Part shown: positions 1 to 54,909 of the stretch, in pieces
Layout of the letters: each line of letters opens with the position of its first letter
How positions within the stretch are numbered: the stretch's first letter is position 1
Origin: Minisyncoccota bacterium
GTDB taxonomy: Bacteria > Patescibacteriota > Minisyncoccia > Phycocordibacterales > Phycocordibacteraceae
Direction of reading: 5' to 3'
DNA: 54,909 bases
Assembly: GCA_022841985.1 (NCBI GenBank)
Contig: JALHQL010000001.1
Span: 71,529 to 126,437, forward strand
Translations under genes and position numbers: made by a program
Notes under the pieces: generated by a model
Told to the model about the DNA's origin: nothing
Databases searched by the model: none
What the model saw: the letters and a program-made list of their open reading frames with translations, nothing else

Positions 1-2
1 TC

Positions 3-245
3 GGCGATCCGTACACCATCACACTTGATAAAGCGCTCGCTCTTCTTGCTGAACCAAAAAAATTGCCGAAAGGTACCGAGCTGGTAAAAGAAATTGGCAA
101 GCATCCGCGCACCGGAAAAAATCTCGTTCTCTATAAATCAAAACAAGGACTCTTCTTGAAGAAAGGTCTCCGCCGCATCTATCTCCCCGAAACTACAAAA
201 GCCGACTCGTTCACGCCGGAGGAAGCAGCTGAATACTTGAAATAG
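3..245 (+). CDS. topA: DNA topoisomerase I, C-terminal repeat region (partial, 5' end outside window)
   Basis: Open frame from base 3: GDPYTITLDKALALLAEPK...EIGKHPRTGKNLVLYKSKQGLFLKKG...FTPEEAAEYLK, resembling topoisomerase C-terminal repeats. Confidence 0.7.
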   Translation, partial: GDPYTITLDKALALLAEPKKLPKGTELVKEIGKHPRTGKNLVLYKSKQGLFLKKGLRRIYLPETTKADSFTPEEAAEYLK

Positions 246-285
246 ACTTGGGTGAGAAAAACAACGGCGATGTTATAGTACTTTT

Positions 286-1905
286 ATGACGCCCGTTAAG
301 GAAATTTTGGCTGAAATGACGAATGCCTCTCCCGAGGATATCGCATTCGTACAGAAAGCGTATGAATTCTCAAAGAAGGCACACGAGGGACAAAAACGCT
401 ATTCGGGTGAGCCCTATTTCATACATGCTGCGGCAACCGCGAAGATTCTTGCTGAATACGATATGGACGCAATCACCATTGCCGCAGGACTTCTTCACGA
501 TGCTGTCGAGGATGCGCGTGCCTCGCGCGAAGAAATCGAGAAAGAATTCGGAAATGAATTGCTTTTCATCGTCGATGGCGTAACTAAACTCGGCACCCAC
601 AAATACCGCGGTGCGGAGCGACATGCGGAGAGCCTCCGTCGACTACTTGTGGCAACCGCAAGCGACATACGCGTCCTTATCGTTAAGCTCGCTGACCGTT
701 TTCACAATATGCAGACGCTAGAACACGTGCCGGAACAGAAGCGTCGCCGCATCGCACTTGAAACACTTGAAATTTACGCACCTATCGCTGATCGACTTGG
801 TATGGGTAAAATGAAGAATGCTCTCGAAGACCTTGCGTTTCCTTATGTTGACCCCGATGCCGCAAATCACACTGCCGAAGTACGCAAACTGAAGACAAAA
901 GAGACTGAAGAAGGTCTTGCGAAAGTGCAAAAAGAACTTGAGAGCGAACTTACAAAGAAAAGCTTTGCAACACTCCGCACTGATATCCGCATGAAAGGGC
1001 TCTGGAGTCTGCACCAGAAACTCAAGAGAAAACATGACGACATTAGCCTCATCCATGATATCGCTGCCCTGCGCATTGTTGTGCCGACCGTTGAAGACTG
1101 TTATACAACGCTCGGCACCGTACACGCGCTCTACAAGCCGGTTCCTGGTGAGTTTAAAGACTACATCGCTTTCCCAAAACCGAACGGCTATCAATCACTC
1201 CACACGACCGTGGTAACCCCCGAAGCGGGTATCGTCGAAATCCAAATCCGCACTGAAGAGATGCATCGAGGGGCTCAGTTCGGCATCGCTTCCCACATGT
1301 CATATAAGCAATTAGGAAAAGGCATCGAAAAACTCGAGAAGGAAACTCAAAAGAGTAGATTTTCATCACTCTCGTTATCTTGGGTTCGCTGGATTATCCC
1401 TTCCCTTATGAAAGTAACAAAGAAGAAAAGTGAGGAAAAAAGTATCGCGAAGACACCTGTATGGCTCACCGAGCTTGCTGAGGCGCACACGGAAGTCATT
1501 GGGTCTAAGGAATTTGTTAATGGACTCAAAGAAGATTTTTTTTCGCACCGCGTATTCGTTTTCACCCCTAATGGAGACGTTATTGACCTTCCGGCAGCGT
1601 CAACGCCGATCGATTTCGCGTACGCAATACATAGCGATCTAGGAGACCATCTTCAAGGCGCAAAAGTGAACGGAAAACTTGTCTCGTTTGAGACGGTACT
1701 CGGCAATGGAGACGTCGTTGAGATAGTACGTCGAGATTCTGCACATCCCTCATCCAAATGGCTCGACATCGTACGAACCTCACTCGCGAGACGACACATC
1801 CGCGCTGCACTCGGCATGACTGAGTCAGAAAAATCATCCGAGGAAAAGAAGCCTCGAGCGCGCAAAGAAAAGACTGCAGGATTGCACAGGAAAACCGCTC
1901 ATTAA
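286..1905 (+). CDS. relA: RelA/SpoT family (p)ppGpp synthetase/hydrolase (HD + synthetase + TGS, no ACT domain)
   Basis: RYSGEPY, LLHDAVED, KLADRFHNM, PKPNGYQSLHT, EIQIRT, TGS motif TPIDFAYAIHS; -10 TATAGT 6 nt before ATG. Confidence 0.95.
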   Translation: MTPVKEILAEMTNASPEDIAFVQKAYEFSKKAHEGQKRYSGEPYFIHAAATAKILAEYDMDAITIAAGLLHDAVEDARASREEIEKEFGNELLFIVDGVTKLGTHKYRGAERHAESLRRLLVATASDIRVLIVKLADRFHNMQTLEHVPEQKRRRIALETLEIYAPIADRLGMGKMKNALEDLAFPYVDPDAANHTAEVRKLKTKETEEGLAKVQKELESELTKKSFATLRTDIRMKGLWSLHQKLKRKHDDISLIHDIAALRIVVPTVEDCYTTLGTVHALYKPVPGEFKDYIAFPKPNGYQSLHTTVVTPEAGIVEIQIRTEEMHRGAQFGIASHMSYKQLGKGIEKLEKETQKSRFSSLSLSWVRWIIPSLMKVTKKKSEEKSIAKTPVWLTELAEAHTEVIGSKEFVNGLKEDFFSHRVFVFTPNGDVIDLPAASTPIDFAYAIHSDLGDHLQGAKVNGKLVSFETVLGNGDVVEIVRRDSAHPSSKWLDIVRTSLARRHIRAALGMTESEKSSEEKKPRARKEKTAGLHRKTAH

Positions 1906-1934
1906 CAAATGAGCAAGTGCAGGAAGTAAGAAAT

Positions 1935-2942
1935 TTAAACCGAAAAATTGCTTACTGAGTAAAGGCTATCTTCCGAGGGTTCTTCGGGCGCAGCGAGTGC
2001 AATTGGGTCAGGCGGGAGTTGAGTAGTATTCGGAAATTCGAGCATAGATGTATTCGTCTTAGCAACAACCTCTGAAGACGAGATATTTGAGTTTTGTTGA
2101 GCTGCACGGACCGCAAGCGATGCCGCAAGCACCGAGAGATCTTCCGGAGAGAAAAAATCGATGAGTAAACGTCCTCCCTCGGCATTGGTTTCAATAATGA
2201 CGCGTGTACCAAGCGTCTCGGTCAAAGATTTTTCGAGTTCGACCATTTCGATTGACTTTCGATGATGCGTGCGCACTTTCTCTTGCGCGATGGAGCGTGC
2301 AATGCGCTCGGCGGCACGAACCGGAAGTCGTTTTAAAATAATTTCTTTGAAAAGAGTCTCTCGTTCTTCGGGACGACTATTGAGCGCCAGAAGCGGTCGT
2401 GCATGACCCTCGCTGATTTCTTTTTCCACGATGGCATTCTGCATGTGCTCGGGCAGCGTAAGGAGGCGAAGACTATTTGAGACGTATTCGCGACTTTTCC
2501 CGATCTTTGCCGCCGTCTCGGCGTGCGAGATACCGAACTCTTCAATCAATTTCTGCAGTGCTTTCGCGCGATCGATAGCATTAAGATCTTCCCGCTGAAG
2601 ATTTTCGATGATAGCGAGTTCGAGTTTCGTGAGATTGCTCTCTCCGTGGCGGATGACGACTGGTATCTGCTTCAACCCTGCAAGATTACTCGCGCGCAAA
2701 CGACGCTCGCCTGCGATGAGCTCATACACACTTTCAAGACCGCCGTCTGACTTCTCGACATCCGTACGACTGACCACGAGCGGTTGCAACACCCCGTATT
2801 GGCGAATACTTTCTGCAAGCGATCTGAGACCTTCTTCGCTGAATTCTTTCCGCGGCTGATACGGATTCGGTATGATCCTCTCGACTTCAATCCAAAAAAC
2901 AGAATCGTATTTGGTCGGAACGTAGCCTGCATCATCTTTCAT
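1935..2942 (-). CDS. parB: ParB/RepB/Spo0J partition protein
   Basis: PNPYQPR, GVLQPLVV, LIAGERRLRA, IENLQREDL, HTH GKSREYVSNSLRLL. Start moved to ATG 2942 because the longer ORF runs into tRNA-Leu. Confidence 0.93.
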   Translation of the reverse strand: MKDDAGYVPTKYDSVFWIEVERIIPNPYQPRKEFSEEGLRSLAESIRQYGVLQPLVVSRTDVEKSDGGLESVYELIAGERRLRASNLAGLKQIPVVIRHGESNLTKLELAIIENLQREDLNAIDRAKALQKLIEEFGISHAETAAKIGKSREYVSNSLRLLTLPEHMQNAIVEKEISEGHARPLLALNSRPEERETLFKEIILKRLPVRAAERIARSIAQEKVRTHHRKSIEMVELEKSLTETLGTRVIIETNAEGGRLLIDFFSPEDLSVLAASLAVRAAQQNSNISSSEVVAKTNTSMLEFPNTTQLPPDPIALAAPEEPSEDSLYSVSNFSV

Positions 2943-2998
2943 TAACGCAATTCTAACATGGTGAAAATATGATTGCGAAATGGTACTGTGCACTCTAA

Positions 2999-3083
2999 GC
3001 CGGGATGGCGGAATTGGTAGACGCAACGGATTCAAAACCCGTCGTCGCAAGACATGAGAGTTCGAGTCTCTCTCCCGGCACCA
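2999..3083 (+). tRNA. tRNA-Leu(CAA)
   Basis: GCCGGGA/TCCCGGC acceptor stem, anticodon arm ACGGA-TTCAAAA-CCCGT, long variable arm, GTTCGAG T-loop, encoded CCA. Confidence 0.95.
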
Positions 3084-3088
3084 GAAAT

Positions 3089-3120
3089 AAAATCGACCCT
3101 CAAGGGTCGATTTTGCTTTT
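3089..3120. terminator. Bidirectional intrinsic terminator between tRNA-Leu and ahpC
   Basis: AAAATCGACCCT/AGGGTCGATTTT hairpin with A/T tails, between convergent genes. Confidence 0.75.
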
Positions 3121-3780
3121 CTACAACTTCCCTACTAAATCGAGACCCGGCTCGAGCGTGTCGTCGCCCGGTTCCCAAGATGCAGGACAGACCTGACCCT
3201 TGTGCGTCTCGACATATTGTGCCGCCTGGAGTTTACGCAATGTCTCTGAACCCTTGCGACCAATTGAGTTATCGCTAATCTCCATCGAGCGGAGTATACC
3301 GGATGGATCGATGATAAATGTCCCCCGAAGCGCAAGACCTTCATCTGGCGTAAATGCTATCTCCCCACCCTCGATGAGTACTCCGAAAGCAGACGATATT
3401 TTTCCTGAGGGATCGGCAGCCATTGGATATGAAATTTCCTTAATACCAGCCGACGTATCGTGCCATGCTTTGTGGGTGAAGACAGTGTCAGAAGAAACCG
3501 AGATGATTTCGGCATTAAGCTCTTGAAACTTCGGATACAATTTTGCAAGCTCCTCAAGCTCAGTCGGACAGATAAATGTAAAATCCGCCGGATAGAAGAC
3601 AAGGACCGTCCACTTACCGCGAAGTTGCGAGAAACTCATCGTTTTAATAACGCCTTGGTGAAAAGTCTCGAATTCAAAATCAGGCACCGTGGCACCCACT
3701 TTCACCTGCGAAACATAGTCGCGCACTAGATCATGGAACTCGCCGCAATTCTCACAATAGTTGCTTTTAGTATCTTTCAT
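3121..3780 (-). CDS. ahpC: Typical 2-Cys peroxiredoxin (AhpC)
   Basis: FYPADFTFICPTE peroxidatic motif and QVCPASW resolving Cys. Confidence 0.92.
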   Translation of the reverse strand: MKDTKSNYCENCGEFHDLVRDYVSQVKVGATVPDFEFETFHQGVIKTMSFSQLRGKWTVLVFYPADFTFICPTELEELAKLYPKFQELNAEIISVSSDTVFTHKAWHDTSAGIKEISYPMAADPSGKISSAFGVLIEGGEIAFTPDEGLALRGTFIIDPSGILRSMEISDNSIGRKGSETLRKLQAAQYVETHKGQVCPASWEPGDDTLEPGLDLVGKL

Positions 3781-3802
3781 ATTTTTTGATTACGCTTCCA
3801 CC

Positions 3803-4672
3803 ATGATACCATCGCTCGCAGTGCAAAGACAAATAAAAGAACCCATTCTACTTATCATGGGGCCTACGGCCTCAGGCAAGTCTTCTCGTGCGGTCGAGGA
3901 AGCGCTCGCTCGAAACGGAGAAATAATTTCTGTCGATTCACGACAGGTATATCGCGGCCTCGACATCGGTACAGAGAAAATAACGCCCGAAGAGATGCGA
4001 AGTATACCGCATCACCTTATCGATATTCGCAACCCGGAAGAAAACTATTCTGCGGGAGATTTTTTCATTGATGCGACGCGTCTCATTACAGAAATTTCAG
4101 CGCGTGGGAAACTCCCCATTCTCGTCGGAGGAACGCATTTTTACTTTGATGCACTCCTTAAAGGTCTTCCGATTGGAATTGATGCAAATCTCATTCTTCG
4201 CGAAGAACTTGAGAAACTCCCAACTGAAGAACTTGCTCAGCGTGTTATTGTGCGCGATCCGCGTCGTGCGAGCGAACTTGATACAAAGAATCGTCGTCGC
4301 CTTATTCGTGCACTTGAAATTATTGACTTAAAAGGAGAAGTGCCGATACGGACATTGTCCGAGCCAACATATAAAGTCGAATGGATTATCATCGATCCCT
4401 CAAAGGAAGAACTGCAGCCGAGGATTGACATGCGACTTAAGAGCGCTCTCGATCGCGGACTCATAGATGAAGTACGCCGTGTGCACCAAGCAGTAGGTGA
4501 CACGCGACTAAATGAGCTCGGACTTGAGTACAAAATTGTGGGCGAGTTTTTACGCGAAGAACGAACTAAGGAATCGCTCCTTCCCGCTCTCTCGGCGAAA
4601 CTTTGGCAGTACGCACGCCGTCAGAAAGCGTGGTTACGCAAGCTGCACAATGAATCATTGTTAATAAATTAA
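3803..4672 (+). CDS. miaA: tRNA dimethylallyltransferase (start uncertain, 3803 or 3821)
   Basis: GPTASGKS, SVDSRQVYRGLDIGTEK, VGGTHFY, YARRQKAW. Confidence 0.95.
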   Translation: MIPSLAVQRQIKEPILLIMGPTASGKSSRAVEEALARNGEIISVDSRQVYRGLDIGTEKITPEEMRSIPHHLIDIRNPEENYSAGDFFIDATRLITEISARGKLPILVGGTHFYFDALLKGLPIGIDANLILREELEKLPTEELAQRVIVRDPRRASELDTKNRRRLIRALEIIDLKGEVPIRTLSEPTYKVEWIIIDPSKEELQPRIDMRLKSALDRGLIDEVRRVHQAVGDTRLNELGLEYKIVGEFLREERTKESLLPALSAKLWQYARRQKAWLRKLHNESLLIN

Positions 4673-5565
4673 TTACATCCGCACGACCTGCCAACACTCA
4701 CGTGAAGATGGTCGCCCTCATTCTCGACGTAATTCGCTCCACACGCTGTGGCTGCTGCAGAAAGTACCTGTGTGTTTTGCTGATCGCCAAAATCAACTGC
4801 ATAGGAGCTGCCGACGCAAGACCTTCCCCCATAATGACAGGAGTTCGCAGCATGTTGGCACCTGCCAGCCACACATTGCGCGAATGTGTTTTGGCCACTC
4901 GTTATTTGACTATCAGAAATAGAAGAGATTCTACCGACTCCCGCCGGCACTCTTGTAACCATGCAAGACAGCAATGATTGCAATGCTCCTGATGCATGCG
5001 CCACCTGCGCTTCTATCCCGGAATCATAAGTGAATCTGCCGGGTGCAACTCCCGGGGCTGTCTCAAGACCAGGGGCTGTTACTGCAGGTGCCAAACCCTC
5101 ACCAGGAAGAGCCCCCCTTTGCTCAAGACAGGAGTCGATACCTCTCGAACCAACAATGAGACTCGACCACGTCTGTCCAACGCCAGATGGGTTGTAGAGC
5201 ACCGCCATAATTGCAGCAACAATCATCCAAGCAGCAAGCGAAATAACGATGCCGATAACTGTATTCCAAAGGATAGTTTTTGCTTTTTGAACATCTCCGG
5301 CCGATGTCGGATTAACCACCATGAGAAAGCCCGCATACCCAATCATAAGAGGCGCGACGAAGACGATAGCAATCGTTAACGCAAAACTAATGATGTTGTT
5401 AATGACTTCCATAAGCATGCCAAAACTCGCCGGACACACAGCCTGATTGCCGGCCTGTGGAATAATGGGGCCGAAGAAAGGTATCCCGCCCGCATATGCA
5501 ACAAGAGGCAATGCAAGCGAGCTCACGAAAAACAGAAGTGTGAAGAAAGAGATTCGAGAACGCAT
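4669..5565 (-). CDS. CPR pilin-like (TrbC/VirB2-type) membrane protein with C-terminal Cys-rich M15-like metallopeptidase domain
   Basis: Signal peptide, two TM helices around GDVQKAKTILWNTVIG, C-terminal SCHYGG...AVDF and HLHVS. Start ATG 5565 has TATGAT 6 nt upstream. Confidence 0.6.
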   Translation of the reverse strand: MRSRISFFTLLFFVSSLALPLVAYAGGIPFFGPIIPQAGNQAVCPASFGMLMEVINNIISFALTIAIVFVAPLMIGYAGFLMVVNPTSAGDVQKAKTILWNTVIGIVISLAAWMIVAAIMAVLYNPSGVGQTWSSLIVGSRGIDSCLEQRGALPGEGLAPAVTAPGLETAPGVAPGRFTYDSGIEAQVAHASGALQSLLSCMVTRVPAGVGRISSISDSQITSGQNTFAQCVAGRCQHAANSCHYGGRSCVGSSYAVDFGDQQNTQVLSAAATACGANYVENEGDHLHVSVGRSCGCN

Positions 5566-5724
5566 GGGTCTATCATACCGCGTGCCGCTCCGTGTCGCCC
5601 GACTTTTCCCCCACACAGGTTTTGCCTGCTGGCAAAACCCGCGAGCACACCTCTTTCGCTCAGTCCGGCCTTACGAAGTGCCAGGTATTCGCTTCTCACC
5701 ACCTATCTGGTATCGTTCAGATAC

Positions 5725-5795
5725 GGGTCCATCGTATAATGGTAGTACATCGGTCTCCAAAACCGACAGCCCAGGTCCGATTCCTGGTGGGCCCG
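5725..5795 (+). tRNA. tRNA-Trp(CCA)
   Basis: GGGTCCA/TGGGCCC acceptor, anticodon arm TCGGT-CTCCAAA-ACCGA; T-loop TCCGATT is atypical; CCA not encoded. Confidence 0.88.
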
Positions 5796-5932
5796 CAAAA
5801 TGAGAAAAGACTGGACCGCTCCAGTCTTTTCTCATTTTGCGGGGACCGGAGCGATGTTTCTTCAGCAGAAGAAACCGCGAGGCGGGGGTAGCGGAAAATC
5901 CTTTGCGGCGACAAAGGATTTATCCGTGACCG
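5792..5932. repeat. Hairpin array downstream of tRNA-Trp
   Basis: Perfect 24-bp inverted repeat 5792-5815/5820-5843, then GTTTCTTC-agca-GAAGAAAC and AATCCTTTG-cggcga-CAAAGGATT. Confidence 0.8.
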
Positions 5933-5986
5933 CAAGAGAACAATTCCTTGAAATAAATTATTCGCAAGATACGCTCATGATTCAAA

Positions 5987-6784
5987 CTATTTTTCGGCGC
6001 GACCGTGATCATCTTTGAGTCGGACGATGTCGTTCTCGTCAACATTTCCCAATCCGATCTCTACGATAATTCCGCCGCATCTTGATTCAAGCCGATGAAC
6101 TGCTTTACGATCGACAACGACAACTTCCCCCTTTTTTAAAGGCGTACGATAGAATGTCCCATCCGACTTCTGAAGTGTTGCCGTAACGTCACCCTCGACG
6201 AGGATCCAGTGCTCGGCACGATGTTGATGCTGCTGTAAGCTCAAACGCTTTCCGGCCTTTACATAGACTGTCTTCAGTTTCCACTCTTTTCCAGAATCCC
6301 ATCCGTAGAATTCACCCCACGGGCGTACTGATCGAGCGAAGTTACGGCTTGCATCGCGCGCAAGCCACGACGATGATTGCACTTTCCCGCCATGGCCAAT
6401 ATTAAAAACCATTTTAATATTATGTTTCTCACACACGATAGCTTCAGGGATATCTTTCGTACTTTTGCGGTCGCCGCCGTTTGCAAATATCGCTGGTTTT
6501 AATTTGGCAAGTTCGCGACAAACACTTCTATCTGGATCATTCGGCTTATGCGAGGTCAGAACAACCTTATCGACAAACGGAAACGAAGCAATGATTTCTG
6601 CTCGTTCTTTCTCAGGCATAAATACATATCCTTTTTTTGAGACGAGCCAGTGATCATTGTTGATGATGACAACAAGCTTGTCGCCGAATTTTTTCGCTTT
6701 TTCAAACATGCGGACATGTCCGACATGTATTGGATCAAAGCCGCCCGATACAGCGACCCAATTAGCTTTCTTGGAGATCTTCAT
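5987..6784 (-). CDS. Cytidylyltransferase-like (HxGH) domain fused to mannose-6-phosphate isomerase-type cupin
   Basis: SGGFDPIHVGH, FANGGDR, KVQSSS; C-terminal RPWG, RLSLQQHQHRAEHW, ENDIVRLKDDHGR. Confidence 0.85.
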   Translation of the reverse strand: MKISKKANWVAVSGGFDPIHVGHVRMFEKAKKFGDKLVVIINNDHWLVSKKGYVFMPEKERAEIIASFPFVDKVVLTSHKPNDPDRSVCRELAKLKPAIFANGGDRKSTKDIPEAIVCEKHNIKMVFNIGHGGKVQSSSWLARDASRNFARSVRPWGEFYGWDSGKEWKLKTVYVKAGKRLSLQQHQHRAEHWILVEGDVTATLQKSDGTFYRTPLKKGEVVVVDRKAVHRLESRCGGIIVEIGLGNVDENDIVRLKDDHGRAEK

Positions 6785-6974
6785 GAAAGAAGAATAAGTT
6801 GATATCACCAACTTCGCAAATCTAACCTGCACTCTGGAATATCCCCAGCCATTCCTTGCGTTTTCTACATATTTCTGGCATATTAACGCCACTCGCAGAG
6901 TATTCGAACTTCGCGCTCTAAAAGAGTAAGCAAAGTTTTCAGTTTCAGCGAGATTAACCAGTTTAGATCTACAC

Positions 6975-7334
6975 ATGGACCATCAGCAGTCAGCAGCATC
7001 AGTGCAAAGCAACAAACTTTACGTAGGCGGCATCCCTTATCGCTCGACAGAAGACGATCTCAAGAAAGCCTTTAGCGAGGCCGGAAATGTCGTTTCCGCG
7101 AGCATTATCAGCGACCGTATGACAGGTCGTTCACGAGGCTTTGGCTTCGTCGAAATGGCAACCGAGGCGGAAGCCCAGGCAGCTATCGACCGTTTGGACG
7201 GCAAGGAACTCGACGGGCGTACGCTCTCGGTATCCTTTGCTCGCCCACAAGGTGATCGTCCCCCACGCCGCGAAGGCGGTTTTGGAGGTGGTGATCGCGG
7301 CGGTAATAGCGGCTACGGCCGAGGCGGATACTAA
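6975..7334 (+). CDS. RRM RNA-binding protein with Gly/Arg-rich tail
   Basis: KLYVGGI (RNP2), RGFGFVEM (RNP1), GGFGGGDRGG tail. Confidence 0.95.
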   Translation: MDHQQSAASVQSNKLYVGGIPYRSTEDDLKKAFSEAGNVVSASIISDRMTGRSRGFGFVEMATEAEAQAAIDRLDGKELDGRTLSVSFARPQGDRPPRREGGFGGGDRGGNSGYGRGGY

Positions 7335-7351
7335 TCCTTTATCGAATATTT

Positions 7352-7390
7352 AAGAAAGCCCGCCCTCTTTTAGAGGGCGGGCTTTCTTTA
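7352..7390 (+). terminator. Intrinsic terminator
   Basis: 17-bp stem AAGAAAGCCCGCCCTCT/AGAGGGCGGGCTTTCTT. Confidence 0.8.
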
Positions 7391-7409
7391 TGTGTGCTAG
7401 CGTTTCCTC

Positions 7410-8333
7410 ATGATTCGCGACGAACAATGGCTTCTTAATGAAAAATATGCCGGAAAGGAAAGCGCTGAATATGAAGCCGATAAAAAGCGGCTCGCCAAAG
7501 GCGAGCCGCTTGGATACGTGATTGGTTGGCAGCCGTTTCTCGGTCTAAAAATCTATCTCGACTCAAAACCTCTCATCCCCCGTCCCGAAACAGAATGGTG
7601 GGTCGAGCAGCTTACAAATGCGATTTCTGGGACTCCGTACCGTGCAACGGTGCAAGCAGAAGAAACATTTTCAGCGACTTTATTTTCTTATAAGCGAAGC
7701 GAATTAGAAAATAAAAAGTACTCTTGTGGTGCAAAAAACGATTCCGTGCCCAGAAATCGCATTTGTGAGTTGCGATTTTTGGATCTCTGTGCCGGTTCCG
7801 GCGCTATCGGCTGCGCAGCGCTCGCAAGGATGCCTGGCGCTCAAGTCTATTTCGGCGAGATCGACCCGGCGCACGAAGCAACCATTCAAAAAAATATACG
7901 TGAAAATAATCTTGATGCTTCTCGCGCCGATATTCGCATCGGTGATTTATTTGAGCCATTTAGCGCAACCAATTTTTCTTGTCCATACTCGAACTTAGAA
8001 AAATGGAAGTACCCTTGTGGTGATATGCAATTCGATATCATCGCAGCGAATCCACCCTACATTCCCATCGACCGCGAACTCCCCGCAAGCGTCGCGGACC
8101 ACGAACCGGCACGTGCGCTCTTTGCCGGAGATGATGGACTCGATGTTATTCGCCGCATTGCGACAGCGCTTCCGAAACATCTAGCCGAAAATGGAGTTGC
8201 ATGGGTCGAATGTGACAGTTCCAAAGTCGAAGAGGCTCAAAAACTGTTTGTGGCGCAAGGTTTCTCGACCGAGATACGCACCGACCAATACGGCAAACCG
8301 CGCATCCTTGTAGTATCATTTTCTCAATGCTAA
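7410..8333 (+). CDS. prmC: Release factor glutamine methyltransferase (HemK/PrmC) with two in-frame insertions
   Basis: GEPLGYVIG, LIPRPETE, LDLCAGSG, ANPPY, HEP..ALFAG.DGLD. Confidence 0.92.
   Translation: MIRDEQWLLNEKYAGKESAEYEADKKRLAKGEPLGYVIGWQPFLGLKIYLDSKPLIPRPETEWWVEQLTNAISGTPYRATVQAEETFSATLFSYKRSELENKKYSCGAKNDSVPRNRICELRFLDLCAGSGAIGCAALARMPGAQVYFGEIDPAHEATIQKNIRENNLDASRADIRIGDLFEPFSATNFSCPYSNLEKWKYPCGDMQFDIIAANPPYIPIDRELPASVADHEPARALFAGDDGLDVIRRIATALPKHLAENGVAWVECDSSKVEEAQKLFVAQGFSTEIRTDQYGKPRILVVSFSQC
7611..7769. repeat. 159-bp palindromic element inserted in frame in prmC
   Basis: 21-bp terminal inverted repeats (7611-7631/7749-7769, one mismatch), internal hairpins, length exactly 53 codons. 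Confidence 0.75.
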
Positions 8334-8605
8334 CTCAGTCACTCCCTCACTTTGACCCTTCTATACTTTTCACAAAATTGAACCTTCCTGGAACTTTTTC
8401 CGAGAGTACTCTAGTGATCTTGATTCTGTGCACTATCCTTGCCTTCTGGGCAATGTATACGCTCGTTGCCATCTATCATTGGCTCAAATATTCTCACGCT
8501 TCATGGGTTGCGTTCCCTGCAATATCCGTACATCTTTTCATATCGATCGCGATCATATCCTACGCACTCTACGGCAACATACCATTCCTTATTTCTTATT
8601 TATGA
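8327..8605 (+). CDS. Small hypothetical membrane protein (2 TM)
   Basis: Two hydrophobic segments; overlaps the prmC stop and the next start (coupled). Confidence 0.65.
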   Translation: MLTQSLPHFDPSILFTKLNLPGTFSESTLVILILCTILAFWAMYTLVAIYHWLKYSHASWVAFPAISVHLFISIAIISYALYGNIPFLISYL

Positions 8606-9141
8606 AAGAATTTGAACTCGAACCGGGAGAGCATGTCGTAAGAGAAACTCGCAAGCATTGGTTCCTATTTCTGAAAGAACTTCTTCCGTATGCAATCATC
8701 GCAGTACTCCCCTTCGCCATCCCCAATCTTCTTATGCTTGTGCCGACCCTCGGAGGATATGCATCACTTTTTGATTTCAGCACACCGCTCATGCGTCTCT
8801 CGCTCGGCATCTGGCTACTCATCACTTGGACCAGCGCATGGGGAGCTTTCACTCAATACTTCCTCGATATATGGGTGATTACTAATAATCGCCTTGTGGA
8901 TATCGACCAGAAACGATACTTCTCCCGCGAAGTCTCGAGCCTACTTCTTTCACGAGTACAGGACGTGACAATCAACGTCCATGGGGTGATTCCTTCGCTA
9001 CTCGACATCGGAGATATTAATGTCCAGAGCGCAGGTGCCTCCAGTAATGAATTCATCATGAAAGGTATCCCGCACCCTTCTCAGATACGCGATCTAATTC
9101 TCAAATACGCCCCCACCGAGCCAAAAAACCCTGGTATCTGA
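8602..9141 (+). CDS. Membrane protein with bacterial PH (bPH_2-like) domain
   Basis: RKHW, two TM, WVITNNRLVDIDQ, RVQDVT, GDINVQSAG; ATGA overlap at 8602. Confidence 0.8.
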   Translation: MKEFELEPGEHVVRETRKHWFLFLKELLPYAIIAVLPFAIPNLLMLVPTLGGYASLFDFSTPLMRLSLGIWLLITWTSAWGAFTQYFLDIWVITNNRLVDIDQKRYFSREVSSLLLSRVQDVTINVHGVIPSLLDIGDINVQSAGASSNEFIMKGIPHPSQIRDLILKYAPTEPKNPGI

Positions 9142-9154
9142 TACAATCGGACGT

Positions 9155-10423
9155 ATGTCTGAACCTCTTTCAACCGACTCGTATAAAGGCGTTCGTGATT
9201 TCTATCCTGCTGACTGGGCACGGATGGAAGCGATGTTCATGCGTATACGCGAGACACTTAGGTTATCAGGATATGAAGAATATAACGCTTCACCGCTTGA
9301 ACGATCCGAACTCTACGAAGCAAAAACGTCTGAGGAAATTGTTACTGATCAGACCTACACCTTTACTGACCGTGGCGACCGAAGCGTCACGCTGCGGCCC
9401 GAGATGACGCCGACACTCGCACGCATGGTCGCCGGGAAACGTCGCGAACTTGCCTACCCTCTGCGATGGTTCTCTATTGGTAACCGTTTCCGTTACGAAC
9501 GTCCACAGAAAGGTCGACTGCGTGAGTTCTACCAGGCAGACATCGACCTCATCGGACTCCCTGAAGGCGAAGCAGACATTGAAGTCGTACAGCTCGCAGC
9601 GACAATACTCAAATCTTTCGGCGCCGCTGAAACCGATTTCATCATCCGCATGAATTCACGTCCGCTTCTGAACGCCGCTTGCGCAGCAGCGGGACTCAAT
9701 GGCGAAAGCATCCGCCAATATCTACACCTCCTCGATAAGAAATCAAAAATGCCCGCCAAAGACTTCGCCACGGCGTCGGGTACTATCTCAAAAATAGATC
9801 CTCTTTCAATCATCGACGATCCAAGTACCGCGCCGGAGGTCGCAATTGAAAAACAGCGCTTATTCGATCGAATTGCAACATTCGCCGCACGCGATGTGAA
9901 TAATGTGGTCTTCGATTCCAGTATCACTCGTGGTTTTGATTACTACACTGGTATGGTCTTTGAGGTATACGATACGAACCCAGTAAATTCCCGTGCGATT
10001 TTCGGGGGCGGACGCTACGATGGACTCGTCACGCTTTTCGGCGGCGACCCAATACCTGCAGTCGGCTTTGCGCTTGGCGACGTCACACTTTCTGACTTCC
10101 TCGAAACGCATTCGCTTACATCTAAATTAGATACACCTAAACCGCAACTCTACCTTGGCACCCCGCTTCCAAGTGATGTCGAGGCAGCTCAGATGTTCGC
10201 TCATACCCTGCGCGCGCAAAACTGTCGTATCTTCGTCAATCTTACCGAACGTTCGCTCGGTGATCAGATTAAAGATGCGGTAAGGCGTGGCATACCCTAT
10301 TTTGCAGCCTATGGCGCAAATGAAGTTGCTGATCAGATAGTTCGTCTAAAGACTCTTGCGACAGGCGAAGAAACGACCCTCTCTCTGCCTGAAATTCCTG
10401 CACGTCTCAACTCCAGCAACTAA
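9155..10423 (+). CDS. hisS: Histidine--tRNA ligase
   Basis: KGVRDF, LRPEMTP, FRYERPQKGRLREFYQ, RGFDYYTG, GGGRYD. Confidence 0.97.
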   Translation: MSEPLSTDSYKGVRDFYPADWARMEAMFMRIRETLRLSGYEEYNASPLERSELYEAKTSEEIVTDQTYTFTDRGDRSVTLRPEMTPTLARMVAGKRRELAYPLRWFSIGNRFRYERPQKGRLREFYQADIDLIGLPEGEADIEVVQLAATILKSFGAAETDFIIRMNSRPLLNAACAAAGLNGESIRQYLHLLDKKSKMPAKDFATASGTISKIDPLSIIDDPSTAPEVAIEKQRLFDRIATFAARDVNNVVFDSSITRGFDYYTGMVFEVYDTNPVNSRAIFGGGRYDGLVTLFGGDPIPAVGFALGDVTLSDFLETHSLTSKLDTPKPQLYLGTPLPSDVEAAQMFAHTLRAQNCRIFVNLTERSLGDQIKDAVRRGIPYFAAYGANEVADQIVRLKTLATGEETTLSLPEIPARLNSSN

Positions 10424-10428
10424 CTTAT

Positions 10429-11010
10429 ATGCGTGCTATTACTTTTGATATTGAATCAATCTCCGACTCGATAGTGCGCGGACACATCGATGTGAATGAG
10501 CAGGAGCTCACGGTTGTAGCTATCCACGACTCTGAAACTGGTACCTATTCTGCCTACTTTAAAGAAGAACTCCCGAAGCTCTGGCCAATTCTTGAACGTG
10601 CCGATATGCTCATCGGCTTTAATTCTGATTCGTTTGATATACCACTTCTCAATCGCTACTACCCGGGAGACCTTTCGCACCTGCGATCACTCGATCTACT
10701 CACTGAAGTGCAGAAAGTGCTTGGTCGACGCATTCGGCTTCAAGCGCTCGCCGAGGCAACTCTGAACAGGGGGAAAGCGGGTGACGGACTTAAAGCGGGC
10801 GAGTGGTGGAAAGAGGGGAAAAAAGAAAAAGTTCGCGAATACTGTATCGAAGACGTCCGTCTCACACGAGAGCTCTTCGACTATGCTGTCCTACACGGAG
10901 TGCTCAAATACAAAGACCTGCGCACTATTCGTGATATTAAACTAGACACCTCTCTCTGGACGAAAGAACCGGTCGGAGCACCTGCAATGACTCACGCGCT
11001 GCAGCTATAA
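10429..11010 (+). CDS. RNase H-like (YprB/RNase_H_2-type) DEDD exonuclease domain protein
   Basis: FDIES, GFNSDSFDIP, YCIEDV. Confidence 0.8.
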   Translation: MRAITFDIESISDSIVRGHIDVNEQELTVVAIHDSETGTYSAYFKEELPKLWPILERADMLIGFNSDSFDIPLLNRYYPGDLSHLRSLDLLTEVQKVLGRRIRLQALAEATLNRGKAGDGLKAGEWWKEGKKEKVREYCIEDVRLTRELFDYAVLHGVLKYKDLRTIRDIKLDTSLWTKEPVGAPAMTHALQL

Positions 11011-11016
11011 TATACA

Positions 11017-11045
11017 TTGACATACTCAGGTTTTTAAGATATACT
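11017..11045 (+). promoter_or_regulatory. sigma70 promoter
   Basis: TTGACA-17 bp-TATACT. Confidence 0.8.
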
Positions 11046-11119
11046 AGATTTCGGATGTTCTAGTACCTATCTGACCCGCGCTGTTGCGGGGCTACAACCA
11101 TCTACAGAGAGGAGCCAGT

Positions 11120-11806
11120 ATGATTAATGATCCACTCGACGATCGACCGCTTTCCCAGCGTTTACACCTGATTGAGCGGGAATTGCCTGATAGTCCGACG
11201 CCAGCCAAGTCCTTCTTTCAAGACTGGCCGAATATGCCGGACTCAGACATTGGCACGATGCTGATGTTTGGATCTGTCCTGTGCTTGGCAGTAGGATTCG
11301 CATTGCAATTCATCAAGGGAAACAGGGACATCATTTTGTCTAGAAAATCTTGGGAGATCATTTTTCCGGAAAATTCCTTTCTCTTCGCAGTCATCTACTA
11401 CTTGGGGCTACTGATGACAATACGAGAGACTCAAGTGTTTGGACTGTACGAACACTTTAAGTACTTCGTAGCCATTACAGCTTTTGGACTGATATGTGCA
11501 ATCACACTCGGACTATTCTGTATCCCCTTACTCAAGTTCATTTTCCGCCTATATGACTCGGTCTTGAACTTCAAGGAAGAATTATTGCTGATGCTTGTGC
11601 GTGAATATGGATTCCCACAGAATACTAAAGAATTGGTAAAACTGTTTGGCAAAGTTGCTAAGGAGCACGTACCGCATCTTTATGCGAGTGTGCGAACGCT
11701 TTACAAGTTACTTATCGAAAAACTTGAAGAACTTAGCATTCATTCGTCTGTATGTGCCAAGACAGCAATAAAAAGGGTTGGGGAGCGCTGGATACAAAGA
11801 GGATAA
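11120..11806 (+). CDS. Hypothetical membrane protein (3 TM)
   Basis: GAGGAG SD before ATG 11120, own promoter and terminator, three hydrophobic helices. Confidence 0.65.
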   Translation: MINDPLDDRPLSQRLHLIERELPDSPTPAKSFFQDWPNMPDSDIGTMLMFGSVLCLAVGFALQFIKGNRDIILSRKSWEIIFPENSFLFAVIYYLGLLMTIRETQVFGLYEHFKYFVAITAFGLICAITLGLFCIPLLKFIFRLYDSVLNFKEELLLMLVREYGFPQNTKELVKLFGKVAKEHVPHLYASVRTLYKLLIEKLEELSIHSSVCAKTAIKRVGERWIQRG

Positions 11807-11825
11807 TTGCGCAGGAACTTCCGTG

Positions 11826-11862
11826 GGCGTGGAGTACGAAGTACTCCACGCCTTTTCTTTTT
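11826..11862 (+). terminator. Intrinsic terminator
   Basis: GGCGTGGAGTAC-gaa-GTACTCCACGCC followed by TTTTCTTTTT. Confidence 0.85.
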
Positions 11863-11879
11863 AATGATAGGCTCATGGT

Positions 11880-12557
11880 ATGAAACGTTCCCTCACGATT
11901 CCCTTAGCAATCACTCTCGGCGGCATCATTATAGCCGGAGCAATATATGTTTCAATGCAAAAATCCTTATCAATTAGCAAGGATGCCTCCATACTCGTAC
12001 GACCCGTCTCGATAAACGATCATATTCTCGGGAATCCTGCGGCACCGGTGATGATCATTACGTATACCGACTTTGACTGCACGTTCTGCAAAGATTTCCA
12101 TGACACACTTCTTCACATCATCACGAACGAAGGCGCTGACGGCAACATCGCGTGGGTCTACCGTCAATTCCCCCTGACCGAAATTCATCCGAATGCGCTC
12201 CCGCACGCACGAGCCGCCGAATGTATCGCGCAAGTTGGAGACAATACCGCGTTCTGGAAATTCGTGGACGTTCTCTACAAAAAACAACCCGTTAATCCGC
12301 CACAATATGGGGAGCTCGCCTCCGAGATAGGAATCTCTACCACTGATTTCGCCACCTGCTTCGCTGGCGCAGCAACAACGGTTGATGCCCGCATTACGGA
12401 AGATCGGCAGAATGCGCTTGACATTGATGCTGAGGGAACACCGTATTCACTTATTCTCGTTGCGGGTAAGCCATTTGTGATTATGAATGGCGCGTACCCA
12501 TATGTTGCAGTGAAGCAACTCATTGATGAAGCCCTCCAAGAGGCACAAAAACGTTAG
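11880..12557 (+). CDS. DsbA/Thioredoxin_4 family membrane-anchored oxidoreductase
   Basis: N-terminal TM, HILGNPAAPV, DFDCTFC, GTP cis-Pro motif. Confidence 0.88.
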   Translation: MKRSLTIPLAITLGGIIIAGAIYVSMQKSLSISKDASILVRPVSINDHILGNPAAPVMIITYTDFDCTFCKDFHDTLLHIITNEGADGNIAWVYRQFPLTEIHPNALPHARAAECIAQVGDNTAFWKFVDVLYKKQPVNPPQYGELASEIGISTTDFATCFAGAATTVDARITEDRQNALDIDAEGTPYSLILVAGKPFVIMNGAYPYVAVKQLIDEALQEAQKR

Positions 12558-15466
12558 CGAGCGATGAGAAATTCGACGAGATCGCAGTAGTCGCAGGATT
12601 TAGAATCACAAGGAGAAGTAAAGGCAGAACCATCAGCAATAGCTTGAGCTGCTTCAACAAGCTCCTGTTCTAACGCTCTGACTTCAGTATCTGCAATTGT
12701 AAAACGGCGGATGATACACTTCCCTTTCTCATTGGGCTCGACAAAGTGCAGTGCACTATCGTTCATCTTAAAACGTCCGTCCTTGTCGAGAAGAAGTTTA
12801 TAGAACACCAATTGCCGATAGTAGCCGCCATCACTTGATTTCGTAAGACCTTTGATTTCATTCTCGCTCCGAACTTTGCCGGTCTTATAATCGATAACTT
12901 CGACCGTCCCATCTTCTTTCATATCAAGCCGATCGAGTTTTCCTGAAAGAGGCACTTCGCCCACACCAGGAACAATGAGCGGCACGTTTATCGCAAATTC
13001 TGATTCGTGTACACTCTTCATCATCGTTCCTTCTTGTGCGAGATAGGCCCGAAGTGCCGATTCGCCGGTCTTCATAATTTCTTTTCGATCAAGCGGCGAG
13101 AGCGGCAGGCGCGTGAGTTCCGTATAAAACGCTTCCGTCGCATCTTCTATCGAAGCGCCGCCCTTTTTCACTTTATCGGCATAGACTTTTAACCCCGCGT
13201 GTATGGCGGTACCGAAGAGCATCGAAAGAGTCGGCGCATCCGGAAGTCGAAGTAGTGTGCGGAAATAATACTGCCACGGAGAATCGACATAATTATTAAA
13301 ACCTGTCGGCGAGAATCCGCGGTCGAGCAAACGCTCTTTCAGGAAACTGGGGTCCAGTATTGTACGGACTTCGTAGGGAGAAGCATTTATGGGCACCGCC
13401 GGGAAACTTACTGCTGTAAGATGCGAGGAAATATCGGTAAGAAACCGTAAAGGCGTTTGTGCCTGATCCTCTGCAGTTACCCCTGATCGCGTGATCAAGA
13501 CGCCATCTCTCGCCCGCGTGAGAGCGACATAGAGAAGTCGTCGTACATCATGTTCGTCATCTTCTTTTTCAAGTAACAGCGAAAATTCATCTGTCTTCCC
13601 GCGCAGCCATCGCTCATCGGTCGCATGCGCAATGATAACGTATGGGAATTCGAGCCCCTTCGCGCCGTGCACGGTCATGACACGAACACCTGAGTGTTTG
13701 GTACGAGCACGTTTTATCTTCAGTTCATGTTTCTCGATGAGAGCGAGCTGCCGGAGGAGATCGCGAGCGGTTGCTCCGGGGTCCTCACGCGACAGCAGTG
13801 CCGCTTCATCCATAAAGCCTTGATACGCTTCATAAGCATCCTCACTCTCTCCGAGCGTAAGTATCCCGGCCACAAATCCGCTCTCGCTCGCAAGTCGCGT
13901 AAGCCATGAGACCAGAGGTGTTGCGGACATTTCTTCGGAAAGCTTTGTAAGTCGGTGTACCCAGGAACGCATGTCATTTGTTCCCTTTTCTTCAAGGATT
14001 TTTATAATTGGCTTCCCTTCGCGAGGAAGTGCCACAAGACGCATACGTTCCTGAAGCGTGCCGGGTATACCTGGAATAAAGAGCGCCCTTGCGAGGGGAG
14101 CATCCTGATTCAGATCGGCAATAGCATGAATGAGCGCGATAAAAAGTTTTACTGACGGATGAGATAAGGCGCTTATCTCTGCGCTTGCATGATCCTCCGG
14201 GATTCCCGCACTGCGCAATGATTCGGAAAGAGCGAGTACATCCGCATTTTTTTTCGTTAGGATGGCGATATCCTCATAGGGCACGCCTGATGTGTGCAAT
14301 TTTTCGATATAAGCGCGGATAGCTTCATATTCTTCTCTTGGCGTATCACAAACCGCCTCTTCTATCGTTCCACCCTTTCCTCGGATGGCCTCTAGTACCG
14401 GACGGAAAGCAGCATCGGGCGTCGGAGCAGGAGTAATAAGATCATGCGCTGCTTGGAGCACCTTTGAGGTCGAACGATAATTCTCTACAAGCGATATGAC
14501 CTTCGCCTCCGGGTACTTCTCTTTGAAATAAAAAAATGAAGCCAGCGATGCTCCCTGGAAACGATAGATTGCCTGTTTCTCATCGCCCACGATAAACAGG
14601 TTCGGCGAACCGTCAAAGTCCGTCACAAGTTCAAGCAGACGATTCTGTGCCGGATTCGCATCCTGATGTTCATCAGCAAGCACGAATTGCGAACGCTCCC
14701 CAACTTCCGCACGAAAACTTTCATCTGATTCAAGACCGCGTACCGCTTCCCCGATAAGATCTTCGTAGTCATAGAGAGATTCGCGTTCTAACGCTTCTTG
14801 ATACGCACCAAAAAGGTGCGCGACTTCGATATGCTTCTCAAGACGTTCGCGACGGCGAAGAAATTCCCCTTTCTCTTTTCCTTTGTGAGTACCGCTTGCA
14901 TGAATGCGGTCAGAGTCGGCAAGCAAAAGAGCATGCTCTTTCGTAAGTTCGACAAGATACTGTTCTGGAGTATAATGCTCTTGTTTTAATTTGCCTATGA
15001 AATTCAAAAGGATTTTCGCCACACGATGAGGATGTTTTGGATTTCGAATTTTCAAATATGGCCCCTGGTCAAGCAGCTGCTCCATAAGCGCGATGCTGCG
15101 TACCTCTCCAAGCTGTGTACCGAGCGCGATGCGTGGAAAGAGATCTGGACGAAGTTCGAGTATCGACCGTGCGAAGCTGTGAAAAGTGTGTATCCGGACA
15201 CGATATGCCGCACCGCCAATAAAGGAAGCGAGGCGCGTACGGAGCGTCGCTACAGCACTTTCGGTGAAGGTCAATGCGAGTATCTCATCTGGCTTTGCTC
15301 CAGATGCTTTAAGCAGAATAGTGCCGATACGAAGAGCAAGTATCTGAGTCTTTCCAGTACCCGGACCGGCGATGACAATCACCGGTCCGTATAACGTATC
15401 GACGGCCTCTTTCTGTTTCGTATTCAGTTTCTTATATGCCTGTTCAAACGCCTGAGTTGTCACCAT
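12554..15466 (-). CDS. UvrD/PcrA-type SF1 helicase fused to C-terminal PD-(D/E)xK nuclease
   Basis: AGPGTGKT, DEHQD, VGDEKQAIYRFQG, ENYRS, TVHGAKGLEF, YVALTRA; GKLDRLD...IDYKTG...YYRQL. Confidence 0.92.
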   Translation of the reverse strand: MVTTQAFEQAYKKLNTKQKEAVDTLYGPVIVIAGPGTGKTQILALRIGTILLKASGAKPDEILALTFTESAVATLRTRLASFIGGAAYRVRIHTFHSFARSILELRPDLFPRIALGTQLGEVRSIALMEQLLDQGPYLKIRNPKHPHRVAKILLNFIGKLKQEHYTPEQYLVELTKEHALLLADSDRIHASGTHKGKEKGEFLRRRERLEKHIEVAHLFGAYQEALERESLYDYEDLIGEAVRGLESDESFRAEVGERSQFVLADEHQDANPAQNRLLELVTDFDGSPNLFIVGDEKQAIYRFQGASLASFFYFKEKYPEAKVISLVENYRSTSKVLQAAHDLITPAPTPDAAFRPVLEAIRGKGGTIEEAVCDTPREEYEAIRAYIEKLHTSGVPYEDIAILTKKNADVLALSESLRSAGIPEDHASAEISALSHPSVKLFIALIHAIADLNQDAPLARALFIPGIPGTLQERMRLVALPREGKPIIKILEEKGTNDMRSWVHRLTKLSEEMSATPLVSWLTRLASESGFVAGILTLGESEDAYEAYQGFMDEAALLSREDPGATARDLLRQLALIEKHELKIKRARTKHSGVRVMTVHGAKGLEFPYVIIAHATDERWLRGKTDEFSLLLEKEDDEHDVRRLLYVALTRARDGVLITRSGVTAEDQAQTPLRFLTDISSHLTAVSFPAVPINASPYEVRTILDPSFLKERLLDRGFSPTGFNNYVDSPWQYYFRTLLRLPDAPTLSMLFGTAIHAGLKVYADKVKKGGASIEDATEAFYTELTRLPLSPLDRKEIMKTGESALRAYLAQEGTMMKSVHESEFAINVPLIVPGVGEVPLSGKLDRLDMKEDGTVEVIDYKTGKVRSENEIKGLTKSSDGGYYRQLVFYKLLLDKDGRFKMNDSALHFVEPNEKGKCIIRRFTIADTEVRALEQELVEAAQAIADGSAFTSPCDSKSCDYCDLVEFLIAR

Positions 15467-15521
15467 ACGGTCAAGTGTACCTTGTGCGAGAACGCTCTGC
15501 ACAGGTGCGCCCGCTGCCACA

Positions 15522-15549
15522 TTGACGTTAAAGAAAATAGTTATATACT
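15522..15549 (+). promoter_or_regulatory. sigma70 promoter for small ORF
   Basis: TTGACG-16 bp-TATACT. Confidence 0.6.
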
Positions 15550-15609
15550 TCAGGTTAGCAGCTCTTTAATACCCTCTAAAAATTGACGTCCTCATGAAAG
15601 GAGGCCTAG

Positions 15610-15720
15610 ATGTTGAAGATAGTGGGATCTTTTTTTTCCCTCATGTTAGTTATCATTGTCGGAGCTTTACTGATCTCCGTAGCTCGCATGTACTCAAAAT
15701 CTCTCCCTTCTCGCCCATAG
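15610..15720 (+). CDS. 36-aa single-TM small protein (not in ORF track)
   Basis: AAAGGAGG SD; MLKIVGSFFSLMLVIIVGALLISVARMYSKSLPSRP; upstream promoter, downstream terminator. Confidence 0.6.
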   Translation: MLKIVGSFFSLMLVIIVGALLISVARMYSKSLPSRP

Positions 15721-15785
15721 CCCTTTTGCATTAATGCAGAAGGTTCCTTAAAGGAGGCCTCTGACAAACAAATTGTCTTTAGAAA

Positions 15786-15827
15786 AAAGACCGTGCAGCT
15801 CCTTAGGCTGCCGGTCTTTCTCTTTTT
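15786..15827. terminator. Bidirectional terminator between small ORF and rpoD
   Basis: AAAGACCG-t-GCAGC/GCTGC-CGGTCTTT stem with A and T tails. Confidence 0.65.
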
Positions 15828-15877
15828 CACTGTCTCAAATGAGACCTATAGCGTTGCGACTTTTTTCTATCGTATGT

Positions 15878-17122
15878 TTAATACGACTTCAAGTGCCGCG
15901 CGTCACTGTGCGTGCGAATCTTCTCAAGAGCTTTCGCTTCAATCTGACGGATGCGCTCGCGAGTGACGCCGAACTCCCTTCCCACTTCTTCAAGCGTGTG
16001 GTAGATCCCGTCCATGAGCCCATGACGCATTTCAAGAATTTTGCGCTCTTTCGGCGAGAGATCATTGAGGATGGTGCGCACCTGCTCCGTGAGAATACGC
16101 TCGGAGGACTCTTGCACCGGCGAAGGAATTTTGTCGTCCGGAATGAAATCGCCCAGAGTTGACTTCTCATCGTCATCTGAACCGATCGGATTCTCAAGCG
16201 AGAGCGTGTCCTGATTGATCTTTTCTATTTGATAAATCTTCTCAACTTCAACACCCATCTCGACTGCAATCTCCTCTTCATGCGGATCGCGTCCAAGCAC
16301 CTGTGCGAGACGACGCGATACCTGCTTGTATTTGGCGATAGTCTCTACCATATGCACCGGGATACGGATCGTACGCGACTGGTCGGCAAGCGCACGTGTG
16401 ATCGCCTGACGAATCCACCACGTCGCATAGGTCGAAAACTTAAATCCTTTCTTCCAATCAAATTTGTCTACAGCGCGAAATAGACCAAGATTCCCTTCTT
16501 GAATGAGATCGAGCAACGTGAGGTCCGGTGAACGCCCGACATATTTTTTAGCTATCGAGACCACAAGACGTAGGTTACTGCGTGCAAGAATATTGCGTGC
16601 CTCTGCGTCACTCTTTTCGATACGCTGGGCAAGTTCGCGCTCTTCAGCGGCGGTCAGAAGCGGGTACTGTCCAATCTCGCGAAGATATATCTGGATGGAG
16701 TCATACCCTGTCGAATGTCGGTCTTTGATATTACGCGTTGCGAGATATTCATCGGCGGCATCTTCGAGCATGCCACCCTCAAGCACGTCGACACCAGCAG
16801 TAGCAAATCGTTCATAGAGAGATTCAAGGAAGCTGACATCGTCTTCAACATGCGGAAATGATTTGAGAATTTCGCTGTAAGTGACGTAGCCGCGGTCCTT
16901 ACCCTTCTCGATAAGCTGCTCTGCGGTGAGTACTTTCTGTGATTCTGCCTTCGCCTTCGCTCCCTTTGCTGCAGTGCGTAAAATCTTATTCGTACGCGAA
17001 GAACCGCCGCGATGTGCGGCCATCTTTTTTGCAGACACCGAGCGCTTGCCAGTGCGACTCTTCTTATTGCTTGCAGGCGAGATTTTCTTTGCGCTCTTTT
17101 TCTTTTTGGTGGAAGTCGCCAT
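15878..17122 (-). CDS. rpoD: Primary sigma factor sigma70
   Basis: [58 protein letters not shown]. Confidence 0.97.
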
Positions 17123-17142
17123 ACTTGATAGGATAAAATAAA

Positions 17143-18831
17143 TTAGTGATTGAACGCTGCTAGGCGTGCGGCGAGTTTTGCGCAGTTCGCTTGTGCGATC
17201 TTGATCGCAGCGGTGTCACCCGAACTTTCGGCTCTACGTAAATTTCTTACTGCTTCTTGATACGCCTCGCGGATAACCGCTTCTTCAAAGGCGTGAAGAA
17301 GCTCGTCTGCTGCCTCCGCCCCGGGGCCCTCACCAAACATCTGCTCTGCATAGAACAGAGCTGATTCCGGTAGGGTTACAAGTGGCAGCTCCTGAGCTTC
17401 AGTAATTCGACAATACTCCGACTTGACGCGCTCCGCAAGAGGTGAATTGGGGTAGGCGTGGAGAACCGCAAAAAGTTGCTCTGAACGGAGTTCTCGAGGA
17501 GAACGCAACGCATCCTTCGGGAATGTCTGATGAGTAGCCCCATTTTCAGTGAACGACTGTTTTGGCAAACGCTTGAGCGACTCGCGAATAGCTTCGCCTG
17601 AAAGGCCTAGAGATCTTGCGGCTGCCTGCACGAAATGCTCACGTTCCATCGGGCTCGGTATCGCTGCAATCAAAGGGAGCACCACACCTTCGGCGGTACG
17701 CAACAGCCGATGTGGATTACTCTCTCGTTGTGCCAATTCTTCGAGAAAGAACTCGACAATCGGCTTTGCCGCAAGAATGCGTTTTGAAAACTCTTGCGGG
17801 TCTTCGCTGATAAGGTCGGCTGGATCCTTCCCCATAGGGAGCTGGGCCGCCTTCACATGCAAACCCATTTGAAGAGCTGTCGCCGCCGATCTCGCTGTCG
17901 CTTTCAATCCGGCTGGATCAGCATCAAGGACAAGCATGAGATTTTCGCTATAGCGCTTCATGAGGCCGAGATGCCGCTCAGAAAGCGCCGTACCTGAGAG
18001 CGCAACTGCATTCTTAAATCCTGACTGATGCGCAAGCAACACATCTATCTGTCCTTCGACAAGCATGGTGTAGCCGCGTGCACGTATCGCATCTTTCGCG
18101 ATATTCATGCCGAACAGGATGTCCGATTTATGGAAAAGATCAGTCTCCGGACTGTTGAGATATTTCGCCAACTCATCGACAGCAAGTGTACGACCCGTAA
18201 ATGCGACAACCCGACCGACCGAATCACGAATCGGAAACATGAGACGATTGCGAAAACGATCATAATAGGTGCCCGGCTTACCGTCGGCTTCCTTGATGAG
18301 TCCAGCCGCAAGAAGTTCTGGAATGGAAAACCCTTCCGCAGTAAGAGCTTCAAGAAGTGTCCGCCACGCATCGGGAGCATAGCCGAGACGCCACACAGAA
18401 ATACTTTCTTTGGTAAGACCGCGCTTTTTTGCATACGTTTCAGCCGCAGTACCTGAAAGATGCGAGACATAGAATTGCTCAGCACGAGCCATCACCGCGC
18501 GCAACCTCTCCTGTTTTGATGCCGCTTCCTTGCTCGCGTCGCCACCCGCATATTCAATCCGTACTCCTGCCTTATCAGCAAGTATTTTCATCGCCCCCTT
18601 AAAATCAACTCCTTCTATTTTTTCGACAAAAGAAAACGCATCCCCTCCAAGTCCGCAGCCGAAGCAATGCCAACTGCCTCGCTCGGGAGAGACATGAAAT
18701 GAGGGTGTCTTCTCTTTATGGAACGGGCAAAGCCCTCGAAGCGACTTCCCTGCTCTTGTGAGCCTTACGTAGGGCGCAAGTGCGTCCTGAATACTCAGCC
18801 GCTCCTTAATCTGCGCGACGGTGTCGGTCAT
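17143..18831 (-). CDS. dnaG: DNA primase
   Basis: [15 protein letters not shown] zinc finger, [28 protein letters not shown] and DADPAG. Confidence 0.97.
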
Positions 18832-18860
18832 ACGGTCAGTCTACCGCACCCAATAAGGTA

Positions 18861-21800
18861 TCAACGAGGAGTGCGTGGAGCGAAACTTGTCGTTCGCGTT
18901 GTCGAAGGTGCTGGCGTTGAAGCTGTGCGGTCAGACTGAAGTTTCGCGATATGCACATGTTTCTTGCTGCCTACGAAACCAGTGCCGGACGGAATAAGTC
19001 GGCCAAGAATCACGTTCTCCTTAAGGCCACGGAGGCGGTCCACCGAGCCGCGAAGCGCTGCATTGATGAGAATCTTTGTAGTCTGCTCAAAGGATGCCGC
19101 CGAGAGGAATGAGCGACGAGAAAGTGCGCTTTCTTTGATACCAAGCACTATTTCGCGTGCTTGCGGCAAGAGTTTGCCGGCTTCTTTCATCTCTGCAATC
19201 GCTTTGACAATTTCCCAATCTTCGACAATGTCGCCGACTGAGTAATCTGTGTCGCCCGCTTCGGTAATTTTCACCCGCGAGAACATTTGCTTCACGACAA
19301 CCTCAAGATGTTTGCGGGATACTGGCGCGCCTTGAAGTTCATAGATCTTCGATGCTTCAGTAATAATATACTCCTGCACCATTGCGCGGTCCGCAAACTC
19401 AAAAAGTTCATCGAGATCTGCAGAACCATCGGTGAGGATTTGTCCCTTCACGACTGTATCACCCTCTTTTACCAAAGGAACGCGCGGATACGGCGCAAGG
19501 TATTCGTATGCTGATCCATCTTTCTTCCCTTGTCCTGCTACCGACGCAACAACTATAACTTTCTCACGACCTTCATCTTTTATTTCCGTGACAAGACCGT
19601 CGGACTTCGAAATAACAGCTGGATTTTTCGGCGAACGCTTTTCGAAGACTTCTTCAACGCGCGGGAGACCACTCGTGATGTCGCCCCCAACCGATGCGAC
19701 TCCTCCGGCGTGGAAGGTGCGCATCGTGAGTTGTGTACCAGGTTCGCCAATAGCTTGTGCCGCAACCGTGCCGACTGCTTCGCCCATATCGACGAGATCT
19801 TGGGTCGTAAGATCCATACCGTAACAGGTCTGGCAAACGCCATAACGTGTCTCGCATGACATAGGCGATCGCGATACGATTGTTTCGACTGTCGAAGCAT
19901 TGAGGACTTCGGCATCTTTGGTAGAAAGATAATGTCCCTTCTTGAACAGTACTGTGCCGTCCTTATCTTTTGCATCTTCAGCGAGCACACGACCACGAAG
20001 AGCTTCCGCATAATTCGTCTGGATGCCGGAAGCACTCACGCGATTGATCTTCACGCCGCGGCTCGTACCGCAATCTTTTTCAGTAACAATAGAGTCCTGA
20101 GCAACGTCGAAAAGACGGCGTGTGAGATACCCGGCTTTTGCGGTACCAAGCGCCGTATCGGTGAGACCTTTGCGCGCGCCGTGGGTAGACATGAAATACT
20201 CAATCGGATTCAATCCCTCGATCATCGAGGAAATGATTGGGACTTCAATCGTTACGCCGGCCGTATTTTGGATGAGGCCCTTCATACCTGCCATTTGGGT
20301 CAAGTTACCAAGCGTGCCTCGAGCGCCTGAACGTACCATGTCAGCGACGGAACCCATCGGATTGAGTTCAAGAGCGATCTGCTCTTCGACTGCCTGCTTC
20401 GTACCCTGCCAGATCTCGATAGCCATGCGACGTTTCTCTTCTGCAGCGAGCAATCCGTTTCGATAATCGTCTTCGATCTTCGCAACTTTGGCGGCTGCTT
20501 CAGCGACAATGCGTGATTTCTCTTTCGGCACGGAAACATCATTGATCGCCCACGAAATGCCAGAGCGCGTTGCATAATCAAAACCGAAACGCTTCACCTT
20601 GTTCACAATGTTCGGCACTGCGTCGAGACCGTACCGTGCGATACAGTCGGTGACAATACGCGCGAGCACTTTCTTTGTGATGGTTTCATTGACAAACGGG
20701 TAATCGGCGGGCAGCACCGTATTGAAGAGAAGCCGACCGACAGTCGTTTCGAACGTATGCCCGTCAAACGCTCCATACTTTTCTTTCCCAGTGACCGGTA
20801 ACACATTAATCTTCGCGCGAAGATCGATCGCGCCGTATTCGGAGGCAAGGATTGCTGCGTTCGGCGAAGCAAAATATTCGCCCTCGCCCTTTACTTTTTC
20901 GACGGCTTTCGTGAGCCAATAGACGCCGAGAATAATATCGAGCGGCTTGCCAGTAAGCACAATCATTTCTCCCGAACCTGGCTTCAAAATATTCTTGTTG
21001 GCGCTCATAATGTTAGCCGCTTCCCACTGTGCTTCTTCTGAGAGCGGCACGTGTACCGCCATCTGGTCGCCGTCGAAGTCCGCATTGAATGCGTTACAGA
21101 CAAGCGGGTGCAGCTGGATAGCGTCACCTTCAATAAGACGCGGACGGAATGCCTGAATACCCTGGCGGTGGAGAGTCGGGGCGCGATTGAGGAGTACATA
21201 TTTACCCTTAATAGCTTCTTCAAGAAGCTCCCATACTTCAGCGACACCGTCTTCAATGAGACGCCCTGCGCCACGGATGTTGAATGCGAGTTCGCGTTCA
21301 AGAAGTCCTGCAATGACGAACGGGCGGAAGAGTTCGAGCGCCATATGTTTCGGAAGACCGCATTCATCGAGCTCAAGATCGGGACCGACGACGATGACCG
21401 AACGACCAGAATAATCAACTCGTTTGCCGAGCAGGTTCTGGCGGAAATAGCCCTGCTTACCCTTGAGATAATCGGCAAGCGATTTAAGCGGACGGCGTTG
21501 CGCCATCGTCATAGCTCCTGCAGCGGCGCCGCTCTTCCTGATGGAATTATCGAGAAGCGCGTCAACTGCTTCCTGCAAAATGCGCTTCTCATTGCGCAAA
21601 ATGACTTCCGGCGCATGGATGTCGATGAGTTTTTTGAGTCGGTTATTGCGATTGATAACTCGACGATACAAGTCGTTTACGTCAGAAGTCGCGTGACGAC
21701 CGCCTTCAAGTGCGACCATCGGGCGAAGTGCTGGCGGAATGACTGGAATGCGCGTAAGGAAGAGCCACTCAGGACGAGTGCCTGAAGCGATGAGACCGGC

Positions 21801-22583
21801 GATAAGTGAGAGACGTTTCGCGAGCTTCTCGCGTTCAGCAGCACCAGAAGCCTCGTACTTCGCAGCGAGCGTTTTCTCGAGATCCTTGAGATTAAGTTTA
21901 CAGAAAATATCATAAATTGCCTCGGCACCAATGCGTGCTTCGAAAAGGCCTCCGTACTTCACCGAGAAGCGGTGATATTCGAGCTCGTCAAGCACCTTGC
22001 CGACCACGATGCCGTCAATTTCAGCTTTCGTGAGTGTCATCTTCTCCTTAAGAGCATCGCGTTCCTTATCACTTCCAAGCGATTTGTATTTTGACTTATA
22101 CTCGCTCTCAAGATCAGCAAGAAGACGTTTCTTTTCTTCATCGACAATTTTGGTAATTATGTAGCCAGCAAAATAGACGACTTTCTCGATATCCGTTGCA
22201 GAAGCGCCGAGAAGGAGTGCCATGCGGGAAGGAACGCTACGCAGAAACCAGATGTGCGCGACCGGCGTGCACAGTTCAATGTGGCCCATGCGCTCTCTGC
22301 GCACGACTGAACGCGTAATCTCAACTCCGCATTTATCGCAGACGATACCCTTATAGCGGATACCTTTATATTTGCCGCAATAGCACTCGTAGTCCTTTTC
22401 CGGACCGAAGATTTTCTCGTCGAAAAGCCCGTGTTTTTCGCTTCTCTGGGTGCGATAATTGATCGTCTCAGGCTTCGTTACTTCGCCTGAGGACCACGCA
22501 AGAATGCGTTCTGGCGAGGCGAGTGCGAGACGCAATCCGTTCCAGGTGTCGCGTGGCGGAAGTCTGCGGGGAGTGAATGCCAT
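18861..22583 (-). CDS. rpoC: RNA polymerase beta' subunit
   Basis: [33 protein letters not shown]. Confidence 0.99.
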
Positions 22584-22608
22584 AAGTGGTTTAAGAAAAT
22601 TAATAAAG

Positions 22609-25600
22609 TTACGCCTCTGGTTCCGGCGGCAAATTCAAAGGCTCGATATCGAGCGCAAGACCGCGGATCTGATTGGTAAGCACGGCGAATGATGCTGGCG
22701 TACCAGAATGACTGATTGCCTCACCCTTCACGATTGCATCGAATGCCGCCGAGCGGCCCTGAATATCATCTGACTTGATAGTGAGCATTTCGCGGAGCGT
22801 ATAGGCAGCACCGTAACCAAGAAGTGCCCATACTTCCATTTCGCCGAAACGCTGACCGCCGTTCTGCGCTTTGCCGCCCAAAGGTTGCTGAGTGATGAGA
22901 CTGTAGGGACCAATCGAGCGCATGTGGATCTTGTCTTCCACCATGTGATGTAATTTGAGGATATACATATACCCAACTGCGATTGTCTGTGCAAAAGCAT
23001 CTCCCGTACGACCATCGTAGAGCTGCATTTTCCCATCCGAAGAAAAACCGGCAGCGGCAAGTTCACTGCGAATTTCGTCCGGAGTTGCTCCCGAGAACGG
23101 TGGGATAACTGCTTGATAACCGAGTGTATGTGCCGCAAGTCCGAGATGCATCTCGAGAATCTGTCCGAGATTCATACGAGATGGAACGCCAAGCGGCGTA
23201 AGGATGAGATCGATTGGATTTCCGTCTTTGTCATAGGGCATATCGGCAACCGGCAAAATACGACTGATGACACCTTTGTTGCCGTGACGGCCAGAAAGCT
23301 TGTCGCCGACCGAGACGTTACGCACCTGTGCGACCGTAACAACAATTTTCTTGAAGATACCGCTTTCGAGCTGGTCGCCCTTCTCGCGCGAGAAAATGCG
23401 AACACCGATGACGCGACCTTTCTTGCCGCCCTCCATACGAAGCGACGTGTCCTTCACATCTTTTGCCTTATCGCCAAAGATACTGCGCAAGAGACGCTCT
23501 TCTGGCGTGAGCTGCGTCTCCCCTTTTGGAGTTACTTTGCCCACAAGGATATCGCCCGGACGCACCTCTGCACCAATACGGATGACTCCCTCTTCATCGA
23601 GATTCTTGAGGCGCATTTCGCCAACATTTGGAATATCGTGCGTTGTCGTCTCGGGACCAAGTTTTGTATCGCGAACCACACAATCAAAATCTTCAATATG
23701 AACCGTCGTAAATTTAGCCTCTTGCACCAATCTTTCCGAGATGATAATAGCGTCTTCGTAGTTGGCTCCATTCCAGCTCATGAATGCGATACGCACGTTC
23801 TGTCCGAGAGCAAGCTGTCCCTGATCGGTAGAAGAGTTGTCCGCGAGAACATCACCCTTCTTGACTTTGTCGCCGAGCGCGACCGATGGGCGATGCATAA
23901 ATGCAGAATTTTGGTTCGTTTGAGTGAGGCCTTGAAGACGGTACTCTTTCGATGCTCCCTCCGAATTCTTTAGAGTAATTTTTCGTGCATCGACATGCAC
24001 AACCTCTCCAGATTCTTGCGCGAGTACGAGACGACCAGTGTTCTTTGCGGCATGACCCTCAATGCCAGTCGCAACGAGCGGAACCTCTGGGATAAGAACC
24101 GGGGTTGCTTGTTTCTGCATGTTTGAACCCATCAACGCTCGGTTTGCATCATCATGATCGACGAATGGGATCATCGATGTCGCGATAGAGAACATCTGAA
24201 ACGTTGAAGCGTCCATGAGAGTAATGTCCTCACGCGGAACGAGAACTGGTTCGCCTTTGTGACGAGCTTCGACAACGTCCGTACTGATATGGTCGTTCTC
24301 GTCGAGCTTGGTCGCACCATGCGCTACTACCTCGTTCTCTTCATCAAGCGCATTCATGTACACAACCTCCTTGGTCACTTTTCCGTTCTTCACCCGAGCA
24401 TACGGGGTCTCGATGACACCAAGGTCATTGGTGCGTGCATGAGTTGCCATATGCAAGATAAGCCCGATGTTCTGACCTTCTGGCGTATGGATTGGACACA
24501 AACGTCCGTAATGGGAAGGGTGCACGTCACGCACTTCGAAACCAGCACGCTCTCGGGTAAGACCGCCGGGACCGAGTGCCGAGAGTGTGCGCATGTTCTC
24601 AAGCTCAGCAAGAATATTCTGCTGATCCATAAACTGCGAAAGCTGGTTGGCGGTGAAGAATTCGTGCACTGAGGCGTGGAAAGGGCGTGGGTTCACGAGC
24701 GCCATAGGAAGGGTTGTTTCGGTAGGTGTCGTCGACATACGATCCTGAATATTGCGTTTCATACGACTCATGCCAACACGCATACGAGCTTGCAAAAGTT
24801 CGCCAACGAAACGGACTCGACGGAAGCCGAGATGATCAATGTCGTCAGAATGAGCGGACGGATCGGCATTCAACTTCGTAATTTCTGAAATGATGCGGAC
24901 AAAATCCGAGAGCGTGAGCGTACGCTTTTCAAGAGACTTTTCTGTCATGGGGAGATCGAAACGTGCATTCAAGCGGTGACGACCGACTTTCCCGAGGTCG
25001 TAGCGCTCAGCTGAGAAGAGCGATTGTACAAAATTCTTTGCATTCTCAGGAGTTGCGAGATCTCCGTCGCGCATACGGCGATGTATCTCGATATACGATT
25101 CTTCGACTGACTTTGCTTCGTCATGTGCGATTGTCGCTTCTATCGCAGCTTTTGCAAGAGGGTCTTTCGCGAAATGTTTGAGCGTAGCTTCACCAACTCC
25201 GCCACCAAAGACCGTGAGGAGTTGTGTAATAGGAAACTTGCGCTTCCGATCAATCTTCACGAAGATTGCCCCATCTGCCTCTGAATCGATTTCAATCCAT
25301 ACTCCACGGAGCGGGATGATTTTTGCACCAAAGTATGGCTTCCCGCGGATAAGATCCGAAACGAAAAATGCTCCGAACGAGCGAGCGAGCTGCGGTACAA
25401 TAGCGCGCTCAACACCGGACACGATAAAAGAGCCGTGTGGCGTCATAATCGGCATGTCCGTGAGGAAAATCTCTTGCGATTTTTCAGAACCAAGCGTCTT
25501 ATTGGTAAGCTTCACGGAAACACGCACTCCTGCCTCATAAGTGCGCATATTTTCGCGTGCAAATTCTTCGTCGTACTTCGGTTCCCCGATCTCAAAACTT

Positions 25601-25785
25601 TCAAACTCAAGCTCGAACTTCTTGCCCGAATAGTCGGTAATCGGTGAGAATTCTTTAAAAAGTTCCTTTAGACCGTCCGTGAGGAGCCAGTCGAACGAAC
25701 CGCGCTGATGCCCAACAAGGTCTGGAAATGCTACCCGTGGCGCCCGATATGCACCGAAAGTTTTCTGGACGATTTTCTTTTGCAT
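22609..25785 (-). CDS. rpoB: RNA polymerase beta subunit
   Basis: RDVHPSHYGR, GDKLSGRHGNKG, GGQRFGEMEVWAL. Confidence 0.99.
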   Translation of the reverse strand: MQKKIVQKTFGAYRAPRVAFPDLVGHQRGSFDWLLTDGLKELFKEFSPITDYSGKKFELEFESFEIGEPKYDEEFARENMRTYEAGVRVSVKLTNKTLGSEKSQEIFLTDMPIMTPHGSFIVSGVERAIVPQLARSFGAFFVSDLIRGKPYFGAKIIPLRGVWIEIDSEADGAIFVKIDRKRKFPITQLLTVFGGGVGEATLKHFAKDPLAKAAIEATIAHDEAKSVEESYIEIHRRMRDGDLATPENAKNFVQSLFSAERYDLGKVGRHRLNARFDLPMTEKSLEKRTLTLSDFVRIISEITKLNADPSAHSDDIDHLGFRRVRFVGELLQARMRVGMSRMKRNIQDRMSTTPTETTLPMALVNPRPFHASVHEFFTANQLSQFMDQQNILAELENMRTLSALGPGGLTRERAGFEVRDVHPSHYGRLCPIHTPEGQNIGLILHMATHARTNDLGVIETPYARVKNGKVTKEVVYMNALDEENEVVAHGATKLDENDHISTDVVEARHKGEPVLVPREDITLMDASTFQMFSIATSMIPFVDHDDANRALMGSNMQKQATPVLIPEVPLVATGIEGHAAKNTGRLVLAQESGEVVHVDARKITLKNSEGASKEYRLQGLTQTNQNSAFMHRPSVALGDKVKKGDVLADNSSTDQGQLALGQNVRIAFMSWNGANYEDAIIISERLVQEAKFTTVHIEDFDCVVRDTKLGPETTTHDIPNVGEMRLKNLDEEGVIRIGAEVRPGDILVGKVTPKGETQLTPEERLLRSIFGDKAKDVKDTSLRMEGGKKGRVIGVRIFSREKGDQLESGIFKKIVVTVAQVRNVSVGDKLSGRHGNKGVISRILPVADMPYDKDGNPIDLILTPLGVPSRMNLGQILEMHLGLAAHTLGYQAVIPPFSGATPDEIRSELAAAGFSSDGKMQLYDGRTGDAFAQTIAVGYMYILKLHHMVEDKIHMRSIGPYSLITQQPLGGKAQNGGQRFGEMEVWALLGYGAAYTLREMLTIKSDDIQGRSAAFDAIVKGEAISHSGTPASFAVLTNQIRGLALDIEPLNLPPEPEA

Positions 25786-25980
25786 GAAGCGTAACGTGAA
25801 GGGGTGAGTAATCTTTCTCTAAATATATAAATGCGAACGCACGGAAATAAATCCGCTTTCGCTTATGCGTTTCTTCGGTTCCTATATGAATCTCCGCCCT
25901 CCGTTACTCATTCGTATCTAAGGTCTTTACTGTATCAGTCCTCCCATATTTATGCAAGCAAATCCTGTGGGGATAAAGAA

Positions 25981-26637
25981 TTATTGCTTCTTACGCCATG
26001 CATCGATATTCGCATGATGTCCGGTTTGGAGAACTTTGGGAACTCGATAATTCTTCTTTTTATATGAAATCGTTTCCGGCCGAGTATAGACTGCGCGTGA
26101 GGCAATACGACGTTCTTCGACTGACGTGTCTTTGCCAAGGACGCCTGGGATGCGGCGCGTAACCGCATCGACGACAGCGAGTGCCGGGACCTCCCCACCG
26201 GTGTAGACCGCCTCGCCGACCGCAAACTCTTTTACTGTCGCCAGTGTCTTAAGCATTTTCTTCGCGCGCTCATCGATACCTTCATATCGACCGCATACAA
26301 GCACGACGTCGTCATATTTCATGAGCGTGTCAGCATCTTTGTTCGTAAATTGCTTGCCGCTTGGCGAGAACCAAATGATGACGCAGCGGCGCTCCGCGCC
26401 GCTGCGAATTTTAAGAGCCTTCTCCACCGCCTTCACAACTGGTAGGGCAGTCATCACCATACCGGGACCGCCGCCATAAGGACGTTCATCTACCTTGCCC
26501 CATTTATTTTCTACGAAATCGCGAGGACTCTGATAACTCACCGAAATCTTTTTCTCCTTTCGCGCACGACCGATGATCGATGCCGAGAGATAGGCATCGC
26601 AGGCTTCTCTAAACAACGTAATAAGATGAAATTTCAC
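25981..26637 (-). CDS. trmD: tRNA (guanine-N1)-methyltransferase
   Basis: RPYGGGPGMV, CGRYEGIDER, YTGGEVPA, YTRPE. Confidence 0.96.
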   Translation of the reverse strand: MKFHLITLFREACDAYLSASIIGRARKEKKISVSYQSPRDFVENKWGKVDERPYGGGPGMVMTALPVVKAVEKALKIRSGAERRCVIIWFSPSGKQFTNKDADTLMKYDDVVLVCGRYEGIDERAKKMLKTLATVKEFAVGEAVYTGGEVPALAVVDAVTRRIPGVLGKDTSVEERRIASRAVYTRPETISYKKKNYRVPKVLQTGHHANIDAWRKKQ

Positions 26638-26639
26638 TT

Positions 26640-26957
26640 CTATAATTCCTCAACGACCTGCTCAACCGTCTTTGATTCCTGTCCTTCTCCAGAAATCGGT
26701 AATCGCTTGCCTCCGACCGGTTCATTGATCTTGAGATTGACACGTGCATTCCCTTTCATACCAACGACACGCAATAGGATGCGCAAAGCCTCAGCAGTCT
26801 TTCCACTCTTACCAATAATCTTACCCATATCCTCGGGATGAACCGTAAGCGTGAGCAATACCCCCATTTGGTCTATCGTGCGTGTAGTCTCGACCAGCTC
26901 TGGATGGTCGGCCAGTGCCTTTACCGCGTATTCGAGAAATGCCTGATCTAGTTCCAT
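26640..26957 (-). CDS. khpA: KH-domain RNA-binding protein (KhpA/YlqC)
   Basis: DMGKIIGKSGKTAEALR; lies between rpsP and trmD. Confidence 0.9.
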   Translation of the reverse strand: MELDQAFLEYAVKALADHPELVETTRTIDQMGVLLTLTVHPEDMGKIIGKSGKTAEALRILLRVVGMKGNARVNLKINEPVGGKRLPISGEGQESKTVEQVVEEL

Positions 26958-26999
26958 GATGGGGATATTGGTGTATGTCCGCCACTGGCGGATAGTGAG

Positions 27000-27401
27000 T
27001 TAGGCTACAGGAACCTCTTCTGCTGCTGGTACTGCTTCTGCGACAACCTCTGTTTCTGCCGCCTTTGCTACCTTCATCTCCTCAACCGCTGCCGCTGCTT
27101 CTGCAGCTATTGCCTCCTCACTCTTTTGTGGAGTCTTCTTCGGAAGCACATTCACTTTCTTGCCTGTGATGACTCCCTTATTGATAAGAAGGTTGCGGAT
27201 GGAATCTGTCGGCTGGGCGCCTTTCGCAATCCAATCCTTCACACGAGAATCATCCAGAGTCAATTCCTTGCTGCGCGGATTATAGGTGCCGAGCAGCTCA
27301 ACAATATTGCCTGCCTTTGCCGCACGCTCTTTCTCCAATACGACAATACGAAACGCCGGAGCATTAGTCCGGCCGATGCGCTGAAATCGAATCATCAACA
27401 T
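27000..27401 (-). CDS. rpsP: 30S ribosomal protein S16
   Basis: MLMIRFQRIGR, FRIVV, LGTYNP, GAQPTD; acidic Ala-rich tail. Confidence 0.96.
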   Translation of the reverse strand: MLMIRFQRIGRTNAPAFRIVVLEKERAAKAGNIVELLGTYNPRSKELTLDDSRVKDWIAKGAQPTDSIRNLLINKGVITGKKVNVLPKKTPQKSEEAIAAEAAAAVEEMKVAKAAETEVVAEAVPAAEEVPVA

Positions 27402-27579
27402 AGTAGGGGCACAGTACCAGAATCGGCCGAAAATCGCAACCGCGACCGCACGCGACTCCATCTTCGAAAACTCAATATAAGCGCTCGTTCAGAGAAGTCG
27501 AGTGACTGAAAACACTCATTCGTATTTCCTCACTTTGCACCTGTAGCAGAAGCTCCATAATATTGCTAGAGTACAAGAA

Positions 27580-29559
27580 ATGTCCGCGGACACCCTCTAC
27601 GAAGGCCCTATTACGATGACTCGAAAAGGTTTCGGGTTTTTCGCCATGCCTGCGGAGACGCTCGTCGCCGGGGGCACTGCGACGAAAGAAAAGGAGGACC
27701 TACTTATCCCACCCGAATGGACGAACCATGCGCTTTCGGGCGACATCGTGAAAGTAGCCCTCGCTGGCACTTATCGCGACCCTTCAGGACGGATGCCTGC
27801 ACGCGAGGCTGGCAAGGTAGTCGGAATAGTCTCACGAGCTCGAGAAACTTTTGTCGGATCATTTGTGGAAGAAGGCGATAAGACACTTCTTATTCCCGAC
27901 TACAAGAAGATGCACGTACCCGTCGAAGTGCGCGATACGAAAGGAGCTCCGCTCGGTTTCAAAGTACTTGTTCGTATTAAAGGATGGGACGAGGGCTCAT
28001 TACATCCCTGGGGAGTCGTCGAAGACATCATTGGCAAAGTAGGCGTACACGAGACCGAAATGCGCGCCTTAGCGCTCGGACAAGGCTTCTCAAGCGATTT
28101 CCCTCCCGGCGTCGTTGCAGACGCGGAGCAGCTTGAAAAAAATGGTGCCGCGATACTCGCCGAAGAAGCCGCAAATCCGAAGCGCCGTGATTTCAGAAAC
28201 GTCGCGACATGTACCATCGACCCTTTTGACGCAAAGGACTTTGACGATGCTCTCTCGGTACGACGAATCGATACTGAAACCATAGAAGTTGGTGTCCATA
28301 TCGCTGACGTATCCTATTTCGTGAAGCCAGGAACAGGACTCGACAAAGAGGCGGTAGAACGTGCAACAAGTGTGTATCTCGTCGATCGAACTATCCCCAT
28401 GCTTCCTGAAGTTCTGTCAAACGATCTCTGCTCACTTAAACCGGACGAAGATCGGCTCGCGGTTTCTGCAGTCTTCACTCTTGACCGCGATGCAAATGTA
28501 AAAGATGCGTGGTTTGGCGAAACGGTCATTCACTCGAATAAACGCTTTACCTATGAAAATGCTCAAGAGGTGCTTGATGCGGGCAAAGGCGTTATGCATG
28601 AAGAGCTCTCGCTCCTCCTCGACCTATCAAAGAAGATCCGTGCACGCCGCCAAGCCAAGGGCGCTATTGAATTCGATACCGCTGAAGTAAAGGTGGAGCT
28701 CAATGCTGAAGGAAAACCAATCGCTATCCGTCTAAAGGAACGCAAGGCAACGAATCTCCTCATTGAGGACTTCATGTTGCTCGCAAATGAGGCGGTAGCC
28801 AAACATCTTTCGAAGCTCACGAAAAACGGTGGCCCACACTTCTATTCGCTCTACCGCATCCACGACGCACCAGATACTGATCGCATTGAGAATCTCGCGA
28901 ATCTCCTCCGCATCATGGGTTACCATTTGAAAACATCCGGCGCAGGAAACGTTACCGGTGCAGAATTAAATAAGCTTCTTGAATCGGTAAAAGGGAAACC
29001 GGAAGAGTATTTGGTAAAGACAGCCGCCCTACGTTCTATGAGCAAGGCAGTCTATTCAACGCGCAATATCGGACACTTCGGGCTCGCATTCGATTTTTAT
29101 ACTCACTTCACATCGCCGATTCGGCGGTATCCTGACCTTGTCGTACACCGCCTTATTAAGGCTCACGCGGATGGCGACCCAATCACTGCGCAAGAGATGC
29201 AGACATTTGATCAACTAGCACTCCATGCTTCCGAACGCGAAGTTGCGGCCGCAAGCGCCGAACGCGATTCAATCAAAATGAAGCAGGTTGAGTTCCTTGC
29301 CGAACGCGTCGGCGAAATCTTCGACGCGGTTATCTCAGGAGTCACTGAGCGCGGACTCTACGTCGAAGAGCAGACGACACACACCGACGGCATGATCCGC
29401 ATCAAAGACGTGGGTGATGATTATTTTGAATACGATGAGAAGAACTACCAACTCCTCGGCCGTCGCACCCGCAAATCTTTCCGTCTCGGCGATCCAATCA
29501 AGGTTAAACTCGCTGCCGTGCGCACCGCCGAGAAAGAACTTGATTTCGTACCGGCATAA
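27580..29559 (+). CDS. rnr: Ribonuclease R
   Basis: TIDPFDAKDFDDALS, HIADVS, EDFMLLANE, HFTSPIRRYPDL, S1 domain. Confidence 0.96.
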   Translation: MSADTLYEGPITMTRKGFGFFAMPAETLVAGGTATKEKEDLLIPPEWTNHALSGDIVKVALAGTYRDPSGRMPAREAGKVVGIVSRARETFVGSFVEEGDKTLLIPDYKKMHVPVEVRDTKGAPLGFKVLVRIKGWDEGSLHPWGVVEDIIGKVGVHETEMRALALGQGFSSDFPPGVVADAEQLEKNGAAILAEEAANPKRRDFRNVATCTIDPFDAKDFDDALSVRRIDTETIEVGVHIADVSYFVKPGTGLDKEAVERATSVYLVDRTIPMLPEVLSNDLCSLKPDEDRLAVSAVFTLDRDANVKDAWFGETVIHSNKRFTYENAQEVLDAGKGVMHEELSLLLDLSKKIRARRQAKGAIEFDTAEVKVELNAEGKPIAIRLKERKATNLLIEDFMLLANEAVAKHLSKLTKNGGPHFYSLYRIHDAPDTDRIENLANLLRIMGYHLKTSGAGNVTGAELNKLLESVKGKPEEYLVKTAALRSMSKAVYSTRNIGHFGLAFDFYTHFTSPIRRYPDLVVHRLIKAHADGDPITAQEMQTFDQLALHASEREVAAASAERDSIKMKQVEFLAERVGEIFDAVISGVTERGLYVEEQTTHTDGMIRIKDVGDDYFEYDEKNYQLLGRRTRKSFRLGDPIKVKLAAVRTAEKELDFVPA

Positions 29560-29592
29560 CTAAAAACCCGGCATGAGCCGGGTTTTTAGTTA
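29557..29592. terminator. Bidirectional terminator
   Basis: Perfect 16-bp stem TAACTAAAAACCCGGC/GCCGGGTTTTTAGTTA containing both convergent stop codons. Confidence 0.85.
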
Positions 29593-29787
29593 TGCCTCGT
29601 TTCGTAAATTTCTTAAACGTTCTGTTTCCTCATGAGCCGCTTCTTCTTCAGGGGTGAGCTTGATATGTCCTCCTTGTTTCAAGGCTTCGATCTGAGCCAA
29701 AGCTTCCTCGCGCTCCGCATCGTTCATTTTTGGTAAATCTCCAACTGGCGATGTTTCCGGCTTTCTGCCAAAAAAATTTTCAAACAT
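29590..29787 (-). CDS. Small acidic hypothetical protein (65 aa)
   Basis: MFENFFGRKPETS...; TGcTATACT 6 nt upstream of ATG. Confidence 0.65.
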   Translation of the reverse strand: MFENFFGRKPETSPVGDLPKMNDAEREEALAQIEALKQGGHIKLTPEEEAAHEETERLRNLRNEA

Positions 29788-29818
29788 GAAGAAAGTATAG
29801 CATGCGCACAAACAAATG

Positions 29819-29844
29819 CGCGGCAAGGCTAAGGCCTTGCCGCG
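29819..29844 (-). terminator. Hairpin/terminator after 97-aa ORF
   Basis: CGCGGCAAGGC-taag-GCCTTGCCGCG. Confidence 0.55.
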
Positions 29845-29850
29845 ACACAT

Positions 29851-30144
29851 TCAAAACGGTGTACCGATAACACGCCCATCAAGACAATCTTCGGGATATG
29901 CCGCATTCGGCACATCCAATTGTATGCCGCTCCCTTTAATTTTAAAAAGGTCGCCAACGCAAACCCAACACCATCCTTGTTTCCACCCCTCCCTCTTGCC
30001 TGATCTCTCCATCCAAAAACGATGAACGTGCAGGCAATAACTATGCGTCGATTCCGGCTCCAGATTTTCAAGACGCACTAAGACACCTTTCTGTAAAACC
30101 GGACCCCGCATACGCAAGAGAAACCACGAGAGCCAATGCAGCAT
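29851..30144 (-). CDS. Hypothetical protein (97 aa)
   Basis: AAAGGAG SD before ATG; followed by a hairpin. Confidence 0.55.
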   Translation of the reverse strand: MLHWLSWFLLRMRGPVLQKGVLVRLENLEPESTHSYCLHVHRFWMERSGKREGWKQGWCWVCVGDLFKIKGSGIQLDVPNAAYPEDCLDGRVIGTPF

Positions 30145-30266
30145 GAGTAACTCCTTTCTTCAATCGGAACATGACTGAATGACTTTTCTACGAAATTGTT
30201 TCAGGAACAAACGACATGTACCACACCCTTTTTTAGTTTTCCGCACTGACTATGCAACAACAACTT

Positions 30267-32489
30267 CTATTTTGCAACAGCGACCGCCTCATCGAATTTA
30301 ACTGAAAGAAGCTTGGAGACACCATCGCCACCCATCGTAACGCCGTAGAGTGTGTTCGCGCGGCTCATGGTCTCGCGATTATGAGTGATGACGATGAGCT
30401 GCGACCTCTTCGCGAGATTCTCGATCATGTCGCCGTAGCGGCGACTATTTGCTTCATCGAGCGCCGCATCAGTCTCATCGAGTATGAGGAACGGCGGAGG
30501 GTTCACCTGACTCATCGCAAATATGAGTGCGATCGACGTGAGTGCGCGCTCGCCGCCCGAGAGCTGCATGAGCGAGCGCACCTTCTTCTTCGGAAGATTA
30601 ACGACAATCTCGATACCTAATCTTTCTTTCTCTTTCGGCGACTCATCGGTTTTCTCTTCACCATATTCGGCATCACTCATTTCAGTTTCCTCCGCTTCCT
30701 CGAGCGCGAGTCGCGCGCTGCCACCGCCGAACATGAGAGCGAAATATTCGCTAAAAGATGCATTCACCTTTGCAAGACCTTCAGAGAAATACTTTGCGAG
30801 TTCAGTATCTAAATCATTGATGAGCGCGCGTAGTCCTGTTGCCGACTTCGCAAGATCCTCAAGCTCAGTAGCAAGAAATGCCTCTCGCTCGGAAATTTCT
30901 TTATGCTCCTGTCGAATATCTTCGCCCGTGCCGCCAGCTTCTTCCAGGCGGATCTTGGTGCGCTCCAGAACACGTTTGCGCGCATCCTGTGCATGACGTT
31001 CTTCATCTGGCAATTGCGCTAGGGGCGAGTAAGAAACTGCTGCGGCACCACCAAGAGCAAGCATCTCGCCCTTCTCGCGTTCAAGTGCTTCAGAAAGAAG
31101 ATTGAGTTCGTATTCACGCGCCTCGCTCTTCGCAACAGTACTTTCCTCATGTGCCTTTGCTTGTGCGAGATCAAGAATACGGCGACGCACCTCGCGACCC
31201 GTTTCATCGTGTGCAGTTAAAGCTTCCCGATTCCTTAAGAGCGCAGATTTTGCTCGTTCAAGCTCTTCAGAAAGGTTCGCTTCTTTTGCAAGAAGTTCTG
31301 TTTGTTCATTGCGCAGCGTATACGCGGTGCGTTCCTCCTCAGCAAGAAAATCGTCGGTTGGCGCGACAAACCGATGCACAAATGCAGTAACCGCTTTACG
31401 CAGTGCGGAAAATGCAGCGACAATGGCATCCGGAGTCTTAGCTTCTTCTGCCTGTTTTTCGATTTCCCTTGCGAGTTCAATGAGATCTCCGCGCGGAATC
31501 TTCGCATACGGTTCGCGCGCGGCCCGGGTACTGTGCTCGGTAACAGACGCAAGCGCTCCTTCAACACGACCAATATTGCGTGCGAGAAGCTCTCTCTCAC
31601 CGTTTATACGTTCGATGTCACGCTCCGTCTTACGTACGATACCAAGATACTTCACACCCTCGGTGTCGGATGTTGCACGTTCTTCTATAGCCGAAAGCTC
31701 GGCGGACGTCGTCGCACACTTTTCTGTAGCATCCCGTTTCTCTCCGGCAATTTTTACTTTTTCGTGCGCCAAAAATGCATCTTCGATTGCGAAATATGTC
31801 TGTGCAAGACCGACAAGTTCCGTACGGAGTGAGTCGGCGCGTTCGAGTTTCTTTACCTGATTCTCAAGAAAACGTACGTGCGGTGCGAGCTCCCGGCGCA
31901 ACGAATTAACCTGGCTGATATTCTCTTCGGTCTTCACGAGCTTCTTCTCGGCTTCTTGCTTCTTGAATTCATAGATCTTGAGCCCAAGCGCATCCTCGAG
32001 CATCGCACGACGATCGCGGGGCGACGCGAGCAATATTCGGTCCGCCTCCCCTTGAGAAATAATGTGGTGGCCCGTCTCGCCGATGTTTGCGCCCGCAAGG
32101 AGCTCCTCGATGTCACGCAGGCGTACCTTCGAGCCATTGATGGAGTATTCGCTCGTTCCGTCGCGCAACACTACCCGTTCAATCACCACCTCGTCAAAGT
32201 CGATCTTAAATGGTCGATACGCGCCTTTTGGCCGATTATCAAAAACAATCGCGACCGCTGCACGATTCGCACGCGGAGAGGAATGTGAGCCATTAAAAAT
32301 AAGATCCTCCGCGCGTTTGCCACGCATACTCTTCATCGATTGTTCACCGAGCGCAAAACGGAACGCCTCGGCAACATTACTTTTGCCTGAACCATTCGGA
32401 CCGACAATAGCTGTCGTGGAACTCAAAAAGTCCAAGACGGTCTTCTTGGCGAATGACTTAAATCCGACGACTTCCAATCGCTTGAGCAT
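30267..32489 (-). CDS. smc: SMC family ATPase (short, 740 aa)
   Basis: GFKSFA, GPNGSGKSN, IISQG, LSGGE, LDETDAALD, VITH; adjacent to rnc. Confidence 0.9.
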   Translation of the reverse strand: MLKRLEVVGFKSFAKKTVLDFLSSTTAIVGPNGSGKSNVAEAFRFALGEQSMKSMRGKRAEDLIFNGSHSSPRANRAAVAIVFDNRPKGAYRPFKIDFDEVVIERVVLRDGTSEYSINGSKVRLRDIEELLAGANIGETGHHIISQGEADRILLASPRDRRAMLEDALGLKIYEFKKQEAEKKLVKTEENISQVNSLRRELAPHVRFLENQVKKLERADSLRTELVGLAQTYFAIEDAFLAHEKVKIAGEKRDATEKCATTSAELSAIEERATSDTEGVKYLGIVRKTERDIERINGERELLARNIGRVEGALASVTEHSTRAAREPYAKIPRGDLIELAREIEKQAEEAKTPDAIVAAFSALRKAVTAFVHRFVAPTDDFLAEEERTAYTLRNEQTELLAKEANLSEELERAKSALLRNREALTAHDETGREVRRRILDLAQAKAHEESTVAKSEAREYELNLLSEALEREKGEMLALGGAAAVSYSPLAQLPDEERHAQDARKRVLERTKIRLEEAGGTGEDIRQEHKEISEREAFLATELEDLAKSATGLRALINDLDTELAKYFSEGLAKVNASFSEYFALMFGGGSARLALEEAEETEMSDAEYGEEKTDESPKEKERLGIEIVVNLPKKKVRSLMQLSGGERALTSIALIFAMSQVNPPPFLILDETDAALDEANSRRYGDMIENLAKRSQLIVITHNRETMSRANTLYGVTMGGDGVSKLLSVKFDEAVAVAK

Positions 32490-32521
32490 TGCCAGGCTAT
32501 TGTAACAAATAGAAAAACTGA

Positions 32522-33214
32522 TTAGGACCACTTCATCGCCCTCAGTCCTGCCTCTGCAGCTGATTGCTCTGCCTCCTGCTTGCTCTGTCCTTCGCCACGG
32601 GCAATCTCCTCATCAGCAATAAAAACGCCGATGGTAAAACGCTTGTTGTGGTCGGGGCCGACTTCAGAGAGCGTTTCATACGCTGGAGTGGTTCCCTTCT
32701 TCTCCTGCGCGATTTCCTGGAAGCGGCTCTTCGCATCTTGATAGGAGCGTTTCGAAATGACCTCGTCGATTTTATGGTAAAGATTTTTTGCGATAAATGC
32801 CTCGGCATTTTTATAGCCCGAGTCGAGATAAATCGCACCGATGATTGCCTCGAGCGCATCCGCACGTATGACCTCACGTGCGCGACCAGTGTCTTTCGAC
32901 TCGCCTTTTGAGAGCAAAAGAAAATCATTGACGCCAAGCGCCTGCGCAGTCGCAGCGAGCGAGACCGTGTTTACCAAAGCGGCGCGGTAACTTGTGAGCT
33001 CACCTTCGGGAGTCGTTGGAAATTTCTTAAATAGGAAGTCGGTCACTGCAAGTTCAAGGACCGCATCACCGAGAAATTCGAGGCGCTCATTATGACTACC
33101 GGCATATTCGCGATGTTCATTTAGGTAGGAACGATGCGTTAGAGCCTCGATAAGGAGGCTAGGGTTACTGAATGAGAGACCGAGTCGCTCTGCAAATGAA
33201 GAAAAATCTGGCAT
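32522..33214 (-). CDS. rnc: Ribonuclease III
   Basis: NERLEFLGDAVL, ADALEAIIGA, dsRBD KQEAEQSAA. Confidence 0.97.
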   Translation of the reverse strand: MPDFSSFAERLGLSFSNPSLLIEALTHRSYLNEHREYAGSHNERLEFLGDAVLELAVTDFLFKKFPTTPEGELTSYRAALVNTVSLAATAQALGVNDFLLLSKGESKDTGRAREVIRADALEAIIGAIYLDSGYKNAEAFIAKNLYHKIDEVISKRSYQDAKSRFQEIAQEKKGTTPAYETLSEVGPDHNKRFTIGVFIADEEIARGEGQSKQEAEQSAAEAGLRAMKWS

Positions 33215-33262
33215 GCAAGACAGTATGCGGTAGGAGATACGAAAAGAAAAGCCTTAGCGTTT

Positions 33263-34162
33263 CTACGCTTTAGTACCTGCCCGATCCAATAATTTCTGAA
33301 CAGCGGCCGTAACAATCGGTAACATATCGTCATAAAAGTTTAGATCGATGATGTCCTGAAGACGGAACCATTTTGCATCATCTAGGCCGCCGCTTTTTTT
33401 CAGTACGAGCGGCTCAAACTCAGACGAGGCAAGGAAGAACCATACATGCTTGCGCACTTTTCCTTTCTCCGGATGTGAAGCGACGTACTCATTCTCTCCG
33501 ATTTGATTCCCCACTTTTGCGTCAAGACCAAGCTCTTCTTTTATTACGCGCGCCACACCCACTTCTGGCGATGAATCCTCTTCTATGTGCCCTTTCGAGA
33601 GCGTCCAACGTCCGAAAACATCGTGTACGAGCGCGAGATAGTACTGGCCGTTATGCTCGGCGTAGACGATAGCCCCACCCATTTTTTCTAAAGGCAGCTC
33701 CTCGCGTTTCATCTTCTTGCCTCCTTGTTCGTCTTTGCCCGGCTCGCCGAGCTCCTTGTAGACTGCGCCCAAAACGCCGTTTATAAACCGGCCAGAAGAG
33801 TCACCGCTAAAAGTCTTGGCGAGCTCGATAGCTTCATTAATGGCGACTTTCGCCGGCACCTGCGTACGATCAGCAAAGAGAAGCTCATAGAGCCCGAGAC
33901 GCAAGATATTGCGATCGACCGGAGCGATGCGTTCAAGCGGCCACTCGGGTGCGGCTTTCCCAATAACGAGATCGATATCCTCTTTCTTGGCAAGCACTCC
34001 AGTGAGAAGACGGTCCATAAACGACTGATCGACATCATTGCCTCCAAACTCCGTGACATTGCGTGCAAGAATTCCCGCAGCATCTTTCTCAGATGCGTGA
34101 GTCGTATCCCACTCGAAGAGTGTCTGAAGAACGATGGAGCGTGCTAGATGTCGGTTCGCCAT
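33263..34162 (-). CDS. nusB: Transcription antitermination factor NusB fused to Nudix-like domain
   Basis: RHLAR, DRNILRLG, VAINEAIELAK, FINGVLG; C-terminal WTLSKGHIE...KEELG. Confidence 0.92.
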   Translation of the reverse strand: MANRHLARSIVLQTLFEWDTTHASEKDAAGILARNVTEFGGNDVDQSFMDRLLTGVLAKKEDIDLVIGKAAPEWPLERIAPVDRNILRLGLYELLFADRTQVPAKVAINEAIELAKTFSGDSSGRFINGVLGAVYKELGEPGKDEQGGKKMKREELPLEKMGGAIVYAEHNGQYYLALVHDVFGRWTLSKGHIEEDSSPEVGVARVIKEELGLDAKVGNQIGENEYVASHPEKGKVRKHVWFFLASSEFEPLVLKKSGGLDDAKWFRLQDIIDLNFYDDMLPIVTAAVQKLLDRAGTKA

Positions 34163-34245
34163 GGAAAGAACTTAGAAGTTAGAGTAACAGACTGAATCGG
34201 CCGCGCAAGAGCGCGGCCGTAACAACTGTGAGTAGTATGAAAAGA

Positions 34246-34599
34246 TTACACTCCACCGCCGAAACCGCTACGCGCTTTCGGACGTCCGCCCGTCGCTACT
34301 TTCCCAGTAATTCCTTTTGAACTTTTTGCTTCCGCATTCGCATGCTCTGCATGTGCATGTTCATGAACATGCTCAACAGAAGCCGCAGTCGAAGGGCCTT
34401 TCACTTTCGGCGCATGCACACGCGCTGCACGAGGTGCCGCAATCTGCTTGCCGCGATACATACCCGTAGCTTCATCGAGACGATGTGGAAGACGAAGATT
34501 GCCGCTTTCCTTGTCCTTGATTACGTTACCCCCCACGAGCGCGTGGTGAGACCGGCGGTTATTAGTATGCCCCCTCGTATGACGCATTCGGATTGACAT
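34246..34599 (-). CDS. rpmF: 50S ribosomal protein L32 (Cys-less) with long His-rich C-terminal extension
   Basis: RHTRGHTNNRRSHHAL, LPHRL, GMYRG; upstream of nusB-rnc. Confidence 0.85.
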   Translation of the reverse strand: MSIRMRHTRGHTNNRRSHHALVGGNVIKDKESGNLRLPHRLDEATGMYRGKQIAAPRAARVHAPKVKGPSTAASVEHVHEHAHAEHANAEAKSSKGITGKVATGGRPKARSGFGGGV

Positions 34600-34663
34600 G
34601 TGAAGTACGTTACCACGCGGCAGATAAAAAAGGAAGCTCTTGTATGAGTCTCCTGAGCGCTAT

Positions 34664-36040
34664 TTAAAACAAGGTAGCAACTGCCGCGATACCCGAAATA
34701 CCCATGACCACGATAGTGACCCACCCCACAAATGCAACAAACGGGCGATTGGCGTACTCTCCCATGAGGTGCCGACTGCTCGAGAGACGGACGACAAAGA
34801 ATAGGATGAACGGTGCGATGACACCATTTATGACTGCGGCATAGATAAGCCCGCGTATCGGATCGAGATGCATGAAGTTCGCGATGATGCCGAGCGTCAT
34901 CGCGACGATGATGACACCATAGAATGCTCGCGCTTGTTTCAATTTAAGATATAAACCGTGCTTCCACCCGAAACTCTCACTGATTGCGTACGCGGTCGAG
35001 CCCGCTAAGACTGGTACCGCTAAGAGCCCTGTTCCGACGATGCCGAGCGCAAAGAGAAGGAAGGCAAATTCTCCAAAGGGACGTAGCGCAAGAGCTGCCT
35101 GATCCGCAGTGATGATATCCGTGATGCCGTTCGAGTAGAGCGTTCCGGCAACTGCGGCGAAGATGAAGAACGCGATGAGATTAGAGAAGAACATCCCGCT
35201 CCATACGTCCGTACGCATCTTCTTCAAGATATGCGGATTCATCTGTGCGCGACGCTCTGCGATGGTCGTCTCCCCACGCAAGATACTCTCTTCGACTTCT
35301 TGTGAAGTTTGCCAGAAGAAGAGATAGGGAGAAATGGTCGTCCCAAGTATGGCGCAGATGAGAAAAATTTGGTCTTTGGAAAAGGTAAGCGAAGGGATAA
35401 ATGTGTGGCGGAGAACAGCACCCCAGTCGAGCCCTATGGAAAATGCGACAACGACGTACGAAAGAAGTGCGAACGTCAGATATTTCAGATATTTTGCATA
35501 CCGCGCATACGGAGTAAATATCTGAAGTATAAGACTGACCAGTGCAAAAAAGATAACGAACATTTCTAGCCCGATACTCGGGAAAAGGAGCCGTGATGCC
35601 GCTGCCATCATGCCAAGATCGGCAGCGATATTGAACACGTTTGCAAAAAGGAGAAGTATCGTTACTGTGTGTAACGCACTTGGAGAATACTGATGACGAA
35701 TATTTGCTGCGAGACCCTGTCCCGAGACGAGTCCAATGCGAGCACACATCTCTTGCACCGTAGCCATGAAAGGATACGTGAAGAGCGAGAGCCAGATGAG
35801 TTGCAGACCATATTTGGCACCCGCCTGCGAATATGCGGCGATACCGGAAGGATCGTCGTCGGCCGCGCCAGTGGTGAGCCCGGGACCAAGCGTACCCCAA
35901 TATTCTTTCACGCGTTTGAACGGCTTCTTGCTGGCAAGAACTCTTTCTTCCTTCTCTATGAAAACAACTCCTTCCTCGAGAAGTTTCGCAGGCGCTTCAA
36001 ATAGCTCTTCGGCTTCTTCTTGAAATTTCTTCTTTTCCAT
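34664..36040 (-). CDS. NRAMP-family divalent metal transporter
   Basis: LGPGLTTGAADDDPSG, GTTISPYLFFWQ, many TM helices. Confidence 0.9.
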   Translation of the reverse strand: MEKKKFQEEAEELFEAPAKLLEEGVVFIEKEERVLASKKPFKRVKEYWGTLGPGLTTGAADDDPSGIAAYSQAGAKYGLQLIWLSLFTYPFMATVQEMCARIGLVSGQGLAANIRHQYSPSALHTVTILLLFANVFNIAADLGMMAAASRLLFPSIGLEMFVIFFALVSLILQIFTPYARYAKYLKYLTFALLSYVVVAFSIGLDWGAVLRHTFIPSLTFSKDQIFLICAILGTTISPYLFFWQTSQEVEESILRGETTIAERRAQMNPHILKKMRTDVWSGMFFSNLIAFFIFAAVAGTLYSNGITDIITADQAALALRPFGEFAFLLFALGIVGTGLLAVPVLAGSTAYAISESFGWKHGLYLKLKQARAFYGVIIVAMTLGIIANFMHLDPIRGLIYAAVINGVIAPFILFFVVRLSSSRHLMGEYANRPFVAFVGWVTIVVMGISGIAAVATLF

Positions 36041-36093
36041 ATCTATTCTTTCATCATACCTGCTTCGCCCATAAACCAGAACGTACTCATCCC

Positions 36094-36948
36094 TCAATGG
36101 GTACGAATAAAAGTTCCTTCGTGCAATTCTCGAAACGCCTCTCGCAACTCTTCGTCGGTATTCATCACGATAGGGCCATGCCATGCAATCGGCTCATTGA
36201 GCGGCAGACCGCTGATGAGCAGGAAGCGCGCACCCGAGACGGGTGCGCGCAAATTAAGCACGTCGCCATCGCGATCAAAAAGCAGGATAGTACCTGGCGC
36301 ATAGTACGTTGGTTCGCTAGCATCCACCGCAAGCGCACCCTCGACAACATATGCAAACGCGGTATGCCCAGCAACTATCGGAATTGAAACTGAGCCGTTT
36401 GCGTCAAGTGACACATCTGCATAGAGAGGATTGCCGGCAATCGACTTAAGCGGACCTACGACACCGGAAATCTCTCCTGAAATAATGCGCACCCTTGCAA
36501 AATTCCCGAGTGAGATTTTGGGGACTGTCGTTCCTTTAAGATCTTGGTAACGCGGTGGCGCCATCTTGTCTTTCTTTGGTAGATTTACCCAGAGTTGGAA
36601 ACCGCGAATGCCATGTGCACTCGCAGGCATCTCCTCGTGAATAATGCCGCTCCCAGCCGTCATCCATTGAATGGCCCCATTCTCAATTACCCCTTCATTC
36701 CCGAGACTGTCTTTGTGGCGTACTGCCCCATCAAGAATATACGTGACAGTCTCCATGCCACGATGGGGATGCCATGGAAATCCGGCAAGATAGTGCTCAG
36801 GAACGTTCGAACTAAAATCATCAAACAGAAGAAACGGATCGAATTGCGACATTTCAATATTCGAAAATCCCCGCTTCAAACGCACACCCGCACCTTCGAG
36901 AACATCTTTCGCTTTAAAGGTGGCGACGAGCTGACGCGGAGTGTTCAT
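36094..36948 (-). CDS. Pirin family protein
   Basis: EGAGV, DPFLLFD, HPHRGMETVTY, WMTAGSGIIHEE, GPIVMN. Confidence 0.95.
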   Translation of the reverse strand: MNTPRQLVATFKAKDVLEGAGVRLKRGFSNIEMSQFDPFLLFDDFSSNVPEHYLAGFPWHPHRGMETVTYILDGAVRHKDSLGNEGVIENGAIQWMTAGSGIIHEEMPASAHGIRGFQLWVNLPKKDKMAPPRYQDLKGTTVPKISLGNFARVRIISGEISGVVGPLKSIAGNPLYADVSLDANGSVSIPIVAGHTAFAYVVEGALAVDASEPTYYAPGTILLFDRDGDVLNLRAPVSGARFLLISGLPLNEPIAWHGPIVMNTDEELREAFRELHEGTFIRTH

Positions 36949-38405
36949 TTCTCTAAATCAAGAATTTCATCAATACGAATCTGAGCGACGAATTCCGGCA
37001 CGTGCGAAACGAGTATCATCGTACCTGCATATGCATCGAGCGCTTTTGCGATGACAGGCAAATGGCGGAAGTTTATGTGATTTGTCGGCTCATCGAGAAT
37101 AAGAAGTCCCGGACGCTCGAGTACTAGAGATGCAAAAGCGACTAACCCCTTCTGCCCTTCAGACAGACTTCCGATCTTTGTGTGTATGACATCCGCAGTG
37201 AGCAGGAACCCGGCAGCAGTGGCTCGCAGTCGCTCCTCATCCGGCTTTCCCATCGCCTGCTCGAGTGCCTTGTAGACAGTCTGATCAAAATCGAGCGTGG
37301 AGAAATCTTGGCGATAGTAGCCGACCTTTATTCCTTCAGCAATGAACGACCCTTCAGCAACACCACGCGCAATCGATTCAAGAAGCGTACTCTTACCAAT
37401 GCCGTTTGGTCCGCGGAGCAAAAGGTGCTGATTTTTACGGAGCACGATATTTGCCTTCTTTGTCACAGGCTTTCTCCCTTTCAAGACCGTATAGGACGTG
37501 AGAGTGAGCACCGTACCCCCGAGGTTCTCTTGTGTAGGAATAGCAAAAGGCCGAATGGTCCGATCTTCCTTACGGACATCCACTTTTGCCTCCTCCATCT
37601 CCTCGACCTCAGTGCGCATCTTCTTCGCTACGAGACGCATCTTTCCTCCCTTCTGCGCAAAGAAGTTTGCTTTGTCCTTATTCTCCTGAATCTTCTTCTC
37701 GAGCTGTGCGTTCTTACGATTCTCTTTTTCGATACGCATCAAAATGTCGCGCTGTACATCGTGATAATTTCCCGGATACTGCTCGATTTTGCGCGTGAAG
37801 ATATCAAGGTATAGGACACCAGTCGTGAATGCATTCAAGAAATCAGCATCGTGCGAAATGACGACGACCGTCTTCGGATACTCGACAAGAAACTTTGTGA
37901 GGTGTCGAATACCGGCCGTATCGAGATTGTTCGTTGGTTCATCTAGAAGGAGCAGGTCGGGATTCTGGATGAGCGCCGAGGCAAGAAGAAGGCGCGCCTG
38001 TTGCCCGCCGGAGAAACTCTTCACGATGCGGTCATGCAATTTCGCATGATGTTCCAGATTTACTACCTCGAGCACCTCATCGATCCGGGGATCGATGTCA
38101 TACACCGGTTCCGTAAAACACTTTTGAAAGAATTCACGCACCGTGAGATCCATGCGGTCGCGCGGTATCACCTGCGGTGCAGTCGCCACCCTCATGCCGT
38201 GCGACACATGTATCTCGCCGTCCTCGGGTTTATTCTCGCCCGTCATCAGTCCGAAGAGCGTCGACTTCCCCGCGCCGTTCTGACCCATGACAGCCATCTT
38301 CATCCCTCTGCGCAGCGCGAAATCCACCTCATCGAGGATTGGCTTATTGTGCCCGTATTCAAACGAAACTTTTTCGAAGCGTATGACGCTTTCTTCGCGA
38401 CCCAT
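36945..38405 (-). CDS. ABC-F family ATPase
   Basis: Two NBDs (GQNGAGKS/FSGGQ/DEPTNN and GPNGIGKS/LSEGQ/DEPTNH), no TM segments. Confidence 0.92.
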   Translation of the reverse strand: MGREESVIRFEKVSFEYGHNKPILDEVDFALRRGMKMAVMGQNGAGKSTLFGLMTGENKPEDGEIHVSHGMRVATAPQVIPRDRMDLTVREFFQKCFTEPVYDIDPRIDEVLEVVNLEHHAKLHDRIVKSFSGGQQARLLLASALIQNPDLLLLDEPTNNLDTAGIRHLTKFLVEYPKTVVVISHDADFLNAFTTGVLYLDIFTRKIEQYPGNYHDVQRDILMRIEKENRKNAQLEKKIQENKDKANFFAQKGGKMRLVAKKMRTEVEEMEEAKVDVRKEDRTIRPFAIPTQENLGGTVLTLTSYTVLKGRKPVTKKANIVLRKNQHLLLRGPNGIGKSTLLESIARGVAEGSFIAEGIKVGYYRQDFSTLDFDQTVYKALEQAMGKPDEERLRATAAGFLLTADVIHTKIGSLSEGQKGLVAFASLVLERPGLLILDEPTNHINFRHLPVIAKALDAYAGTMILVSHVPEFVAQIRIDEILDLEK

Positions 38406-38480
38406 ACATTCACCCTAACGCATTTTTAAGGAAAATGGAAAAGTGCTGGATTACCAACGGAAAAAACGTATAGTGTCATC

Positions 38481-39221
38481 ATGCTGAAAACAGTTTCAAA
38501 GACTGCGGACGAGTACCCAATGCGTATCAATAAATACCTTGCAAAGGAGGGTATCGCTACTCGTCGTGGCGCAGATGAACTCGTAGCAAGGGGAAAAGTA
38601 CTGATTAATGGCCGTGTAGCTCTCCTCGGCGAGAAAATCAATAAAGACGACAAGATCGAGCTGCGTGGGAAAACCACTCCAAAGAATTACCTGTATTTTG
38701 CGTACAACAAACCGGTCGGCGTCATCACCCACTCGCCGCAAGAAGGAGAGAAAGATATAAAACAGAGCGTAGAGACCGCTCCTGAACTGCAGGAAGTGTT
38801 CCCTATCGGCCGACTCGACAAGGACTCAAGCGGCCTTATCATTCTCACAAATGACGGTCGGGTAACTGACAGACTTTTGAATCCAGAATACGAGCATGAC
38901 AAGGAGTATCGCGTACGAACCCTTGATCCCATTCGCGACAGTTTTAAGAAATATATGGAAGCGGGCGTCGACATCGAAGGATACCTGACAAAAAACTGCA
39001 TCGTACGCAAGACCGGTCCGAAGAGCTTCAACATCACACTGACCGAGGGGAAAAAGCATCAGATACGCCGGATGGTTTCGGCAATGCACAACACTGTCGT
39101 TGACTTGGAACGGACGCGCATACTGAATATTCGGCTCGATGGCCTTAAGCCGGGCACGTGGAGAGCGGTCGAGGGCGAAGAATTAAAAATGTTCCTCTCT
39201 CGAATTGGGATCACTGGCTAA
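38481..39221 (+). CDS. rRNA pseudouridine synthase, RsuA/RluB/RluF family with S4 domain
   Basis: RINKYLA..G..TRRGAD, GRLDKDSSGL, LTEGKKHQIRRM. Confidence 0.93.
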   Translation: MLKTVSKTADEYPMRINKYLAKEGIATRRGADELVARGKVLINGRVALLGEKINKDDKIELRGKTTPKNYLYFAYNKPVGVITHSPQEGEKDIKQSVETAPELQEVFPIGRLDKDSSGLIILTNDGRVTDRLLNPEYEHDKEYRVRTLDPIRDSFKKYMEAGVDIEGYLTKNCIVRKTGPKSFNITLTEGKKHQIRRMVSAMHNTVVDLERTRILNIRLDGLKPGTWRAVEGEELKMFLSRIGITG

Positions 39222-39249
39222 CGGTACGGAAACGAGTCGCAAACGAGCT

Positions 39250-39864
39250 TCATTTGATCACTTCCGTAAGTACTGGGTAGATGCGCTCGGCAATAATTCC
39301 GTAGCCGGCGGCATTGGGATGAATCGCGTCCGTCATGTATTGACCATTCCCCAAGAGCCCATCAAGCACGTCCGATACAAAAGCAGTTTGATACGTGTCT
39401 CGTAGATTTTTAAACTCAGCGGCAAAACGATCATTTAAAATTCCTCCTCGCACGCCAAGCAAGAGAACAATAGACCCGCGAGCCTGAATATCCTGAATGA
39501 GGATTTCAAGATTTTTGCGCGTATCTGAAATGGGTATTTTTCTCAGATAATCGTTGCCACCAAGCAAGAGAAGGACAACTTTTGGATTATAGGCATCAAG
39601 CTGGTCGATGCGTGCGACCCCGTCCGCAGTTGTGTCTCCCGCATGCCCCAAATTAATAATAGGTTGTCCTATTTTTTGAGAAAGCAACGATACAAAATCA
39701 TCGCCATCTGCTGCCCCTACACCCTCGACCAAACTATCCCCGAAAGCAATGATGTCCGTTCCTTCCGACGGATAGTTAGCGACTGTTTCAGTCTGGAAAT
39801 AGAAAAAACTGAGCACCGCAAATATTGCGAAAAGAATACTAGGAATAAGTATCCGAAATTTCAT
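39250..39864 (-). CDS. GDSL/SGNH hydrolase (TesA-like), membrane anchored
   Basis: FGDSL, GGND, DAIHPN. Confidence 0.92.
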   Translation of the reverse strand: MKFRILIPSILFAIFAVLSFFYFQTETVANYPSEGTDIIAFGDSLVEGVGAADGDDFVSLLSQKIGQPIINLGHAGDTTADGVARIDQLDAYNPKVVLLLLGGNDYLRKIPISDTRKNLEILIQDIQARGSIVLLLGVRGGILNDRFAAEFKNLRDTYQTAFVSDVLDGLLGNGQYMTDAIHPNAAGYGIIAERIYPVLTEVIK

Positions 39865-39921
39865 TTTGCTGCGAGCCTATTCGATGTACGCAATTCTCCC
39901 GTTGGCACCCCGACGAAAAAA

Positions 39922-40293
39922 TCAACTGAGATAGAACAAGTACACTCCGGCGATGATTGCGATGAGGCCGTACAGACTAAGAGAATTCAGAACTTTTTTA
40001 TTAACCATTCTATGGAGCGCCTCCGGAAAGAAAATATAGGCCGCCCCTTTAAACAGAACCATCCACATGAGGACAGTCACAGCAGTACGCCACGAGCCGT
40101 CCCATACATTATGCTCGACAAGAAAGAGCGACGACAAGAAGATCAAGATAACGCCAGTGAGATAAACGATGGCTGGATGATCAAAGAAATCCTGGAGTAA
40201 ATGCGGAAGTGTCTTCCCTTTGAAGATAAGGAAACACCCGCTAACGACTAGATATACCCCCAACACTTTTGCAACAAGCAGTGAAATTTCCAT
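39922..40293 (-). CDS. Hypothetical 4-TM membrane protein
   Basis: Four hydrophobic segments, HNVW motif. Confidence 0.75.
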   Translation of the reverse strand: MEISLLVAKVLGVYLVVSGCFLIFKGKTLPHLLQDFFDHPAIVYLTGVILIFLSSLFLVEHNVWDGSWRTAVTVLMWMVLFKGAAYIFFPEALHRMVNKKVLNSLSLYGLIAIIAGVYLFYLS

Positions 40294-40387
40294 AGCGGAC
40301 TGGTAATTGATAATACGTTAAGTATACACCTCTCCCCATTCCTTCGAGATACGATGAGTCGAATAGTTTACACTGTATGGCATACCT

Positions 40388-41542
40388 ATGAAGAGGAGAA
40401 AATTAATCGTGTATATATGTGCCAGTGTCATCAGCATTAGTCTGCTCTCTCTGCTCTACACACAAAACAGAGCGCATACGTCGCTAACGGCGAGCCAAGA
40501 GAAGAAAAGCACTCTGTATCCGACTCAATATTCGGACACGTATATCACGGGGAATGCCATAGTGACTGACCCACGATTTAAGAATCTCGCGATATTCAAG
40601 AAGGAAGATTATTTAGCCAGTGTTGCAAGCTCGCTACAGACGAATATGCCTCCACCAGAAGCGAGTCAGCCGGAAAAAGGTGTGTGGCTTTGGACACCAA
40701 CCATTTACCTGACCCCCGACTACCGGGACTCTATCATCGCGGGAGCAAAGAAACACGGTATTCGTAACATTTATCTTTCTATAGATTCATACCTGGATGT
40801 GTATGTTATGCCTGAGGGCCCGGAGAAGGAGGAGAAGAAAAAAGAATTTGACCGTATCCTTGAGAGCTTCATCGCGGCGGCGCGTGCAAACGGTATGACC
40901 GTGGACGCTGAAGCTGGATGGAGAAATTGGGCGGAGCCGGGAAACGAGTACAAGGCATTTGCCGTGGTGGACTATGCACTGCAATTTAATGCTACTCATT
41001 CTGAGAAACTGCGGGGATTCCAGTATGACATCGAACCTTACCTGCTCTCTGAATATCAAACAGATAAGAGAACGGTGCTACGAAACTTTGTCGATATTAT
41101 AAACAGAACAGTCACGCGTCTGAACAATAGTGATCTGCAATTTTCAGTCGTCATTCCAGACTTTTATGACAAGAAGAGCGGTGAGACCCCACGATTTTTG
41201 TATGAGTGGAAATATACCCATACACTCAATCATCTACTCAATGTTCTCGAGCGCCGACCGGGTAGCACACTGCTCATCATGGCCTATCGTAATCAAAGCG
41301 AAGGACCTGATGGTTCCATAGAGATCTCTCGGGGTGAGATACAGGCCGCAAACGCCTATCGCACAAAAGTAATCGTGGCCCAAGAAACAGGAGATGTTCC
41401 GCCCCCGTCTATCACGTTTTATAATACCTCGCTTTCATCTCTCAACTCGCACATACAAAATATCCAAGAAGCATTCGCTAACGATAAAAGCTATAACGGC
41501 ATCGCTATACACTATATAAACGCGCTGCTAGAGCTCAAATGA
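40388..41542 (+). CDS. Membrane-anchored protein, putative glycoside-hydrolase-like TIM barrel
   Basis: N-terminal anchor; GVWLW, GFQYDIEPY, IMAYR, VAQET, GIAIHY pattern. Confidence 0.55.
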   Translation: MKRRKLIVYICASVISISLLSLLYTQNRAHTSLTASQEKKSTLYPTQYSDTYITGNAIVTDPRFKNLAIFKKEDYLASVASSLQTNMPPPEASQPEKGVWLWTPTIYLTPDYRDSIIAGAKKHGIRNIYLSIDSYLDVYVMPEGPEKEEKKKEFDRILESFIAAARANGMTVDAEAGWRNWAEPGNEYKAFAVVDYALQFNATHSEKLRGFQYDIEPYLLSEYQTDKRTVLRNFVDIINRTVTRLNNSDLQFSVVIPDFYDKKSGETPRFLYEWKYTHTLNHLLNVLERRPGSTLLIMAYRNQSEGPDGSIEISRGEIQAANAYRTKVIVAQETGDVPPPSITFYNTSLSSLNSHIQNIQEAFANDKSYNGIAIHYINALLELK

Positions 41543-41560
41543 ATTGAGGGAATCTAGAGA

Positions 41561-42478
41561 CTAACGGAAAGTCATGGATCCACTATCGAACTTAAAATCG
41601 AAGATGAGCTCTCCTTTCGAGGTGAAAAAGTAACTCTGTGTTTCTTGCAGCATCTTCGCGAACTCGCCTTCTTGCGAGCCGTCGCAATACATGAGTGTGG
41701 ACGCCATGTCGTTAAACGAAATTTTATTGTCCTTGCCCGAGTATGTTCCGCTCATCGAATTACAATCCGTCGTTGCAGAAAAACTTCCATCTTTTTTAAA
41801 TGTGAGCGTAAATGATTTTGTCTTCTTTGGGGTTACGATCTTATCGTTGCTATAGAGCGTAGAGATCCATGTCCACGTCTGCATATCGAGCGTCATGCGT
41901 ACTGGGTCGGCCTCGCCTTCAAAGTTCTGCACCACTTCGCCAAACTGCATCGTCGCCGGGTCAAATTTGAGCCAGATACTTTTTCCCATCGACGGCCGCT
42001 CCGCAAAACTTTCACCAGGCGCTCTATCTGCATAATTAACAACGACGACATTTTTATGGTTCGTATTTCTACTCAATTCCGTCGTTTGCGGAACAATGCG
42101 GTCGCCGAGCAAGACAGCGTGCGAACCCATATATCCGCTCGGAGTATCAAGCGCAGCGACAACATAATAGAAAGTGCCGCTTCCTCCTGTCTGCTGAGTC
42201 AGAAGAAATACAATGTCTTCTCTTCCATCTTCGTCGAGATCAAGCATCACTTCATTTCCAAAATAATCAGTGACCACCTTCGATGCAGAGCCCGGCGACA
42301 CAGATTCTTCCGCATGTCCGTTTACGAGCGTGACGGGCTTGCCTGCGATCGTATATGTGGCATTTCTATAATCTGTTACGACAAGCTCTTGCTTGGCGGA
42401 ATTAGTATTGAGCAAAAAATACACTCCACCCGAAATGATGAGAACAGCGACTATCCCGATGATCACAGATGTTTTCAT
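41561..42478 (-). CDS. Membrane-anchored META (HslJ-like) domain protein
   Basis: C-terminal TTDCNSMSGTY...MASTLMYC; N-terminal TM. Confidence 0.82.
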   Translation of the reverse strand: MKTSVIIGIVAVLIISGGVYFLLNTNSAKQELVVTDYRNATYTIAGKPVTLVNGHAEESVSPGSASKVVTDYFGNEVMLDLDEDGREDIVFLLTQQTGGSGTFYYVVAALDTPSGYMGSHAVLLGDRIVPQTTELSRNTNHKNVVVVNYADRAPGESFAERPSMGKSIWLKFDPATMQFGEVVQNFEGEADPVRMTLDMQTWTWISTLYSNDKIVTPKKTKSFTLTFKKDGSFSATTDCNSMSGTYSGKDNKISFNDMASTLMYCDGSQEGEFAKMLQETQSYFFTSKGELIFDFKFDSGSMTFR

Positions 42479-42520
42479 ACGAAAAGCATACCACTCACAA
42501 TTCATCTGTGATACCAACGC

Positions 42521-43528
42521 CTATGCACGAACTGGCACGGAACGGATGGATGAGAGATATGCCCCGCCCACAAACAAAAGCCCGACGAGGCCAATAATCG
42601 GTTCAGGCACATCCACAAAGATGCCTGCAAACATTGCCCCTGCGAGACCGAGGATAGCCCAATGGGCACCGTGCTCTATGTACATGATTCGGGAGAGCGT
42701 ACCATTGTGCACCATATAGAGAGTAATCAAGCGTACAAAATATGCGCCGATGCCGAGACCGACTACAATGATTGGAATACTTTTCGAAAGAGCAAACGCT
42801 CCTATGACGCTATCGAGCGAGAATGCCGCATCGAGGACGTCTAAATAAATAAAAGAAGCAAGACCTGTCGCGGCCACCCCCTTCGCCGAAACGGCGAAGA
42901 AATTCGCGACTCCCTGCACAATAATAAAGAGCACGATTGCAATAATGCCGGCAAAGAAGATGTTCGCGCTGTTCGCAGGGGAGAAAAAAGCGATGCTGGC
43001 AAGAATAACGAGGGCGATAGCGATCTCGAGTGCCTCGATACTCCCCCAACGTGCGAAGTGTCGTTCAATATGATGGATCCAGTGCACCTCTTTCCTCTCA
43101 TCAAAAAAATATTTGAGTCCCACCATTGTGAGAAACATTCCTCCAAATGAAGCGATGATATATTCGACGCCATGGAGCAATTTCGCATACTGCGCGGAAT
43201 CGAATAGAGCGATGGAAGCAACCGCAAGAGGAGACATGAAAACTGCAGCCGAAACGATAAGGATCGGGAGCACTGCGCGTGTAAGAAATACCGAGGTAAA
43301 AATACCCCAGGTGAGAAAACGCTTCTGCCACACCGGACTCATCTTCTCAAGCACGCGGGCATTTACCACGGAATTGTCAAAAGAAAGCGTTATCTCAAGA
43401 ATAACGAGTAGGCAGGCTGTAAAAAAAGCGACCGGGCCCAGAAGCATGCCCACTCCCACAAGTAGTGCGATCGAAACCACGCCCGGAATAAGAAAGAATC
43501 GAAATAACGATCTCGAGTTTTCTTTCAT
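42521..43528 (-). CDS. DUF475 / TerC-like integral membrane protein
   Basis: LEITLSFDNSVVNA, LDAAFSLDSVIGAFA, EHGAHWAI. Confidence 0.88.
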   Translation of the reverse strand: MKENSRSLFRFFLIPGVVSIALLVGVGMLLGPVAFFTACLLVILEITLSFDNSVVNARVLEKMSPVWQKRFLTWGIFTSVFLTRAVLPILIVSAAVFMSPLAVASIALFDSAQYAKLLHGVEYIIASFGGMFLTMVGLKYFFDERKEVHWIHHIERHFARWGSIEALEIAIALVILASIAFFSPANSANIFFAGIIAIVLFIIVQGVANFFAVSAKGVAATGLASFIYLDVLDAAFSLDSVIGAFALSKSIPIIVVGLGIGAYFVRLITLYMVHNGTLSRIMYIEHGAHWAILGLAGAMFAGIFVDVPEPIIGLVGLLFVGGAYLSSIRSVPVRA

Positions 43529-43573
43529 GTAAAAAATTATATCATTTTGATCAACGTGTACCAATAGAAAAGA

Positions 43574-43606
43574 AAACAGGCAAGTCTCAAAGAGACTTGC
43601 CTGTTT
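43574..43606 (-). terminator. Intrinsic terminator
   Basis: 15-bp stem AAACAGGCAAGTCTC/GAGACTTGCCTGTTT with U-run on the minus strand. Confidence 0.8.
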
Positions 43607-43645
43607 GTTATGGGTATTGCTACCCGTTAAAAGTGCTGGTGATGA

Positions 43646-43930
43646 TCAGGCCGTTTGAACGATCAGACCTTCGCTCTTGAGGAACTGTGTCGCAAGGACA
43701 CCGAACGAGGCCTTATCAATCGAAAGGGCAAAAGGTTTTCCGGCTTCAGGCCAGATGATGATAGAATCACCAATCTGATAGGTCTCAGGACTTTCGACCT
43801 TTGTTCCTTTGAACTCGCCGTGATGTTTCGTGCGCAGTTTCCTATCGATGCTGGCCGGATTGACCTTGATCGTGGCACCGTCGATAACGACAGAAGCCCA
43901 CGCACCGTTGTCGGATTGACCTTTCCTCAT
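43646..43930 (-). CDS. Hypothetical protein (94 aa)
   Basis: AGGAGG SD, dedicated promoter and terminator. Confidence 0.7.
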   Translation of the reverse strand: MRKGQSDNGAWASVVIDGATIKVNPASIDRKLRTKHHGEFKGTKVESPETYQIGDSIIIWPEAGKPFALSIDKASFGVLATQFLKSEGLIVQTA

Positions 43931-44033
43931 TTGCAGAACCTCCTAATTATTAGGTGTTGAATGTACAGTTTTGCCGATATCCCTAAGGACGCAGACAAAA
44001 CAACGAAATCGACCCCCATGGCCGACTCGGGCG

Positions 44034-44062
44034 ATAGTACCTACTTGGCAAATTAATGTCAA
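44034..44062 (-). promoter_or_regulatory. sigma70 promoter
   Basis: Minus strand TTGACA-17 bp-TACTAT. Confidence 0.75.
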
Positions 44063-44130
44063 CAGGTACATTGAATAAACTGGCTTGATACCGTATCGTC
44101 TAGATAGTACGACACTCCTGTGTCGTACTA

Positions 44131-44277
44131 TTGCCAGATCGTCTAATGGTAAGCTCTGCTTTTGCTTCGCAGTAAGCAGAGCTTTCTACCATCGCTCGGT
44201 CGGAAGAATGATATAAGAATTTCATTCTTCACTCCCTCGCTCGGCAGTAGGACATTGTCCTCCCTTGCGACTGGCAA
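44131..44277 (+). pseudogene. tRNA-Gln-derived remnant with hairpin insertion
   Basis: Exact copy of the tRNA-Gln 5' end, then ~95 nt of hairpins, then AGGAC (D-stem 3' strand) and CTGGCAA closing the acceptor stem; no anticodon or T arm. Confidence 0.6.
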
Positions 44278-44296
44278 TAAGGTAGAGTACTACCAT

Positions 44297-44370
44297 TGCC
44301 AGATCGTCTAATGGTAGGACCTCAGACTCTGAATCTGAGTATCTTGGTTCGAATCCAAGTCTGGCAGCCA
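44297..44370 (+). tRNA. tRNA-Gln(CTG)
   Basis: TGCCAGA/TCTGGCA acceptor, TCAGA-CTCTGAA-TCTGA anticodon arm, GGTTCGAATCC, encoded CCA. Confidence 0.96.
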
Positions 44371-44447
44371 CCATATGCTAAGTCAGGAGACTGACAGGCA
44401 TAGGCATCTATTCCGAAAATGGCATACCTGCTGAGAGCGGTATTCAG

Positions 44448-44483
44448 AATGAAAAATACCGATGAGAGTCGGTATTTTTCATT
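44448..44483. terminator. Hairpin/terminator after tRNA-Gln
   Basis: 15-bp stem AATGAAAAATACCGA/TCGGTATTTTTCATT. Confidence 0.65.
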
Positions 44484-44552
44484 TGGCAGAAAAAAAGCCC
44501 CATGAGTTTCCCCATGAGGCTGCTTCCATTCGGAAGACTTGATTGACCGGAG

Positions 44553-44945
44553 TCAGCAGTCCGAATAGGCGATCGGTCCGGCTTGGCACTGGATCTGCAC
44601 CAGCATCGGCTCGGCCGGAGGCTTTCCCACCACACCTTTGCAGCAGTTGAAGAAACTGAGCTGCAGGCCGTGGCAGAAGTGTTTCGACGCCAGCGAACGG
44701 AGCGCGTCACCGGCATGAATGCGAGTGAGTTGCTTGCCGATTTCCGACGACGGGTCTTCGAGCCAATCGGCGTGACCGCCGTTGTTTTGGGCCTCGTGAG
44801 CCTTGCGATGAAGCAAGTCGAGAGCCGGACCGAGATCACGGCGCATGGCCTCCACGAGAACAGACTCTTGCTGTTCTGCGGAGAGCAGGCCACCGAGGTT
44901 GATGCCCTTTTCTTGGGCAACCGCAGTAATGGACGGTAGAGACAT
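44553..44945 (-). CDS. Cys/His-containing small protein resembling the actinobacterial SCO5389 family (CooC-like ATPase partner)
   Basis: GGAGG SD; GKQLTRIHAGDALR..KHF..LSFFNCCK..terminal DC, recalled as similar to the GQLLRALASDAIR..HFG..AFQNCH..DC pattern. Confidence 0.55.
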   Translation of the reverse strand: MSLPSITAVAQEKGINLGGLLSAEQQESVLVEAMRRDLGPALDLLHRKAHEAQNNGGHADWLEDPSSEIGKQLTRIHAGDALRSLASKHFCHGLQLSFFNCCKGVVGKPPAEPMLVQIQCQAGPIAYSDC

Positions 44946-45035
44946 AAGACCTCCTGGTTTGAATGAACTATTGCTGAGCGCACCATGCGACCAGCGTTTA
45001 ACCCTGCTCCGAAGCAGAACTAAACGCTGGCAACA

Positions 45036-45710
45036 TTAGGCGACAGCCGCAAAGATTGCCTCTGCTGCACGAGCCGTGTCGGTCTCCATGCCTGCTACTT
45101 TGTTATCAACAATGATGTGAGCGATGTCGGCAATCTCTAATTCCTTTTTGATTTGCTCCGCAACGCGAGTGCTATTTATCGTTGGCTCTCGCACGATGAC
45201 GGCCAAGTCGACACCTGAGAGAATTCCAGTAGCGACAGGATCAGTACCAGCTCGCTCGTCTATCACGACTGCCTCCAAAGGATTGAGAGCAAGAAGAGGG
45301 AGGTAAACTTTGAGTGGCGCAGCAAGTGAATGACTGCATGCCTCCTGTGAACGTACACGATCTGTGTGGGGGCCAGCAGTCATGAGGCGAAGACCATCCT
45401 CTAGTTCGATAGAAACACTTTCTGTGTATTCGTCAGCTGGAGAAAGTGTAAAAGATAAACCACGTTCTTTTGCTAAATTAAGTGCCTGTATGAATCCGCC
45501 GGTACGCTCTGAACCCACATAGACTTTGATTCCGTCTGGGTCAGCTCCTAAAAAGAGCCTAGGCTCTGCTCCAAGGTTATAGGACAAATCCATATTGTGG
45601 TCGGCGTCAATTGCTAGGACTCTTTTTCCTTTGGCACGCAGATTGCGCACGAAAGCCGTCGCCATAGTCGATTTGCCAGAACCTCCCTTACCTAGAAATG
45701 CTACTTTCAT
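45036..45710 (-). CDS. CooC-like (MinD/ParA superfamily) metal-insertion ATPase
   Basis: GKGGSGKST deviant Walker A, AIDADHN, ACSH (CxH where CooC has CxC), IDERAG. Confidence 0.8.
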   Translation of the reverse strand: MKVAFLGKGGSGKSTMATAFVRNLRAKGKRVLAIDADHNMDLSYNLGAEPRLFLGADPDGIKVYVGSERTGGFIQALNLAKERGLSFTLSPADEYTESVSIELEDGLRLMTAGPHTDRVRSQEACSHSLAAPLKVYLPLLALNPLEAVVIDERAGTDPVATGILSGVDLAVIVREPTINSTRVAEQIKKELEIADIAHIIVDNKVAGMETDTARAAEAIFAAVA

Positions 45711-45778
45711 AAATGCAATTTAGTTGCATTTATGACTATACGCGAATGTCTATATAATTGCAACTGGGTTGCGTTTAT
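45707..45778. promoter_or_regulatory. Two TGCAA-N5-TTGCA palindromes (putative Fur-family operators) in a divergent promoter
   Basis: TCATAAATGCAA-tttag-TTGCATTTATGA (perfect 12-bp arms) and TGCAACtggGTTGCG. Confidence 0.7.
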
Positions 45779-45795
45779 GTTATTCTTGTAGTGTT

Positions 45796-46221
45796 ATGAA
45801 AAGTGCCCAACCAGATTTCAGAACCCTTCTACAGAAGGCTGGTCATAAGGCTACGCCAGGCCGTATTCTTTTGCTTCAAACTCTTTTGAAGGAGAGCGAA
45901 CCTGTGGCTGTTGCGTATATACAAAAAAAACTTAAGGGAGCACTCGATAAAGTGACGCTCTATCGAGGTCTGGAATCGCTCGTTGAATCGGGAATAGTCC
46001 GAGAAGCAGATTTTCGGCACGGTCACGCCCACTACGAACTCAATATCCTAAGAAAACACCATCATCACATTGTTTGCACTGATTGCGGCACGGTAGAAGA
46101 TGCTGAGTGTAATATTGAACCACTCGCAAGAAAAGTGGCCGAGAAGTCCTTGAAGTTCAATGCTATCACAGACCATTCGACAGAATTTTTTGGCCTGTGT
46201 AACTCTTGCACTAAAGTTTAG
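45796..46221 (+). CDS. Fur-family metalloregulator (Zur-like)
   Basis: TPGR, TLYRGL, HHHHIVCTDCG, C-terminal CNSC. Confidence 0.92.
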   Translation: MKSAQPDFRTLLQKAGHKATPGRILLLQTLLKESEPVAVAYIQKKLKGALDKVTLYRGLESLVESGIVREADFRHGHAHYELNILRKHHHHIVCTDCGTVEDAECNIEPLARKVAEKSLKFNAITDHSTEFFGLCNSCTKV

Positions 46222-46280
46222 TTCGTTTCAATGCGATACACCAAACGTATGAGGCATTGTTTTGTTAAGATTAAAGCCTA

Positions 46281-47456
46281 ATGCAAAAACCGCTTCAATT
46301 TACCATTGTCATGGTATTCCTCCTTGGAGTATTTCTTACGTCTGGAAATTTTCAAACTGCTCACGCTCAAGAACTAATACAGAATAAGGTTGAAACCGTC
46401 AAAGCGCAGGTACTTGAAATTTTAAGCCAGGAGGTGAGAAATATTCCTGGCACTGAGACGAGTCATGATTTTCAGAAGATCAAAGCCAAGATTCTCGAAG
46501 GTGATCAGAAGGGACAAGAGATCACCGTCGACAATGATTACTTAAGTCTGAAAGTCGATGAGATTTTTTATCTTCGACACGAGACGGACGGCCTCGACGG
46601 AAGAGAAATGTATGCAGTTTCAGAACCCTATCGTCTTCCGGCACTCTACGGGTTCATTTCACTCTTCGTATTTTGTGTGATTGTTTTTGGCGGTTGGCAG
46701 GGACTCCGTGGACTAATTGCGCTTGCAGCGAGTTTTGTATTTATTTTCTACCTACTCTTTCCGGGTATTATGCACGGCTACTCGCCGATCTTGGTGAGTA
46801 TTGGCGTATCTTCACTCATTATTGTACTTGGCTCGTACGTAACGCATGGGTTTAATAGGACGACAACATCAGCGGTAATCGGTATGGTCACCACGATTTT
46901 GTTTACTGGTGCACTCGCATACTACGCCGTCGATGTAACACGTTTAAGTGGCTTCTCCTCAGAAGAATCGGTGTACCTCAATTTCGGTACGAACGGCACA
47001 ATTGATTTTGTCGGCCTCCTGCTCGGCGGTATTCTCATCGGATTGCTGGGCGTGCTTTATGATGCCGCAATAAGCCAAGCTATTGCGATTGAGGAACTAC
47101 ACAAAATCGGACCTCATCTTTCACGCGCCTTCATTTTTAAACGCGCGCTTCGTATCGGGCGCGAACACATCGGTGCTCTCGTGAACACGTTGGCAATCGC
47201 GTATGTTGGTGCATCGTTACCCCTTCTCCTGCTTTTCTATGCGACCACTGACTCTAGCTTCTCGCTGAATCTGAACCGAGAATTGTTTGCTACTGAAGTC
47301 ATCCGAACGATGATTGGTTCAATTGGTTTGGTGCTAGCCGTTCCTATCACCTCGTTAATCTCTGTACTTATGTTGGTTAAACACCATGTTGTATCTGACA
47401 AGAGATTAGTAAGTAAAGAACAAGAGGCGATTGAGCACGTCTCGCATACCCATTAG
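46281..47456 (+). CDS. YibE/F family multi-TM protein
   Basis: GLRGLIAL, IGLLGVLYD, GREHIGALVNTLAIAYVGASLP, GSIGLVLAVPIT; His-rich tail. Confidence 0.88.
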   Translation: MQKPLQFTIVMVFLLGVFLTSGNFQTAHAQELIQNKVETVKAQVLEILSQEVRNIPGTETSHDFQKIKAKILEGDQKGQEITVDNDYLSLKVDEIFYLRHETDGLDGREMYAVSEPYRLPALYGFISLFVFCVIVFGGWQGLRGLIALAASFVFIFYLLFPGIMHGYSPILVSIGVSSLIIVLGSYVTHGFNRTTTSAVIGMVTTILFTGALAYYAVDVTRLSGFSSEESVYLNFGTNGTIDFVGLLLGGILIGLLGVLYDAAISQAIAIEELHKIGPHLSRAFIFKRALRIGREHIGALVNTLAIAYVGASLPLLLLFYATTDSSFSLNLNRELFATEVIRTMIGSIGLVLAVPITSLISVLMLVKHHVVSDKRLVSKEQEAIEHVSHTH

Positions 47457-48740
47457 TTACTCCATCGTCACCTTTTTATCTTTCAGAAACAGTTTGCTTT
47501 GCAAGCACCCGAGCAGTTCTCGTTTTTCAATCAGTGTTCCTTCCTTCAGTAAGTACTTCGCGTAATTTCTCACGTCGACATCGATAGCGACTTTATCCTG
47601 TTTATGTCCCAATACTCCCGATCTAAATTTGTTGAATCGCTTTATCTCATCCTCGATCCTTGCTCGCACACCTAGTTCGTCTAAGTTCACTGTATCGATG
47701 AGTCCTATCAGTTCTTCGATCAAGCTCGGTTCGTTTACCGCAGGGTTCTTACAGTCTATGTTTCGCGCCTTTGTACAGAAGTAGTACACATGTCGGTTTA
47801 CACCACCATCTTTTAGTTTCTTGAATTTCTCGTCTGCTGATATGCCTGATCCGCAGTGTCCGCACCGTATCAGTTTTGTGAAGGCGAACTCCTTACTCTC
47901 AGTCTTTGGTATGTAATTTGCATTTAAAGTTAGCTGTACTTTTGTATATAGCTCCTTATCTATTATCGGTGTGTGCTTTCCCGTGTACCATTGACCACCT
48001 CCGACTGGATATTCAAAGTCTCCGTAGTAGAACGGATTTCGTAAGATTATGTAGATGTTTGCGAGCACGAGTGGCTTACCTCGATGTGTTTTGAAGTCTA
48101 TTTCTCTCAGCCATCGGTATACTTTTCGTCCACTCCATTGTTCATGCGCGACCTTCTCAAACATCTGTTTGATAATTGGTCCACGCTTTAGATCTATTCT
48201 GCACTGGCATTTCTTGTCGACATGTTTCTCATTTAAGTATCCCGTCGGTGCAACTCCTGGTCTCCATCCCATCTCACATCGGGTTCGTAATCCTCGCTTC
48301 ACATTCACTGCCTTGTTATCGTTCTCGAGTTTTGCCTGACTTCCAAGAATCATCAGAAGGAATTTCTCATTCGGATTGTTGGTGAACTTTTGACTATACG
48401 TTCGTATCTCATGCAGAAGCTTCTGATCCATCAGGTCTACCACCGATCCTAAGTCTCCAGCATTTCTGCTTAGTCTGTCCGGCGCCCATGTGAGAATCGC
48501 ATTGAATTTCTGCGAGCGTAGTTCCTCGAGCATTTTGTTGTATACAGGTCTCTGTCCAACCTCCTTTGAAGAGTGCGATTCACGTTTTATCTCGACCACG
48601 TGCAGATGCTCACGTTCAGCCAGCACCTGCATTTCCTTTACCTGTGACTCTATTGAAAGAGCCTGTTTGTCCTCAGCTTCGGTACTTTTGCGTGCGTAGA
48701 GGCAGTATCGTAAGGCCCCTTGTGGTTGCGTTTTTTTCAT
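47457..48740 (-). CDS. Large serine recombinase (resolvase + recombinase + Zn ribbon)
   Basis: YARKS catalytic Ser, DRLSRN, APTGY, HTPII, CGHCG...YYFC. Confidence 0.93.
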   Translation of the reverse strand: MKKTQPQGALRYCLYARKSTEAEDKQALSIESQVKEMQVLAEREHLHVVEIKRESHSSKEVGQRPVYNKMLEELRSQKFNAILTWAPDRLSRNAGDLGSVVDLMDQKLLHEIRTYSQKFTNNPNEKFLLMILGSQAKLENDNKAVNVKRGLRTRCEMGWRPGVAPTGYLNEKHVDKKCQCRIDLKRGPIIKQMFEKVAHEQWSGRKVYRWLREIDFKTHRGKPLVLANIYIILRNPFYYGDFEYPVGGGQWYTGKHTPIIDKELYTKVQLTLNANYIPKTESKEFAFTKLIRCGHCGSGISADEKFKKLKDGGVNRHVYYFCTKARNIDCKNPAVNEPSLIEELIGLIDTVNLDELGVRARIEDEIKRFNKFRSGVLGHKQDKVAIDVDVRNYAKYLLKEGTLIEKRELLGCLQSKLFLKDKKVTME

Positions 48741-48823
48741 ACACCACAAGGAATGACGCAATGGCTCCTAGGAGTCTAGGATGGGTAAGTTGATAACTTT
48801 TTAGCACGCATATGCTCAAGTTC

Positions 48824-48852
48824 TTGCAAGATGTCATAAGATGCGCTATGAT
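48824..48852 (+). promoter_or_regulatory. sigma70 promoter of S24-TIR operon
   Basis: TTGCAA-17 bp-TATGAT, 8 nt before ATG; the -35 lies within the palindrome TCTTGCAAGA. Confidence 0.6.
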
Positions 48853-48860
48853 GTATAGGT

Positions 48861-49607
48861 ATGCAAAAAAACAATCAGGGGTATGAAGCTGTAGTGCAAC
48901 TTCTAAGAGATCATCCCGAATGGTTTCCTGTGGTGGCAGCTGCCCTAGAAGAAGCGCAGACCATTAAGAGCAACCGCTTTGCGGGTGCGTGGATTCTTGA
49001 GCGCGCGAAGAAGCATGGGGTCCAGTGGATTCCCAATTTTCGTAAGCTTGTTTCCTATGGAATTTTACAGAAGGACGGTGAGTCATCTCGCGGTGGCCGT
49101 CGCGCATATTATTCGATGCCTGATGTTGCAGGTGTGGAGAAAGCACTAAAGGAATTCGATTCCCCACAAGTTGCAGCACCGTACACCGCTCATGAAGTTA
49201 CGGATTCTGGCATTGCTAAAAGAAAAAATATCCTGGTACCATTTTATGCGAATCTCGCATCATGTGGTGGTCCGAATATTAGTGAGGGATATGTCGATGA
49301 TTATGTTGAAGTAAGTACGGAGTCTGCAAAACCCGGCTACCAGTATTATCTTGTTCGTGCGGACGGGGACTCAATGAATCAAGCGGGAATAAATAGTGGG
49401 GATCTCATTTTGGTGCGTGTTCAGGATTACGCCAACCTAGGCGATAGAGTTATTGCATGTACAGACGATGGTGTCACCATCAAGGAATTTCACCGACAAG
49501 GTAATTCTATCCTTTTGATGCCGCGTTCAGACAATTCCGCGCACAAACCTTTATTACTAGATAGCGTTCAAATACAAGGAGTCGTCGTTGCGACGGTGCC
49601 GAAATAA
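48861..49607 (+). CDS. LexA/UmuD-like S24 autopeptidase with N-terminal putative winged-helix domain
   Basis: ASCG cleavage site, ADGDSM (Ser), VTIKEF (Lys), IQGVV. Confidence 0.85.
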   Translation: MQKNNQGYEAVVQLLRDHPEWFPVVAAALEEAQTIKSNRFAGAWILERAKKHGVQWIPNFRKLVSYGILQKDGESSRGGRRAYYSMPDVAGVEKALKEFDSPQVAAPYTAHEVTDSGIAKRKNILVPFYANLASCGGPNISEGYVDDYVEVSTESAKPGYQYYLVRADGDSMNQAGINSGDLILVRVQDYANLGDRVIACTDDGVTIKEFHRQGNSILLMPRSDNSAHKPLLLDSVQIQGVVVATVPK

Positions 49608-49611
49608 ATAT

Positions 49612-49845
49612 ATGACAAAGAAAAATTTTCACAGTGTTCCTAAGGATAATAGATGGGCGGTCAAAAAAGAAGGAATAGTAAAACCTCTTTCTATGCATCG
49701 CACCCAAGCAACTGCAGAAGAAAAAACACGACTACTTGCGAAAAAGGCAGAAGTTGAAGCTGTGTACCACAACAAAAAGGGAGAAATCAAAGATAAGGAT
49801 AGTTTCGGTCACGATCCGAACCCACCCAAAGATCGGGTGCATTAA
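49612..49845 (+). CDS. DUF2188 family protein
   Basis: HSVP..RWAVKKEG...HRTQ..A....H...GEI..KDSFGHDPNPPKD. Confidence 0.85.
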   Translation: MTKKNFHSVPKDNRWAVKKEGIVKPLSMHRTQATAEEKTRLLAKKAEVEAVYHNKKGEIKDKDSFGHDPNPPKDRVH

Positions 49846-49864
49846 TAATTAAACAATAAATTTT

Positions 49865-50317
49865 ATGAAACCAACCGTTTTTGTGAGTTTTGATTACGAC
49901 AACGATAAACACTATAAGTATCTGCTTGAAGCTTGGAACAATAATCCAAAATTTAAGTTTGTGTTCGATGATGGAACACCACAGGAGATAGATAGCAACA
50001 ATGTCGGTCGCATAAAAGCTGCACTTACGTCAAAGATAAAAGATGCGACACACACATTGGTTATTGTCGGCAAGAACGCCAATGATATGCATCGCAAGAG
50101 TTCATTAATCGGCTATCGTAACTGGATAAATTTTGAGGTGGCAAAGAGTGTTGAGTTAGGAAAACGTATTGCCGCTGTAAAGCTTGATCGTTCCTATACA
50201 TCTCCAGATGAACTTTCGGGCGCGAGTGCTTCATGGGCCTATTCATTTACTGAGGCGAATATAATAAAAGCACTGGAAGACGCACCGTACCCAGGACTCA
50301 TACGCCGCTATGTCTGA
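49865..50317 (+). CDS. ThsB-like TIR domain protein (DUF1863/MTH538-type)
   Basis: VFVSFDYDND, TLVIVGK, NWINFEV with catalytic-position Glu. Confidence 0.85.
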   Translation: MKPTVFVSFDYDNDKHYKYLLEAWNNNPKFKFVFDDGTPQEIDSNNVGRIKAALTSKIKDATHTLVIVGKNANDMHRKSSLIGYRNWINFEVAKSVELGKRIAAVKLDRSYTSPDELSGASASWAYSFTEANIIKALEDAPYPGLIRRYV

Positions 50318-50912
50318 TAAACCACTTTCAATTATCTACGATCACTACAAGGAGACTTGCACCATTATCAGCGAGGCAGTAAAGCGTCGCGATCGCTTGA
50401 TGGTTTTTGTGATAATAGCCCTTAGTTTTTTCGCTTTTCAGACAATTTTTCCTACCACTTCGGACACGGTAGTCAATGATTTCCTTAGTTTCAAATTTGG
50501 ACTAACTCTCAAGTTTGATCTTTCCATAATTGGTAATGTCGTGTGGTTTTTATTACTCATATTCACGCTCCGGTATTTTCAGGTCGCAGTCTTTGTTGAG
50601 AGACAGTATTCGTACTTACACGCGACCGAAGAAAAACTTAACAAGGAATTTGGGCAAGAACTGATCACGCGCGAAGGCAAGTCTTACTTACATAAATATC
50701 CCTTGTTCTCGGACTGGATGTGGATGCTTTACACGATTATATTTCCACTCATTTTGCTTGTTGTTAGTGTAGTAAAGATAGTGAGCGAGTTGAAGTATTT
50801 GTGTGTGAACGGATGGTCTTTTGGTCTACTTTTAGACGGCACGGCGTTCATCCTCCTGGCAATATCGATCGTTCTTTATTTAACAACACTTCACAGAAAA
50901 TCTAAAGACTAA
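50310..50912 (+). CDS. Four-TM membrane protein, putative defence effector
   Basis: Four hydrophobic helices; overlaps TIR1 stop by 8 nt and ends 6 nt before TIR2. Confidence 0.75.
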   Translation: MSDKPLSIIYDHYKETCTIISEAVKRRDRLMVFVIIALSFFAFQTIFPTTSDTVVNDFLSFKFGLTLKFDLSIIGNVVWFLLLIFTLRYFQVAVFVERQYSYLHATEEKLNKEFGQELITREGKSYLHKYPLFSDWMWMLYTIIFPLILLVVSVVKIVSELKYLCVNGWSFGLLLDGTAFILLAISIVLYLTTLHRKSKD

Positions 50913-50918
50913 AATACT

Positions 50919-51467
50919 ATGGCTTACAGAAACGGAACATATGTAGCATTCCATGCAAACAATACTTCTGATCCTTCAGAATCTGACATGAAGTATTACA
51001 ACACCCTCAGAATGTGGAAGGTGCGCGATGAAAGCGATTTTAAATTTATTAACAGTCACGAAAAACGTGATGTTCGTGATTCAAGCACAAAAGAAACCCT
51101 TCGGCGTGCCTTGAGGGAGAGGATGAATAATTCCAAACATCTTTTATTAATTATCGGCGATACTACGCGTTTCGATACGGACTGGATACCATTTGAGATC
51201 ATTCACGCGGTGGATAACTGTGATATTCCAATAATTGCTGCATACCCTGATTACGACAGGATCATGGATCCAAGTGCCTTATCTACTTTATGGCCAAAAG
51301 CATTAGCGGATCGCATAAATAACAAGACCGCACGAGTTATCCATGTTCCATTTAAGAAAGAACCAATTGCAGATGCTATCTCTCAATTTGATTTTGAGAG
51401 TCCTCCGAAGGGAAGCCTCTCTTACTATTCCAAGGAGGCATATATTAGTTGGGGGCATGTTTTTTGA
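50919..51467 (+). CDS. Second ThsB-like TIR domain protein (DUF1863-type)
   Basis: MAYRNGTYVAF, FINSHE, VRDSS, LRERMNNSKHLLLIIG, DWIPFEI with catalytic-position Glu. Confidence 0.85.
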   Translation: MAYRNGTYVAFHANNTSDPSESDMKYYNTLRMWKVRDESDFKFINSHEKRDVRDSSTKETLRRALRERMNNSKHLLLIIGDTTRFDTDWIPFEIIHAVDNCDIPIIAAYPDYDRIMDPSALSTLWPKALADRINNKTARVIHVPFKKEPIADAISQFDFESPPKGSLSYYSKEAYISWGHVF

Positions 51468-51560
51468 TCGCCATTAATTCTCTGTTGGTAACTCCGCTTC
51501 GCAAGCCTTCAAAGCTAAGTTAAGGTGTCAAACGATAGCGCTTTTTGCTATCATGTTCAT

Positions 51561-51740
51561 GTACAACTGAATATCTGGCCGGAAGGCCAGCGACCTAACC
51601 CCTCACGTTTTGCGTGAGGATATGGTCGGGAAAGCCCTTCGCAGACACTGAACCCCACGTTCAGCGACTCTGCGAAGGGTCATATCGGGAAACTGGTATG
51701 TGGCCGCAAGGCCTAGCTAGCGTGGGGTTTAGTGTTATAT
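51561..51740 (+). ncRNA. Candidate structured ncRNA or cis-regulatory leader
   Basis: Extended -10 TGcTATCAT just upstream; several stems with GGAA/GAAA/GCAA tetraloops; 15-bp long-range pairing. Confidence 0.55.
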
Positions 51741-51786
51741 GGACTCCTCGCTTGTTAGGCAAATTTATTAACTAGCCTAAACAAGT

Positions 51787-52248
51787 ATGGAACAGCAAAT
51801 AGAGAAGTCGAAGAAAAAGCTTTATCAGCGTTGGTGGATGTGGGTCATTTATGCCATCGCATTCACTATTGTGATTGCCAACTTTAGCGGGTCGAGCAGT
51901 AGCTCCGCTCCTGCGTCAGCTCCACCACAAGAAGCGATCAAAGTGACCGCTCTTAAGATAGTCAATGACTACAAGGAAAACGGTGTCGCGGCAGATGCTA
52001 CCTACAAAGGCAAAATTATTGAAGTCACAGGTACCGTAAAGACAATAGACAAGGATATTCTCGATACGCCATATATCGCACTCGAGAGTTACGAGTATGC
52101 CATCGTCGATCACGTGCAGTGCATGTTCCCGAGGTCGAGCGCGGCGGAGTTAGCGACCGTGACAAAGGGGCAGAAGATAACACTCCGTGGAAAGGTGCTC
52201 ACCAATATGGGCAACATCCTTGTCGAGGATTGCTTAATCGTGAGATAG
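51787..52248 (+). CDS. Membrane-anchored OB-fold protein (tRNA_anti-like family)
   Basis: KKKLYQRWWMW TM anchor, Ser/Pro linker, DYKENGVAADATYKGKIIEVTG, KGQKITLRGK. Confidence 0.78.
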   Translation: MEQQIEKSKKKLYQRWWMWVIYAIAFTIVIANFSGSSSSSAPASAPPQEAIKVTALKIVNDYKENGVAADATYKGKIIEVTGTVKTIDKDILDTPYIALESYEYAIVDHVQCMFPRSSAAELATVTKGQKITLRGKVLTNMGNILVEDCLIVR

Positions 52249-52689
52249 TCACTTCTTTGTTTCTTTTCGAATAATGCCGTAATTCTTGAGTGCGTTCATA
52301 ATCGGTTCCACGATGTGTGGTGGTAATTTATTTCTATCAACGTGAGCCTTCAGTCGCTCATAGTCTCTACGTTCAATTTCCGTTAGTGGCTCGACGAATC
52401 TACTTCTCTTCGGCATATATCGTGGATCGTTGTGTGTCAGGAAAAATTGGATTGCTCGTAACTTTTCATTCTTTACACCTTTCATAAGTGCCGCCTCGGC
52501 AACCTCGATCCAACGCTCTCGACCATCTTTGAGTGCGCGATTAACACCCCGTCGGTAGTCGACGTTACTCTCCATCCAGCGGTAGTGCGTTGCCCGAGCT
52601 ATTCCTACACTTTTGCAGGCATGTTCTATGTTCGGATTGTCTGCAAGTAACCGGATGATTTTATTCCTTTCATCACTGGTTCGTGCCAT
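52249..52689 (-). CDS. HTH protein resembling phage small terminase N-terminal domain
   Basis: IEHACKSVGIARATHYRW HTH, AEAALMK...AIQFFL; coupled to ParB-MTase. Confidence 0.65.
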   Translation of the reverse strand: MARTSDERNKIIRLLADNPNIEHACKSVGIARATHYRWMESNVDYRRGVNRALKDGRERWIEVAEAALMKGVKNEKLRAIQFFLTHNDPRYMPKRSRFVEPLTEIERRDYERLKAHVDRNKLPPHIVEPIMNALKNYGIIRKETKK

Positions 52690-54007
52690 GGATCTTTACC
52701 CGCTTTTTTCCTGAGAACTTCTCCCAGCGGTTCAGAATCACCTCAGCGTAGATCGGTGACTTTTCCATAAGGAAGCAACGCCTTCCCAGTGCATTGGCAG
52801 CGATAAGCGTCGACCCGCTTCCACCAAATGGTTCAAGTACTAACTGACCCCTCCGCGTGAGCACTTTGATGTACGGAATGAGAATCGGGAGAGGCTTCAC
52901 GCCAAAGATAATACCTTGGCCGCTCGACTTCTCATCCGCTGCATTGTGATCGATGAAGTCAGTCGGGCAGTACGCTTTATCCTTCCCATAGGACTCCCAG
53001 TGGGGCTTCCCAGCTATGGCGAAGAGTGCAGTCTGGTATTCGTTCTCCAGCAGTTCGTCCTCAGGAGAGAGATCGAGTCCAGGATGCTCGGCACTGGTAC
53101 CGACCATTGCGATATCGTGTTTCGAGAAGAACTTGTGCTTCCCGGCATATCCTTGGTTCCGGTTCGGAAGATGCCACACGATCATGTTCCGCACCTTCCA
53201 GTGTTTTTCCATCTCGCTCCAGATCTCACGGATGTTCTTCCAGTTTTCGTAGCAGATAATCGAAAAATCTTTTGCAGCAACCTTTGCTACGTTGCCCATC
53301 CAGAGTTCGGTGAAATTCTCGGGGAGGGATTCGGTTTCGAGATAACGACGATTCTTCTTGGAGCCAAATCCTGTTGTCGACTCACCGTTACGTGTCTTGC
53401 CCTTAAGATAGTCGAGACGATACGGTGGATCGGTCATCACCATATCGATTCTGTGGTCCCCAACGAGGGCAAGCATATCTGCCTCAATCGTTGAGTCACC
53501 AATGTAGAGACGGGAACCGTCGAGATCATACAAGTCGCCTTTTTGAGCGGTGATCTCTTTGATATCAAGTTTGTCGAGCTCTTTTTCTAGATCGAATTGC
53601 TCTTCACTTTTCTCTGTCGCGAAAATGTCGTCGAGTTCCTCCGAATCGAAGCCGATATCCTTGAGGAAGGATTCGTCAAACTGTGCCAAGAGGTCGAGGT
53701 CAAACTGACCTTGGTTTTTATTGAGTCGGATGTTTAGCTCCTTTTCTCTCTCAAGTGGAAGATGGACACGAACAATGGGTACCCGTTCGACCTCCATTTC
53801 CTTAAGCATGGTGAGACGGAAATTGCCGCCAACTACGATGTTCATGCGCTCCTCGGTTGAGTTCACGATGAGTGGGTCAAGGACGCCAAACTTCGAGAGG
53901 CTCGTTTTGAGATCTCTCTTGTCCGACTCACTCCACACTCGCGGGTTATATTCGCACTCTTTTAATTCGTTGATCGAGATGTATTCGATCGTTAGGTCTT
54001 TGTTCAT
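52673..54007 (-). CDS. ParB-like N-terminal domain fused to N6/N4 DNA methyltransferase
   Basis: YNPR, VVGGNFRL, LNKNQG; TDPPY and EPFGGSGSTL motifs. Confidence 0.9.
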   Translation of the reverse strand: MNKDLTIEYISINELKECEYNPRVWSESDKRDLKTSLSKFGVLDPLIVNSTEERMNIVVGGNFRLTMLKEMEVERVPIVRVHLPLEREKELNIRLNKNQGQFDLDLLAQFDESFLKDIGFDSEELDDIFATEKSEEQFDLEKELDKLDIKEITAQKGDLYDLDGSRLYIGDSTIEADMLALVGDHRIDMVMTDPPYRLDYLKGKTRNGESTTGFGSKKNRRYLETESLPENFTELWMGNVAKVAAKDFSIICYENWKNIREIWSEMEKHWKVRNMIVWHLPNRNQGYAGKHKFFSKHDIAMVGTSAEHPGLDLSPEDELLENEYQTALFAIAGKPHWESYGKDKAYCPTDFIDHNAADEKSSGQGIIFGVKPLPILIPYIKVLTRRGQLVLEPFGGSGSTLIAANALGRRCFLMEKSPIYAEVILNRWEKFSGKKRVKIHGTNQ

Positions 54008-54030
54008 TGTTGTTTGTGATTAGTGAATAG

Positions 54031-54089
54031 AAAAAACGCCCGGACATAGGCTCGTACTTGGTACAAGTCCATGTCTGGGCGTTCCAGAC
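54031..54089 (-). terminator. Terminator with overlapping alternative hairpin upstream of the MTase
   Basis: Minus strand AACGCCCAGACAT...ATGTCCGGGCGTTTTTT; competing stem GTCTGG-aacgc-CCAGAC. Confidence 0.55.
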
Positions 54090-54110
54090 GAAGCTCGATT
54101 TAGTTGTGAG

Positions 54111-54344
54111 TTACCGTGCCAGGGTGGATGTGGCTGTTGGTTTAAGGGTTATGAAGTAGTTAGGGGTAAGGTGTGGGCAGTTTGAGCAACCGAACGATAT
54201 AGCACCGCTCATGTTGCTTATGTCCACAGGAACCTCCACCATACTTCGACCCTGATTCTTTCTTATACGGATAATGCCGCCTCGCTTTGTGTAGAGCGGG
54301 GTGCCACATCCGCGACAGACTTCTAACTCTCTGGTATCGACCAT
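54111..54344 (-). CDS. Small zinc-ribbon protein (CxxC...CxxC)
   Basis: VCRGCGTPLY...FGCSNC. Confidence 0.55.
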   Translation of the reverse strand: MVDTRELEVCRGCGTPLYTKRGGIIRIRKNQGRSMVEVPVDISNMSGAISFGCSNCPHLTPNYFITLKPTATSTLAR

Positions 54345-54717
54345 GCTTCATTATCAGCATTCTGAGAGAAAATGGTCAATATGTGGCTGTGTATAGCCGC
54401 GCTTTGTCTAGTTAGAGTCTAGTTTTGTCTAGCCAGCGTAAGTTTATGTAAGAGCAGAACGGGCCACTGTTTTTTAAGGAAATAGTTATTCGAGCATCTG
54501 TGTCTCATTTGTCTCATTTTGAAAACAAGAGGCCCCGACTGAGATGCCCCACTTTGTTATACTAAAAGTGCTCAAAGAACCCTTACAACATCTCAACGTT
54601 TGGGGTTCCAGACTGAGTCAGTCAGCCAAGAAGTAGAATCGTCGCCTCGCAATTCCGCGTCGCGGCTTTGCGGGGCAGAGCGGATTGCGGTTGTGCGCCG
54701 GTGGGGCGCACCTTGTC

Positions 54718-54793
54718 TAGCAAAATACCAAGGTTCGGCTCGTCCTATCCACGCCCCTTGGGGGCGTGGATAGGACGAGCCGGTGTTTTGCTA
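54718..54793. repeat. Long GC-rich inverted repeat
   Basis: Perfect 22-bp stem 54736-54757/54761-54782, flanked by TAGCAAAATACC/GGTGTTTTGCTA. Confidence 0.85.
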
Positions 54794-54907
54794 CACCAAC
54801 TTAAAAATCAGGTTGAGTTCCGTCATTGCTATTAATTTGTATCCTTTTGTTTCGAGAAAGCTCTGAACAGGGCTCCCTACCTGAGATTCGATTGCTATTA
54901 CGGTTGG
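54791..54907 (-). CDS. C-terminal end of probable FkbM-family methyltransferase (partial)
   Basis: PTVIAIE...FLETKGYKLIAMTELNLIFKLV-stop resembles FkbM C-termini. Confidence 0.5.
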   Translation of the reverse strand, partial: PTVIAIESQVGSPVQSFLETKGYKLIAMTELNLIFKLV

Positions 54908-54909
54908 TT

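Follow-up and report, generated by a model that had tools for sequence, protein, structure and literature searches.

How does a 159-bp palindrome come to lie in frame inside prmC, and is it a single element? The question arises in a window of 54,909 nt, the whole stretch of DNA analysed here, on contig C1 of a Minisyncoccota genome labelled G000 (0.67 Mb, 98% completeness). A sequence-only reading had described 21-bp inverted repeats with one mismatch (7611-7631/7749-7769) enclosing two hairpins, and had taken positions 7611-7769 for a coding-compatible MITE/REP-like element. The repeats are present, inside longer arms of 25 nt, both hairpins exist (within 7637-7653; 7679-7691/7703-7715), and the 159 nt make exactly 53 codons in the frame of ORF 7410-8333. 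The kind of element proposed agrees with our analysis; its description as one 159-bp unit does not. The palindrome is a composite of two nested elements from different families, a 57-bp hairpin lying inside the loop of a 102-bp Y-element, and the whole 159-bp stretch has no second copy anywhere in the G000 genome. The features are as follows, with their evidence in brackets.

7410..8333, + strand: prmC coding sequence, 307 codons plus stop, host of all elements (ORF list, TIGR03534, Foldseek)
7607..7673, + strand: 5' half of the outer Y-element (inverted repeat, fold, orthologous copies, profile match)
7607-7631, + strand: left arm of the Y-element (inverted repeat)
within 7634-7660, + strand: hairpin P2 of the Y-element (fold)
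7662-7672, + strand: 5' strand of Y-element hairpin P3 (fold)
7674..7730, + strand: inner element, 57 bp, 19 codons, in the P3 apical loop (orthologue gap; nhmmer E 8.8e-18)
7679-7691 and 7703-7715, + strand: stem of the inner element (fold)
7731..7773, + strand: 3' half of the outer Y-element (inverted repeat, fold, orthologues)
7734-7745 and 7749-7773, + strand: 3' strand of P3 and right arm of the Y-element (fold, inverted repeat)
7962..8022, + strand: second, more diverged copy of the inner element (direct repeat, 82%; nhmmer C1:79493-79550, E 5.3e-07)

The ORF is PrmC, intact apart from the inserts. TIGR03534 is its best-scoring family (E 1.2e-50, 172.4 bits), with a match in two stretches. 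The insert splits this match, and the curated cut-off of the equivalog (199.1) is not reached. A true PrmC falls below the curated score because the inserts push the score down, and automatic annotation may suffer from it. The NPPY motif (N214, P215, P216, Y217) and the glycine-rich SAM-binding CAGSG motif (C127, G129, S130, G131) are invariant across 29 PrmC orthologues. In addition, Foldseek with the AF2 model of G000 PrmC (mean pLDDT 83.3, pTM 0.80) gives E. coli PrmC as the top match (2b3t_A, E 2.9e-17, TM 0.69/0.76), 1t43 also matches (TM 0.70/0.78), and the model has the two-domain fold of solved PrmC. The pLDDT is below 50 at residues 76-111 and 113-116 and mostly above 90 elsewhere; it averages 55 over residues 191-200, a 10-residue block in the second insert. 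Both inserts are predicted low-confidence loops on an otherwise confident fold, and mapping the palindrome onto such a model, as had been proposed, places it in one of them.

The arms of the palindrome (7607-7631/7749-7773) are 25 nt long, 92% complementary and 117 nt apart. Between them lie the hairpin ACCGT-GCA-ACGGT (within 7637-7653) and the inner hairpin, whose strands are TTTATTTTCTTAT (7679-7691) and ATTAGAAAATAAA (7703-7715). RNA folding of 7601-7779 yields -71.4 kcal/mol, compared with -40.2 +/- 4.0 kcal/mol for 200 dinucleotide shuffles (z -7.79), none of which is as stable. Counting 16-mers with at most three mismatches is a weak test here, with two matches where 0.66 are expected and 17 shuffles out of 100 reaching two. 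The loop that holds the palindrome, from ETEWW to LDLCAGSG, measures 59 aa in G000 and 16-19 aa in nine palindrome-free orthologues (L022, L024-L029, L031, L034), in line with the earlier statement that it is normally short. All three pieces, outer element, inner element and second inner copy, are in frame and stop-free. Rfam has no match on the 159-bp element in window positions 7300-8400; the matches outside it are far below the gathering score, and most of these sub-threshold matches fall on the terminator hairpin at 7352-7388. On eleven loci with intact copies, Rfam returned only microRNA-like matches to long hairpins and one tRNA. Small shares of the element's sequence words were found in two DNA sequencing runs of one study; none of the runs listed is registered as RNA.

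The inner element is delimited by its absence elsewhere. An orthologue alignment, suggested beforehand as a way to find an empty site, shows an exact 57-column gap in four species (G213, G014, G180, G139), with TTTTCA/GCAGAAAA kept across it. The register is ambiguous by 2 nt, GC being present at both junctions, and 7676-7732 is an equally possible placement. Matches to a 179-nt query occur in 59 of 201 genomes of the genus and lie mostly over its inner part, query positions 67-138. Compensatory changes occur at 7 of 14 predicted pairs in 28 aligned copies. The same alignment shows that the ends are asymmetric, without a terminal inverted repeat, and that intergenic copies carry indels that are not multiples of three. 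G000 contains three copies by nhmmer. One of them is the second copy in prmC (7962-8022), which the earlier reading had overlooked. The loop that joins GDLFEPF to FDIIAANPPY is thereby longer by 19 residues (S185-C203); the 3' GTGGT of the copy may be native sequence. At this second site G000 carries an insertion of 57 nt and G010 one of 60 nt; G213, G013, G014, G031 and G005 have none. It is therefore shared by G000 and G010 and missing from the closest relative of G000, G213, a patchy distribution that needs loss, recombination or repeated insertion. No target-site duplication is clear: site 1 has GC at both junctions, and at site 2 the junctions may overlap with GTGGT. At site 1, the target of the inner element was a pre-existing hairpin. 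In-silico excision places 11 of 30 distinct inner copies within a Y-core, and this nesting suggests a preference for hairpin-loop targets.

The outer Y-element, with its 25-nt arms around a conserved core of two hairpins, is common to the PrmC orthologues of these same four species. The Y-core profile matches C1:79159-79203 (window 7631-7675) and C1:79259-79280 (window 7731-7752), the latter being weak taken alone (E 1.6). A query made of the outer element only matches 69 of 222 genus genomes. Copies have in common a core of about 60 nt, whereas their long arms are specific to each copy. In 33 aligned copies, compensatory changes are found at 13 of 17 predicted core pairs, and unpaired core motifs are kept across non-orthologous copies in many species. 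The core is stop-free in 4.2 of six frames on average, as compared to 2.5 for mononucleotide shuffles. G000 holds three Y-core copies; a loose search for P3-type hairpins in the same genome gave 13 pattern matches, one of which was judged a family member. One subfamily carries common 13-15-nt terminal inverted repeats proximal to the core. As a single anecdote, the distal arms of the L067 copy resemble a REP stem. For the prfA spacer and dnaE we ruled out that the arms derive from the target flank by inverted copying, since they do not resemble the flanks and the empty sites lack them. At the prfA spacer this also rules out a duplicated target or a pre-existing hairpin as their source; no target-site duplication is seen there.

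Across the genus, the searched genomes match only parts of the 159-bp stretch, so that the earlier call for a copy search is borne out for dispersed parts and not for the whole. From these comparisons, both families appear as dispersed repeats, found between genes and in frame within genes. The same sites are occupied repeatedly. The prmC loop holds at least four kinds of palindrome in related species. In dnaE, a loop of 29 aa that is empty in G000 reaches 70-114 aa in five species, with Y-cores or the inner element, and one dnaE gene carries two Y-cores in opposite orientation. G010 has an empty spacer upstream of prfA, the whole Y-element including its arms being missing; the same spacer is occupied by a Y-element in G000 and by other palindromes in G213, G031 and G180. 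The intragenic copies sampled concentrate in two genes, prmC and dnaE. A survey of 40 places found genes of unrelated functions next to intergenic copies. We considered whether the copies are tied to genes of translation termination (prmC, prfA, pth, frr) and dropped the idea, the neighbours at these 40 places being of many kinds.

Is the inserted sequence translated? Every translated prmC orthologue is open through the loop, whatever its length (15-87 aa), and the intragenic copies examined, in prmC orthologues and six dnaE genes, keep the frame and have no stops. The inserts would be translated as about 53 and 19 extra, probably disordered residues. That the mature protein instead lacks the insert, through excision from the mRNA or ribosomal bypassing, seems to us highly improbable. 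Bypass has precedents in T4 gene 60 and in the 'byp' elements of a yeast mitochondrion; the long stable stem draws the flanks of the insert together, and AF2 gives the inserted residues no structure. However, frame and freedom from stops would be needless in a skipped sequence, intergenic copies do carry non-triplet indels, and Rfam yields no ribozyme or intron family.

Candidate enzymes were sought among known transposase families. RAYT-like genes occur in 109 of 222 genus genomes, and most of them have a subgroup-typical short hairpin on one flank or on both. The hairpin flanking the L096 RAYT gene and the L032 prmC-loop hairpin have an identical 10-bp stem (TTAGGACATC/GATGTCCTAA) and different 3-nt loops. 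The prmC-loop hairpins of L013, L014, L016, L018 and L019 read GTAGGAC...GTCCTAC; no TAGGAC-type REP hairpins were found in G000. Neither the Y-core nor the inner element flanks a RAYT gene in the 30 loci examined out of more than 340 matches. Among about 85 element loci, a RAYT gene is present only at the G180 prmC locus (L062, the same as L065), where it merely adjoins prmC. By eye, no GTAG or CGTC tag is seen in the inner-element and Y-core alignments. In five genomes we searched for the Y1 (PF01797) and IS110 (PF01548) families. IS110-type genes are found in none of the five. Y1 transposase genes are present in the genus; in G000 there is a broken Y1 fragment only, and the Y-element and inner-element copies of this genome would therefore be fossils.

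Overall, the locus is probably a 'Russian doll' of two non-autonomous hairpin repeats of the REP/MITE/RPE kind, tolerated in a surface loop of an essential gene. The order of events was derived from species comparison. In an ancestor of at least five species, the Y-palindrome would have come to lie in the loop that links the ETEWW.EQL helix to the first methyltransferase strand. The 57-bp hairpin would then have entered the apical loop of one Y-element hairpin in the G000 lineage, and a further 57-bp copy would have reached the next variable loop of prmC. A quick PrmC tree, meant to date the insertions, groups G000, G213 and G031 (SH-aLRT 97), most of its forks being unsupported. The elements may move as single-stranded hairpins that prefer hairpin-loop targets, with transposases acting in trans, for which RAYT/IS200-like Y1 enzymes are candidates. 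The arms could stay paired because the hairpin is under selection or because template switching occurs from arm to arm. Against mobile repeats speak the lack of a transposase tied to either family, the want of a clear target-site duplication, the patchy species distribution, the low copy number in G000 (3 + 3) and the copy-specific arms, which at the prfA spacer come neither from a duplicated target nor from a pre-existing hairpin.

The level at which the insert is constrained bears on a different explanation, in which the host retains the Y-element, and perhaps the inner hairpin too, as a functional structure in the nucleic acid, mobility being secondary or long past. As a hairpin or cruciform in DNA, or a stem in RNA, this structure could modulate how prmC, dnaE and the genes beside intergenic copies are replicated, transcribed or translated, or how their mRNA decays. 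In five orthologues, both partners have changed in 9 of 25 arm pairs, and pairing holds in 97.6% of cells, a result reached by none of 500 shuffles, while slid controls pair in 36-48% of cells. Compared with four other species, the element is 71-86% identical in nucleotides, 72-83% in third positions and 58-75% in residues; the corresponding values for the rest of prmC are 69-80%, 47-63% and 72-82%. What is constrained in the insert is its nucleotide sequence and base pairing rather than the peptide. Third positions more conserved than those of the host gene would not be expected if the insert were dead and selfish, and they allow for a host function. Unpaired core motifs maintained across non-orthologous copies, and three sites that are filled repeatedly (prmC loop, dnaE loop, prfA leader), also speak for this explanation. 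On the other hand, no strand signal is detected: G-U pairs in the Y arms number 66 on the core strand vs 74 on the opposite strand in 41 copies, so that neither RNA and DNA nor the two strands can be told apart. Core orientation shows no bias relative to co-directional neighbours (11 with, 9 against, in 20 surveyed places read by hand), and the two cores of one dnaE gene are opposed. No Rfam family lies at or near the element, and the neighbours of intergenic copies are functionally diverse. Finally, the element is dispensable, since close relatives have short or different prmC loops, an empty dnaE loop (G000 itself) or an empty prfA spacer (G010). We regard a host-kept structure as unlikely.

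Template switching perfects quasi-palindromes, and the palindrome could have been built in place by intrastrand switching round a seed hairpin, the likeness of cores reflecting repeated conversion. The arms fit this, being copy-specific, nearly perfect and G-U symmetric. Moreover, the left arm in prmC begins in the conserved EQL codons, the complementary right arm overwrites the residues found there in palindrome-free orthologues, and three prmC core families have arms that start at identical codons. Yet dozens of species carry the same asymmetric core, of 57 nt or about 60 nt, at dozens of unrelated loci, which switching cannot create. The ends of the 57-bp piece are sharp and its empty sites exact, and the complete Y-element, arms too, is missing at the G010 prfA spacer. 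Construction in place is very unlikely, although switching after insertion may account for the growth and continued pairing of the arms. An artefact, in the form of a chimeric or fold-back join in a metagenome-assembled genome, has next to no probability. Palindromes can arise from amplification or assembly, but the outer element stands at identical codons in the assemblies of four other species with compensatory differences, the frame is intact, and relatives of each part occur in 59-69 genus genomes.

A more speculative proposal, which we hold to be improbable as a whole, is an undescribed class of hairpin-loop-homing mobile DNA in ultra-small bacteria. Insertions would land in existing apical loops, so that palindromes would grow from the inside; the copy-specific arms would be made or renewed by insertion and repair; and the nucleotide-level conservation of orthologous copies would mean that the host uses them in a few essential genes (prmC, dnaE, the prfA leader) as structural signals in DNA or RNA. 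The reading we favour, with some confidence, is selfish palindromic DNA that is nested and tolerated.

Selfish palindromes within coding genes are a classic oddity of Rickettsia and a few REP-rich bacteria, and spare DNA is thought to be scarce in bacteria with small genomes. In the literature available to our search, neither REP/RAYT systems nor intragenic palindromes are reported from bacteria with genomes as small as those of this genus, about 0.4-1.0 Mb. Among systems with Y1-type enzymes, IS200/IS605 elements have asymmetric ends, an internal hairpin and no target duplication, and insert into hairpin-forming DNA. The elements described here resemble them in their asymmetric ends, internal hairpin, lack of a clear target duplication and hairpin-forming targets, and Y1 genes exist in the genus.

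REP elements are described as imperfect palindromes of 20-40 bp with a GTAG or CGTC tag at one end, mostly extragenic and at times inside replication and repair genes, including R. conorii dnaE (PMC3733652). Ours are likewise hairpin repeats; RAYT-like genes of the genus are hairpin-flanked, and GTAGGAC...GTCCTAC hairpins fill the same prmC loop elsewhere. In contrast to REPs, the present elements measure 57 and 102 bp, show no tag and do not flank the RAYT genes examined. MITEs and ERIC/RU elements are described as short non-coding stem-loops between and within genes, with in-frame fusions possible (PMC10969869, PMC2759123). The Y-element subfamily with 13-15-nt terminal inverted repeats recalls MITEs; the inner element differs by its asymmetric ends without terminal inverted repeat, its target duplication being ambiguous.

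A close parallel in behaviour is with Rickettsia palindromic elements (RPE-1 to RPE-10), which a review reports in frame within genes and also in intergenic regions (PMC10969869). Both are palindromic repeats of about 100-150 bp, intergenic and in frame in unrelated housekeeping genes, with a peptide that the fold tolerates (PMC10969869); here the inserts lie in loops of a confidently predicted fold. The analogy had been drawn from the sequence beforehand, and it is borne out by the in-frame palindromic repeat, the variable PrmC loop, the copies elsewhere and the empty orthologue sites. Several copies between and within genes, as in RPEs, are found genus-wide, G000 having only three per family. 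The differences are the lineage, with its 0.67-Mb genome, the nesting of two families, the construction of the outer family from a conserved core and copy-specific arms, and the prevalence of prmC and dnaE among intragenic copies sampled. An RPE-like phenomenon extends to a genus with genomes of about 0.4-1.0 Mb, which offers exact empty sites, three nesting levels, three 'hot' sites occupied by different elements in different species and orthologous copies with arms that covary within a reading frame. This material makes testable how hairpin repeats choose their targets, how palindromes remain perfect, how large an extra loop an essential enzyme can tolerate and whether inserts of this kind become useful to the host. 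By analogy of behaviour, and without filing it among RPEs by sequence, we propose that the element works like them.

The repeat search recovered, in prmC of the source genome (G000), an inverted repeat with two arms of 25 nt each (7607-7631 and 7749-7773, 92% complementary, spacing 117 nt) and, between them, an inner stem at 7679-7691 / 7703-7715. The single-strand fold of 7601-7779 reaches -71.4 kcal/mol, compared with -40.2 +/- 4.0 in shuffles (z -7.79), and 0 of 200 shuffles were as stable. Hence, both the palindrome and its internal hairpin are real, as the sequence-only reading had proposed, and the 159 bp at 7611-7769 that it delimited are indeed 53 codons in frame within the prmC reading frame.

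Host gene and the three G000 copies of the inner element (window positions unless a contig is named)
7410-8333, + strand: open reading frame, PrmC/HemK release-factor methyltransferase
7674-7730: inner element, prmC site 1 (profile E 8.8e-18)
7962-8022: inner element, prmC site 2, 291 bp downstream of the first copy (profile E 5.3e-07)
contig 4, 30297-30346: inner element adjoining a tRNA-like gene, by eye (profile E 2.4e-08)

In a protein search of 61 related genomes, most same-genus PrmC orthologues align from residue 1 to about 72 and again from about 120 to 307, leaving the middle unmatched. In a DNA alignment, four other genomes of the genus (G213, G180, G014, G139) have the outer palindrome in the same codon positions, with an exact 57-column gap. 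Their empty site reads TTTTCA followed directly by GCAGAAAA, and G000 adds 57 bases between the two, at 7674-7730, in a register that may shift by two, since each junction has a GC. The alignment that had been suggested as a check thus yields an empty site, and from the exact gap the 159 bp resolve into a 102-bp outer, Y-shaped element (Y-element) and a 57-bp inner element, the latter seated in the apical loop of one outer hairpin. Overall, two families of hairpin repeats are nested here and read through in frame: the kind of element had been recognized correctly, but it is not the single unit described. The whole 179-nt stretch has no match in its own 670,906-bp genome beyond itself and its own arms, while the inner and outer parts taken separately each have three copies there.

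Across the genus, the 179-nt query matched 59 of 201 genomes (E <= 0.01), at about a hundred listed places, mostly over query positions 67-138. Alignment of 28 inner copies reveals a hairpin stem that varies by compensation, with double changes at 7 of 14 predicted pairs, and a conserved loop and 3' tail; a profile built from aligned copies finds the three in G000. The family usually has one open reading frame per orientation. The site-2 copy lengthens the stretch between GDLFEPF and FDIIAANPPY by 19 residues, the insertion being 57 nt in G000, 60 nt in G010 and lacking in G213, G013, G014, G031 and G005. This patchiness may reflect loss, recombination or repeated insertion, the prmC tree being weak. 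A distant orthologue (locus L027) has an insert of about 15 aa at site 2.

The outer-only sequence, with G213 as query, matched 69 of 222 genomes (E <= 0.001). Y-element copies have in common a core of about 60 nt folding as two hairpins (Y-core), with compensatory changes at 13 of 17 predicted pairs in 33 aligned copies. Its frames are often stop-free (mean 4.2 of 6, against 2.5 of 6 in mononucleotide shuffles). The three G000 copies are in prmC, upstream of prfA and beside a tRNA gene; the last is the Y-core on contig 7 (19218-19271), which by eye directly adjoins a tRNA-like gene. Nesting is common: in-silico excision of the inner element places 11 of 30 distinct inner copies within a Y-core, at several different core positions.

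The arms of Y-elements are copy-specific, long and almost perfect (about 13-35 nt), and in one subfamily 13-15 nt adjoining the core are common among copies. At the prfA spacer and in dnaE, they are absent from the empty sites and dissimilar to the flanks, and so derive neither from a duplicated target nor from an earlier hairpin of the locus that relatives would still show. They may instead have been supplied by earlier REP insertions followed by nesting, extended through template switching, or made at insertion; the arms of one copy resemble a REP stem. A long hairpin at L068:442-546, unrelated to the core at L068 1500-1590, matches a microRNA precursor model on either strand and probably represents a further palindromic element.

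Pairing was counted in five prmC orthologues on a structure that we specified. Of the cells, 96.4% pair, against 36-48% with the partner slid by 1-3 columns. Both sides changed in 12 of 45 pairs, nine of them within the 25-pair arm helix. The observed values were reached by 0 of 500 shuffles; for five related sequences this is not a probability, but the double changes are plainly visible in the alignment. Identities of G000 to each of four other species point in the same direction.

Identity of G000 prmC to each of four other species
Inside the element: nucleotide 71-86%, third position 72-83%, residue 58-75%
Rest of prmC: nucleotide 69-80%, third position 47-63%, residue 72-82%

The third-position and residue identities inside the element show substitutions departing from the codon pattern of the host gene. 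The constraint on the prmC insert acts on the nucleic acid, and third-position conservation is higher than we would expect for a dead passenger. No strand preference emerges from arm G-U pairs in 41 copies (core strand 66, opposite strand 74), nor any orientation preference at surveyed places, where by our reading the core points the same way as co-directional neighbours in 11 of 20 cases and against them in 9 of 20.

The prmC product has TIGR03534 as its top family (E 1.2e-50), in two pieces and at 172.4 bits, below the curated 199.1. The NPPY and CAGSG motifs are unchanged across 29 orthologues. The AlphaFold2 model (mean pLDDT 83.3, pTM 0.80) has E. coli PrmC (2b3t_A) and Thermotoga HemK as closest structures. 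In this model, the inserts are of low confidence (pLDDT <50 at residues 76-111 and 113-116; average 55 in the 10-residue block 191-200), and the rest is mostly >90. Insert 1 comes ahead of strand one of the Rossmann-like fold and insert 2 falls between strands three and four, points that should be distant from the SAM and glutamine sites, judging by general class I methyltransferase topology. The prmC loops are stop-free in every orthologue translated and, since frames are intact, the inserts are presumably translated as part of PrmC; among the sequencing runs listed, none is recorded as RNA. Short, lineage-specific inserts occur in other loops (10 aa after LDS in L006, 7 aa in L009, 4-10 aa in L016 and L018, 15 aa in L008, about 10 aa in G213). 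Between the gene for an RRM protein (6975-7334) and prmC, a perfect inverted repeat of 17 bp, closed by 3 nt and with T's after it (7352-7388), looks like an intrinsic terminator; most weak Rfam matches of the region fall on it.

The prmC loop is a hot spot for palindromes. In nine orthologues (L022, L024-L029, L031, L034) it has no palindrome, spans 16-19 aa and folds at -6 to -18 kcal/mol. All closer orthologues carry palindromes, and four or more kinds can be told apart: small GTAGGAC...GTCCTAC hairpins, Y-elements, a different-core family and a fourth type. Arms start at the same EQL/EEL codons in several lineages, and the right arm encodes new residues in place of ancestral ones.

Locations were surveyed at a further 40 places from the outer-element match list, chosen without regard to gene context.

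Location of the surveyed copies
Well inside long open frames: 4/40 (dnaE, one; prmC, two; an 813-codon frame without Pfam match, one)
At the very 5' end of a frame, before the first domain: 2/40 (prfA, a pilin-like gene)
Only in frames without Pfam match: 14/40 (one of 587 codons antisense to dnaB; thirteen of 80-215 codons)
In no frame of at least 80 codons: 20/40

Neighbours were varied (gyrA three times, trmD, rpoC/dnaG, secA, ftsZ, ribosomal proteins and others). Directly downstream of gyrA, a Y-core lies in three species (L150, L173, L182), in one of them oriented, relative to the gene, opposite to the other two. Loci outside this survey add further copies in prmC, and five dnaE genes that have inserts in a single loop. 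This loop, PPDVNESG...IRFGLSSIK, has 29 aa and is empty in G000 (contig 1, from about base 38858); in five other species it has 70-114 aa, filled by Y-cores or the inner element (L057, L081, L089, L091, L092). One dnaE gene contains two Y-cores in opposite orientation, another the inner element. A sixth (L156) has a Y-core within the HHH_6 region. Upstream of prfA, the spacer of G010 is empty, that of G000 holds a Y-element, and those of G213, G031 and G180 hold other palindromes. The G000 copy, with its own arms, lies just upstream of prfA outside the window (contig 1, 52968-53023, L130); the prfA product, RF1, is the substrate of PrmC. Elements upstream of prfA also occur in G139, G233 and G191, and in G180 (L135/L140, contig 2, about 93500-94700) a duplicate of the first ~45 bases of prfA appears to lie in the upstream region, flanking its palindromic elements.

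We infer that transposases move both families. Y1_Tnp (PF01797) was present in four of five genomes tried, and IS110-type transposases in none of them. G000 has only a broken 67-codon Y1_Tnp fragment with an internal TGA near a contig end (contig 2, 72380-72562), and a RAYT-like protein query found no match there. In the genus, 109 of 222 genomes have RAYT-like Y1 transposase genes encoding proteins of about 220 aa (about 210-240 aa), with up to 12 matches per genome; at loci L093-L129, most are flanked by a short, subgroup-typical hairpin. The hairpin flanking the RAYT gene of L096 and that in the prmC loop of L032 have the same 10-bp stem, TTAGGACATC/GATGTCCTAA, with different 3-nt loops. 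Active REP/RAYT systems thus exist in the genus, and the prmC loop is among the places that they reach. None of 30 RAYT loci has a Y-core or inner element at its flanks and, among roughly 85 element loci, a RAYT gene is present only at the prmC locus of G180, which occurs twice in the set, so that no transposase is linked to either family in these two sets. At that locus (contig 2, about 147800-149400; L062/L065/L122), the RAYT-like gene simply adjoins prmC; it has REPs of its own, stands ~850 bp from the prmC palindrome and may be a chance neighbour.

In a literature search of limited coverage, no description of such elements from the candidate phyla radiation came up. Rickettsia RPEs are described as in-frame palindromic repeats in PMC10969869, and PMC3733652 places intragenic REPs of REP-rich bacteria notably in genes for replication and repair, among them the R. 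conorii dnaE. The prmC elements work like both; to RPEs they are likened in mode of working, and they are not classed as RPE. The Rickettsia-like, in-frame interpretation was right in kind. Size, tag and RAYT flanking were each tested and each differ from those of REPs, so the prmC elements are not classed as REP. They are set apart from RPEs and intragenic REPs by their nesting, a conserved core with variable arms, recurrence at three sites and a setting in very small genomes.

Follow-up and report, generated by a model that had tools for sequence, protein, structure and literature searches.

A putative Thoeris-like operon on the prophage-like element of a CPR-type bacterium, with two ThsB-type TIR genes around the gene of a small four-helix membrane protein

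The window, i.e., the whole stretch of 54,909 nucleotides that was analysed here, contains an operon in which the genes of two ThsB-type TIR proteins (TIR1 and TIR2) flank the gene of a small membrane protein with four transmembrane segments (the TM protein). This operon probably encodes an anti-phage system that is Thoeris-like and based on TIR signalling, and forms part of the cargo of a prophage-like integrative element in a CPR-type bacterium. The conserved unit consists of the TIR1 gene and the TM gene, TIR2 being accessory. The linkage between TIR1 and the TM protein is near-obligate, reciprocal and spread across many phyla, and the arrangement goes far beyond chance, since it is found again in dozens of unrelated genomes.

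Gene anatomy and mobile-element setting

The three genes of the operon lie on the same strand, with an 8-nt overlap between TIR1 and the TM gene and a 6-nt gap between the TM gene and TIR2, so that the tight coupling reported in the preliminary description of this DNA is borne out by the ORF coordinates (Table 1). All three reading frames are intact and share 55-87% identity with their close relatives. The same description had spoken of a three-gene operon; the three genes are indeed there, and a fourth one, adjoining them upstream and encoding a DUF2188 protein, had been overlooked. The 3' end of the DUF2188 gene is located 19 nt upstream of TIR1, and its product matches PF09954 at 6e-14 and the PADLOC candidate PDC-S16 at 2.3e-23. 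A DUF2188 gene occupies the same position in other loci (L002, L004-L007, L009 and L015), and DUF2188 is named as a putative Thoeris effector in the preprint of Yirmiya et al. (bioRxiv 10.64898/2025.12.03.692087); the gene may thus belong to the operon as an additional member.

Table 1. Coordinates of the operon and of its upstream neighbours in the window
Feature	Position	Strand	Description and evidence
Large serine recombinase	47457..48761	-	Resolvase, Recombinase and Zn_ribbon_recom domains
S24 (LexA/CI-like) repressor of mobile element	48861..49607	+	PF00717 (8.9e-22); phrog_4 transcriptional repressor
DUF2188 gene	49588..49845	+	85 aa; PF09954, PADLOC candidate PDC-S16
TIR1	49865..50317	+	150-aa single-domain ThsB-type TIR; PF08937, PADLOC ThsB1, phrog_6988
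TM protein, predicted effector	50310..50912	+	200 aa, four TM; ORF, hydropathy, charge distribution
TIR2	50919..51467	+	182-aa ThsB-type TIR, putative accessory second sensor; PF08937, PADLOC PDLC00421, PDB chains

The string of same-strand genes opens with the S24 repressor gene, which has 20 nt in common with the DUF2188 gene, and the large serine recombinase gene, read from the opposite strand, is one edge of an integrative or prophage-like element, in agreement with the recombinase island previously described. The GC content drops from ~0.50 to 0.41-0.45 over 46-52 kb of the window, and a Sie-like gene was recognized near the operon by the PHROG search. A search for an att repeat of the element, in a window that ends at the contig end, retrieved none, and the scan for promoters and terminators yielded 8 candidates versus 7.6 expected, i.e., the level of chance. 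The host genome amounts to 0.67 Mb in 12 contigs and is 98% complete; its small size and the closest homologues, which come from Saccharibacteria, Uhrbacteria and Parcubacteria MAGs, agree with the CPR-like host assumed earlier. Among sequencing runs, no RNA run was listed for this DNA, and two studies together contributed 5 DNA runs in which small shares only were detected.

The TIR proteins and the four-TM protein

According to their sequences, the two outer proteins are ThsB-type TIRs. Against PF08937 (ThsB_TIR), whose cut-off in Pfam is 21.2 bits, TIR1 scored 45.2 bits (1.3e-11) and TIR2 60.1 bits (2.9e-16), and both proteins match ThsB models of PADLOC, PDLC00429 at 1.7e-12 for TIR1 and PDLC00421 at 4.8e-66 for TIR2. 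In addition, TIR1 matches phrog_6988 at 2.2e-36. TIR2 aligns end to end with the solved ThsB-like chains 3hyn, 8v6t and 9uv0 (E 9e-20 to 1.3e-15), and TIR1, searched alone against the PDB sequences, gave a marginal match to 8v6t and no other. The two TIRs are as dissimilar as had been noticed before, with 25% identity over 88 residues, and each keeps the Glu residue at the catalytic position, E91 (NWINFE) in TIR1 and E93 (DWIPFE) in TIR2, the WINFE and WIPFE stretches being aligned with one another. Residue E91 is invariant in 83 of the 83 aligned TIR1-type proteins, as are N86 and W87, and E93 is kept in 5/5 aligned TIR2-type proteins. The only two ThsB_TIR matches in the host genome are those of the operon, and ThsB-type TIRs occur in 17 of the 401 sampled genomes of the phylum.

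The middle protein possesses four hydrophobic segments, located at residues ~30-48, 69-95, 140-158 and 173-191 of its hydropathy profile, in keeping with the four-TM protein of 200 aa first read from the ORF. An N-in/C-in topology is suggested by its Lys and Arg residues, which are gathered at the N-terminus, in the TM2-TM3 loop and at the C-terminus. The preliminary reading, that the protein is devoid of SLOG, SIR2, Macro and caspase domains, held in the Pfam, NCBIfam, PHROG and PADLOC searches: no family was found in Pfam at E ≤ 0.1, in NCBIfam or in PHROGs, and a match at 0.013 in PADLOC is at noise level. In the same way, searches of the PDB sequences with the profile of the TM family, and with that of the Pfam family 8xMP discussed below, gave no match. 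Because the TM family has neither a Pfam nor a PADLOC model, the current defence finders miss it.

The peptides of the N-terminal helix and of the loop quoted in the preliminary description were recovered from the translation, and the family alignments identify the same two regions as conserved, namely an N-terminal helix (DHYK..RRD) and the TM2-TM3 loop (RYFQ..ERQYxYxHxxE..TREGKSY..YP). Both contain many invariant residues (Arg, Glu, Tyr and His) and likely form the signal-sensing face of the protein. The binding of a ligand by the TM protein is taken as an assumption, owing to the lack of any recognised ligand-binding domain and to the shortness of the cytoplasmic parts (~30 + ~40 residues). 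The family comprises 620 clusters at 50% identity, and the titles of its records span more than 12 phyla. Thirteen IMG/VR viral contigs carry a TM gene, and no match was returned when cultured phages and plasmids were searched by tblastn with the TM protein as a single query. Longer or fused forms are limited to 1 among 2714 candidates (P0351, 397 aa), and the family thus essentially consists of stand-alone proteins.

A comparison with the Pfam family 8xMP (PF24838) is suggestive of the TM protein being a remote four-TM relative of this family. Alignment of the two families with hhalign gave 75.6% (local) and 82.7% (global), with reversed or shuffled controls ≤0.3%, and 18.7% when smaller alignments were used. 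Searched against PF24838, the TM protein itself gave no match, and the best member of its family, L214, reached 21.4 bits (E 2.4e-4), under the cut-off of 30 bits. Of the 7 conserved 8xMP columns, 4 are aligned to conserved columns of the TM family and hold the same residue there. An ESM feature score of 0.79 counts as a lead only, and a cluster of the ESM Atlas bears the automatic name 'RipA family octameric membrane protein'. Both families comprise small membrane proteins encoded beside TIR genes (8xMP genes directly adjoin TIR genes in L132, L133, L219, L221 and L224, and weakly in L220) and seem to have in common an N-terminal YK...RR helix, a Trp residue within TM2 and, in the loop that comes next, an H..E / E motif. 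The 8xMP proteins are shorter (~140-220 aa) and, unlike the TM family, lack the fourth TM helix. From the family name alone, we take 8xMP proteins to be octamers; our literature searches found no paper on 8xMP function, and those on 8xMP/RipA returned nothing on defence.

It is conceivable, although rather doubtful, that the TM and 8xMP families form a single large superfamily of oligomeric membrane pores gated by TIR signals, whose ligand pocket would involve no more than the N-terminal helix plus a single loop on the cytoplasmic side (R27, R88, R98, Y100, Y102, H104, E107, R121, E122 and Y126). Should this be true, no smaller receptor for an immune signal derived from ADPR would be known. 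This signal may differ from the known cADPR isomers, since the TM family has its own TIR clade (TIR1, phrog_6988).

Association of TIR and TM genes and its possible meaning

Among the 92 loci retrieved via the TM protein, 88 have a TIR neighbour, so that the gene linkage called for by the preliminary description is observed; TM homologues devoid of TIR neighbours would have spoken against it. A ThsB-type TIR gene adjoins the TM gene in 82/92 loci (upstream in 70, downstream in 7, on both sides in 4, plus L067), and 6 further loci possess a TIR_2 or CAP12-PCTIR protein instead, L033 being counted among them by near-identity to L029 and L034. Accordingly, the TM family is paired with three TIR families, PF08937, PF13676 and PF10137. 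Of the four remaining loci, one has a DUF7701 gene (L041), one an nSTAND1 NTPase gene (L047), one is an orphan (L051) and one is truncated by the contig edge (L054); hence the TM protein is able to function with partners other than TIRs. Starting from TIR1, the TM gene is located directly downstream on the same strand in 84 of 98 loci, the others offering either no downstream room (6/98) or room yet no TM gene (8/98). The spacing is equally constrained, 71 of the 74 upstream TIR-TM pairs overlapping or lying ≤30 nt apart, and the pairwise identities of TIR1 and the TM protein correlate (r=0.69). All these counts come from loci that are phylogenetically non-independent, and some viral contigs belong to both the TM set (92) and the TIR1 set (98).

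The TIR-TM-TIR order, as initially described, is present in the window; as a general arrangement it fails, occurring only in 4/92 loci plus the window, and TIR2-like genes are found beside a TM gene solely in L004, L008, L039 and L067 among the 92. Several TIRs surround one TM gene in the window and in L004, L008, L039, L069 and L071, an arrangement reminiscent of the multi-ThsB islands described by Yirmiya et al. (bioRxiv 10.64898/2025.12.03.692087). More distant relatives of TIR1 adjoin SLATT_1/DUF4231 (L131) or 8xMP proteins (L132, L133), and TIR families and effectors are thus swapped across loci. The nearest neighbours of the pair include S24 repressors, serine recombinases, restriction-modification genes, AbiU2, WYL and terminases; with 9 of the 120 neighbour ORFs classified (out of 128, 8 being dropped), S24 proteins form the commonest class. 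The pair also occurs far from any prophage gene, beside restriction-modification and Abi genes, and the same cassette resides on related CPR elements. The patchy distribution of the TM family, present in 4 of the 401 sampled genomes of the phylum, fits defence cargo that moves horizontally.

By analogy with Thoeris, one or both ThsB-type TIR proteins would sense phage infection, and the conserved Glu would allow NAD+ to be turned into an ADP-ribose-derived signal, which we guess to be a cyclic ADPR isomer. The signal would then bind to the cytoplasmic face, to be formed by the N-terminal helix together with the TM2-TM3 loop. The TM protein, probably as a homo-oligomer, would next breach or depolarise the membrane and abort the infection. 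We infer each of these steps, from the production and the chemistry of the signal to ligand binding, oligomerisation, membrane damage and phage protection.

The roles of the partners could also be reversed, the TM protein acting as an anchor or as a sensor of the membrane perturbation caused by phage DNA entry or late infection, and the TIRs as effectors that deplete NAD+, in the manner of CBASS, Pycsar and TIR-Argonaute. TIR domains are NADase effectors in several defence systems (bioRxiv 10.64898/2025.12.03.692087), TIR1 with its 150 aa offers no obvious separate sensor domain, and members of the TM family also reside beside CAP12/Pycsar-type TIR proteins, a known effector family (L029, L034). 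This reading is nevertheless unlikely: TIR1 and TIR2 belong to the signal-producing PF08937 ThsB family, to whose solved chains TIR2 aligns over its whole length, the partners of the TIR1-clade relatives, SLATT and 8xMP, are of the effector type, and the occurrence of at least two divergent TIRs per TM gene better fits many sensors converging on one effector than one sensor that commands many effectors. Quite improbable is a direct gating, an alternative put forward in the preliminary description, in which the TIRs would attach to the TM protein at its cytoplasmic face and bring about its opening or assembly independently of a diffusible signal. The very tight coupling of the genes, the co-variation of TIR1 and TM identities and the almost exclusive partnership of TIR1 with the TM family would be expected from such a contact, but plain co-inheritance also predicts co-variation, the TM family accommodates three distinct TIR families, and a catalytic-position Glu that never varies argues for an enzymatic activity.

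Holins and exclusion proteins are frequent among the small multi-TM proteins of prophages, and the cassette lies on a mobile element, beside a repressor and near the Sie-like gene. A module unrelated to immunity, either serving the maintenance of the element or the timing of lysis (addiction-type or holin-like, with a TM toxin restrained by the TIRs) or consisting of decaying cargo, appears nonetheless very improbable, in view of the intact frames and their identity to close relatives, of the pairs located away from prophage genes, and of the invariant TIR catalytic residue.

Provided that the Thoeris-like reading is confirmed, an abundant effector family (the 620 clusters) would be added to TIR immune signalling, a cytoplasmic surface of ~70 residues on a four-helix membrane protein would read a nucleotide signal, and the unexplained Pfam family 8xMP would be tied to immunity. 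In this respect, CPR bacteria with 0.67-Mb genomes acquire putative abortive-infection systems via prophage-like elements. The value of these observations is tempered by a preprint of December 2025 (bioRxiv 10.64898/2025.12.03.692087) which already laid down the general principle.

Comparison with known Thoeris types

Taken in a broad sense, Thoeris associates a ThsB-type TIR with a catalytic-position Glu, as found in both TIRs, and a conserved operonic partner able to act as an effector, as found for the TM protein (88/92; 84/98; 71/74). Yirmiya et al. (bioRxiv 10.64898/2025.12.03.692087, December 2025) list ~30 kinds of Thoeris effectors, with TM effectors beyond those of the verified types, and the TM family may already be included among them. 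The verified systems comprise type V, with ThsB and ThsF (DUF2270/PF10028, three TM, signal 3'cADPR), type VII, with ThsB and ThsH (SLATT, signal cADPR), and type X, with an ion channel as effector. As reported by the same authors, the effector did not become toxic in response to the TIR product in type IX and in one type V system, so that even for verified systems a simple path from signal to effector cannot be taken for granted. The preliminary description had recognized a Thoeris-like operon with ThsB-type TIRs coupled to a small membrane protein, which stands, and had called the bare membrane effector 'non-canonical', which has to be abandoned: types V, VII and X have already been verified with such effectors (bioRxiv 10.64898/2025.12.03.692087).

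An assignment to the known types was nevertheless rejected in several cases. For type V, PF10028 was found neither in the TM protein nor among the 25 of 80 Pfam families listed for 62 members of the TM family (E ≤ 1). A search for DUF2270 sequences to serve in a profile comparison retrieved none, either from 3 genomes or from the 105 genomes of the family to which the L016 genome belongs. For type VII, SLATT was similarly missing from the TM protein and, in the 62 members, from the Pfam families listed (25 of 80, E ≤ 1), and PADLOC RTasSLATT matched one of the 62 at E 0.05, which is noise. For type II, the TM protein contains no Pfam domain at E ≤ 0.1, Macro is not among the 25 of 80 families listed for the 62 members, and the PADLOC ThsA models gave no match to the TM protein family. 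With respect to type IX, the sole TM-family cluster of the B. cereus group lacks the VD021 name of the strain of ThsJ (B. cereus VD021), which is weak evidence against identity; in the literature searched, ThsJ, type IX Thoeris, DUF2270, ThsF and DUF6650 are mentioned only in the preprint of Yirmiya et al.

With type I, which associates ThsB with a SIR2-SLOG ThsA, the window operon shares the proximity of TIR2 to PADLOC PDLC00421 and to the solved ThsB chains, and differs, within the operon, by the lack of a SIR2 or SLOG protein. The type II effector, made of two TM segments and a Macro domain (ThsA, renamed ThsC), is activated by His-ADPR and said to form a cell-killing pore once the signal is bound (bioRxiv 10.64898/2025.12.03.692087); both effectors span the membrane, that of the window being devoid of the Macro domain. 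In organization, types V, VII and X resemble the window system in their two-gene core of a ThsB-type TIR and a small multi-TM protein, in an effector devoid of the classical SLOG or Macro sensor, in the optional extra TIR genes, in the defence-island or mobile-element context and, as predicted here, in a logic leading from a TIR signal to membrane damage, whereas the window effector consists of four TM helices instead of the three or two occurring in types V and VII.

The cassette and the element that carries it

The three genes of the cassette, TIR1, TM and TIR2, follow each other on the same strand, TIR1 overlapping TM by 8 nt and TM being separated from TIR2 by a gap of 6 nt, according to the ORFs of the window. 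Both flanking proteins are of the ThsB type, scoring 45.2 bits (TIR1) and 60.1 bits (TIR2) with PF08937 (ThsB_TIR), above the Pfam cut-off of 21.2 bits, and matching the PADLOC ThsB models PDLC00429 (TIR1, 1.7e-12) and PDLC00421 (TIR2, 4.8e-66). TIR1 also matches the phage family phrog_6988 of PHROGs (2.2e-36), and in a sequence search of the PDB most of the length of TIR2 could be aligned with 3hyn, 8v6t and 9uv0, solved chains of which 9uv0 was deposited under the name 'putative cyclic ADP-D-ribose synthase ThsB'. The two TIR proteins share 25% identity across 88 residues, WINFE pairing with WIPFE, and the catalytic-position Glu is kept throughout (E91 in 83/83 TIR1-type sequences, E93 in 5/5 TIR2-type sequences). 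The TM protein exhibits four hydrophobic segments, has no match in Pfam, NCBIfam or PHROGs and gives noise only in PADLOC; judging from its Lys/Arg content, the N-terminus, the TM2-TM3 loop and the C-terminus would face the cytoplasm. All these features, namely the tight coupling, the two dissimilar ThsB-type TIR proteins with their Glu and the four-TM protein without the recognisable domains of Thoeris effectors, had been announced in the preliminary description and are upheld here, the PADLOC check included.

Features of the cassette and its surroundings (window coordinates)
Feature	Position	Strand	Remarks
26-nt direct repeat	44126-44151 and 44291-44316		copies 96% identical
tRNA-Gln	44297-44370		5' half overlapped by second repeat copy
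Large serine recombinase	47457-48761	-	divergent, upstream of the gene string
S24 LexA/CI-like repressor	48861-49607	+	first in same-strand string
DUF2188 gene	49588-49845	+	PADLOC candidate PDC-S16; 20-nt overlap with repressor gene; 19 nt upstream of TIR1
TIR1	49865-50317	+	150 aa ORF
TM	50310-50912	+	200 aa ORF
TIR2	50919-51467	+	182 aa ORF
LOOT RNA motif (Rfam RF03000)	51592-51714	+	80 bits (gathering score 46.4); full-length, model positions 1-121 of 121
tRNA_anti-like OB-fold membrane protein	51787-52248	+	PHROG 'superinfection exclusion Sie-like' phrog_8545, 7.5e-23
Small-terminase-like HTH gene, then ParB-N + N6/N4 DNA methylase fusion	52249-54007	-	
Inverted repeat	54736-54782		perfect, 22 nt, 3-nt loop; 130 nt from contig end

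The cassette is part of a same-strand string that runs from the S24 repressor through DUF2188, TIR1 and TM to TIR2, and the position of the DUF2188 gene is maintained in seven of the numbered homologous loci (L002, L004-L007, L009 and L015). Over this stretch the GC content falls from about 0.50 to 0.41-0.45. The 320 nt that separate TIR2 from the Sie-like gene, likely a second exclusion gene on the same mobile element, contain the LOOT RNA motif. The cassette recurs in two related CPR loci, L004 and L008, together with its methylase, HTH and S24 genes and adjacent to ordinary host genes. Because of these gene surroundings and of their recurrence in L004 and L008, the system is regarded as being carried, as cargo, by a family of prophage-like integrative elements, which bears out the recombinase island claimed earlier. 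No att repeat was found for the element in the window, which ends with contig C1 of the host genome (670,906 bp, 12 contigs, 98% complete), so that the far edge of the element is not in view. The 26-nt direct repeat may be a tRNA fragment left from an integration event.

A family of TM proteins linked to TIR genes

A word-indexed search related 165 clusters at 90% identity to the TM protein, none of the 120 listed containing a Pfam domain, and an exhaustive HMMER search extended the family to 620 representatives at 50% identity with E<=1e-3 (478 with E<=1e-10). Among 62 diverse members scanned singly, neither a consistent Pfam family (at most 5/62, best E 0.011) nor a PADLOC model (at most 2/62) was encountered, and a sequence search of the PDB returned no relative. 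Conservation is concentrated in three places of the protein alignments A1 and A2: the N-terminal helix (H12, Y13, R27), the end of TM2 (W79, R88, Y89, Q91) and the cytoplasmic loop (E97, R98, Y100, Y102, H104, E107, R121, E122, G123, K124, Y126). Longer forms are nearly absent, with a single one among 2714 candidates: P0351, a protein of 397 aa from one metagenome contig, carries about 190 extra C-terminal residues without a Pfam match, in which a phosphoribosyltransferase-like 'LLVEG..TGKT' stretch is discernible by eye.

Record titles place the family in Patescibacteria, Bacillota, Bacteroidota, Chloroflexota, Pseudomonadota, Acidobacteriota, Cyanobacteria, Planctomycetota, Verrucomicrobiota, Omnitrophota, Poribacteria and others, a patchy spread which fits mobile defence cargo. 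In an even sample of the host phylum it was detected in 4 of 401 genomes, this one included, and ThsB_TIR in 17 of 401, so that the TM gene would be the TIR partner in about one quarter of the TIR-bearing genomes searched.

The linkage to TIR genes was followed from both sides. Among 92 TM loci (79 from genomes, 13 from viral contigs), 88 possess a TIR neighbour, in agreement with the linkage earlier proposed: a ThsB-type TIR upstream only (70), downstream only (7) or on both sides (4), a TIR2-like gene upstream, concealed within an over-called ORF (L067), a TIR_2 protein (L025, L070, L073), or a CAP12-PCTIR_TIR protein (L029, L034 and, by near-identity, L033). Three loci are devoid of TIR, L041 (DUF7701), L047 (nSTAND1 NTPase) and L051 (orphan), and in L054 the TM gene lies 207 nt from the contig edge, leaving its neighbour not assessable. 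Conversely, among 98 loci of TIR1 relatives (18 viral, 80 metagenomic), 84 are followed immediately by a TM gene in the same orientation, 6 offer no space downstream for one and 8 offer the space and lack the TM gene; since both sets share some viral contigs and relatives are not independent, these counts are descriptive and not statistics. Upstream TIR-TM pairs overlap or lie within 30 nt in 71 of 74 cases, as measured by a script which takes the start codon closest to the TIR stop and is thus biased to small values, and the pairwise identities of TIR1 and TM are correlated (r=0.69). Apart from the window, only L004, L008 and L039 join a TIR2-type gene to TIR1 and TM, and in L067 a TIR2-type gene is the sole TIR. 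Linkage in both directions and close spacing establish TIR1+TM as the conserved unit.

The TM family pairs with three TIR families, and other partners also occur beside TIR1 relatives. Three of the eight exceptions on the TIR1 side are informative, L131 with a SLATT_1/DUF4231 protein, L132 and L133 with '8xMP' proteins of PF24838 (1e-41 and 1e-39). TIR1-clade genes at L180 and L201 (55-60% identity to TIR1), which lack a TM gene, have other, unannotated neighbours; both are preceded by a conserved, roughly 406-aa protein (L180:1689-2906, L201:1769-2989), without a Pfam match and with an HD-like 'HRDHY.H' motif by eye. In a TIR-less Chloroflexia member, the gene immediately preceding the TM gene codes for DUF7701 (PF24792; L041:5666-5971), and in P0243, also from TIR-less Chloroflexia, DUF7701 is fused to the C-terminus of the TM protein, which suggests an alternative partner. 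In one Mucilaginibacter genome (L047:2000-5971), the TM gene comes after a 1324-aa nSTAND1 NTPase, in place of a TIR. Among the nearest non-TIR neighbours (a single ORF per side, 150 aa or longer; 120 of the 128 were kept after trimming) are S24 repressors (9), serine recombinases (5), further TIR_2 proteins (5), DNA methylases, ResIII and HsdR restriction subunits, Eco57I-type enzymes, AbiU2, WYL and terminases.

Possible kinship with 8xMP

The nearest named ESM Atlas cluster to the TM protein is 8xMP (0.79), a lead only. Membership in PF24838 was discarded, the best family member, from Lutibacter (L045, the same gene as L214), reaching 21.4 bits (E 2.4e-4; residues 10-155 against model positions 3-133 of 136), below the cut-off of 30 bits. 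Several results, this sub-threshold match included, speak for a remote relationship. Aligning 418 TM-family with 13 8xMP sequences, hhalign gave 75.6% in local mode (P 2.4e-5, 111 columns) and 82.7% in global mode (P 1.1e-6), compared to 0.1-0.3% for the reversed 8xMP alignment and 0.0% for five column shuffles; the smaller alignments A2 and A6, however, yielded 18.7% only, which counts against kinship. The 8xMP HMM retrieved 9 of the 418 sequences at E<=0.01 and 52 at E<=1, versus 0 and 5 shuffled ones. Of the seven conserved columns of 8xMP, four are matched by conserved positions of the TM family that hold the identical residue (R27, W79, E107, E122), and TIR genes adjoin 8xMP genes in L219, L221, L224, L132 and L133, weakly in L220. 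Taken together, we lean towards superfamily-level kinship, in which a fourth helix would have been added to an 8xMP-like core to give the TM family. At L222:409-1467 (-), an 8xMP gene lies beside a Nuc_deoxyrib_tr-STING protein, which associates a nucleoside 2-deoxyribosyltransferase-like (TIR-like) domain with a prokaryotic STING domain.

Comparison with the described Thoeris types

In the portion consulted, the preprint of Yirmiya et al. (10.64898/2025.12.03.692087) annotates 29 putative Thoeris types and verifies types V to XI. The effectors comprise a three-TM DUF2270 protein activated by 3'cADPR (type V), a SLATT protein activated by cADPR (verified, type VII), an ion channel (type X) and ThsJ from B. 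cereus VD021 (type IX), which this portion names in the text and does not describe. DUF2188 is listed there as a putative effector, and here it is encoded directly upstream of TIR1. Since the sole B. cereus-group cluster of the TM family bears no VD021 label, ThsJ might differ from the TM family, a weak indication. In the literature searched, 'ThsJ', 'type IX Thoeris', 'DUF2270', 'ThsF' and 'DUF6650' appear only in this preprint, and the TM family may already be among its tabulated types.

The same authors (10.64898/2025.12.03.692087) used the interchange of partners and TIRs for calling new types, and the interchangeable partners per TIR clade and interchangeable TIRs per partner found here form that very pattern. 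Of the earlier proposal, comparative genomics lends good support to the Thoeris-like system with a predicted membrane effector (88/92 and 84/98 linkage), and the claim of a new category does not hold in view of the precedents in the preprint. As far as sequences tell, the TM protein represents a new predicted effector family within an already familiar kind of Thoeris: the recent preprint has made the principle of a bare membrane effector familiar, and the TM family would add an effector family to it.

Follow-up and report, generated by a model that had tools for sequence, protein, structure and literature searches.

The LOOT RNA motif first came from a survey of 224 motifs and is named in the supplement of that survey (PMC5737381). 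The part of the Rfam 14 paper that deals with it pictures LOOT as a "metagenomic-based RNA" (PMC7779021), and the corresponding part of the Rfam 15 paper describes an adjusted structure to which two covarying pairs were added (PMC11701678). The section on LOOT in a CaCoFold preprint gives ∼43 base pairs in six helices, with unusual cross-covariations. In Rfam the family is typed as "Gene; sRNA". No function for LOOT was found in the accessible portions of the literature searched.

The element described here lies within a 54,909-nucleotide stretch of a Minisyncoccota genome, which is referred to in full as the window. Upon comparison of the entire window with Rfam 15 by cmscan, its core (51592-51714, plus strand) was identified as LOOT RNA, RF03000, with a score of 80 bits (gathering score, 46.4). 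The match spans model positions 1-121 of 121 without truncation (E = 1.6e-13 over the whole window). The six helices of the model, P1, P1a, P2, P2a, P3, and P4, are all present in the cmscan alignment and in model order, with only three non-canonical pairs, one each in P1a, P2a, and P4, and a fold of 51561-51714, which lacks the tail discussed below, gives back the same helices. Both hallmarks of LOOT, the conserved CCUAA...AUGG internal loop and the GAAA loop on P3, are present in the window copy. Among the other Rfam families at E values up to 1, only a chance-level match to mir-2830 was obtained (18.6 bits against a cut-off of 70). The initial annotation of this DNA, made from the sequence alone, had proposed a novel RNA that it could not assign to a known family, and had named cmscan against Rfam as a check and a hit to a described family as the outcome that would speak against novelty. 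Because the core matches RF03000 at full length and with a high score, the claim of novelty for the core fails; it is already catalogued. There is no difference from RF03000 in the core, whereas the Rfam model ends at P4 (position 121) and contains neither the 3′ strand that pairs with P2a nor the promoter, the 5′ box, or the downstream gene. The window element is a full member of a known orphan family, with flanks that are absent from the Rfam model.

The features of the locus are collected in Table 1. Reading of the sequence placed every helix listed in the initial annotation where it had been described, together with the extended -10 element (TGcTATCAT, 51546-51554), and three of the loops are indeed GNRA loops (GGAA, GAAA, and GCAA). 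The plus-strand RNA of 51561-51745 folds with an energy of -89.0 kcal/mol (z = -7.28), and none of 200 shuffled sequences folded as well. The minus strand of the same segment reaches -76.0 kcal/mol (z = -5.05). Since the minus strand folds less well, and the frequent G-U pairs work on the plus strand only, the data fit an RNA read from the plus strand, as had been proposed. The hairpin upstream of the core has counterparts, among 49 copies of LOOT, only in copies L007 and L016, where the 5′ box is 15-19 nt from the core compared with 1-7 nt otherwise. In the unconstrained minimum-energy fold of the window copy, a long-range helix (51644-61/51719-36 and 51663-65/51716-18) is picked over the inner P2a hairpin, with 21 pairs between the tail and the core.

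Table 1. Features of the LOOT locus, in positions of the window
Feature	Position	Strand	Description
Promoter-like site	51525-51554	+	GTGTCA, 18-nt spacer, TATCAT, TG before the -10; score 9/12
Palindrome GATAGC-N7-GCTATC	51534-51552		overlaps the -10; read from sequence
5′ box ACAACTGAATA	51563-51573	+	probable transcript start
5′ hairpin CTGGCC-GGAA-GGCCAG	51575-51590	+	optional lineage-specific insert outside the Rfam model
CGACC/GGTCG	51591-95 / 51624-28	+	encloses CCTCACG/CGTGAGG, 51601-07 / 51613-19
P1	51592-95 / 51624-27	+	LOOT core helix
Receptor-like internal loop CCUAAC / UAUGG	51594-99 / 51621-25	+	flanks P1a, within 51594..51625
P1a	51601-07 / 51613-19	+	LOOT core helix, CCTCACG/CGTGAGG
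P2	51635-45 / 51669-79	+	11-bp helix CCCTTCGCAGA/TCTGCGAAGGG, encloses CTGAAC-cccac-GTTCAG
P2a	51648-53 / 51659-64	+	inner hairpin CTGAAC-cccac-GTTCAG, 51648-64
P3	51681-88 / 51693-700	+	CATATCGG-gaaa-CTGGTATG, GAAA loop 51689-92
P4	51702-05 / 51710-13	+	GGCC-gcaa-GGCC, 51702-13
15-nt long-range pairing	51645-59 with 51721-35	+	read from sequence
3′ strand (tail)	51716-51736	+	outside the Rfam model; partner 51644-51665 (P2a 5′ arm, loop, start of 3′ arm); carries U/G-rich tract GGGGTTTAGTGT
Alternative tail partner	51741-51753	+	local pairing with tail 51716-51731 in a fold of 51715-51800 alone
Hairpin CUUGUUAGGC / GCCUAAACAAG	51751-51785	+	ends 1 nt before the AUG of the downstream gene; seen in this copy
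Downstream gene, 153 aa	51787-52248	+	N-terminal hydrophobic stretch (by eye), OB fold, PF12869 (Pfam tRNA_anti-like), E = 1.4e-23

The pairing of the tail with P2a was followed through the family. In total 49 LOOT copies were collected, 20 from genomes of relatives and 29 from genomes of the phylum, and aligned with MAFFT without structural input (alignment A1; each copy with 30 nt of upstream and 45 nt of downstream flank). In all 49 copies, a segment complementary to the 5′ arm and loop of P2a starts a few nucleotides past the end of the Rfam model. The resulting long helix has 19 pairs (A1 columns 104-123/197-216; window 51645-63/51717-35), in which 85.8% of cells are paired and 19 of 19 pairs have changes on both sides. 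By the same count, 92.2% of cells are paired in P3, the positive-control helix, and sliding the register by 1-3 columns lowers the paired fraction of the long helix to 40%-52%. None of 500 shuffles matched the observed pairing or the covariation score of the structure as a whole; shuffles of this kind ignore the kinship of the 49 copies and overstate significance, and the slid registers are the fairer control. An initial permutation of duplex energies, run with 45 nt of flank, gave noisy values (native, -35.0; cross, -26.4; shuffled, -25.7) and was superseded by the pair counts. Many pairs of the long helix are G-U and function on the plus strand only. Thus, the 15-nt complementarity that the initial annotation had pointed out in this single copy is real and family-wide, and the covariation in homologues that it had named as a check is present for the long helix across the 49 copies. 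What had been seen beyond the core is a real extension of LOOT, shared by the family and omitted by the Rfam model.

The local hairpin that the long helix replaces is conserved as well. When the tail was held unpaired, an inner P2a hairpin of 3-7 bp formed in 49 of 49 copies, and the P2a stems show 30 different sequences (counted by hand from the fold output). The model gives P2a 8 bp; in Rfam's alignments of ten diverse members, its inner 3-6 bp hold, and most of the outer ones are non-canonical and carry low posterior probabilities. RNAalifold predicted no pairs in the MAFFT alignment of the P2/P2a segment, in which the variable helices are not structurally aligned. Since the tail takes up the A-rich stretch that precedes P2a, all of the 5′ arm with the loop, and another 2-5 nt from the 3′ arm, the long helix and P2a cannot coexist. 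Compensating changes preserve both helices, a pattern that marks a switch or a folding pathway with a set order. Conserved structures that exclude each other are a criterion for riboswitches, and the long helix and P2a, which share nucleotides, are such a pair; the "mutually exclusive fold" of the initial annotation corresponds to this competition, with both partners conserved in the 49 copies.

The energetic preference for the long helix varies among copies. Addition of 26 nt of tail sequence lowers the energy of the nested fold by a mean of 8.8 kcal/mol (range 2.4-17.9; 13.8 in the window), and the gain is at least 5 kcal/mol in 39 of 49 copies. At least 10 tail-to-core pairs occur in the minimum-energy fold of 31 copies. 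In 18 of 49 the long helix is not chosen by the nested fold, and the energy argument is not uniform. The tail of the window copy has a third partner downstream (Table 1). Hairpins like that between the tail and 51741-51753 are visible by eye in many 3′ flanks of LOOT copies, with no formal count.

The 3′ strand of the long helix has the consensus G(C/T)TTT(T/G)TGT, which follows the G+C-rich part of the helix. At each of A1 columns 209, 210, 212, and 214, between 37 and 46 of the 49 copies have T, and a run of at least three T is found in the tail of 43 of 49. Long-helix pairs within this U/G tract are nearly all A-U, G-U, or U-G; in P3, every type of pair occurs. With its matching A-tract, the U/G-rich tract looks like part of an intrinsic terminator. 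The U-tract of the window copy itself is weak, TTT-A-GTGTT (TTTAGTGTT), and a consensus scan of 51300-52400 for a classical terminator returned no site. Riboswitch and attenuator leaders with a terminator platform offer a close comparison: in LOOT, as in these, there are two exclusive covarying helices, a U-rich tract after one of them, and a position directly upstream of a gene. The differences are that the terminator-like stem would close a multibranch loop of ∼55 nt (P2 3′ arm, P3, and P4), which is unusual for an intrinsic terminator, that the downstream genes are unrelated cargo rather than members of one pathway, and that a conserved ligand-binding pocket is not evident in LOOT. The invariant columns of the 49-copy alignment include few unpaired nucleotides beyond the tetraloop and the receptor-like loop. 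So small a set speaks against a small-molecule pocket of the classical kind, and the signal for a switch may rather be Mg2+, a protein, or the kinetics of folding.

The 11-nt receptor for GAAA tetraloops, CCUAAG...UAUGG, is known from group I and group II introns and from RNase P. The internal loop of the window copy, CCUAAC...UAUGG, agrees with this receptor at 10 of 11 positions. The GAAA in the 3′ half of the core, on P3, is invariant (49/49 copies), and one relative has the canonical CCUAAG/UAUGG. The two halves of the loop covary among copies, with CCUAAA accompanying CAUGG in at least 21, CCUAAC accompanying UAUGG in at least 11, and CCUAAG accompanying UAUGG in 1. The difference from the known receptor lies in its closing G-U, which is replaced by A with C in most copies and by C with U in the window. 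The GAAA loop of P3 probably docks into the CCUAAC/UAUGG loop of P1.

Upstream of the core, the number of promoter-like sites in the region (2 found, 1.7 expected) is not above chance. The extended -10 motif recurs in the family more often than chance would give: in 25 of 49 copies TGnTAnnnT occurs in the 60 nt that precede the core, compared with 1 of 48 and 4 of 49 control stretches. The palindrome that overlaps the -10 is a candidate operator; GATAGC...GCTATC also precedes LOOT in copies L003, L008, L013, and L015. The 5′ box was found with at most two mismatches in 16 of 49 copies; none of 48 control stretches contains it, and shuffles yield 0.85 per 49. Its short form, ACAAYT, was found within 30 nt upstream in 24 of 49 copies and 0 of 48 controls. 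The box is probably the start of the transcript. Pairing of the box with the 3′ UTR or the start region was considered and rejected, the native duplex energy being -7.21 and that of cross pairs -7.62 (p = 0.72). Of the sequencing runs on record for the stretch, 14 were listed as DNA and none as RNA.

A gene follows the element almost without exception. The downstream gene of the window starts 72 nt after the core. Across the family, 48 of 49 copies are followed by a same-strand open reading frame (ORF) of at least 45 aa at 31-200 nt (median, 59 nt); a small number of these calls, which follow a simple ORF rule, may be spurious, such as those of a 49-aa ORF and of ORFs with a TTG start. The start lies within 76 nt of the core in 37 of 48, and this short distance leaves little room for a separate promoter. 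The one copy that has no same-strand gene after it, L020 (824-944), is followed by a canonical hairpin and T-run. The downstream products are mutually unrelated, and 26 of 48 have no Pfam match. Two of them, including that of the window, are tRNA_anti-like OB proteins. The others include two superinfection-immunity proteins, a Cap15 receptor domain, DUF4352, a secreted nuclease, a D12 methylase, a TnsA-like nuclease, and several zinc-ribbon proteins, in some of which a hydrophobic stretch was noted by eye. The comparative data, namely the gene that follows in 48 of 49 copies and the alternative helix that covaries, favor the suggestion of the initial annotation that the RNA is a riboswitch-like leader for the OB-fold gene.

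In a subset of the family the start codon itself may be involved. An exact copy of the P2 5′ arm, 9-14 nt in length, is located on or just before the start codon of the downstream gene in 10 of 49 copies, and repeats of at least 9 nt were found in 5.2% of a cross-pair control. Such a start-codon copy is absent in the window. There, 51775-51786, which overlaps the hairpin before the AUG, is nearly always paired in the fold ensemble. Extra matches to the P2 arms, sense or antisense, in the window or the genome numbered 9 and 5, compared with 9 and 7 for the control pattern, and are at chance level.

The genome that contains the window (671 kb, 98% complete) has two LOOT copies, the one described here and a second at C2:2225-2341 (68 bits). 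Of 61 relatives, 17 have a LOOT copy that scores over the cut-off. With a limit of E ≤ 0.001, LOOT was detected in 12 of the 36 genomes that share the genus and in 5 of the 24 that represent other families of the order. In the wider phylum, 30 of 151 sampled genomes carry it, compared with none of 14 control genomes. Relatives of a host gene beside the island (28 loci) mostly belong, by title, to Patescibacteria, Paceibacterota, Kaiserbacteria, Taylorbacteria, or Saccharibacteria, with two from other groups (Desulfuromonadaceae and Eubacterium), in support of an assignment to the CPR. With the large serine recombinase of the window as query, a homologue was detected within 8 kb of 25 of the 47 other LOOT loci, and the recombinase of the window is 2.8 kb from LOOT. 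The background for this comparison was taken from the genome of the window only, which has four serine-recombinase genes in 671 kb, two of them near the two LOOT copies. A family of a mobile or defense class is encoded within 1.5 kb in 27 of 43 LOOT loci, a raw proportion without background control (147 of 166 ORFs scanned). Such families comprise resolvase, ParB-methylase, restriction-modification parts, OLD/AAA_15, AbiV, KAP, reverse transcriptase, zeta toxin, PycTM, Ltp, IS1595 transposase, and others. These neighborhoods agree with the option, raised in the initial annotation, that the RNA is part of an island or defense locus.

The island of the window begins directly after the host YibE/F gene and carries the serine recombinase, a ParB-methylase, and an HTH gene. 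In six relatives, no recombinase was found in the 500 nt after the YibE/F gene. The gene order of the window, recombinase, LOOT with its cargo gene, HTH, and ParB-methylase, recurs in L103 and L109. Both lack a block of 2.8 kb that lies between recombinase and LOOT in the window. This block encodes an S24 LexA-like protein, a DUF2188 protein (PADLOC PDC-S16), and two ThsB-type TIR proteins; the ORF between the two TIR genes (50310-50912) has no Pfam or PADLOC match and is membrane-like by sequence. The second LOOT copy of the genome leads a zinc-ribbon gene (hydrophobic stretch by eye), a 69-aa ORF, and a Pycsar pair (PycTM, 1.4e-35; PycC, 4.4e-82). No LOOT-related repeat or antisense copy was found elsewhere in the island of the window. 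The arrangement is similar to that of cargo ("moron"-like) genes in large-serine-recombinase elements, in that LOOT and a variable gene are located inside serine-recombinase islands. It differs in having a shared structured leader before such genes, of which no description was found in the literature searched.

On these comparative grounds, the reading that we lean toward, with somewhat better than even confidence, is that LOOT is a cis-acting two-state leader in which the LOOT fold is the on state and the terminator-like long helix the off state. LOOT would be transcribed from its own extended -10 promoter into the next gene. During synthesis P2 and P2a would fold first, giving state A, the Rfam fold (P1/P1a, P2/P2a, P3, and P4), which is probably braced by the contact between the GAAA loop and its receptor. 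The emerging tail (51716-51736) would then invade P2a, probably from the hairpin loop, and give state B, a helix of 18-21 bp with a U/G-rich 3′ side. State B would be incompatible with P2a and very likely also with full P2. We infer the direction of the switch to be such that in state A, polymerase would run on into the cargo gene and in state B, it would stop, the productive fold would be lost, or the message would be masked. Pairing of 51741-53 with the tail, once polymerase has passed, would lock state A. In about one-fifth of copies, the window not among them, the P2 3′ arm could mask the start codon through the copy of the P2 5′ arm, which would add translational control.

A number of the same observations could be accommodated if LOOT were a free-standing sRNA of ∼175 nt, extending from ∼51561 to ∼51737-51745 and acting in trans, with the long helix as its terminator and the neighboring gene expressed by leak-through or independently. 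The promoter motif, the terminator-like helix with its U/G-rich tract, the lack of a same-strand gene after L020, and the type assigned by Rfam are all consistent with this proposal. We nevertheless consider it unlikely: the same-strand gene in 48 of 49 copies is mostly too close for a promoter of its own, the P2 arms of the window copy, the only seed that was considered, have no target-like matches above chance in the genome, and where the P2 arm is duplicated at the start codon of the following gene (10/49), the duplicate is in cis. It is rather improbable that the leader is static, with the tail pairing as a permanent pseudoknot or final fold and P2a as a folding intermediate, in an RNA that stabilizes the 5′ end of the mRNA or serves as a protein scaffold. 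Such a role would account for a long helix that is better conserved than the outer P2a pairs and thermodynamically preferred, and for the lack of a conserved junction resembling a ligand pocket. The inner P2a hairpin, kept through 30 sequences in 49 of 49 copies, would be hard to explain if it were irrelevant, however, and the tail overlaps it so that the two do not coexist. By geometric reasoning, full P2 together with a 19-bp tail helix would be strained, with linkers of 3-8 nt, and the third tail partner downstream also speaks against a single final fold.

Two further explanations have less in their favor. The serine-recombinase homologues within 8 kb of 25 of the 47 other loci and at 2.8 kb here, against four such genes in the 671-kb genome, and the highly variable downstream genes would suit a DNA-level element of the island, a recombination site or cassette boundary, rather than an RNA. 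Frequent G-U pairs that work on the plus strand only, the fixed orientation to the following gene, the tetraloops and receptor-like loop, which are features of RNA, and the lack of related repeats elsewhere in the island make this very unlikely. A self-cleaving ribozyme in the leader, an option listed in the initial annotation, would draw on the general look of the element only, that is, a compact RNA of several helices that carries tertiary-contact motifs and is found amid mobile elements. It obtained no support, there being no match to a ribozyme family of Rfam at E up to 1, and the conserved unpaired nucleotides are largely explained by the tetraloop and receptor-like loop, and we give it hardly any credence.

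For the window alone, the gain from these results is small, as the core had already been catalogued. For the family, an extension of the Rfam model by ∼25 nt at its 3′ end is suggested. More tentatively, and with clearly less confidence than in the two-state leader itself, LOOT may be, rather than an sRNA, a CPR-specific class of switch whose platform is the 3′ strand missed by Rfam, with the core, kept in place by some signal, as the on state that would gate acquired surface, immunity, and defense cargo in serine-recombinase islands; here, this cargo would be the OB-fold gene beside a Thoeris-like TIR operon, with a Pycsar operon at the second copy. The promoter, the covarying alternative helix with its U-rich tract, the adjacent gene, and the residence in recombinase and defense islands of ultra-small hosts are the comparative basis of the leader-switch model, which moves LOOT from an "unknown sRNA" to a testable model for the control of mobile cargo genes.

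The large serine recombinase gene directly adjoins the stop codon of the host YibE/F gene, with zero spacer, and position 47457 is the edge of the island. In six relatives sharing the host gene, no recombinase was found within 500 nt past it. The region between the recombinase and the LOOT RNA (Rfam RF03000) is occupied by a Thoeris-like block, in which no recognisable ThsA was found. The modules at loci L103 and L109 are otherwise similar and do not carry this block. Near the end of the window lies a perfect inverted repeat, which may serve as a terminator or as a site for recombination.

Features of the island, its surroundings and the second LOOT operon (window coordinates unless a contig is named)
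Feature	Position (strand)	Match or remark
Host YibE/F gene	46281-47456	
Large serine recombinase	47457-48761 (-)	
Thoeris-like block	48861-51467	
S24 LexA-like protein	48861-49607	in block
DUF2188 protein		in block; PADLOC candidate PDC-S16
ThsB-type TIR, first		in block; 1.7e-12
200-aa ORF		in block; no Pfam or PADLOC match; membrane-protein look from sequence
ThsB-type TIR, second		in block; 4.8e-66
Conserved upstream stretch	51495-51529	CTTCGCAAGCC ... AAGCTAAGTTAAGGTGTC
Palindrome GATAGC-N7-GCTATC	51534-51552	overlaps LOOT promoter -10
53-aa ORF	51614-51775	GTG start; overlaps LOOT RNA
Inverted repeat	54736-54782	22 nt, 3-nt spacer; CGGCTCGTCCTATCCACGCCCC / GGGGCGTGGATAGGACGAGCCG
Second LOOT (L058)	C2:2225-2341 (-)	within G000:C2:1-2400
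Zinc-ribbon protein, 82 aa		L058 operon; hydrophobic stretch judged by eye
69-aa ORF		L058 operon
Pycsar defence pair		L058 operon; PADLOC: PycTM 1.4e-35, PycC cyclase 4.4e-82

Near variants of the stretch upstream of the LOOT RNA occur 5′ of LOOT at L008, L009, L010, L013, L014 and L015, and these six loci indicate that the conserved module reaches ∼100 nt 5′ of the RNA. The palindrome at the promoter is a candidate operator, which could be recognised, for example, by the island's S24 LexA-like repressor; relatives from the genus, L003, L008, L013 and L015, show the same arrangement 5′ of LOOT.

The second LOOT copy of the window's genome heads an operon, and a serine recombinase homologue is found 5 kb from it. 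At locus L020 (G001:C65), two copies, 824-944 (+) and 1501-1618 (-), face each other with two small genes between them. On the 3′ side of the plus-strand copy there is a canonical hairpin with a T-run and no gene on the same strand; this copy is apparently the sole stand-alone LOOT among the 49 copies compared. The short ORF overlapping the window RNA is almost certainly not a real gene, given the pattern of LOOT covariation.

At L009, L010, L013, L014, L015, L021, L024, L029, L033 and L041, the variable 5′ arm of the LOOT helix P2 is repeated exactly over 9-14 nt at 38-49 nt past the core, on or just 5′ of the downstream start codon; the copy often includes the A-rich linker that precedes the arm. 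The window LOOT has no such copy at its downstream start codon. Where the copy is present, the 3′ arm of P2 could mask the start.
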